From a virus (taxonomy: Duplodnaviria; Caudoviricetes), in the IMG/VR virus record IMGVR_UViG_3300005512_004360, positions 1 through 24,149 of that record: DNA of 24,149 bases. One strand, given 5' to 3'. A program made the position numbers and the translations under genes. Shown in pieces: positions 1 through 24,149 of this stretch (positions within the stretch are counted from its first letter, which is position 1; each line of letters begins with the position of its first letter). The notes beneath the pieces are model-generated. The model saw only the letters and a program-made list of their open reading frames with translations, was not told where the DNA came from and did not search any database.

Positions 1-1043
1 CCTCCGGGCGAGAAGGGAGGGGATGGCGGGAAATAGTCGGCCGGGGAATAGGTGATGGTAACATCACCGCCGTAACCGCTTTCCTGGCTCTGCGGGAGAT
101 AGATGACGAGGTTTGCGCCTTCGATCTCGGCGGTCGCCGCCGGGTAGGTCGCTTGCAAGTCGTCCTCGAAGTCGGCGATGGCGCCGGGCATGGTGTAGGG
201 CGCACCCGGCAGCGAGACCCCAGCTCCCTGGACCGTCATTGCGGTGATGTCCTTGGAATTGTGGGGGGTCTCCAGCCGGTAGTCGACCTTCAGATCCTGC
301 GCGTTCACCGCCGCCGGCGTGTAGCGTGCCCTCCAGGTCATGGTGCCGTCCAGATTGTCGGTCGGGCTGCCGACGTCCACCCAGCCAGTCCGGTCGACCC
401 AGAAGATCAGGTCCTTCGTCCATTGCAGGCGCAGCGGAAAGTTTTCACCATCCACGCCCCACCCGGTCGCGGCCGAACCGACCAGCTCATCCGGCAGCAG
501 CACCTCCACCTCGAACCACTGATCCTCCGCGGCGGTCACCACGAAAGGCGTCACCTTCGTGTTCGCAGTCAACCACTCCGCGAGAGCCTCTCCGATGTTG
601 GTGCTGTCAACCGTCACCGGCCCGCTCATGCGGAGAGCGGAACTCGTGTCCGCCTGCGGGAAATTCAAGGGCCTGCACACCGCCTGCTCGATCACTGCGG
701 AGGCGAAGCGCAGGCACCGCAGCTCCCCATCCACCACCTGCTGCACTTCGAGCGGCGCGGATTTTCTGATTTGCGCGGTCCGGGACACATCATCATCCAG
801 CGCCCGCACCAGCGTCTCCAGAGAGGCTCGGCCCTCCCGCTTTGTCAGCCGCAGCGCCCAGCCTCCGCTGCCGGATGCCTCATGGAGCTCCGCCCAATCC
901 GCCTCCACTAAATTGACCGTCCGCGCTTCACCGACCCTCGGCAACAGCAGCCCATCCGCCTCATCGCCGATTTCCAACAATGCTTTGGGACTCGACCCGT
1001 CCGGGTCGAAAATCACGCGGAGGTTGGAAACTCGTGGCTGCAT
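1..1043 (-). CDS. Putative virion/tail structural protein, truncated at window edge (>=347 aa)
   Basis: Translated by hand: ATG at 1043 (MQPRVSNLRVIFDPDG...), open to base 1. It is absent from the ORF track because it has no stop in the window. It starts 4 nt after the stop of the upstream gene in the tail region. Confidence 0.7.
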   Translation of the reverse strand, partial: MQPRVSNLRVIFDPDGSSPKALLEIGDEADGLLLPRVGEARTVNLVEADWAELHEASGSGGWALRLTKREGRASLETLVRALDDDVSRTAQIRKSAPLEVQQVVDGELRCLRFASAVIEQAVCRPLNFPQADTSSALRMSGPVTVDSTNIGEALAEWLTANTKVTPFVVTAAEDQWFEVEVLLPDELVGSAATGWGVDGENFPLRLQWTKDLIFWVDRTGWVDVGSPTDNLDGTMTWRARYTPAAVNAQDLKVDYRLETPHNSKDITAMTVQGAGVSLPGAPYTMPGAIADFEDDLQATYPAATAEIEGANLVIYLPQSQESGYGGDVTITYSPADYFPPSPPFSPG

Positions 1044-1047
1044 CGTT

Positions 1048-1593
1048 TCACGTAGCGATCACCGGCGGCGTCCCCGGCGAACCGGCACCTGGTCCCGCCA
1101 CCGAGGGAGGTGTTGACGGGCCGGACTCGACAACGACGAACGTCCCGTCCCCCACCGCCTCGAAGACGATAATTTCGCCCGGCTCCATCGGGTGATAAAC
1201 GAGTCCCGTGCCTGGAATGAGCCTCGCCACTCCAAGCGTGCTCGCCCCGGCTGAGTCGTTCCTGGCTGCGACTCTTGCACCCGCCTCAATGGTAACGGGA
1301 TCCGCCTCCCAAACCCTGATCATCGGCGAGGATGAAAGGGGGTCCGACATGGAAAGCACTGTGCCCACGTCGTCGGCGATAACCGACGTGATCGTATCAA
1401 AGCCCGTCGCCTCCCGACCCTCGGAAAAAGCTTCCGGCGCGTTGAGGTCCGGCGGCGTACCCGGTGAACCGGCACCCGATCCCGGCACCGCAGGCGGAGC
1501 ACCGGGCGAACCCGTCCCGGCCCCGGCCACACCGGGCGGCGTGCCCGGTGAACCGGCTCCGTTCGGAACCACTGCTGGAGGTGTGTCTGGCAT
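1048..1593 (-). CDS. Putative virion protein with 14-aa Pro/Gly repeats
   Basis: 181 aa; TPPxVxxxGAGSPG-type units, three at the N-terminus and one at the C-terminus; lies after the tail-tube-like gene. Confidence 0.65.
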   Translation of the reverse strand: MPDTPPAVVPNGAGSPGTPPGVAGAGTGSPGAPPAVPGSGAGSPGTPPDLNAPEAFSEGREATGFDTITSVIADDVGTVLSMSDPLSSSPMIRVWEADPVTIEAGARVAARNDSAGASTLGVARLIPGTGLVYHPMEPGEIIVFEAVGDGTFVVVESGPSTPPSVAGPGAGSPGTPPVIAT

Positions 1594-1624
1594 CGCGTGA
1601 GTGCGTTGACGGTTCCTTCCCCGA

Positions 1625-2182
1625 TTACGATGCCGCCGGGAACCTCATCGAGTTCGCGGCCACTGGCAGGTGCTGCGCACGCAGCGCCGGAACCATCGCC
1701 TGGTTGTTGAAGGTCGGCAGCTCGCCCAGCCTCATCTCCACCCAGCTCACCAGCCGGAAGCGGTCATCGCCACCACCGCCGAGCCTGCGGCCCGTCAGCA
1801 GCAACCAGCCCCGCACGAACCGGTCCGCCACCGCCATCGGCACCAGGTTCGTGTCCTCCGCCACCGCAGCGCTCAGGCCGAAGAGTTGACGCCACACCAG
1901 CTCCTGCATCTGCCGCGTCCCGAACGTGAAAAACTCCGCGATCACCCGCTCGCGCTGCCGCTCGACATACTTGTCGCCGACGAGCTGCATGTAGGGATCC
2001 GCCTGCGTCTTCACCTCGAACTTCGCGCCCGGAAGCACGTCGCCCAGCGATGTCCAGTTCGAGGTCGGGTCATCATCGGGGAGCACGGTCTCCGATACGG
2101 TCTGCGTGTCGACGGTCGTGCCGTCCTCCGCGAAGTGGGCGAAGACGCCCACCGCGATGTCTTCAAGTGCTACGTTTGCCAT
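1625..2182 (-). CDS. Putative major tail (tube) protein
   Basis: 185 aa; 'WTSLGDV' N-terminal motif typical of tail tube proteins; strong A/C-rich leader (aacacaacaagacc ATG); position after neck genes. Confidence 0.6.
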   Translation of the reverse strand: MANVALEDIAVGVFAHFAEDGTTVDTQTVSETVLPDDDPTSNWTSLGDVLPGAKFEVKTQADPYMQLVGDKYVERQRERVIAEFFTFGTRQMQELVWRQLFGLSAAVAEDTNLVPMAVADRFVRGWLLLTGRRLGGGGDDRFRLVSWVEMRLGELPTFNNQAMVPALRAQHLPVAANSMRFPAAS

Positions 2183-2218
2183 GGTCTTGTTGTGTTAAAG
2201 TCGCGTGGTTCCTTGGAT

Positions 2219-2464
2219 TCAGAGCCCCAGCCCGGTCACGCATCCGGGATGGAGTTCGTTCAGGGCATCGCCCTCCTTCTTCGTGAGTTTCAGCCGTGCG
2301 CCCGGATACCCGCGCACCCCCTTGTATTTCACATACCCGCACTCCGGCACATTTCGGGTTACCTCCCAGGTAAACACATTCTCAAGGAGCGCGGGCGTCC
2401 CGCCCGTTTCTTCCTTGGCTTTCACCTCCGCCTTGTCAGTCGCCTTGTCATCACTCTTCTTCAT
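2219..2464 (-). CDS. Small hypothetical virion-module protein containing an in-frame 27-nt REP-like unit (TGGTPALLE)
   Basis: 81 aa ORF filling the gap between the tail-terminator-like and tube-like genes. Confidence 0.6.
   Translation of the reverse strand: MKKSDDKATDKAEVKAKEETGGTPALLENVFTWEVTRNVPECGYVKYKGVRGYPGARLKLTKKEGDALNELHPGCVTGLGL
2381..2407 (+). repeat. REP-like unit CTCAAGGAGCGCGGGCGTCCCGCCCGT, copy 1 (intragenic)
   Basis: Identical 27-mer also at 14477, 16118 and 16159; GGAG followed by a GC-rich hairpin. Confidence 0.9.
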
Positions 2465-2469
2465 TTCAA

Positions 2470-2497
2470 TGTTCCGTGTTCGATGTTCGATGTTTCA
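2470..2497 (+). repeat. Heptamer tandem repeat (TGTTCGA-type x4)
   Basis: TGTTCCG TGTTCGA TGTTCGA TGTTTCA fills most of the intergenic spacer. Confidence 0.8.
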
Positions 2498-2938
2498 AAG
2501 CTGCACCGGCACCTCCACCGGCACCTCGTAAATCAAAAAGTCTCGATCCGGCACCAGATCCCCCGGCTGCACCTTGCACTCGGTCGCGTTGTGGTTGTCA
2601 TCCGTCGGCACCCAGTGGTGGAGCGCCTTCATCACCTCCGCCTTCGCGGTCTCCGCCGGGATCCAGTCCGCGTTCACATCCTCCACCACCGGCAGGCCGT
2701 AGCACTTCACCGAATAGCGGGCCGTCACGCGCGGCGGATTCAGGTTCTCCGTAAGGTCCCGGTCGCCTTCGTAAAAAATCGTGATCGCGCAGCCCGTCGC
2801 CTTCGCCTGGGCCGTGCCGATCTCCGCCGTGATGTCCTTCTGGAGATCGATCACCACCGGCACATCCTCCAGCGCCGGCCAAGCTTCCAGCCGAGCCTTG
2901 ATCAGCAGCGCCATCGCGTGAAAAGGCCCGTTGCTCAT
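2495..2938 (-). CDS. Putative tail terminator/completion protein (Mu gp37-like position)
   Basis: 147 aa from ATG 2938 (ATGA overlap with the upstream stop); size and synteny fit. Confidence 0.55.
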   Translation of the reverse strand: MSNGPFHAMALLIKARLEAWPALEDVPVVIDLQKDITAEIGTAQAKATGCAITIFYEGDRDLTENLNPPRVTARYSVKCYGLPVVEDVNADWIPAETAKAEVMKALHHWVPTDDNHNATECKVQPGDLVPDRDFLIYEVPVEVPVQL

Positions 2939-3552
2939 GCCGCCCTCCTTCCTGTGAGAAGTTCCCGCGCCCACGCATCCGCCGCGCCGAAAGCCGCCGC
3001 CTTGAAGCCCTCGTCACTCGGCAGCAGCGTCCGGTCTTGCTTCTGCATCACCTCGCGGCGCAGCCAGTAGGCCACCGTCCAGTGATCCGGATCATCCTTC
3101 GCGGAAAACATCAGCGCCGTGTGGCGACCACCCACCACCGCGAAAGTCAGCTCGCCACTGAAGTCACGCGCCCGAATCCCGTAGGTTCGACGATGCGCTG
3201 GGATCGCCAGATACATCCGACCACTCCCCGGCCGGATCACCAGATCGCGGAACGCCCGGCCCAGCCCCGTGATCGCCGGGATGATCACCACCGCCTCTTT
3301 CGAGCTGAAGGCGCTCATCACCATCGCCGCCGCCTTCCCGTGATGTCCGGTCGGCTTCGCGCCCAGCCCGGTCGCGGTCTTGTGCCGGTTCAGCCCGATC
3401 AGATATTCCCGCGTCAGCCGCTCCGCCTCGCCGGCCATCGAGCGATGCAGTCCGACCGGATTCGAGAACCCCGTGCGCAGCGCCTGCACGCGCTCATGGC
3501 CACGCTCCACGCCCGTCAGGTCCACCGGGATATGCAGCATCCGATCACTCAT
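2935..3552 (-). CDS. Putative virion morphogenesis/neck protein (Mu gpG-like)
   Basis: 205 aa directly after the MuF-like gene; 'VIRPGSGRMYLAIP' resembles the IrPk..k.LxiP motif of gpG-like proteins. Confidence 0.55.
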   Translation of the reverse strand: MSDRMLHIPVDLTGVERGHERVQALRTGFSNPVGLHRSMAGEAERLTREYLIGLNRHKTATGLGAKPTGHHGKAAAMVMSAFSSKEAVVIIPAITGLGRAFRDLVIRPGSGRMYLAIPAHRRTYGIRARDFSGELTFAVVGGRHTALMFSAKDDPDHWTVAYWLRREVMQKQDRTLLPSDEGFKAAAFGAADAWARELLTGRRAA

Positions 3553-4507
3553 CGCCGCCTCCTTCCCCGTAAGCGTCCTGCGCCTTCTTCAGCTCCGCTG
3601 CCAGTACCTTGTTGAAATCATAATTCCCCGGGGCATACGGATCGTCCGGATTCTCCGGCAGCGCGTCGGTCTCCCGCACGAAAGCTTCCAGCAATTCCCG
3701 GTCGCCATTCGTCAGCGCCATCCGCGTGCCAGGCATCACCACCTCGCCACGAATCACCTGCACCGGAGCACCCGACAGCCATTCGTCCACCGTCTCACCA
3801 TTCGGGCCGCGCACGTCCAGCGCACGCACCTCCCGCATCGGCACCTCCAGCCAGTTCTTCCCGGAGTTGAACGCGAACGGTGGATGATCCACATCCAGCG
3901 CGTCGTCGAAATTCGCGCTCCCCCCCAGCTCGCCCCAGCGTTCGTCGCCTTTGAAAGCGATGATCCGCCCCTCGTAAAGGGTTCCGCCCACCTGCGCCCA
4001 CCGCTCTTCCCAATCTCGTGGCACTCGCCGGTCCTCGAACCTCACCAACTCCCACGCCGGAAACTCCGCGATCCGATCATGCCCGCGCTGCTGCTGCGCC
4101 GCGCCCTGGATCAGCTCGCGCTGTGTCCGCACCACAAGCTCCAACCGCCGCGCACTGCTCAGGTCCTGGAGCGTCCCTTGGATCGCCGGCGGCACGCTGC
4201 CCGGCTCCGCATCCGGAAACCCACCCTCCGGCGTGTAATCTAGAACACGCAGAGTCTCCCGCAGCACATACCGCGCATCCGCATCGCTGAGTTCCCCCGC
4301 GATCATCTGGGCCACCACCTCCTTGAGCTTCGAGAGGAAACGCACGTTCGTCCCCCGCGCCAGGAACACCGACCGCGCCCGCACCTCCGCCGCCAGTTGA
4401 CGCAGCCCCGCCGTGTCCAGCTTCGTCGGCAGCAGCCCACGCTCGTTCGCGATCCTCAGTGCCCTGAGAATCGGGTCGTCGCCGGGTGCTGGTACGTCAA
4501 TCGCCAT
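3545..4507 (-). CDS. MuF-like (Mu gp30/F) head morphogenesis protein
   Basis: About 320 aa; RSVFLAR...FLSKLKE, RRLELVVRTQ, FPAWELVR...RRVPRDW and HPPFAFNSG match the MuF pattern; no long C-terminal toxin extension. Alternative TTG start at 4513. Confidence 0.7.
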   Translation of the reverse strand: MAIDVPAPGDDPILRALRIANERGLLPTKLDTAGLRQLAAEVRARSVFLARGTNVRFLSKLKEVVAQMIAGELSDADARYVLRETLRVLDYTPEGGFPDAEPGSVPPAIQGTLQDLSSARRLELVVRTQRELIQGAAQQQRGHDRIAEFPAWELVRFEDRRVPRDWEERWAQVGGTLYEGRIIAFKGDERWGELGGSANFDDALDVDHPPFAFNSGKNWLEVPMREVRALDVRGPNGETVDEWLSGAPVQVIRGEVVMPGTRMALTNGDRELLEAFVRETDALPENPDDPYAPGNYDFNKVLAAELKKAQDAYGEGGGDE

Positions 4508-4517
4508 CGTCAAACAT

Positions 4518-4817
4518 TCATCCGATCTCCTTCAGCAACCACATCCCCGCCTCCGCCAGCCGGTCCGCCGCGCGATCGCGCTCCTCCGACCGAAACTTCG
4601 AACCCCTCAAATCCTCCTCGATCTCCCGAATGCGCGCCACCAGCGCACGGTCCGCATCCACCGCGTCTTCCAGCCGCTTGATCACCCGCCGCGCCGCGCC
4701 CGCCTTCTGCTCGGACGCATACCGAGACCGTGGCGACTCATCCCCACACGCCGCCTCCCGCTCCGCATGATCGAGCACCACCCGCGTCCTCCGCATCTGT
4801 TCGGTGAGTGGCGTCAT
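4518..4817 (-). CDS. Hypothetical helical protein
   Basis: 99 aa; TGATG coupling to the upstream gene. Confidence 0.55.
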   Translation of the reverse strand: MTPLTEQMRRTRVVLDHAEREAACGDESPRSRYASEQKAGAARRVIKRLEDAVDADRALVARIREIEEDLRGSKFRSEERDRAADRLAEAGMWLLKEIG

Positions 4818-5269
4818 CAGATTCCGTCCTGGGTGTCGCGCGTGAAATGTCGATCACGCGAAGTGATGCGCGGGCTCGGCGTCGGGGCCGACGCATCTTC
4901 CGCCGCTCCATATTGTTCGACCGAAAGCTTCCCCGCCGCGATGTCCCGCAGGTCCATCCGTGCCGCTTTCCATGCATCCTTCCGGTCCTCCGTGATCGGC
5001 AGCGCGCGACTCATCCGCAAACCAATCGCGTGCAAAGTCAGTGCAACCACCGTCTCCACCAGCCCCTCCGGCACATGCGTCGCCGTCGGCGATAGCGTGT
5101 TGTCCGCGTGACTGCGGATCGCGTCGCGCACCTTGCCAACCGCCCGCGTGATAGCCGTCGTCAGAGGGTCGGACTGACCACTCTTCAGCAGCACCGTCCG
5201 CAGCGTCGCCGCTTCGGTATCGTTCATCGACGCATACACGTCGTCCTCGGTGACTGCTCTCCAACTCAT
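4817..5269 (-). CDS. Head-tail adaptor, Mu gp36/gpJ-like (DUF1320-like)
   Basis: 150 aa after the capsid gene; C-terminal 'RKDAWKAARMDLRDIAAGKLSV' pattern typical of gp36. Confidence 0.75.
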   Translation of the reverse strand: MSWRAVTEDDVYASMNDTEAATLRTVLLKSGQSDPLTTAITRAVGKVRDAIRSHADNTLSPTATHVPEGLVETVVALTLHAIGLRMSRALPITEDRKDAWKAARMDLRDIAAGKLSVEQYGAAEDASAPTPSPRITSRDRHFTRDTQDGI

Positions 5270-5290
5270 AATCGTTCAGCTCTCGATGAA

Positions 5291-5330
5291 GCGCCGGGGG
5301 GCAAACCAGCCATGGAAAATCCCCCGGCGC
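5291..5330 (-). terminator. Stem-loop downstream of the major capsid gene (attenuator or mRNA-stabilising hairpin)
   Basis: Perfect 10-bp inverted repeat GCGCCGGGGG...CCCCCGGCGC with a 20-nt loop; no clear U-tract. Confidence 0.45.
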
Positions 5331-5361
5331 TCGGATCGAACGCTCCGTTCGAAATGCTTCG

Positions 5362-6288
5362 TCAGCTCAGCGTGATGCGGCGTCCGCTCGCCGCCGAGGT
5401 GACCTTGATGTCCTCAGACCAGTCCACGTAGTAGATGTCCGAGGCGTTGCGCTCCTCGCGGTATTCCCGCACCGAGTCGATCATCCCGGCATCCACCGAG
5501 AAGGTCTTCGCAAAGCTCGGGTCATACTGCGTCGGCGAGTCGTCCGCGTAGAAGATGAACACCTCCGCGCCCACGATGTTCGTCGCGGTCTTGGCAGCTC
5601 CCATCTTCTTCGAGTCGGCGCTCAGCACGCCCACCCGGATCTCCATGCTCGGGTTCAGCAGCATGCTCGCCGCCATCCCGGTGCTCACGCCCTTCTCGGT
5701 CACGCCGCTGGTCCGGTTGATCACACGCGGGTGATTCCGGAACACGCGCCACGCTCCCAGACCAAACACGATCCGGTTCGGCATCCGCCCGATCTCCGTG
5801 GCGATCGCCTCGATCTGGCTGTCGATCTCGTCGATCGGTTCCACCGAGCCGTCCACCGTGGACCACACCCCGATCGATCCGGTCGCCGCCTTGCCAGCCT
5901 TGATCAGGTCGAAGACCTTCTTCTCGTGGCTGTGGTGGCACGCACCGATCAGGTTGCTGATCTTCGCCTCCTGGAGGCGGCCCAGCCCGCGCTCGCCGGC
6001 CAGGTCGCGCTCGTGGTCGTCGATGGTCGTCTCCAGTCCCTGCGGCGTCGCATTGAAATACGGATCGCTCGCCAGGAACTCGATCCGGTTCCGAGGACCA
6101 CCAATCGCGCGATTGGTGTCGTAGATCTGGAAGTCGTTCTTCTCGTTGAACTGCTTGTATTGCCCGTGGGCGATACCCGTCGGAACGACCGGCGCGATGA
6201 ACTCGGCCAGGGCGCTCATTCTGTCCTGGGAAACCCCGGACGCGTAGTTGCTCAGATGAGCGTTTCGTGTGGCTGCTGAAGCAGGCAT
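5362..6288 (-). CDS. Major capsid protein
   Basis: 308 aa after the protease and decoration genes; LSNYA..., FIAPVVP, PNRIVFG...W..FRNHP motifs; strong leader (aaaggaacacaatacc ATG). Confidence 0.85.
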   Translation of the reverse strand: MPASAATRNAHLSNYASGVSQDRMSALAEFIAPVVPTGIAHGQYKQFNEKNDFQIYDTNRAIGGPRNRIEFLASDPYFNATPQGLETTIDDHERDLAGERGLGRLQEAKISNLIGACHHSHEKKVFDLIKAGKAATGSIGVWSTVDGSVEPIDEIDSQIEAIATEIGRMPNRIVFGLGAWRVFRNHPRVINRTSGVTEKGVSTGMAASMLLNPSMEIRVGVLSADSKKMGAAKTATNIVGAEVFIFYADDSPTQYDPSFAKTFSVDAGMIDSVREYREERNASDIYYVDWSEDIKVTSAASGRRITLS

Positions 6289-6323
6289 GGTATTGTGTTC
6301 CTTTCTTGGGATTGGGGTTTCGA

Positions 6324-6710
6324 TCAGGTGAGGGCCACTGGCTCCATGAGTCGGGCTTCGATCAGCTCGCCCGCCGCGCCGGCTTCCAGAGCCTGCGCCA
6401 CGCGCGTCCGGCCGCCGCTGCCGCCGTCGAGCTTCGTCGTCCCATCCGTGTGCAGGATCAGATACGAGCCGAAGACCACGGAACCCGGAGTCGTGTGAAG
6501 CTTCACCTTCACGGTGCCGCCGAAGTTCGGGAGGGCGATCGAGGACTTGCCGGTCGTCGCGGCTCCCTCGGTGATGACTCCGACCGGAATGTCCGTCGCG
6601 GAGTTGGATACGGCGGCACTGCCGCTGCTGTTTTCCACGAAGTAACCTTCCAGGCCGGTTTGATCGGCCGTCGGGGTCATCGGGATGATGGCTTCTGCTC
6701 TTGCAATCAT
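6324..6710 (-). CDS. Capsid decoration/cement protein (DUF2190-like)
   Basis: 128 aa from ATG 6710 (MIARAEAIIP); ends with AQALEAGAAGELIE; lies between protease and capsid. Confidence 0.75.
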   Translation of the reverse strand: MIARAEAIIPMTPTADQTGLEGYFVENSSGSAAVSNSATDIPVGVITEGAATTGKSSIALPNFGGTVKVKLHTTPGSVVFGSYLILHTDGTTKLDGGSGGRTRVAQALEAGAAGELIEARLMEPVALT

Positions 6711-6747
6711 GGTGTTGTCGTTTTGGTTGTGGTCCGCTCCGCGCGGA

Positions 6748-7185
6748 TCAGTTGAAGAGTTCGGGTTTGCGCTGCCGTGCCAGGTTCCATGCCCGGTCAT
6801 ACTTGCAGCCCTCGCGGTTACGGATGCCCTCCACCAGCTCGCGGCGCTCCGCCTCGCGGTTCGCCTCGGCCGTGGCGTCGTCGCCTCCCTCGGTCTTCTC
6901 GACCGGGGCAGGGGTGTTCGCACCGGCGCGGTTGTGGATCCGTTCGGCCGGAGTTTTTTCCGGCACCGGGAATGCCAGGATCTTCTCAAGTCCGCCCGCG
7001 CGGTTCTTGATCAGCTCTTCCTTCACCTCGTCGCGCTTGTCGGCGGGGATGCGGTCGGAGTAGCGGTTCATCACCGCCTCCGCTTCAGCGCCGGCCACCT
7101 GCTTCATCAGGTCGTCCAGCTTCGTCAGGATGTCGGCCTCGGTAGCCTCGGCGGACAGCCCCAGTTTCTCGGCGATTGCCTTCAT
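6748..7185 (-). CDS. Nested in-frame scaffold protein (Mu gpZ-like), internal start
   Basis: ATG 7185 (MKAIAEKLGL) is preceded by an A/C-rich tract (aaccaaaacgaagacacaaaac) like the leaders of the decoration, capsid and tube genes; Mu gene I has a nested Z. Confidence 0.65.
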   Translation of the reverse strand: MKAIAEKLGLSAEATEADILTKLDDLMKQVAGAEAEAVMNRYSDRIPADKRDEVKEELIKNRAGGLEKILAFPVPEKTPAERIHNRAGANTPAPVEKTEGGDDATAEANREAERRELVEGIRNREGCKYDRAWNLARQRKPELFN

Positions 7186-7707
7186 GTTTTGTGTCTTCGT
7201 TTTGGTTCCGTCCGCTTCCGGCGGAGTGCCGGATTCACGGTTCGAAATCGGTTTGCCGCCCCGGTTGTTAGGCCGGTTCGTGAATGCCAGACCGGCCAGC
7301 CGCAGCGGCCTCACCCGGCCGTCGCCGAGATCCTCCAGATCCTCCGGCGCGTATTCGGTCGTGAAAAATTTGTAGCGCCGGTTCTTCACCGCCGCCTCGC
7401 CCAGGTCGCTCACATCGATCCGGCCCCACAGCTCGCCGTCCCGATCCTCCAGCTCCTGGAGCCAGCCCATCGCCTCCGTCCGCTGGCTCAGGTCGTGGCT
7501 CAGATGGTCCGCATCCACCAGCAGCCCGGCCCAGTTCTCCCCGGCCTCCTCGCGCTCCGCATTGAAGCGGTTCACGATCGCCTCGCGAGCCGCCGCGTCG
7601 ATCAACTGCCGACGCCCCGGCCCCGCCGGATGCTCGCCGCTCACCTCGATCTGATACCAGCCGTCTTTCGCCGGTGCCTTGCGGTTGAAAATCGTCGCGT
7701 TCATCAT
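6748..7707 (-). CDS. Mu gpI-like prohead protease with C-terminal scaffold
   Basis: LLVDADH, EAMGW, GELWGRID, RYKFFTTEY and GLAFTNRP motifs of Mu-like proteases, followed by a helical scaffold region. Confidence 0.85.
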   Translation of the reverse strand: MMNATIFNRKAPAKDGWYQIEVSGEHPAGPGRRQLIDAAAREAIVNRFNAEREEAGENWAGLLVDADHLSHDLSQRTEAMGWLQELEDRDGELWGRIDVSDLGEAAVKNRRYKFFTTEYAPEDLEDLGDGRVRPLRLAGLAFTNRPNNRGGKPISNRESGTPPEADGTKTKTQNMKAIAEKLGLSAEATEADILTKLDDLMKQVAGAEAEAVMNRYSDRIPADKRDEVKEELIKNRAGGLEKILAFPVPEKTPAERIHNRAGANTPAPVEKTEGGDDATAEANREAERRELVEGIRNREGCKYDRAWNLARQRKPELFN

Positions 7708-8069
7708 TCGTCGTCGGTTGGTTTCTCGGTCAGCGCATCCACCATCATCATCGCCATCGCCTCCTCGAACTCCGGGTCCTCAAGAAGTCCCGCCCAGTCG
7801 ATTTCCAGCAGCGCCTTCGGATCTTCCACACCCGCTTCCAGCGCCTTGCCAAGCCGCTGCATGTTCGGTGCAGGGAGCGTGCGGGCGTCCAGCACCGCAT
7901 TCACCCGGTTCAGGATCCACCCCGCCTTGCGGTTCAGGATACCGGCGTCATCGTCGGGCTCCACGTCATCCGGGGTGGAGTCATGCAGCGCTTCCCAATC
8001 AGGAGATCCCGGCACCTGGTGGCGCTCGAAAAACTCGTCGCCCTGTTTCATGAGGTCTTCGATCTTCAT
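7704..8069 (-). CDS. Acidic 121-aa protein coupled to the portal-TopIB gene
   Basis: ATG 8069 overlaps the portal stop (ATGA) and its stop overlaps the protease start; two ILNR motifs. Confidence 0.75.
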   Translation of the reverse strand: MKIEDLMKQGDEFFERHQVPGSPDWEALHDSTPDDVEPDDDAGILNRKAGWILNRVNAVLDARTLPAPNMQRLGKALEAGVEDPKALLEIDWAGLLEDPEFEEAMAMMMVDALTEKPTDDE

Positions 8070-10255
8070 GCCGCCTTGTCGATTTTCGGTTTCTGTCCGG
8101 GCCGGTAAGGTTCGAACACCAGGGGGTGGATGTAGCTCTTCAGACTCATGTTCGCGTCGTTCCCAAGCTGGCGGCCCACCACGCGCCCCACGCGCTTTTG
8201 GAACTTCTTGAACTCCCGGTCCGTCGTCGGCAGTTCGCCACGCGCCGCGATCTTCGCCGCCGTCGCGTCCGCCAGCATCGTTCCGTTCCATGTCCGGAAA
8301 TCATGCACCTTGAACTTGTTACCGCTGATCCGCTTCAGGTAGTCGAGTGTTCCCGCCGCGTTCCCGCTGAAAATACGCTCCTCACCCGCCGCCTGCCGCG
8401 CCGCGATATGCCGCGCCAGCGTCCGGTCCTCGAAGCTGTGAAGCTGCCTCACGCCTTTCTTGCCCGTGAAGTCCAGGTGGACCTTGTCGCCATCCACCCG
8501 CGCATGCTCGGTCCGCAGATTGCTCGCGCCGAATGTCTCCACCTTGCCACCGCCGTCCTCTCCGCCATTGCGAAGCCCGGTGATCGAGATCATCCGCAGC
8601 TTCATCGCGTTGTCACGGTCCGGCCCGTCGCCCAGCATGTCCTCGTCGATCTTGGCTTGCAGCGTCGGCATCTCCTGGTGGAGCGCGCCGATCCGCGCAT
8701 ACTTCGCCGCCGCCTGCGACCTACCGTATTCCTCGGAGTAGAAGTACACCGTCTTTCCCTTCGCGTTCTTCGCCGTGCCCAGCAGGTCCGCACCCGGATC
8801 GTCCGTCACTTCCAGGTCGGTGAAAGCCGGGGCCACCTTCAACCGCTTCCGATCTTCATCCGTGCCCTTCCGCATCTCGCCGCGCTTCGCCTTCGTGCCC
8901 TTCGTCGGCGCACCGCCTGCCGTCCACCTTCCCCCGGTGTCCGATCCTTTCGGATCGCGCGGTTGCAGCGGATTGTATCTGTTCTCGATCCGCTCCTTCT
9001 CCGTGGCGTCCTTCGCGTCTTTGCGGTTCGAGTTCTCCGGTTCTTCCACCGGCGCGTCATCCAGCTCATACCCCGTCTTCTCCGCGATCCACTCGCGCCT
9101 CACCCGGTATCCGGCTTTGCTGAGGGAAGCCACATCCTTGACCACCTGCGCCGAGTCCGTCTCCTCGTTCGCCGCCAGTTCGAAATACGCCCACGCCCGC
9201 TCGCCCGGCGTCACTTGCCGCAGGATCTCCGCGTCCACCTGCGCCCGCAGGCACTCGGAAATCTCCGCCGCCTCCGCCCGCGCGATTTCCGCGAAGGTCT
9301 CGGCATGAGCGTTCCCTCCCAGCGTCCCGCTGCCGCTCTCGGCCAGCATCGTCAACTTGCCGCCGGTGCCACGCAAAACCAGTTGCTCGTCCTGATACTT
9401 CAGGTGATCGCGGAACGGATTGTTGCCCCGCGCTCCGTTGTCCACCGTCTTCACGTCCGAACCTCCCGGCAGCACGCCGCGCGCGTCGCTCACCGTCCGC
9501 TCGGCCATGTCCAGGTATTCGTCCTCCTTCTCCTTCGGCACGTTCTCCGGCATCACCAGGAACACCGCAGGGATGCCGTAGCTCTCGATGAAGCCGTCCC
9601 AGTCCTTTTGCGAAAGCCCCTTGCGCACGAAGCACACGATCGCCACCCGGTTGATCGGCCGGCTCACCTCGCGGATCACGAACCGCCCCTCCGCCACCGG
9701 CAGCCCCTTGGTCGCGCCGACCTTCGAGTCCGCGTTGTATTCCCAGCCGCCGTAAAGACCCTTCCTCACCCAGAACCACTGCTCCACCGGATCCAGCGCC
9801 ACCAACCGCCCCGCGCCATCCCACACCTTCTCCAGGTGCGTGAATCCCCGGAAGCTCGCGATCGCCAGAGCCTCGAAGGCCGCACTCAGATTACGGCATC
9901 CCTCGTAGTTCTCCCGCAGCGCTGCCTGCTGGATTTCCGCCACCCGCTTCTTGTCGTCCGGCACATCGTCCCGGACCTTGATGTCCCAGTCGAGCTGCTG
10001 GATCGCGCTGGTCCTGCGCTCCACCAGCGCTCCCAGCGTCGCGTCCTGCATTTCAATGAACCGGTAGGTCCATTGCAGATCTGCGAAAGCGCCGCGCTCG
10101 CCTTCTTCCAGCAGCGTGATCGCCCGCCGGATCGTCAGCCCGCGCAGCGGATTGTATTGGTCCCTCCACAGGTTTGCCGCCGCGATGTGAAAGCGGTATC
10201 CCGCCACCATCGCCGCGCGATTCATCAGAGACCCGAGCTTCCGCGTGAAATTCAT
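8066..10255 (-). CDS. Portal protein (Mu gp29/DUF935-like) fused to a C-terminal type IB DNA topoisomerase domain
   Basis: 729 aa from ATG 10255 (TGATG overlap with terminase). About 400 N-terminal aa carry portal motifs (DWDGFIESYGIP, GGKLT, GTLGGNAH). The C-terminal ~260 aa carry TopIB motifs: APAFTD, TGLRNG, TFGASNL, FTGKKG, HDFRTW, LGND, KSYIHP. Confidence 0.9.
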   Translation of the reverse strand: MNFTRKLGSLMNRAAMVAGYRFHIAAANLWRDQYNPLRGLTIRRAITLLEEGERGAFADLQWTYRFIEMQDATLGALVERRTSAIQQLDWDIKVRDDVPDDKKRVAEIQQAALRENYEGCRNLSAAFEALAIASFRGFTHLEKVWDGAGRLVALDPVEQWFWVRKGLYGGWEYNADSKVGATKGLPVAEGRFVIREVSRPINRVAIVCFVRKGLSQKDWDGFIESYGIPAVFLVMPENVPKEKEDEYLDMAERTVSDARGVLPGGSDVKTVDNGARGNNPFRDHLKYQDEQLVLRGTGGKLTMLAESGSGTLGGNAHAETFAEIARAEAAEISECLRAQVDAEILRQVTPGERAWAYFELAANEETDSAQVVKDVASLSKAGYRVRREWIAEKTGYELDDAPVEEPENSNRKDAKDATEKERIENRYNPLQPRDPKGSDTGGRWTAGGAPTKGTKAKRGEMRKGTDEDRKRLKVAPAFTDLEVTDDPGADLLGTAKNAKGKTVYFYSEEYGRSQAAAKYARIGALHQEMPTLQAKIDEDMLGDGPDRDNAMKLRMISITGLRNGGEDGGGKVETFGASNLRTEHARVDGDKVHLDFTGKKGVRQLHSFEDRTLARHIAARQAAGEERIFSGNAAGTLDYLKRISGNKFKVHDFRTWNGTMLADATAAKIAARGELPTTDREFKKFQKRVGRVVGRQLGNDANMSLKSYIHPLVFEPYRPGQKPKIDKAA

Positions 10256-12267
10256 CAGAACACACTCCTTTCCGCGTTGCGCGTCCGACGGCCGCCGGGG
10301 CGGGGGGCGAATCCGAATCGGCTGGAAACCACCGGATGCCCCGCGACCAGCTCCGCCAGTGCCGAATATCCGTCGGCCAGCAGCAGGTGGTTTTCGCACT
10401 CGTCGACATACTCGCCCTTGTCGTCCTTCTCCGATCCCGTGACCAGGTGCGCTTCCAGTGTTTCCACGATCCTCGGCGATCCCGGCACCCGCTGCGGCAG
10501 CCGCATCACCGGATCCTCGATCAGCTTGCGATCCGCCGTCACCCGCACCACCTGCTCCTTCGGAGTCAGGAACTCGTTCACTGCGCGGTTGATCAGATCG
10601 AACCGGCTGACCTGGATGATCGGATAGTACTTCGTGAATCCGACCTGCGGATCCTCGCCGATCTTCTGCTCGATCCCGCCGCCGGCTTTCTTCGTGAACT
10701 GAACCACCGCGCACACGAGGTTCTCCCAGCGCTTGTTAGGTCCGTCCCAGACCAGCCCACCGGGAAAGGTGATCCGCTTCTTCTCGGCCTCGGTCACATG
10801 CGGCCACTCGATCCCTTCCAAACCGTTCAGCCGGTAGGACAGCGATCGCGCCTGGTCGACTGCCGGATGCGCGTCGATGAAGAGCGCTCCGAGGTTTAAC
10901 CGGTAGAATAGCGTCTCCACCCGGTCCACCAGCGTGCCCAGGGGAATCTCTTCCGCCCACAGCGCGCGCTTCACGAACTCGCTCTCAACCTCCCGCCCGT
11001 AGAACCAGCACTTGTTCCCGGTATCCACTCCGCCGAATCCACGGCAGCCGTCCTTCAGGCTCAACCGCATGTCGTAAGCCTGCTCGACCGTGCGCGAGCG
11101 CGTGATGATCTCCGGCGTGATCGCCTGCGAGCTGTTGCGCGGCAGCGCCAGCACGTCGCAGTAGAAAACCTCCATCGACTCGGGATCGGCCACCGCGTCC
11201 TGCCACCGGCTGACCGGTTGGCTCAGGCTGATCGCCGCCACCGCCACCTGCGCCACACGGATCGAGAACCGCCGCATCTTGTTGCGCTCCGGCCGCCGCG
11301 CCTGGATCACCGGCTTGCTCCGGTCGAGTTCCTTCCCGGTCTCCGGATCCGCCACATAGAAATGACCTCCCGGCTCGTAATCGAAGATCTCGGGATTCTC
11401 CGCTGGCCCGCGCCGGAAGTCGCCGGTCATCGTCAGCTGCGGATCGGTCGGCTTCGGCACTCCATCGATCGCCAGGCGGCAAACCTGCGGCCAGCTTTCC
11501 TCAATGCAGATCAGCCGGTCCTCTCCCGGCACCTGGAAAAGCTGCACCTCCTGGTTGCCCGCCTTGAACTGCTTGTGCTGCCCGCGCCCATGCACCCGCT
11601 GCGTGCCGATGCTACACTTCAGCCGCAGGTCGGAGGCCGACATCCGGCCGGTGAGGAACTTCGCGCGCTTGTCGTTGATGTCGTCCTTCTCGTCCTCCAT
11701 CGCGATGTCCATGGAGAACGACGTCGGAATCTTGCCCATCCCCCGGATCATCCCGAAGGCCTTGCGCTTGCCGTCCGTCATCATGAACGCGCCTTTCCGG
11801 TTCAGCGCCTTCTTGCCCTTCGCATCCTCGAAGGCACCGAGCGTCATCATGTCGGACAGACCTTCAATCGGATCGATCACCTCGCCGCGCAGCTTGGTAT
11901 CCACGATGCCCTCCACCAGGTCGTCGTCCGGCAGATAGTAACCCCAGTTCCAGAATTTGCAGCTCGTCGCATACACGCCCACGCAGAGAGCGAGGACCGT
12001 CTTGCCCCATTGTGCGCCACCGCAGATGTCAAATACCGCGTCTTGCAGCGGTTCTCCGGTGTAGCTGCCGAAAATCTCGTCGAACCGATCCACGATGTGC
12101 TCAAGCACCGGACGGCCTTCGAAAGAGTAGGGGACGAAATACCCGCCCGAGGTTTTCACCTGGACATGCTTCAGCAGGAACTCCCGCAGACTGTTCGCCT
12201 TCGGCCCCACCACGCGGATTTCCGACTCGTCAAACCGCTCACTCAGCCTGTCCAGCGCCCCGCTCAT
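10255..12267 (-). CDS. Terminase large subunit (lambda GpA-like ATPase motifs)
   Basis: Walker A-like GGAQWGKT, YYLP, Walker B MEDEKD, nuclease GVDTG; directly upstream of the portal. Start is ATG 12267 (670 aa) or in-frame GTG 12414 overlapping the upstream stop (719 aa). Confidence 0.85.
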   Translation of the reverse strand: MSGALDRLSERFDESEIRVVGPKANSLREFLLKHVQVKTSGGYFVPYSFEGRPVLEHIVDRFDEIFGSYTGEPLQDAVFDICGGAQWGKTVLALCVGVYATSCKFWNWGYYLPDDDLVEGIVDTKLRGEVIDPIEGLSDMMTLGAFEDAKGKKALNRKGAFMMTDGKRKAFGMIRGMGKIPTSFSMDIAMEDEKDDINDKRAKFLTGRMSASDLRLKCSIGTQRVHGRGQHKQFKAGNQEVQLFQVPGEDRLICIEESWPQVCRLAIDGVPKPTDPQLTMTGDFRRGPAENPEIFDYEPGGHFYVADPETGKELDRSKPVIQARRPERNKMRRFSIRVAQVAVAAISLSQPVSRWQDAVADPESMEVFYCDVLALPRNSSQAITPEIITRSRTVEQAYDMRLSLKDGCRGFGGVDTGNKCWFYGREVESEFVKRALWAEEIPLGTLVDRVETLFYRLNLGALFIDAHPAVDQARSLSYRLNGLEGIEWPHVTEAEKKRITFPGGLVWDGPNKRWENLVCAVVQFTKKAGGGIEQKIGEDPQVGFTKYYPIIQVSRFDLINRAVNEFLTPKEQVVRVTADRKLIEDPVMRLPQRVPGSPRIVETLEAHLVTGSEKDDKGEYVDECENHLLLADGYSALAELVAGHPVVSSRFGFAPRPGGRRTRNAERSVF

Positions 12268-12410
12268 GACTCCTGCCGCGCCCCCTTCGCGAAAACATCC
12301 ATGCATCGCCATGCATTCGCCCGCTGACGCGCCGCTGCGCGAAACGCCCCCGAGATTACCCCGAAGCGGCACCCCCCCCTGAAAATCGAATTGTGGGCCT
12401 TCCGCATCAT

Positions 12411-12995
12411 TCACCGTTTCGGCAGTGCCGCCCTCAGTTTCACGAAAGCCGCCTCGGCCTCCTTGTTGCCCTTGATCTCCTCGAACAACGCATCGAGCCC
12501 GGCTTCCAGCTTGCCCTTCAGCGCGTGCTCCAGCTTCCGCTCCAGTTGCTCGATCTGTTCGTCCTTCTGCCGGATCGTCTCGTCGCGCTGCGCCAGGGCC
12601 TTCTTGTCCTGCCCCAGCTTCACCATCGTCGCAAAAATCTTCGCGTCCTTCTCCGCGAACGAATCCGTCAGGAACATCAGCCTGCCCGCCTCCTCCACCT
12701 GCTCCGCAGACATGTCCGGATCGCGCGCCAGCTCCTCCTTGATCTGCGCCATCAGGTCCCGCTTCTGCCGGAAGTCCCGCCGCAAGCGCAGCCACGCATA
12801 GAACCGATGCAGCGTATCGAGCGAGGAGACCTGGACGCTCCAGCGCTTCGGCACCTCCACCAAAATCGCCTCGTAGGTCAACTTCGTGCCGCCTTCCTCC
12901 GGGTGGCGGAATCTCCACATCGACTCCGCGAAATCCGGATCGGTTTCCGCCAGCAGTTGCAGCGGCGAGCTGACGTGGGCTTCTGGTTCCTTCAT
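12411..12995 (-). CDS. Putative terminase small subunit (Mu gp27/DUF3486-like)
   Basis: 194 aa; HTH-like 'TYEAIL...VSSLDTLHRFY' followed by coiled coil; directly upstream of TerL. Confidence 0.65.
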   Translation of the reverse strand: MKEPEAHVSSPLQLLAETDPDFAESMWRFRHPEEGGTKLTYEAILVEVPKRWSVQVSSLDTLHRFYAWLRLRRDFRQKRDLMAQIKEELARDPDMSAEQVEEAGRLMFLTDSFAEKDAKIFATMVKLGQDKKALAQRDETIRQKDEQIEQLERKLEHALKGKLEAGLDALFEEIKGNKEAEAAFVKLRAALPKR

Positions 12996-12998
12996 CGT

Positions 12999-13259
12999 TC
13001 ACCGGATTCGTTCGTGATTGATTCCCTTCTGCGTGATCACCCAGCCCACCAACTCGAATTCCGACATCTCCTCGCGCCGCACGTAGGCTTCCGCATGGTT
13101 CCACTCGATCGCGTCCCGCAGATCCGTCAGATCCACGCCGCCGCCCACCAGCGAGTTCACCTTCCGCAGCATCGGTCCCTCCGCCAGCGGCTCGCCCTCC
13201 TGGATCACCAGCACCTCGCGCACCGCCTTGCGGACCTCTCCTTTTGAAATTCGTCCCAT
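12999..13259 (-). CDS. Mu gp26-like winged-helix protein
   Basis: 86 aa; ends '...WVITQKG'; conserved position before the gp27-like gene. Confidence 0.6.
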   Translation of the reverse strand: MGRISKGEVRKAVREVLVIQEGEPLAEGPMLRKVNSLVGGGVDLTDLRDAIEWNHAEAYVRREEMSEFELVGWVITQKGINHERIR

Positions 13260-13260
13260 G

Positions 13261-13800
13261 TCAGTGTCCTGGTTTGAGTGCGCTCACGATTTCCCGACCC
13301 ACATCCGTCATGTGCTCGGCCAGCTCTGCCTTCGCCTTCACCGCCGCCAGCTCCTCGCCCTGCTCGTTCACCTTGTGGTGCAGCCGCTGGCGTCCTTCAT
13401 AGGCGCTCTTCGCCACCGCCCGCAGATCCTCGCCCAGCCGCTCGCCCTGCTTCTCGATCTTCTGGCTCAGCGTCGTGTTCTGAGAAGACAGCGCCGCCAT
13501 CGTCTCGCGGAACAGTCCTTTCACCTCCGCCATGTCACGCGCCACCATGCCCTCCAGCCGGTCAAACTCACGCCGCGTCACGAAATGCTCCTCCATCTGC
13601 ACCCGCAGCGGTTGCCCCTCGATCTTTACCTGCCGCGAATCCGCAATCTTCTTCCCCACGAACCCGCCGCCCGTCAGCGCCAAGACGATCGCCACCACCA
13701 ACCCCGCAACCTGATCCTGCGTGAAGCTCGTCGCCATCATCGCCGGGGGAAACACCTCCCACAACCACCAGCCCATCGTGTTGATCAGTCCACTTGTCAT
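13261..13800 (-). CDS. Membrane-anchored coiled-coil protein (Mu gp25-like position)
   Basis: One TM segment (VAGLVVAIVLALTGGGFV), then FVTRREF and a coiled coil; the start could be slightly further downstream. Confidence 0.6.
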   Translation of the reverse strand: MTSGLINTMGWWLWEVFPPAMMATSFTQDQVAGLVVAIVLALTGGGFVGKKIADSRQVKIEGQPLRVQMEEHFVTRREFDRLEGMVARDMAEVKGLFRETMAALSSQNTTLSQKIEKQGERLGEDLRAVAKSAYEGRQRLHHKVNEQGEELAAVKAKAELAEHMTDVGREIVSALKPGH

Positions 13801-14009
13801 CGCTTCTCAAAAAATCGCTTCGCCATCTCCGCCATCACCTCGATCGCGATCTCCATCGGAGGCCCGCCCCCGCAGTCCAGCGTCTCCATGAATTTCCACA
13901 GCAACCGCAGCCGATCGCTCGGAATGTCCGCGATCTTCTCGGCAGGCTCCGCCGCCATCGACACCGCGTGGTAGTCCCGATCCGCCACCGCCAGCTCCGC
14001 CGCCGTCAT
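13797..14009 (-). CDS. Hypothetical 70-aa protein
   Basis: ATGA overlaps at both ends (with the endolysin stop and the next start). Confidence 0.55.
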   Translation of the reverse strand: MTAAELAVADRDYHAVSMAAEPAEKIADIPSDRLRLLWKFMETLDCGGGPPMEIAIEVMAEMAKRFFEKR

Positions 14010-14653
14010 AGCACCGAGCCCTCCTGCTTGTAGGTTGCCCGGTCCAGCGCCGTCGGCGAATTCGTCAACCCCGCCACCTGATAGTGTGGAATGTCCTGGA
14101 ACGATTTCCAGTCGCCTCCCCACTCGAGCCCGCACGCCTCCGCATGCGCCGCGCAGGCCACATGCACACGACGCGCCAGCACCGGATCGCTCCCGTCCAG
14201 ATAGGTCGCGCCGCGGAAAACACCCGCATCCACCGCCACCCCGAAATTGTGCCACGAGTAGCCAGGACGCGCATTCGTCACCTTCGGCTCCTTCGTCGTC
14301 CGACCCTTCGCATAGAGCGTCCCCTGCTCAGCCCAAGAACGATGCCCCGAGATCAACTTGTAATCGCATCCCATCGCCGCCGCCGTCGCTGCCGCCAGCC
14401 GCATGAATTTCCCGAACCGCTCCCGCGCCTTCGGGTCCAGCGTCTCGATCACGCTCAAAGTCCGCGCATCCACCGCCTCAAGGAGCGCGGGCGTCCCGCC
14501 CGTCCCATCTCCAAGCACTTCCTCCTCCGGCTCCTGATTTACCCCGCGCCGCAATTCCCGCAGCACCGCCGCCGCCGTCATCGGCCCGAAAATCCCATCC
14601 GCCTCCACACCCACCTCGCGCTGGATGTCAATGATCGTCCCCCGCAAGCTCAC
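14006..14653 (-). CDS. Endolysin: peptidoglycan-binding-like N-terminus plus M15-family (L-Ala-D-Glu type) peptidase
   Basis: GTG 14653 (GTGA overlap), 215 aa; ADGIFGPMT; SGHRSWAEQ..LYAKGRT, VTNARPGYSWHNFGVAVD, WGGDW...DIPHYQ. Confidence 0.88.
   Translation of the reverse strand: MSLRGTIIDIQREVGVEADGIFGPMTAAAVLRELRRGVNQEPEEEVLGDGTGGTPALLEAVDARTLSVIETLDPKARERFGKFMRLAAATAAAMGCDYKLISGHRSWAEQGTLYAKGRTTKEPKVTNARPGYSWHNFGVAVDAGVFRGATYLDGSDPVLARRVHVACAAHAEACGLEWGGDWKSFQDIPHYQVAGLTNSPTALDRATYKQEGSVL
14477..14503 (+). repeat. REP-like 27-mer, copy 2 (in endolysin inter-domain linker)
   Basis: Identical to 2381-2407; encodes TGGTPALLE on the - strand. Confidence 0.9.
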
Positions 14654-14949
14654 GACCGCACCCCCTTCGTCATTCCACGTTCCCCCTTGCCCGTTCGCCC
14701 TTGCCCCTTCGATGTTCGATGTTCGGCGTTCGATGCTCGATGTTCGCGATTCTCCATCGCCACCTGATCCGCACACCCGCCGAAAAACCACCGACCCATG
14801 CACCCATCATCCTCCGCTGCCCATTCCCGGATCGCTTGCAGCTCCTCCTCAGACAGCAGCCGCATCGCCTCCACCACCGCCGTCGCCTCCGTCAACCGAC
14901 CCAGCGCCGCGATCAGGTCCTTGAGCTTCTTCCGCTTCATCGCCCGCAC
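14650..14949 (-). CDS. Hypothetical protein whose C-terminus is encoded by a heptamer array
   Basis: About 96-99 aa; stop overlaps the endolysin start. Confidence 0.5.
   Translation of the reverse strand: MRAMKRKKLKDLIAALGRLTEATAVVEAMRLLSEEELQAIREWAAEDDGCMGRWFFGGCADQVAMENREHRASNAEHRTSKGQGRTGKGERGMTKGVRS
14666..14756 (+). repeat. Degenerate heptamer array, 13 units in phase
   Basis: TTCGTCA TTCCACG TTCCCCC TTGCCCG TTCGCCC TTGCCCC TTCGATG TTCGATG TTCGGCG TTCGATG CTCGATG TTCGCGA TTCTCCA. Confidence 0.8.
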
Positions 14950-15081
14950 CTCCAGTCCTCGATCACCCGCAGCGTGTCAGAATCCGCAGAGACCGGGCTC
15001 CCGGATTTCAACCGGATGGCGGCTCTGAACATCGCCTGCGCGATCTCTACGAAAACTTTCATCGTGGTGAGACTCCAAGGG

Positions 15082-15155
15082 TTGCGGAGAGCGGACTCGA
15101 ACCGCTGACCTCCGGGATATGAGCCCGACGCGCTACCTGACTGCGCCACCCCGCT
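15082..15155 (-). tRNA. tRNA-Met (CAT), initiator (fMet)-like; CCA not encoded
   Basis: Minus strand reads AGCGGGG TG GCGC AGTCAGGTA GCGC G TCGGG CTCATAT CCCGG AGGTC AGCGG TTCGAGT CCGCT CTCCGCA A. This is a full cloverleaf with a 1:72 mismatch and three G:C pairs in the anticodon stem; anticodon at 15119-15121. Confidence 0.92.
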
Positions 15156-15202
15156 CTTGATTGAAAATTGGTCATTCCTTGCTGGCTGTTGGATATTCCC
15201 CC

Positions 15203-15227
15203 CACTGATCACTGATCACTGATCACT
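15203..15227 (+). repeat. (CACTGAT)3 heptamer repeat
   Basis: Overlaps the stop codon of the holin-like gene. Confidence 0.85.
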
Positions 15228-15735
15228 TGCCACTCGCCTCCACCTTCCGGCTCGCCTCCACCTCCACCCAGCCCGTCACCTCCCCCGTATCCGGATCGAT
15301 CACCGCATGCCTCAAAAACCCCACCGGCTTCCCATCCTCCCCGATCCTCAGGCCCGCCTTGCTCCCGTCCCCGATCTGATAGACCGCCTGCCCCCCGAAT
15401 TCAAAGTCGTCCAGGAACGCGCAGCTCGGCAGCAACATCGCCGCACACACCGCGCAGAGAGCGAGCAGCGACACCGGTCCACCTCCGGTGCCGCCGCCCT
15501 GTGTCCCATCGTCATGCTGAGAAAATCGCTTCGTGATCATCGACCACACCCACGGCAGCGCCCGCGTCACCATCACCGCCAGCAAGCCCACCACACCCGC
15601 ACCGATCGCGTCCACATGCCCAGCCACCTCCGGCGCATCCTCCGGCGTCATGAATGGCAGCGCCAAAATCAGCGCAGTGAGTCCGGCGATCCAAGTGGCG
15701 ACATGGCGGAGAAGCGAAGCAACGTGTGAGTTCAT
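15223..15735 (-). CDS. Holin-like membrane protein with an internal lipobox-like segment
   Basis: 170 aa from ATG 15735; two hydrophobic segments, a Gly-rich linker, then LLALCAVCAAMLLPSC; first gene of the lysis cluster. Confidence 0.6.
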   Translation of the reverse strand: MNSHVASLLRHVATWIAGLTALILALPFMTPEDAPEVAGHVDAIGAGVVGLLAVMVTRALPWVWSMITKRFSQHDDGTQGGGTGGGPVSLLALCAVCAAMLLPSCAFLDDFEFGGQAVYQIGDGSKAGLRIGEDGKPVGFLRHAVIDPDTGEVTGWVEVEASRKVEASGK

Positions 15736-15810
15736 GGCGTGTGGGTCAGTCAATGCACCCGCACCCTGACACCCCGCGCCGCAGTCACGCCGCCACTCCC
15801 GCTAGAGCCA

Positions 15811-16089
15811 CTACTTCGCTCCCCTCAGTCCCTCCTGCTTCACCCGCCACACCGCCAAAAGATCCACCACCAAGTGGCTGTTAGACCGGTGCGGTTGCCG
15901 TTTGTAAGCCGGAACCAGCCCCGCCGCGATCAAATCATAAATCACCTGCCGGTCGCAATCATCGAGTATCGCGCACGCCTTCCGCACCGACCCCCTACGC
16001 GGCAGCCGCTTCCCCTCCGCCGTCACCAAATGATTCCCCTCCGCCCAATCGAAGAGCGGCAGATTCTCAGTCGTGCATGGCTGGCTCAC
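15811..16089 (-). CDS. Xis/MerR-like HTH protein, candidate late-gene regulator
   Basis: SVRKACAILDDCDRQVIYDLIAAGLVPA matches the excisionase-type HTH pattern; immediately upstream of the late operon. Confidence 0.65.
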   Translation of the reverse strand: MSQPCTTENLPLFDWAEGNHLVTAEGKRLPRRGSVRKACAILDDCDRQVIYDLIAAGLVPAYKRQPHRSNSHLVVDLLAVWRVKQEGLRGAK

Positions 16090-16117
16090 GCCCCCACTCT
16101 ACCACACCCCCGCCCCC

Positions 16118-16185
16118 CTCAAGGAGCGCGGGCGTCCCGCCCGTTCTTCCTTCCCCCTCTCAAGGAGCGCGGGCGTCCCGCCCGT
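16118..16185 (+). repeat. REP-like 27-mer, copies 3 and 4 (direct tandem, 16118-16144 and 16159-16185)
   Basis: Two identical copies 14 nt apart in an intergenic region. Confidence 0.9.
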
Positions 16186-16225
16186 TCCCCGTCACTCCAC
16201 CACCATCACCACCACGATCAGCGCT

Positions 16226-16738
16226 TCACTCGCCGAGTCGAGCGCGGATCGCCTCATGCCGCGTCCGCTCCGCCTGTTCACTCACTGCAAGAACGTCCCG
16301 GATCTTCGATGCTTGTCCCAGCAACCTCGTCATCCGATCCTCCACTGCGCTCGACATATCAAGCTCCGCGATGCGCTCTATCGTTTGTGCCTCCCACTCG
16401 ATCCACTCGTCGAAAAGCTGCTGCCACGGTTCAGGTTCATAGTCCGCAGCATCCAAGGCGCTCAGCGCGGTTCCTCGTTCCCTGAATTCCGCCGTCTTCT
16501 GCTGGATCTCTTCGATCAATTCCAGCGCCTCCGTTTGTTCACGATCGCGGTCCACGATCTTTTCCAACTCGCCCAACACCATGCGGGTCCGCTCCATGTC
16601 CGCCTCAGTGGCCCCGGCTGCCGCTTCCTGTCCCACTGTCTCTCCATCCGGCCACTCCGGGACATCGCTCTTCTTCTCGCACCCCGCCAGCAGCACCGCT
16701 CCAACCATCACGCTAATCCATTGCTTCGTCTTCATCAT
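16226..16738 (-). CDS. Lipoprotein downstream of the repressor
   Basis: Signal peptide II MMKTKQWISVMVGAVLLAG-C; acidic helical body; 13 nt after the repressor stop. Confidence 0.8.
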   Translation of the reverse strand: MMKTKQWISVMVGAVLLAGCEKKSDVPEWPDGETVGQEAAAGATEADMERTRMVLGELEKIVDRDREQTEALELIEEIQQKTAEFRERGTALSALDAADYEPEPWQQLFDEWIEWEAQTIERIAELDMSSAVEDRMTRLLGQASKIRDVLAVSEQAERTRHEAIRARLGE

Positions 16739-16751
16739 TCCATCGGTTCTG

Positions 16752-17387
16752 TCATCCCTTCCACACTTGCCGCCAACACCCCCACACGGGATAGGCCCAT
16801 GAAATCTCCGCGTCCGTGAAATCTTCGCGGGAATACTGGCTATTCAGCGGCACCAACACATACCGCTCGCCACGGATCTCCAGCCGACGAAACAACACTC
16901 CGCCGCTTGCCAACCGGACCACGGCAAGCGTCCCACTGTAAACCTCGCGGCTCGGCATCAAAACCAACAGGTCGCCCTCTTCAAATCGCGGCATCATCGA
17001 GTCACCCTCTAGTCTTACCGCAAACGCCCGCGCGTCACGGCACTCGGTTGGAATTCGGTCATCAGGATCGTCAGGAAGCTCCTCGTATTCCGTCGCCTCG
17101 CCCGCGTGCGCCCAGCCGATCACCGGAATCTTTCTCACGACCTGCCCCGGCTGGTAGGGCAGGGGATCTTCCATCAAGCGCGTCGGTGGCTGCGGCGAGT
17201 CGCCGCGCTCAACCATTTGGAAGAGCAGCCCCAGAGAACTTTCTAGGGCAACGATTTTCTCCCCTCGCTCAATCATGCCTACATATTTCCCGGTGATGCC
17301 CAAACGGTCACCCATCTCGCTCTGAGTAAGTCCACGGAGTTCCCGTAGCTTGCTGAATCTGGCGGCATCAATTTCGGACAAGGGCAA
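16752..17387 (-). CDS. CI-like repressor (XRE HTH plus S24 peptidase-like domain)
   Basis: LRELRGLTQSEMGDRLGITGKYVGMIERG; IPVIGWAHAG; AFAVRLEGDSMMP; LVPLNSQY. TTG start is uncertain. Confidence 0.92.
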   Translation of the reverse strand: MPLSEIDAARFSKLRELRGLTQSEMGDRLGITGKYVGMIERGEKIVALESSLGLLFQMVERGDSPQPPTRLMEDPLPYQPGQVVRKIPVIGWAHAGEATEYEELPDDPDDRIPTECRDARAFAVRLEGDSMMPRFEEGDLLVLMPSREVYSGTLAVVRLASGGVLFRRLEIRGERYVLVPLNSQYSREDFTDAEISWAYPVWGCWRQVWKG

Positions 17388-17395
17388 CTTTTTGG

Positions 17396-17432
17396 TTGTT
17401 ATGTTTTCGGATGTCCACTAAGTTTCCATCCG
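17396..17432 (+). promoter_or_regulatory. Candidate early promoter TTGTTA-N17-TAAGTT overlapped by inverted repeat CGGATG-N13-CATCCG (candidate operator)
   Basis: -35 at 17396-17401, -10 at 17419-17424; repeat arms at 17408-17413 and 17427-17432; opposite-strand TTGACG at 17436-17431; AT-richer divergent gap. Confidence 0.5.
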
Positions 17433-17455
17433 TCAACCCCGACAACGCTACCCAA

Positions 17456-17719
17456 ATGCCCAAAAAGCACAAGCAGTTTCCCCACTGGGCCAAGAAGCGC
17501 CTCATCGACCTCGGTCTCCAGGTCACTGAGTTGGCGTCTGAGATCGGATACCCTCGCCAGACCACCTCCGCCGCCCTGAACGGATCCACCCGCTTTCCCC
17601 ACGTCACAGCAGCAATCGCACAAGCCCTTCACCATGACCCCAAAACAGATGGCCCTCTCCCGGCTCGCCCGGCTCGCCCTGAACGCCGCATCCGATTCGA
17701 CGCCGTCGCAACGCGCTGA
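17456..17719 (+). CDS. Ner/Cro-like HTH regulator
   Basis: KKRLIDLGLQVTELASEIGYPRQTTSAALNG; divergent from the repressor; C-terminal tail overlaps the next ORF. Confidence 0.75.
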   Translation: MPKKHKQFPHWAKKRLIDLGLQVTELASEIGYPRQTTSAALNGSTRFPHVTAAIAQALHHDPKTDGPLPARPARPERRIRFDAVATR

Positions 17720-17858
17720 TGTCTGCCAACTCGTGGGCATTGCTCTCTCCGACGATTGCCCGGACCTCGCCACCGCAGCCGTGAAAGCCGCCTCCAAGTT
17801 CCACGCCGCCACCGAAGCCGAAGAAGACCTCATCTCCCTTCTACAATCCAACGCCTAA
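17634..17858 (+). CDS. Hypothetical early protein
   Basis: 74 aa; codon usage matches its neighbours. Confidence 0.55.
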   Translation: MTPKQMALSRLARLALNAASDSTPSQRADVCQLVGIALSDDCPDLATAAVKAASKFHAATEAEEDLISLLQSNA

Positions 17859-17871
17859 CCCACCAACCACC

Positions 17872-18144
17872 ATGTCCACCACCAAGCTCCGCGCCGCCGG
17901 CCTCACCTCCCTCAACCAGGTCGCCGCCCTCCATTTCCTCCACCGCGCCCCCGCCGCCATGGGAGTCCTCGCCGAGCACCTCGGCATCACCACCGCCGCC
18001 ATCACCGGCATCGCCGACGCCATGGAATCCCTCGGCCTCCTCACCCGCATCCGCAGCACCCGCGACCGCCGCATCATCCGCCTCACCCTCACCGAGGCCG
18101 GCCACCAACTCGCCAAAGACACCCCCGCCCATGCCCACCACTGA
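17872..18144 (+). CDS. MarR-like winged-helix protein
   Basis: MGVLAEHLGITTAAITGIADAMESLGLLTR...DRRIIRLTLTEAG. Confidence 0.85.
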   Translation: MSTTKLRAAGLTSLNQVAALHFLHRAPAAMGVLAEHLGITTAAITGIADAMESLGLLTRIRSTRDRRIIRLTLTEAGHQLAKDTPAHAHH

Positions 18145-18403
18145 GGACATTCCGGACGACGACGCCCTCGCCGAACTCCTGGCCGATCGCCTGATCGACC
18201 GGCTCAGTCACGACCCCGGCGATGACCACCTGCGTCACCGCCTCCTCATCGCCGCCGGCCTGCCCTCCACACCACCGCCGCCCTTCCTCTCCCACGACCG
18301 CCTCGCCACCCGCCTCTCACTCTCACCCACCCACATCCGCCGCATCGAATCCCGCGCCCTCCTCCGCCTCCGCACCGCACTCCAAACATCACCCGACCGA
18401 TGA
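18131..18403 (+). CDS. Sigma-70 region 4-like HTH protein
   Basis: 90 aa from ATG 18131; LSHDRLATRLSLSPTHIRRIESRALLRLR. Confidence 0.7.
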   Translation: MPTTEDIPDDDALAELLADRLIDRLSHDPGDDHLRHRLLIAAGLPSTPPPPFLSHDRLATRLSLSPTHIRRIESRALLRLRTALQTSPDR

Positions 18404-18648
18404 ACGCCACCAAGCCAGCACCGCCCACCCAATGCGACCTCATCCTCGCCGAGCTGCGCCGGTGCGAAGGCCAGTGGGTCTCCATGATCATCCTCCACCA
18501 AGTCTCCGGATCCATGGCCGTCCACTCCCGCATCGCCGAACTCCGCGGCCACGGCCACACCATCGAGCAACACTCCAAGCGCGTCGGCCGCATCCAGCAT
18601 TCCTCCTACCGCCTCATCCCCGGCGAAACCCAACCCCTCATGCTCTAA
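18400..18648 (+). CDS. Small winged-helix DNA-binding protein
   Basis: QCDLILAEL...AVHSRIAELRGHGHTIE...YRL; ATGA overlap. Confidence 0.7.
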   Translation: MNATKPAPPTQCDLILAELRRCEGQWVSMIILHQVSGSMAVHSRIAELRGHGHTIEQHSKRVGRIQHSSYRLIPGETQPLML

Positions 18649-18649
18649 C

Positions 18650-18672
18650 GGAGCGCCGATTTTCAAATCGGC
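18650..18672 (+). repeat. GGAGC plus hairpin (REP-like variant)
   Basis: GGAGC GCCGATT TTCA AATCGGC directly after a stop codon. Confidence 0.65.
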
Positions 18673-18708
18673 ATCATTCCCCAACCGCAAACCACCACCA
18701 CCACCTCC

Positions 18709-18918
18709 ATGCCCCACCTCATCATCGCCACCCTCGCCACCGCCGCAAAGGACACCGACACCTTCAGCATCGGCGTCTTCCTCGCCGCCGCCTTCCTCTG
18801 CTCCCTGATCGGCTACGCATTCCGAGCGACCCTCGAACGCCCCAAAATCCGCCAAGCATTTCTCGACGGCAAAAACATCGGAGCCCGCGAAACCGAAGAC
18901 CGATTCACCACCCACTGA
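18709..18918 (+). CDS. Small membrane protein
   Basis: 69 aa; TM segment FSIGVFLAAAFLCSLIGYAF. Confidence 0.6.
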   Translation: MPHLIIATLATAAKDTDTFSIGVFLAAAFLCSLIGYAFRATLERPKIRQAFLDGKNIGARETEDRFTTH

Positions 18919-18957
18919 TCACTGATCACTCGGCACTCAGCACTCCTCACCATTCCC
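18913..18957 (+). repeat. CACT-heptamer repeat spanning stop to start
   Basis: CACTGAT CACTGAT CACTCGG CACTCAG CACTCCT CAC CATTCCC ATG. Confidence 0.8.
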
Positions 18958-19245
18958 ATGAACCACATCGTCCCCGAAATCATCGACGAACAGCGCGTCG
19001 CCGAACTCCTCGCCCACGCCGGCGACATCATCGAGCCTCGCCAGTCCGACCCCGCTGCGGCGATCCACATCCACGGCTACGAGATGGCCATGCAAACCCA
19101 CGACCTCCTCCAAGAAGTCTTCATGGGCCTCTGCACGCGAGCCCTCGGGAACACCGCCAAAGCCGCCCGCGTCGTCCGCACCCGCGACTACCAATCCCAG
19201 CTCGCCGCCCACCACCTCGACATGCTCGACCGCACCCCCGCCTGA
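18958..19245 (+). CDS. Hypothetical early protein
   Basis: 95 aa; operon-consistent codon usage. Confidence 0.6.
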   Translation: MNHIVPEIIDEQRVAELLAHAGDIIEPRQSDPAAAIHIHGYEMAMQTHDLLQEVFMGLCTRALGNTAKAARVVRTRDYQSQLAAHHLDMLDRTPA

Positions 19246-19272
19246 TCACTCACCACTTTCCACTTCCTACCC

Positions 19273-20019
19273 ATGCCAGACTTCACCAACTCCCCGCTCA
19301 AAAAAGCCGCCGACCGCGCCTCCGCCAAGACCATCGACGGCAAGGCCGAGATCGTCACCACCGCGCAGACCCTCGACGCCGTCGCCCGCACCCTCGAATC
19401 CGAGCGCGACCAAGTCATCCAGCACGAGGACGCCTTCAAGGACGCCACCCTCCCGCGCTACCTCCGCATGGGCCTCGCATGCCTCCAGGCCCAGCAGGTT
19501 TTCACCGCTGCCACCCCGAATCCAACCGGACGGAACCAGCACTCGAAAGAGGTTGTGTCCACCGTGGACACAACCTCCACGGAAGATCCGAAAACCTTCG
19601 CCGACTGGATCGAGCGCGCCGTCCCCTGGCTCAAGCGTCCCACCGCTTACCGCTACGCCGATGCCGCCCGGGGCCTCGGCCTCGATCACGGCTCCGAGCA
19701 GAAGCAGGTCGACGCCCTCCTCAAGAAACTCCGCGCCGAGCACGCCCGCAAGAACCTGCCCAAGCCCTCCCTTGCCCTCCTCGTCCACAAGGCCCGCGAA
19801 GGCGAGCCCGACCCGGACGAAGAGACCGACGCCCCCGATCCAACACCCGAACAACGCGCCGGTGAGGCCCGCGTCCAGATCCACGAATTCCAGGAGAGCT
19901 GGCAAAAGTTCATCCGCACCGGCGACCTCGACCACCTCACCGCCGACGACCTCAAGCCCCTCGCCACCTTCCTGGAAGACGAACTCGACCGCATCAAGAA
20001 GCTCATCAAGTCCGCCTGA
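19273..20019 (+). CDS. DUF3102-like protein upstream of the transposase
   Basis: LRMGLACL...FADWIE...LKRPTAYRY pattern and position before MuA, as in many Mu-like phages. Confidence 0.6.
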   Translation: MPDFTNSPLKKAADRASAKTIDGKAEIVTTAQTLDAVARTLESERDQVIQHEDAFKDATLPRYLRMGLACLQAQQVFTAATPNPTGRNQHSKEVVSTVDTTSTEDPKTFADWIERAVPWLKRPTAYRYADAARGLGLDHGSEQKQVDALLKKLRAEHARKNLPKPSLALLVHKAREGEPDPDEETDAPDPTPEQRAGEARVQIHEFQESWQKFIRTGDLDHLTADDLKPLATFLEDELDRIKKLIKSA

Positions 20020-20025
20020 CCCGAA

Positions 20026-20047
20026 GGAGCGCGCGACGCCGTCGCGC
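20026..20047 (+). repeat. GGAGC plus hairpin (REP-like variant)
   Basis: GGAGC GCGCGAC GCC GTCGCGC, 6 nt after a stop codon. Confidence 0.65.
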
Positions 20048-20061
20048 CCCGCAACCCCGGC

Positions 20062-20096
20062 CATTCACCATTCACTCCTCACCATTCACCATTCCC
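20062..20096 (+). repeat. CATTCAC heptamer repeat x5 abutting the transposase ATG
   Basis: CATTCAC CATTCAC TCCTCAC CATTCAC CATTCCC ATG. Confidence 0.8.
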
Positions 20097-22232
20097 ATGC
20101 TCACCATCACCACCCCGGACATGACATCCGACCGCTGGATCGCCATCCCACGCGACCATCGCAACGAGATCCGCGTCATGCTCGACAAGTTTGCCCAGGC
20201 CCCGTCCCGCGGCATCACCGGGTGGTTCAAGCGCACCTCCGCCGATCTCGGCATCTCCTACTCATCGCTCCGCGACAAGTACTACGCCCTCCGGGATTCC
20301 GGCGGGGATTGGACCGTCCTCATCGACGAACGCCGCATCGCCGCCGCATCACGCAGCCGCACAAGGAGTCCTCGATTCATCCACTACCTCCTCAAACTCG
20401 TCACCGAGAACAAGCGCAAGAGCCGCCCCGCCTTCAAAGAACTCCGCCGCCTCTGGCGCATCCGGGATCAAGTCATCCCCGGATACGAAGACTGGCCCGA
20501 CTGGCCACGCCTCCCCGAAGGATGGAGCGACCGCAACCTTGCCGACATCGTCGCCCGCGAACTCCCCAAGGCCGTCCGCCAATCCATCCGCGTCGGCACC
20601 TCATCCAAGACCAACCAATATCTCCCCACCGTCCTCACCAGCCGCGTCGACCTCTGGCCCGGTGCCGTCATTCAGCTCGACGACCAATGGCATGACAACT
20701 GGGTCACCATCGGCACCGGCAAGCGCCAACAACTCTGCCGCGTCCTCGAACTCGGCGCGCTCGATCTCTTCTCCGGCCACCGCTTCGAATGGGGAGCCAA
20801 GCCCCGCCGCCGCCGGGACGATGGCACCACCGAGAACATCAATGGCCGCGATGCCCGACTCTTCCTCGCCGCCATCGCCCACCGCCACGGCTTCGCACCG
20901 CGCGGATCCACGCTCATGGTCGAGCACGAAACCATGTCCGTCTCCGAGGACATCGAGCGCGTCCTCTACGATGCCTCGGGCGGATGGTTCCGCGTCGACC
21001 GCCAGCCCATCGAAGGCAAACAGGCTGCCCTAACAGGTTTCTGGAACGGCACCGAAGGCGGAAACTTCCGCGCCAAGGCATGCCTCGAATCCATCCACAA
21101 CCTCATCCGCAACGACCTCGGCCGCCTGCCCATGCAGACCGGCTCATTCTCCTCCGGCATCAAAGGACCCGTCACCACCGACCGACAGGTCAAATACGTC
21201 GAGCGCATCATGCGCGACGTCCTGAAGAACGTCCCGCACCGCGCCCACCTGCTCCAGCTTCCCACCATCGACTTCTACACCCAGTTCGAGCCCTTCCTGC
21301 GCGACTACTATCACTTCGGCCTCGCCCTCCGCACCGACCACGCCATGGAAGGCTGGAAAGAACTCGGCCACGAGGTCATCGAATACACCACCGCTCCAGG
21401 CTCCGACCACTTCCTCGACCAAGACGCCTTCCTCGAACTCGCCGAGACCACCCGCGCCATCATCACCGCCGAGGCCCGGCGCGAGCCCGCCAAGTGGCAG
21501 CGCCGCCGCTACCTCTCACCCCTCGAAGTCTGGAACCGCCGCCAGCCATTCACACCACTCGGCGCACCCGTCATCTGCGAGATACTCACCCGCGACCTCG
21601 CCCGCGAAGTCAGCTCCGCACGCGGCTACCTCACCTTCCGGGACGACGAATTCGCGCCCGACGGCCTCGTCTATGAATCCCGATTCATCTCCGGCCCTCG
21701 CAAAGGTCGCGAAATCCATCACGGAGAAAAGGTCCTCATGTTCGCGAACCCCTTCGACGATACTACGGCAATCGCCGTAGATGCCCAGGAACGCTTCCTC
21801 GGCGAGCTGCCACTTTACAAACGCATCATCCCCATCGAGCCCGACGCCTTCGGATCGACCGCCCCCTTCGACAGCCGCCCGGACATCCGCAGCCAGGCGC
21901 TCAAAGAAGCCGCCGGCCACAAGCACCACCGCATCGCCGACATCCTCGAACCCGCCCGCATCACCCATGCAGGCAGCGTGCAAGCAGCCCGCGACCTCCG
22001 CGAGCACAACGCCGACATCCTCGACCCCAATCACCCCGTCACCCCCGGGGAAATCGCCGCCCACGCCCAAGCGCGCGGAGCCAAGGCCGCCGCCACCCGC
22101 GTCTCCAACCGCGCCGCCGCCACCGCCGCCCGCCAGGACACCGATGGCGTCCTGGATGCGTGGTCCGATCCATCCACCGAAACCGCCGAAACCGAAAGCA
22201 CCGAACTCCCCGAAGACAACCCCTTCATCTAA
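20097..22232 (+). CDS. MuA-like DDE transposase
   Basis: 711 aa; N-terminal HTH (ADLGISYSSLRDKYY); core IQLDDQWHD...ALDLFSG...LMVEHE...GNFRAKACLESIHN; SPLEVW; followed by a MuB-like ATPase. Confidence 0.85.
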   Translation: MLTITTPDMTSDRWIAIPRDHRNEIRVMLDKFAQAPSRGITGWFKRTSADLGISYSSLRDKYYALRDSGGDWTVLIDERRIAAASRSRTRSPRFIHYLLKLVTENKRKSRPAFKELRRLWRIRDQVIPGYEDWPDWPRLPEGWSDRNLADIVARELPKAVRQSIRVGTSSKTNQYLPTVLTSRVDLWPGAVIQLDDQWHDNWVTIGTGKRQQLCRVLELGALDLFSGHRFEWGAKPRRRRDDGTTENINGRDARLFLAAIAHRHGFAPRGSTLMVEHETMSVSEDIERVLYDASGGWFRVDRQPIEGKQAALTGFWNGTEGGNFRAKACLESIHNLIRNDLGRLPMQTGSFSSGIKGPVTTDRQVKYVERIMRDVLKNVPHRAHLLQLPTIDFYTQFEPFLRDYYHFGLALRTDHAMEGWKELGHEVIEYTTAPGSDHFLDQDAFLELAETTRAIITAEARREPAKWQRRRYLSPLEVWNRRQPFTPLGAPVICEILTRDLAREVSSARGYLTFRDDEFAPDGLVYESRFISGPRKGREIHHGEKVLMFANPFDDTTAIAVDAQERFLGELPLYKRIIPIEPDAFGSTAPFDSRPDIRSQALKEAAGHKHHRIADILEPARITHAGSVQAARDLREHNADILDPNHPVTPGEIAAHAQARGAKAAATRVSNRAAATAARQDTDGVLDAWSDPSTETAETESTELPEDNPFI

Positions 22233-22237
22233 CCACC

Positions 22238-23293
22238 ATGCATCCGAGCAATACCACCAACCGCCACAAAAAAGGCACCAAAAGCTGGCGCATCGACCGC
22301 GCCGCCGTCACCGCCTGGACCGCCACCCTCAGCGACGACGAACGTGCCGTCATCCTCTGGCTCTTCGACTACGCCGCCTCGCGGGACCTCTCCACTGAGT
22401 CTCTCGGCAAGGCACTCAAGCAAGAAAGCGGCAAGCCCTACTCCGCCGACTCCGTCTATCAGGTCATGACCGGCCGGCGGGATCCCGGCCAGCTCGCCAA
22501 CTTCCTCGCAGCAGCAGCCGACCTCCAGCGCATCGAGCGCGAGCGCGAGAAGATCACCCGCATCGGATTCGTCGAAACCAACCTCACTCGCAAGATATTC
22601 CAGATTGCGGACGCGACCCGGAACTTCGGCAAGATCGGCATCATCACCGGCGAGAGCCACACCGGGAAAACCACCGCGCTCCTCGAATACCGCGCCCGGA
22701 ACAACCACGGTGCCACCCATTACATCCGCATGTGCTCCGGCGGTGCCAAGAGCACCTTCATGCGCCGCTTCGCCGCCATGCTCAACATCGCCACCCGTGG
22801 CAACGACTACGTCATCGGCGACCGCATCTTCGACTGCTTCGACCAGCGCATGCTCCTAATCGTCGATGAAGTCCACCAGTGCCTCATGCGCAAGACCGGC
22901 GTCCACACCCTCGAATGGTTGCGTGAACTCCACGACGTCAGCGGTTGCGGCATCCTGCTCTCCGCCACGCCCGTCTTCGAGAAAGCGTTCACCTCCGCCG
23001 ATACCGCCGGCATCCTCCGCCAGATCGGCATGCGCAAACTCATCCATGCCACCCTTCCGGCCCGGCCCACTGCCGCCAACCTCGCCGACTTCGCCCGCCA
23101 CTTCGGCCTCCCTCCCGCCACCGGCGAAGCGCTCGATCTCCAGAAAGCCGTCATCGGCGAGGACTCCCTCGGCCGCTGGGTCTCCATCCTCGAAGGAGCC
23201 AGCCGCGTCGCCGCCAAACAGCAGCAGCCCCTCGACTGGAACCACGTCCTCAAATCCCACTCCGCGCTTGTCGCGCTCGAAGACCCAAAATGA
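22238..23293 (+). CDS. MuB-like AAA+ transposition ATPase
   Basis: 351 aa from ATG 22238; Walker A GESHTGKT, Walker B LLIVDE, LEWLRELHD. Confidence 0.9.
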   Translation: MHPSNTTNRHKKGTKSWRIDRAAVTAWTATLSDDERAVILWLFDYAASRDLSTESLGKALKQESGKPYSADSVYQVMTGRRDPGQLANFLAAAADLQRIEREREKITRIGFVETNLTRKIFQIADATRNFGKIGIITGESHTGKTTALLEYRARNNHGATHYIRMCSGGAKSTFMRRFAAMLNIATRGNDYVIGDRIFDCFDQRMLLIVDEVHQCLMRKTGVHTLEWLRELHDVSGCGILLSATPVFEKAFTSADTAGILRQIGMRKLIHATLPARPTAANLADFARHFGLPPATGEALDLQKAVIGEDSLGRWVSILEGASRVAAKQQQPLDWNHVLKSHSALVALEDPK

Positions 23294-23508
23294 CCCCCGA
23301 CCAGAAAACCATCCTCCAAGCCTGGGAATCCGGCGTCCTCGCCGGCGGAGCCCTCGCCGATGCCGTCAATGCCCTCGGCCAAGCCGATTCCCGCGACGCC
23401 CGCTCAAACGCCCTCGGCCTCCTCGACGAAGCTCGCCGCCGCCACAACACCGCCAACTCCCTCATCACCACCATCACCGACAAGCTCTCCGCCTCCCTCC
23501 AGATGTAG
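23290..23508 (+). CDS. Hypothetical 72-aa protein
   Basis: ATGA overlap with the MuB-like stop. Confidence 0.55.
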   Translation: MTPDQKTILQAWESGVLAGGALADAVNALGQADSRDARSNALGLLDEARRRHNTANSLITTITDKLSASLQM

Positions 23509-23519
23509 CCACCCAATAA

Positions 23520-23541
23520 GGAGCGCGGCTTTCCAAGCCGC
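23520..23541 (+). repeat. GGAGC plus hairpin (REP-like variant)
   Basis: GGAGC GCGGCTT TCC AAGCCGC shortly after a stop codon. Confidence 0.65.
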
Positions 23542-23566
23542 ATCAACCCAAGCCAATCAATCAGCC

Positions 23567-23899
23567 ATGATCACCACCACCAGCATCACCACCGCCGAAC
23601 GCGACCTTGCAAACCGCGTCATCACCCGCATCGCCCGCAGCGCCAACGTCACCCCCGCTCGCATCACCAGCCGCCACCGCGATCGCCGCACCGCCCGCGC
23701 CCGCCAACTCTGCATGGCGCTCCTGCGCACCGCGAGCGATCTAACCTTTGAGCAGATCGGCGAACTCTTCCACGGCCGCGACCACGGCACCGTCATCCAC
23801 GCCTGCCGCGTCGTCGCCGACCTCCGCCGCACCGACCTCGCCTACAACCGCTTCTTCACCTTCGTCCTAGCCGAACTCACCCGCACCACTGATCACTGA
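23567..23899 (+). CDS. Stand-alone DnaA C-terminal (domain IV) HTH protein
   Basis: 110 aa; ARARQLCMALLR...LTFEQIGELFHGRDHGTVIHAC. Confidence 0.85.
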   Translation: MITTTSITTAERDLANRVITRIARSANVTPARITSRHRDRRTARARQLCMALLRTASDLTFEQIGELFHGRDHGTVIHACRVVADLRRTDLAYNRFFTFVLAELTRTTDH

Positions 23900-23921
23900 T
23901 CACTCGGCACTCGGCACTCCC
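23887..23921 (+). repeat. CACT-heptamer repeat x5 spanning stop to start
   Basis: CACTGAT CACTGAT CACTCGG CACTCGG CACTCCC ATG. Confidence 0.85.
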
Positions 23922-24149
23922 ATGATCCTCAACCCCACCAGAATCCGCATGAGCACCAAGACCAAAACCAAGACAGCCCCCCGCAAGCGAGCCCCCCGCA
24001 AGACCACCGCAGACGCCGAGCAGAAGAAGCTCTGGAAGCGCGAACTCCGCGACATGGAACGCAGCCTCAAGCGCTCACAGGCCGAAACAGCCAAGGAGAT
24101 ACGCCGCCACCAGCGCGTCATCGAAAAGCTATCCGCCCAGCAAATCATC
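23922..24149 (+). CDS. Basic hypothetical protein, truncated at window edge
   Basis: Open from ATG 23922 (or 23949) to the end of the window: MSTKTKTKTAPRKRAPRK... Confidence 0.55.
   Translation, partial: MILNPTRIRMSTKTKTKTAPRKRAPRKTTADAEQKKLWKRELRDMERSLKRSQAETAKEIRRHQRVIEKLSAQQII

Follow-up and report, generated by a model that had tools for sequence, protein, structure and literature searches.

A predicted prohead-protease cleavage motif at a portal-topoisomerase IB fusion in a Mu-like phage

The window analyzed here, a 24,149-nucleotide stretch of DNA from a Mu-like phage that is kin to phages of Verrucomicrobia, encodes a 729-aa protein (8066..10255, minus strand, as for all features below) in which a portal domain (Portal_Mu, residues 63-395) is followed by a topoisomerase domain (Topoisom_I, residues 514-684). 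This fusion raises the question of how an enzyme tied to the portal could be released from it. An initial annotation had proposed that a short motif, [IVL]xNR, is the cleavage code of the prohead protease, and that cutting at the portal/cargo junction would leave a 426-aa portal and a 303-aa topoisomerase IB (TopIB) inside the head. Alternatively, the motif could be a compositional accident or an assembly tag that is never cut.

Distribution of the motif

Translation and counting reproduced the observations behind this proposal. The Mu gpI-like protease/scaffold (319 aa; 6748..7707) contains 11 NR dipeptides against 1.84 expected, a number reached in 0/5000 shuffles, and 0/2000 shuffles held any dipeptide that was equally extreme; eight of these copies lie in [IVL]xNR, all of them as [IV]xNR, where 0.29 would be expected. 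LMNR was likewise found at the portal N terminus (10217..10228), IENR at the portal/cargo junction (8978..8989, with the codon of Arg426 at 8980-8978), and two copies of ILNR, against 0.03 expected, in a 121-aa open reading frame (ORF; 7704..8069) at aa 44-47 and 52-55 (7905..7940). Comparison of head with early proteins, a check named in the initial annotation, gave 13 [IVL]xNR motifs in the head proteins (1601 aa in total) against 3 in the early proteins (2132 aa), and the remaining late proteins (2964 aa) held 1.

When the window's protease was used as a single query against viral contigs, no relative was returned. Among homologous proteases, the motif count exceeded the maximum of 200 shuffles each in 120/120, and 109 homologous proteases held 578 copies of [IVLM]xNR versus 25.8 expected (~22-fold); neither these counts nor the other homologue counts below are independent, since the homologues are related. 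Elsewhere, the motif occurred at 0.46 times expectation in 27 TerL, 1.3 times in 83 gp36 (adaptor), 1.4 times in 50 MuF-like, and 2.35 times in 107 major capsid proteins (MCP), with no copy in 36 cement proteins. For the protease/scaffold, the shuffles, the 120 homologues, and the absence of the signal from non-head proteins refute chance or compositional bias, an explanation to which we assign next to no probability overall. What speaks for it is the portal, which showed no NR enrichment when taken alone (4 NR versus 2.36, p 0.20; 2 motifs versus 0.41, p 0.063), so that the portal sites rest on conservation instead. NR was present in the N-terminal leader of 115/120 homologous portals versus 23.3 expected, which supports LMNR as a predicted trimming site of the portal N terminus, and in the linker after the portal core of 114/119, where ~23 would be expected. 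Among NR-class loci with tails of at least 60 aa, 67/72 had a tail motif versus 15.4 expected. The motif fell within the first 32 aa of the tail in 50/91 long tails versus 1/23 short ones, the latter coming mostly from one clade.

We then considered which copies in the protease/scaffold are plausible sites. The protease is a PF10123 member by profile (62.1 bits versus a cut-off of 25.2; head module, phrog_328), and its structure model (pTM 0.86) is ordered to about P153, while residues 147-172 are disordered in a model of the full-length protein. Neither model had a Foldseek match at E 0.001; the best TM-scores of the protease model, to KSHV protease (0.47) and T4 gp21 (0.43), came with E > 0.1, below significance. 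IFNR (7681..7692) is the predicted propeptide site, and ISNR (7237..7248), directly past the ordered domain, is predicted from conservation and the model to release the protease from the scaffold. Both N and R of ISNR were 100% conserved in 120 close protease sequences, and the asparagines of the two sites, N8 and N156, were kept in 89/117 and 105/117 of a distant set. The initial annotation had read all eight [IV]xNR as one code, but IVNR (residues 44-47) and VKNR (107-110) sit within the folded domain of the model and their Asn is kept in just 48/117 and 29/117 of the distant set, and for these reasons they are probably not maturation sites. Downstream lie the scaffold copies VMNR (7074-7063), IKNR (7011-7000), IHNR (6939-6928), and IRNR (6825-6814), within 6814..7074 and past M175 (7185), the likely internal scaffold start. 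Other NR dipeptides were rejected as sites: FTNR and PNNR belong to the family's TNxP motif/loop, PINR lies in the portal core with Pro at P3, and those in MCP, TerL, and MuA were likewise discarded.

His68 of the protease (7504..7506) is invariant (117/117), and we presume from this conservation that it is catalytic. The position of the presumed catalytic Ser is held by Thr116 (7360..7362) in the window's protease, versus Ser in 116/117 of the distant set and in 118/120 sequences, with Thr found also in P0125. This substitution puts the activity of the protein in doubt, although we consider it fairly likely that the window's protease is active with Thr in place of Ser. Thr116 recurs in an identical 5692-bp assembly, which may be from the same sample. 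The initial annotation had overlooked both this residue and the composition of the 121-aa ORF described below.

A probable cargo slot in the portal tail

The portal is of the Mu type by profile match (PF06074), and its gene follows that of TerL; the carrier of the cargo is the portal and not a MuF domain, the MuF-like gene (4507-3545) being separate. While the nearest portal relative (P0004) has no cargo, other portals carry PBECR1/2/3 or a GHHQ-motif domain in the same slot, the last of which we take from its motif to be ParB-like (Pfam gave no such match). Such variable C-terminal domains (none, PBECR1/2/3, GHHQ-motif domain, or TopIB) on a conserved portal place the protein among portal-fused effectors or polyvalent proteins, and the inserted cargos are bracketed by the motif, one site on each side. 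The idea that the portal C terminus serves as a slot for swappable cargo is therefore well supported by sequence comparison, through both this exchange among relatives and the flanking sites; packaging and injection of the cargo are suggested by analogy.

The cargo itself (R426-A729; 8069..8980) is by sequence a bacterial-type TopIB. It matches Deinococcus topoisomerase IB (PDB 2f4q/3m4a; E 7.5e-25) over cargo residues 45-296 and retains the full catalytic R-K-R-N/H-Y set (R562, K599, R654, N699, and Y708), of which R, K, and R are present in 27/27 aligned sequences and Y in 26/27. The query, which aligns to 2f4q from residue 43, gave no Pfam match to the N-terminal domain PF21338, a domain that was matched in close fusions. 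The cargo is basic (pI 9.8, net charge +15) and begins with a leader peptide of the YDPxQPR / HPR type (Y427-W444; 8924..8977) that is common to TopIB cargos on unrelated carriers. Related TopIB domains occur in MuF fusions and in polyproteins of several thousand residues, where their neighbours include InPase, 2H, and ADP-ribosyltransferase domains.

Directly downstream, where MuF polymorphic toxins also have a small ORF, the 121-aa ORF opens with an acidic peptide (aa 1-40, 7950..8069; net charge -11 over aa 1-46), continues through the two ILNR copies, and ends in the displaced helical portal tail. An HMM of the acidic peptide matched 19 times among 40,011 sequences searched, directly after a TopIB in 19/19 cases. 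The peptide was absent after the TopIB of two loci (L173 and L168), was present in only 9/30 proteins with long C-terminal extensions, and an Atlas search with the 121-aa ORF gave no usable match. We regard the peptide as a candidate TopIB inhibitor, a role that we judge about evenly balanced.

Position of the predicted cut

If the motif is a protease site, the cut probably falls after Asn (IEN/R, the slash marking the bond), one residue before the position first proposed, so that the junction site stands and the predicted cargo grows to 304 aa. Of 17 Portal_Mu-TopIB fusions, 13 had a detected cargo leader, and position -2 from it was Asn in 13/13, with A, R, D, or G as the next residue; no leader was detected in 4/17, and visual inspection of two of these (P0252 and P0328) showed a junction other than Asn. 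Ahead of terminal cargo leaders, IxN was followed by N in 6, S in 5, A in 3, and R and G in 1 each, and one locus (L165) has NE as its scaffold repeat and NNA at the junction. On other portal families the same -2 position held Lys in 6/7 Phage_portal (HK97-type) fusions and Asp in 3/5 Phage_portal_3 fusions, the latter count not drawing on a leader-pattern scan that misplaced the leader in three of these proteins and found none in a fourth.

It is also possible that the same code is cut after Arg (IENR/Y), in which case junctions that have no Arg would be cut poorly or never. The Arg that follows Asn in 603/688 scaffold sites and 101/119 first portal-tail sites would fit Arg as P1 as well, and some lineages retain Arg where Asn has become His, Ala, or Cys. 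We nevertheless consider this reading improbable, as the cargo junctions and L165 hold Asn while the next residue varies, down to Glu in the scaffold repeat of L165, and as Lys and Asp fill the Asn position on the other portal families. A point against cleavage after Asn is that the cargo itself holds loose IxN matches (LRNG, at the catalytic Arg), which means that accessibility would have to play a part.

In other lineages, the motifs of portal and scaffold partly change together, although this covariation is imperfect. Loci with HR scaffolds had HR portal tails in 2/2 cases, NK in 2/3, and NS in 1/4, and the [AC]R class was uninformative (4/9 versus 21/72 in the NR class). A blind comparison of the top motif in scaffold and portal, on a set hand-picked after the loci had been seen, matched in 8/23 cases and missed 15/23 (permutation mean 4.3, p 0.035), and in 5/12 representatives (permutation mean 1.8, p 0.013).

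These patterns bear on whether the motif is cut at all, or instead serves as an uncut binding tag for scaffold-portal or scaffold-coat contact. Some copies do lie in predicted scaffold helices, and the window's protease has no conserved Ser, as a tag would allow. A tag would not be expected, however, to flank the protease domain on both sides, to bracket unrelated cargos on both sides, or to switch its fixed residue with the portal family, and removal of the Mu portal tail has been reported (PMC11915804); we view this alternative as quite improbable. The reading of [ILVM]-x-N-R as a prohead-protease cleavage site is thus well supported as a prediction by conservation, cargo bracketing, partial covariation, and the Mu precedent, and we hold it to be very likely correct.

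Proposed fate of the topoisomerase and comparison with known systems

We favor, on balance, a reading in which the gpI-type protease cuts after Asn and thereby frees the 304-residue TopIB in the maturing head. The cargo would enter the procapsid on that end of the 12-subunit portal which faces inward. The protease would then trim itself at N8 and N156, fragment the scaffold at N214, N235, N259, and N297, and cut the portal at N12 (before R13) and N425, at the cost of portal residues 1-12. The acidic peptide may hold TopIB quiet in the producing cell and would be severed from the portal-tail domain at ILN/R. The 33-kDa TopIB would remain in the head, leave it together with the DNA at ejection, as T4 Alt does, and could relax supercoiled DNA in the new host as an effector of early takeover or counter-defence. 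Retention and ejection are the step to which we lean only slightly.

Alternatively, TopIB, whether cut or tethered, may act in DNA packaging by relieving twist in the head as it fills, or may exit the procapsid and act in the producing cell, with no ejection. Scaffold fragments normally exit the procapsid (PMC7411985), and a topoisomerase sited at the portal would be in a good position to work on the DNA as it comes in. This alternative seems rather unlikely, though: the nearest relative has no cargo and the slot also holds predicted RNases, which argues against a packaging necessity, and the neighbours of related TopIB domains are typical of injected effectors (PMC5512222). Extending the ejection reading, we tentatively suggest that leader, TopIB, and acidic DNA-mimic inhibitor form a mobile cassette in many tailed phages, re-addressed by one P1 residue (Asn in Mu-like, Lys in HK97-type, and Asp in Phage_portal_3 carriers) to the prohead protease of whatever phage carries it, and that maturation unloads the enzyme from the portal and strips the inhibitor, so that the TopIB is injected armed and acts as an effector against the host or its defences.

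The analysis yields an exact, testable cut-site prediction for Mu-type prohead proteases, including that of phage Mu, which we did not find stated in the literature searched; nor did we find there a paper giving a gpI cleavage motif, a packaged TopIB, or a natural peptide inhibitor of TopIB. It also suggests a release route for portal-fused effectors, suggests that packaged enzymes can be mapped in different phage families by reading the P1 residue from sequence, and points to a packaged TopIB with a possible natural peptide inhibitor.

The nearest known system is phage Mu, where the virion map lacks the C-terminal 124 residues of gp29, a loss ascribed by its authors to protease I (PMC11915804), in agreement with the initial annotation's statement that the Mu portal is processed. 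Mu gpI repeats AALSA, and gp29 carries AALSA at 427-431, in the portal tail whose removal is reported. The window resembles Mu gpI/gpZ/gp29 in its Pfam families (PF10123 and PF06074), in a likely internal start of the scaffold, and in a portal tail that repeats the scaffold's motif. Unlike Mu, it uses IxNR rather than ALSA, has an enzyme inserted at the tail site and the helical portal tail split into the next ORF, and has Thr at the presumed nucleophile.

Variable C-terminal enzymes on head proteins are also known from portal- and MuF-fused effectors (PMC5512222, PMC5576092), among them PBECR and 2H fusions to portal (Iyer 2017, PMC5512222), and most MuF toxins have a small ORF after them that is regarded as a putative immunity gene (Jamet 2017, PMC5576092). 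In the main text of these two papers, release is ascribed mainly to built-in metallopeptidase domains and no prohead-protease motif is given; the word topoisomerase appears once in the former, in a reference, and is absent from the latter. The window's cargo differs from Deinococcus TopIB in its fusion to a portal with a leader peptide in front, in stopping about 20 residues past the catalytic Tyr, and in having a conserved acidic peptide after it. In T4 (gp21) and SPN3US (gp245), one prohead protease cuts scaffold, portal, and ejected proteins (Alt, IPI-III, gp53/54) at a shared short motif, AXE/ in SPN3US (PMC10052503, PMC7411985), an arrangement like the one predicted here. The T4 and SPN3US cargos, however, have their own N-terminal targeting propeptide, whereas that of the window is a C-terminal fusion with the portal as carrier, and its predicted P1 residue is Asn.

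The portal-TopIB fusion and its NR motif

The window is a single 24-kb contig of a Mu-like transposable phage, with profile matches to a transposase, a MuB-like ATPase, a repressor, an endolysin, the terminase large subunit (TerL), a portal, a protease, the major head protein (MCP) and a gp36 adaptor; among named relatives, the nearest occur in Luteolibacter and other Verrucomicrobia. The portal ORF (10255-8066, minus strand; 729 aa) joins Portal_Mu (63-395) and Topoisom_I (514-684) in one frame. Its topoisomerase IB (TopIB) cargo aligns to Deinococcus TopIB 2f4q (E 7.5e-25) and retains R562, K599, R654, N699 and Y708. Elsewhere in the window, the MuF-like gene (4507-3545, minus strand) lacks NR and follows the gp36 adaptor rather than the portal. 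An ORF at 1048-1593 (minus strand) contains repeated GAGSPGTPP segments, probably derived from a repeated DNA element, and similar GTPALL-type segments recur across several other ORFs.

The initial annotation had read [IVL]xNR as a prohead-protease code, and translation and counting recovered every motif it listed, each in place. The 319-aa Mu gpI-like protease/scaffold (7707-6748, minus strand) has 11 NR dipeptides against 1.84 expected; none of 5000 shuffles reached 11, and a dipeptide of any kind this extreme appeared in 0 of 2000. In the portal taken alone, NR was not enriched (4 versus 2.36 expected). Of the eight sites proposed in the protease, one lies N-terminally, one where the ordered domain ends and four along the scaffold. 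The remaining two, IVNR and VKNR, are probably not cleavage sites: they lie within the folded domain and are poorly kept in the distant set (48/117 and 29/117).

When enrichment was tested in homologues, proteases lay far above expectation, while TerL, gp36, MuF-like and cement proteins did not. The close set (the query plus 119 matches, identical match excluded) averaged 9.4 NR against 1.5 expected, with 120/120 above the maximum of 200 shuffles. Among orthologues drawn from 157 loci, [IVLM]xNR occurred 578 times in 109 proteases (25.8 expected) and 43 times in 107 MCPs (18.3 expected), compared with 5 in 27 TerL (11.0), 8 in 83 gp36 (5.9), 11 in 50 MuF-like (8.1) and 0 in 36 cement proteins (1.0). 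Of 867 portal matches, the best 120 had NR in 115/120 N-terminal leaders (23.3 expected) and, within 80 residues past the core, in 114/119 (23.8 expected; one short tail dropped), although these linkers otherwise diverge. Since the sequences are related, such counts reflect conservation and not independent events.

Both genes were present in 137 of the 157 loci, and 129 were retained after incomplete or short scaffolds were removed, with duplicates merged. Among loci with the NR scaffold repeat (NR class) and tails of at least 60 aa, the linker carried NR in 67/72 (15.4 expected), with 26 short-tailed loci set aside. NR fell within the first 32 tail residues in 50/91 long tails and 1/23 short closed tails, the latter largely one clade.

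Scaffold motifs, portal motifs and the predicted cut

Scaffolds with other repeats were compared with the portals of the same phages. HR scaffolds were matched by HR in the portal linker in 2/2 cases, versus 2/72 in the NR class, and linkers matched 2/3 NK and 1/4 NS scaffolds. The [AC]R clade had 4/9 matching tails, which is uninformative because the same pattern matches 21/72 NR-class tails. In Mu, AALSA is repeated in gpI and occurs at gp29 427-431; MuM16-1, 3927AP2 and JBD30 have similar pairs, and in Villandry and ThpS-P1 the pair was not clear. A blind test, in which each scaffold's top over-represented word was sought in the same phage's portal tail, found 8/23 (permutation mean 4.3, p 0.035) and, for lineage representatives, 5/12 (mean 1.8, p 0.013), both on loci hand-picked after inspection. 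According to PMC11915804, the final 124 residues of Mu gp29 are absent in cryo-EM, which its authors credit to protease I; the resulting boundary at 388 lies upstream of AALSA and is compatible with a disordered linker, without locating a cut. The distant Mu-like phage L165, which shares the TopIB cassette, has an MCP (9421-10500) whose N-terminal extension holds the Asn-Glu repeats of its own scaffold; the window MCP differs. Shewanella phage MuM16-1 (L160 6214-7903) has an annotated reverse transcriptase between neck gene and protease.

TopIB rides on several carriers. Pfam scans of 50 of the 163 retrieved proteins placed it on Portal_Mu (17 proteins), HK97-type Phage_portal (7) and Phage_portal_3 (5), as well as on MuF and once on a Mu-like protease. 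Pattern matching recognized a YDPxQPR- or HPR-type leader ahead of TopIB in 72/165 proteins. Position -2 from it is Asn in 13/13 Portal_Mu fusions with a detected leader, followed by A (8), R (2), D (2) or G (1); four fusions had no detected leader, and two of these, read by eye, lack Asn at the junction. In Phage_portal fusions position -2 holds Lys (6/7) and in Phage_portal_3 fusions Asp (3/5); the HK97 protease cuts after Lys. L165 combines an NE scaffold repeat with an NNA junction. Where close portals have a terminal cargo leader, the IxN ahead of it is followed by N (6), S (5), A (3), R (1) or G (1).

From these junctions, P1 is most likely Asn, with Arg as a preferred P1'; against this, Arg comes next in 603/688 scaffold sites. 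The cut that had been proposed after IENR to release TopIB would thus most likely fall one residue earlier, after the Asn. The predicted products are a portal of R13-N425 (46.2 kDa) and a cargo of R426-A729 (33.4 kDa). Leader peptides (YDPxQPR...GGxW, HPR...GxF, CGNGxGGF and GTSEGAxKGW types) recur directly behind predicted sites on unrelated cargos, in the window (8977-8924, minus strand) and in many retrieved proteins; they are possibly an ejection or sorting signal.

The window protease itself is unusual at position 116. His68, Thr143 and Asn144 are invariant in aligned proteases, and position 116, near-invariantly Ser (116/117 distant, 118/120 close sequences), is Thr in the window (codon 7362-7360, minus strand). 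The only other aligned sequence with Thr116 is P0125, the closest distinct homologue (68% identical), so the change appears to be inherited and tolerated rather than decay. Position 116 is the presumed nucleophile, from conservation and from the Ser/His mechanism that PMC7411985 describes for prohead proteases of phages. The window enzyme may use Thr as its nucleophile, or it may be weakened. Fold comparison with herpes and T4 proteases gave no significant match.

Cargo exchange and the acidic peptide

The nearest portal, P0004 (72% identical), groups as sister to the window portal in a 105-sequence FastTree tree, and its tail consists only of linker, IRNR and helical tail. Portals of at least 600 aa make up 48 of the best 120 of 867 matches; their cargos are PBECR1/2/3 domains or a GHHQ-motif domain, placed behind the helical tail or, flanked by two sites, ahead of it. 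The GHHQ-motif domain (~140 aa), ParB-like by motif only, had no Pfam match and is the commonest cargo (29/48 with a loose search pattern, of which one is probably a misassignment); examples with sites on both sides are L006 2483-3223, L080 7359-8192 and L083 8189-9025. The window TopIB cassette occupies the inserted position, ahead of the helical tail, but terminates in a stop, and the C-terminal half of the following 121-aa ORF (8069-7704, minus strand) is the displaced portal tail (38% identity to P0004 413-485, pairwise E 6e-5). Leaders or cargos also occur inside the protease/scaffold gene, past the boundary site (L035 6463-7770, L099, L145); in P0282 a Mu-like protease is joined to TopIB, and L055 (8168-9034) has a Mu-like protease domain copy (PF10123, E 3e-15) in its portal tail. 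What the sequences show is the fusion itself, an intact set of TopIB catalytic residues, the enrichment and position of the motif, and the exchange of cargos.

The first 40 residues of the 121-aa ORF (8069-7950, minus strand) form a conserved acidic peptide directly after TopIB, homologous to the start of the post-TopIB ORF in L165 (E 3e-9). Homologues were present in 6/14 TopIB loci inspected (L165 6900-7049, L166 2258-2401, L169 1766-1921, L175 652-822, L180 513-662 and L181) and absent behind TopIB in L173 and L168. An iterated HMM found 19 stretches in 15 distinct carriers among 40,011 sequences, all directly after TopIB, and no match in loci without it. The peptide occurs in trans or in cis, in the latter case in 9 polyproteins, 15-25 residues past the catalytic-Tyr motif, with a Lys a short way ahead of it. 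Its net charge is -11 and that of the enzyme +15. By analogy with the small ORFs that follow MuF toxins, as described in PMC5576092, it is a candidate TopIB inhibitor. In very large proteins of L174, L176 and L178, short overlapping out-of-frame ORFs after TopIB resemble the peptide's first half; the HMM did not match them.

Proposed mechanism and known systems

We propose that a gpI-type protease would cleave after Asn, that the folded 33-kDa TopIB would be retained within the head and ejected as T4 Alt and IP proteins are, and that it would act on supercoiled DNA early in infection; the acidic peptide may restrain it. The main rival is that TopIB is not ejected but acts during packaging or within the producing cell. 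PBECR and 2H domains fused to portal and MuF have been described, with release credited mainly to metallopeptidase domains (PMC5512222). A literature search covering few subscription papers found no gpI cleavage motif, phage TopIB inhibitor or portal-TopIB fusion, although the architecture files of PMC5512222 may list such fusions; excerpts of PMC11445458, PMC2628397, PMC7824862, PMC8705779 and PMC12749128 hold no further cleavage motif.

The NR-tag and portal-cargo feature of the window is genuine, and the kind of process to which it would belong, head-protease cargo processing, is already known: protease motifs common to head and ejection proteins have been measured in T4 and SPN3US. The predicted Asn|Arg pattern would resemble that of SPN3US, where the motif, according to PMC10052503, is AXE| with a preferred P1' Ser.

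Follow-up and report, generated by a model that had tools for sequence, protein, structure and literature searches.

The window, i.e. the whole 24,149-nt stretch of viral DNA analyzed in this study, encodes on its (-) strand a terminase large subunit (10255..12264; phrog_675, E 7.9e-22), whose start codon was picked within a longer open reading frame, a prohead protease/scaffold of the Mu I type that contains eight copies of [ILVM]xNR (6748..7707; PF10123, E 8.8e-17), and a major capsid protein (5362..6288; phrog_1005, E 4.4e-36). A MuF-like gene (3545-4513), separate from the portal gene, was recognized by a weak match to PF04233 (E 0.05). The (+) strand carries a transposase and a MuB-like AAA gene (20097..23293; phrog_310, E 7e-12, and AAA_22, E 1.8e-11, respectively); the transposase had no match in the PDB at E ≤ 1. 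Judged by this gene content, namely the phrog_310 transposase, the MuB-like AAA protein, the Mu I protease and gp36, the element is a transposable phage. Relatives of its portal lie in Verrucomicrobia records (9 of 9 genome loci), which makes this phylum the likely host group.

Located between the terminase and prohead protease genes, we found an open reading frame of 729 amino acids (8066..10255, (-) strand), which is translated in one frame with zero internal stops and in which a Mu-type portal is joined to a type IB topoisomerase (TopIB). The ATG of this fusion gene is preceded at a distance of 9 nt by AGGAG and shares bases with the terminase stop codon (TGATG), while its own stop codon shares bases with the ATG of the following open reading frame (ATGA). 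Four parts can be distinguished along the protein, all on the (-) strand: a Mu gp29-type portal core (aa 1-398, 9062..10255), identified by Pfam, PHROG, Foldseek and 120 relatives; a charged linker (aa 399-426, 8978..9061), predicted to be disordered on account of its low pLDDT; a leader tag of the form Y-N-P-x-Q-P-R...G-R-W (aa 427-454, 8894..8977), delineated by comparison of fusions; and the TopIB, composed of an N-terminal beta domain and the catalytic core (aa 455-729, 8069..8893), identified by Pfam, PDB matches and the structural model. According to Pfam, Portal_Mu (PF06074) covers aa 63-395 (E 2.6e-43, above cut-off) and Topoisom_I (PF01028) aa 514-684 (E 6e-17, 62.2 bits compared to a cut-off of 23.7). 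The portal part also matches the phrog_113 portal (E 1.6e-30), so that family, fold and position between terminase and prohead protease all identify it as a portal; the same terminase-portal-protease gene order is found in Verrucomicrobia loci.

An AlphaFold2 model of the fusion, built from an 11-sequence alignment, consists of two folded parts and a low-confidence joint (mean pLDDT 71.5, pTM 0.43), with values mostly of 80-93 in the TopIB blocks and below 50 in the linker region 392-440. Foldseek placed TopIB structures at ranks 1-2 (2f4q and 3m4a) and 6-8 (variola TopIB-DNA complexes), with the JBD30 and Mu portals in between. An earlier note, made from the sequence alone, had described an uninterrupted 729-aa frame combining a Mu-like portal with a TopIB, and had proposed a structural search as well as a search for further proteins of this architecture. 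Translation, Pfam, PDB and Foldseek agree with this description, and every sequence motif quoted there is present. The best structural matches are bacterial TopIBs, followed by the JBD30 and Mu portals, and the architecture search returned 10 Mu-type and 4 HK97-type fusions. Over 5,692 bases spanning the portal-TopIB junction, the window and contig L009 agree at 100% identity, although the contig may derive from the same reads; since the 10 Mu-type portal-TopIB proteins occur in other records, misassembly is very unlikely.

A phmmer search of the PDB with aa 426-729 gave three matches at E ≤ 0.01, all of them TopIBs, the best being the Deinococcus radiodurans enzyme 2f4q (E 7.5e-25). Counted along the printed phmmer alignment, R562 (codon at 8572), K599 (8461), R654 (8296), N699 (8161) and Y708 (8134), all on the (-) strand, align with R137, K174, R239, N280 and Y289 of 2f4q, which we take to be the catalytic pentad of the D. 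radiodurans TopIB. The R-K-R-H/N-Y pentad that the earlier note had recognized is thus complete, in order and in register with 2f4q. The N-terminal subdomain that it had placed before the catalytic core is likewise supported, as the alignment begins at residue 43 of 2f4q and the strands at 479-506 are modeled with high pLDDT; PF21338 gave no Pfam match in the fusion protein (P0001), though relatives match it. The pentad is invariant in alignment A1, and R-K-R-[N/D]-Y is kept in all 34 aligned TopIB domains (28 with N, 6 with D), a set that left out duplicates and the fragments P0141, P0144, L010, L012 and L017. Compared to L010, dN is 0.32 and dS 1.58, and compared to L006 the values are 0.62 and 1.85, while dS is saturated against L003; these ratios indicate that the TopIB is under selection. 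We also considered a tyrosine recombinase or integrase and rejected this identity, as no integrase appeared among the Pfam or PDB sequence matches, nor among the Foldseek rows shown. The nearest ESM Atlas clusters (386, 146 and 106 members) are 94-100% viral, with Uroviricota being commonest.

The gene coupled to the TopIB stop by ATGA encodes 121 amino acids (7704..8069, (-) strand) and was characterized by profile and tail comparison. Its residues 1-42 form an acidic peptide (14 D/E, 3 K/R), followed by two I-L-N-R motifs and then a helical module. The C-terminal half matches the tail of P0018 with an E-value of 4.9e-8, compared to 0.003 for the best of 50 shuffles, whereas no match was obtained with the pooled end-module profile. 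P0018 is a TopIB-less portal and the sister of the window's portal (support 98). The simplest history would be that TopIB and the acidic ORF came in together as a cassette and separated the portal from its end module, which then remained attached to the downstream ORF. A similar acidic ORF lies behind the TopIB in six of the nine distinct loci in which TopIB ends its ORF (the window, L001, L003, L006, L012 and L017) and is absent from this position in L005, L010 and L019. In leave-one-out profile searches over 5,726 segments, the window's peptide was recovered by the profile of the five other loci (E 2.8e-6) and that of L003 at 4e-4; L006 and L017 found each other, L001 was marginal (E 0.14) and L012 was not recovered. 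As the TopIB is basic (50 K/R versus 38 D/E), an acidic partner of a DNA-binding enzyme of this kind suggests an inhibitor, and the peptide may be a candidate TopIB inhibitor.

In order to place the fusion among its close relatives, we compared the C-terminal ends of the 120 nearest portals, which are 51-73% identical over aa 1-410 and 407-839 aa long. TopIB is present in one of them. The other ends comprise 72 short tails (the helical end module alone), 28 ParB-like domains and 19 other long tails. The label ParB-like was taken from the ESM Atlas (ParB_N on 13% and ParBc_2 on 57% of two clusters), with no match in Pfam. Among the 18 other long tails scanned, eight match PBECR1, 2 or 3 at E ≤ 0.003, one of them above the curated cut-off. 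The four tail labels change 29 times on a FastTree phylogeny of the portal core, compared to 44.1 times when shuffled. The portal terminus therefore carries an exchangeable enzyme domain on a head protein, as is characteristic of portal-fused effectors, and this distribution identifies the TopIB as a mobile payload and not as part of the portal machine.

The same domain recurs on other head proteins. Of the 16 TopIB-part relatives of 400-1276 aa, 10 contain PF06074 and 4 contain PF04860, the HK97-type portal, while the remaining 2 have other multidomain architectures, i.e. portal fusions account for 14 of the 16 nearest TopIB relatives of similar length; among eight shorter matches, one more contains PF06074 and one shows a portal end by eye. 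In the loci that we fetched, TopIB is fused to a portal_3 portal (L006), forms part of NUDIX-methylase-S78 protease polyproteins (L007, L016), or lies inside proteins of 1,035-3,813 aa, with LPD or ART-PolyVal domains in L008, L011 and L015 and without them in L013; the LPD domains of these polyvalent proteins are LPD22, LPD37 and LPD38. In L001, a TopIB gene is placed between MuF and scaffold. Related stand-alone TopIBs outside the head module were found in L005 and in the cultured phages BS162P1, Lu11 and RHph_N28_1, so that a phage TopIB need not be cargo. TopIBs that are 57-68% identical to that of the window sit on portals that are only 21-24% identical to the window's portal (P0003, P0004, P0005, P0007 and P0008; alignments over 336-390 aa for these five proteins). 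In the TopIB tree, two fusions to HK97-type portals fall within a group with four Mu-portal fusions (support 98/96). Taken together, the sequences show that near-identical TopIBs have moved among unrelated head proteins; as the tree is midpoint-rooted and has no cellular outgroup, we claim no direction of transfer. The automatic protein name "phage gp29-like protein/DNA topoisomerase IB" exists at JGI.

The joint between portal and TopIB is distinguished by a short motif. The linker ends in I423-E-N-R426 (8989-8978), directly before the leader tag, and we regard this as a putative prohead-protease site; a second copy in the portal, L-M-N-R (aa 10-13), may indicate a short propeptide. The pattern [ILVM]xNR has eight copies in the protease/scaffold (319 aa), two in the portal and two in the coupled 121-aa ORF, compared to six across the 21 remaining ORFs counted, which total 5,114 aa. 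It is present in 112 of 119 tails of the relatives, scored within the first 70 residues past the portal core, but in only 9 of 595 core windows, and shuffled tails contained it in 5.75 cases on average (maximum 14, 200 runs). In the form xxN, the motif appears again at cargo and end-module borders, and the proteases of all nine related loci hold 3-8 copies. Some copies sit in the catalytic domain of the protease itself and in the major capsid protein, so the motif does not mark cut sites exclusively. Exceptions are P0009 and L003, in which the Asn is missing, and P0018, the nearest portal, which has no motif in its tail. The leader tag, which has no match in Pfam, is present in the same or a variant form in all 19 portal-TopIB fusions listed and also on some other cargoes. 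The residue preceding it tracks head type: it is Asn in 12 of 14 Mu-type fusions, Lys is found within 1-3 residues in four of four HK97-type fusions, and Asp is found in the one portal_3 fusion. The HK97 protease cuts after Lys. In SPN3US, the prohead protease cuts portal and ejection proteins at a short motif (PMC10052503). We consider it likely from these patterns that the prohead protease cuts the TopIB free at I-E-N-R; a cut after N425 would yield fragments with calculated masses of about 48 and 33 kDa.

These findings suggest a sequence of loading, cutting and ejection, in which the TopIB is probably a mobile capsid cargo that the prohead protease sets free and that leaves the head together with the genome. 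In portals generally, the C-terminus forms the crown. The crown of the JBD30 portal is described as staying inside the capsid, and when a dodecamer at the capsid vertex is assumed from the same phage (PMC11445458), up to 12 TopIB domains riding on the portal C-terminus would enter the prohead. This would agree with the earlier note, which had placed the domain inside the head. The phage's own prohead protease would likely release the TopIB from the dodecamer at I-E-N-R. As the slot of close relatives holds other enzymes or nothing, release of the TopIB probably takes place within the head, and the enzyme would accompany the DNA into the next host cell. A fragment of about 33 kDa would then leave with the genome and relax DNA in the newly infected cell; passage of such a domain through the phage tail is assumed. 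In T4, C-terminal portal-GFP fusions are reported to be built into virions, and heads to deliver 20-200 packaged enzymes into cells (PMC9026906), while PBECR, 2H and InPase domains fused to portals have been proposed as injected (PMC5512222).

The weakest step concerns the purpose after entry, which would most likely be to provide a swivel, independent of ATP, when the incoming genome is first transcribed, or to deny supercoiled DNA to host defences. Defence by Cascade depends on supercoiling. For early transcription there is a parallel in vaccinia, in which the type I topoisomerase is described as acting at this stage (PMC12188299). The ejection envisaged by the earlier note fits the comparative evidence. 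The enzyme would not help the supercoiling on which Mu relies, as TopIB can relax supercoils only, not add them. Mu replication is described as depending on gyrase supercoiling (PMC3562280), which together with an enzyme that only relaxes argues against a role in promoting transposition and for holding the enzyme in check. The acidic peptide from the coupled gene might serve this purpose, restraining the TopIB in the producing cell, as supercoils are required there by a transposable phage. A caveat on the cargo reading is that relaxing the incoming genome could hinder supercoil-dependent transposition.

The TopIB, whether still tethered or already freed, might instead serve as a swivel within the prohead, relieving the twist of packaging, and be dispensable after infection. 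Its position at the crown end adjoins the entering DNA, the approximately 50 low-confidence residues of the linker would give it reach, and enzymes packaged in T4 heads reportedly stay active and mobile (PMC9026906). However, 119 of the 120 nearest portals manage without TopIB, the domains sharing its slot are nuclease-like or ParB-like, and the same TopIB is found on HK97-type and portal_3 portals, in protease polyproteins and in LPD polyvalent proteins. HK97-type, portal_3 and LPD carriers do not share the packaging mode of Mu. Relief of packaging torsion, as put forward in the earlier note, therefore fits poorly, and we regard it as unlikely.

The portal could also be no more than a convenient carrier, late and highly expressed. 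The TopIB would then either be lost after being cut off or have its role in the producing cell, in late transcription and replicative transposition. Stand-alone phage TopIBs in non-head regions fit this idea, and scaffold fragments cut at such motifs are said to exit the prohead normally (PMC11445458). We nevertheless give it a small chance, since the carrier in close relatives is nearly always head-internal, with an inward-facing terminus and a conserved tag, and an ordinary late gene would do without fusion. Moreover, free relaxing activity would oppose the supercoiling needed by Mu replication (PMC3562280).

It seems quite improbable that virions deliver the TopIB as a polymorphic toxin of the MuF kind, which would damage non-lysogenic competitors or co-infecting elements through relaxation of their DNA or covalent breaks in it, and for which the acidic ORF would encode the immunity protein. 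The wild-type pentad means that religation should be normal, and the TopIB is better conserved than the proteins that carry it, which is not the pattern of fast-evolving toxins. No acidic peptide of this kind was found in six polyprotein loci, and killing the infected cell would ill suit a phage that must grow there. An assembly artefact or a dead passenger domain is hardly credible: L009 may share reads with the window, but the ten other Mu-type and four HK97-type fusions stem from several sources, all 34 pentads are intact, dN is well below dS, and GC3 is 0.84 in the TopIB part versus 0.86 in the portal part.

Among the closest known systems are portal- and MuF-fused effectors and polyvalent proteins (PMC5512222), in which enzymes on a portal or MuF protein of the head module are likewise proposed to be packaged and injected. 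PBECR occupies the same slot in relatives of the window's portal, and TopIB also occurs in LPD/ART-PolyVal proteins; the cargo named there differs, consisting of PBECR, 2H, InPase, RelA/SpoT and others. In the main text of that article the word topoisomerase occurs only in a reference title, and its supplements may list such an architecture. The MuF toxins (PMC5576092) resemble our case in that a head protein bears a variable enzyme at its C-terminus and a small ORF comes next, but the carrier in the window is a PF06074 portal, not MuF; the word topoisomerase does not occur in that article. The D. radiodurans TopIB (2f4q/3m4a) shares the minimal two-domain fold and R-K-R-N-Y, and is the best match in both sequence and structure, yet is only about 29% identical, whereas the TopIB of the window is phage-borne and fused to a structural protein.

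The TopIB of the poxvirus virion is also small and fits closely in structure (rmsd 2.9-3.4 Å over about 260 columns), although its pentad has His, not Asn. It is described as encapsidated and used in early transcription (PMC12188299); it is a free protein in the core of a eukaryotic virus with its own RNA polymerase, in contrast to a fusion with the portal of a tailed phage. The jumbo-phage TopIBs (Lu11, Motura, PaBG and phiRSL1; PMC7824862) are topoisomerases I of tyrosine-recombinase fold from tailed phages as well, but are only 23-26% identical, about 560-600 aa long, not fused to a portal and, in the two records examined, outside the head module. In the literature searched, which most subscription papers lie outside of, neither a fusion of TopIB to a portal nor a TopIB packaged by a phage was found to be described. 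Effectors fused to portals have been published, as have phage TopIBs that stand alone, and TopIB is the unexpected enzyme for a portal-borne cargo.

The repeated recruitment of TopIB onto three portal families implies that its function is selected. In a broader and rather doubtful version of the cargo reading, a large and mostly uncultured group of tailed phages would inject active TopIB in order to strip supercoils within the first minutes of infection and so weaken supercoiling-dependent defence or host transcription. The TopIB would be paired with a dedicated acidic inhibitor in a mobile cassette that fits into portals, proteases and polyvalent proteins by joints made of a protease site plus tag. 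If a small peptide does inhibit a TopIB, it would make a useful reagent and might help to probe the little-understood bacterial TopIBs. A portal family with the motif at its module borders and with Luteolibacter hosts in culture would provide a natural plug-in for about 12 enzyme copies per head. Overall, if the cargo reading is true, tailed phages would carry a topoisomerase in their particles, as poxviruses do, and DNA topology at entry would be under phage control.

Among transposable prophages of Verrucomicrobia, the portals form a polymorphic family (relatives P0018-P0136 of the window's portal; related loci L020-L028), in which a portal core, the putative prohead-protease motif xxNR, an optional domain, xxN and a helical end module without a Pfam match are combined in differing order. 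The optional domain is ParB-like, PBECR-like or of unknown type. An example of the ParB-like type is a 136-aa domain (L023:2561-2968), which is present in 28 of the 120 nearest portals. Pfam gave zero matches for this domain, and its neighbours in the ESM Atlas are clusters of viral origin, ParB-type families occurring in two of them.

In the window, a MuF-like gene with a weak PF04233 match (3545-4513, minus strand) is placed after gp36, apart from the portal, as it is in related Verrucomicrobia loci. Directly after the likely tail tube gene lies a repeat ORF (1048-1593, minus strand) with three to four copies of a G-x-G-S-P-G-T-P-P unit. The plus-strand early operon (18222-24149) is strongly skewed towards C and A; a GC-rich and very long open frame there (18222-19865), which runs across several short genes that look real, is likely to be spurious.

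The 254-aa TopIB of the cultured Bacteroides phage BS162P1 (L019:1827-2591) keeps R-K-R-N-Y and seems to lack the N-terminal domain. Two other loci encode polyproteins of TopIB, NUDIX, N6/N4 methylase and S78 prohead protease (L007:6327-11900; L016:2588-6259), between whose modules K-A/K-S motifs recur. The acidic peptide, residues 1-42 of the ORF coupled to the TopIB stop in the window (7704-8069, minus strand), is joined in L003:2258-2740 to a C-terminal domain other than the window's, which suggests that it, too, travels as a module.
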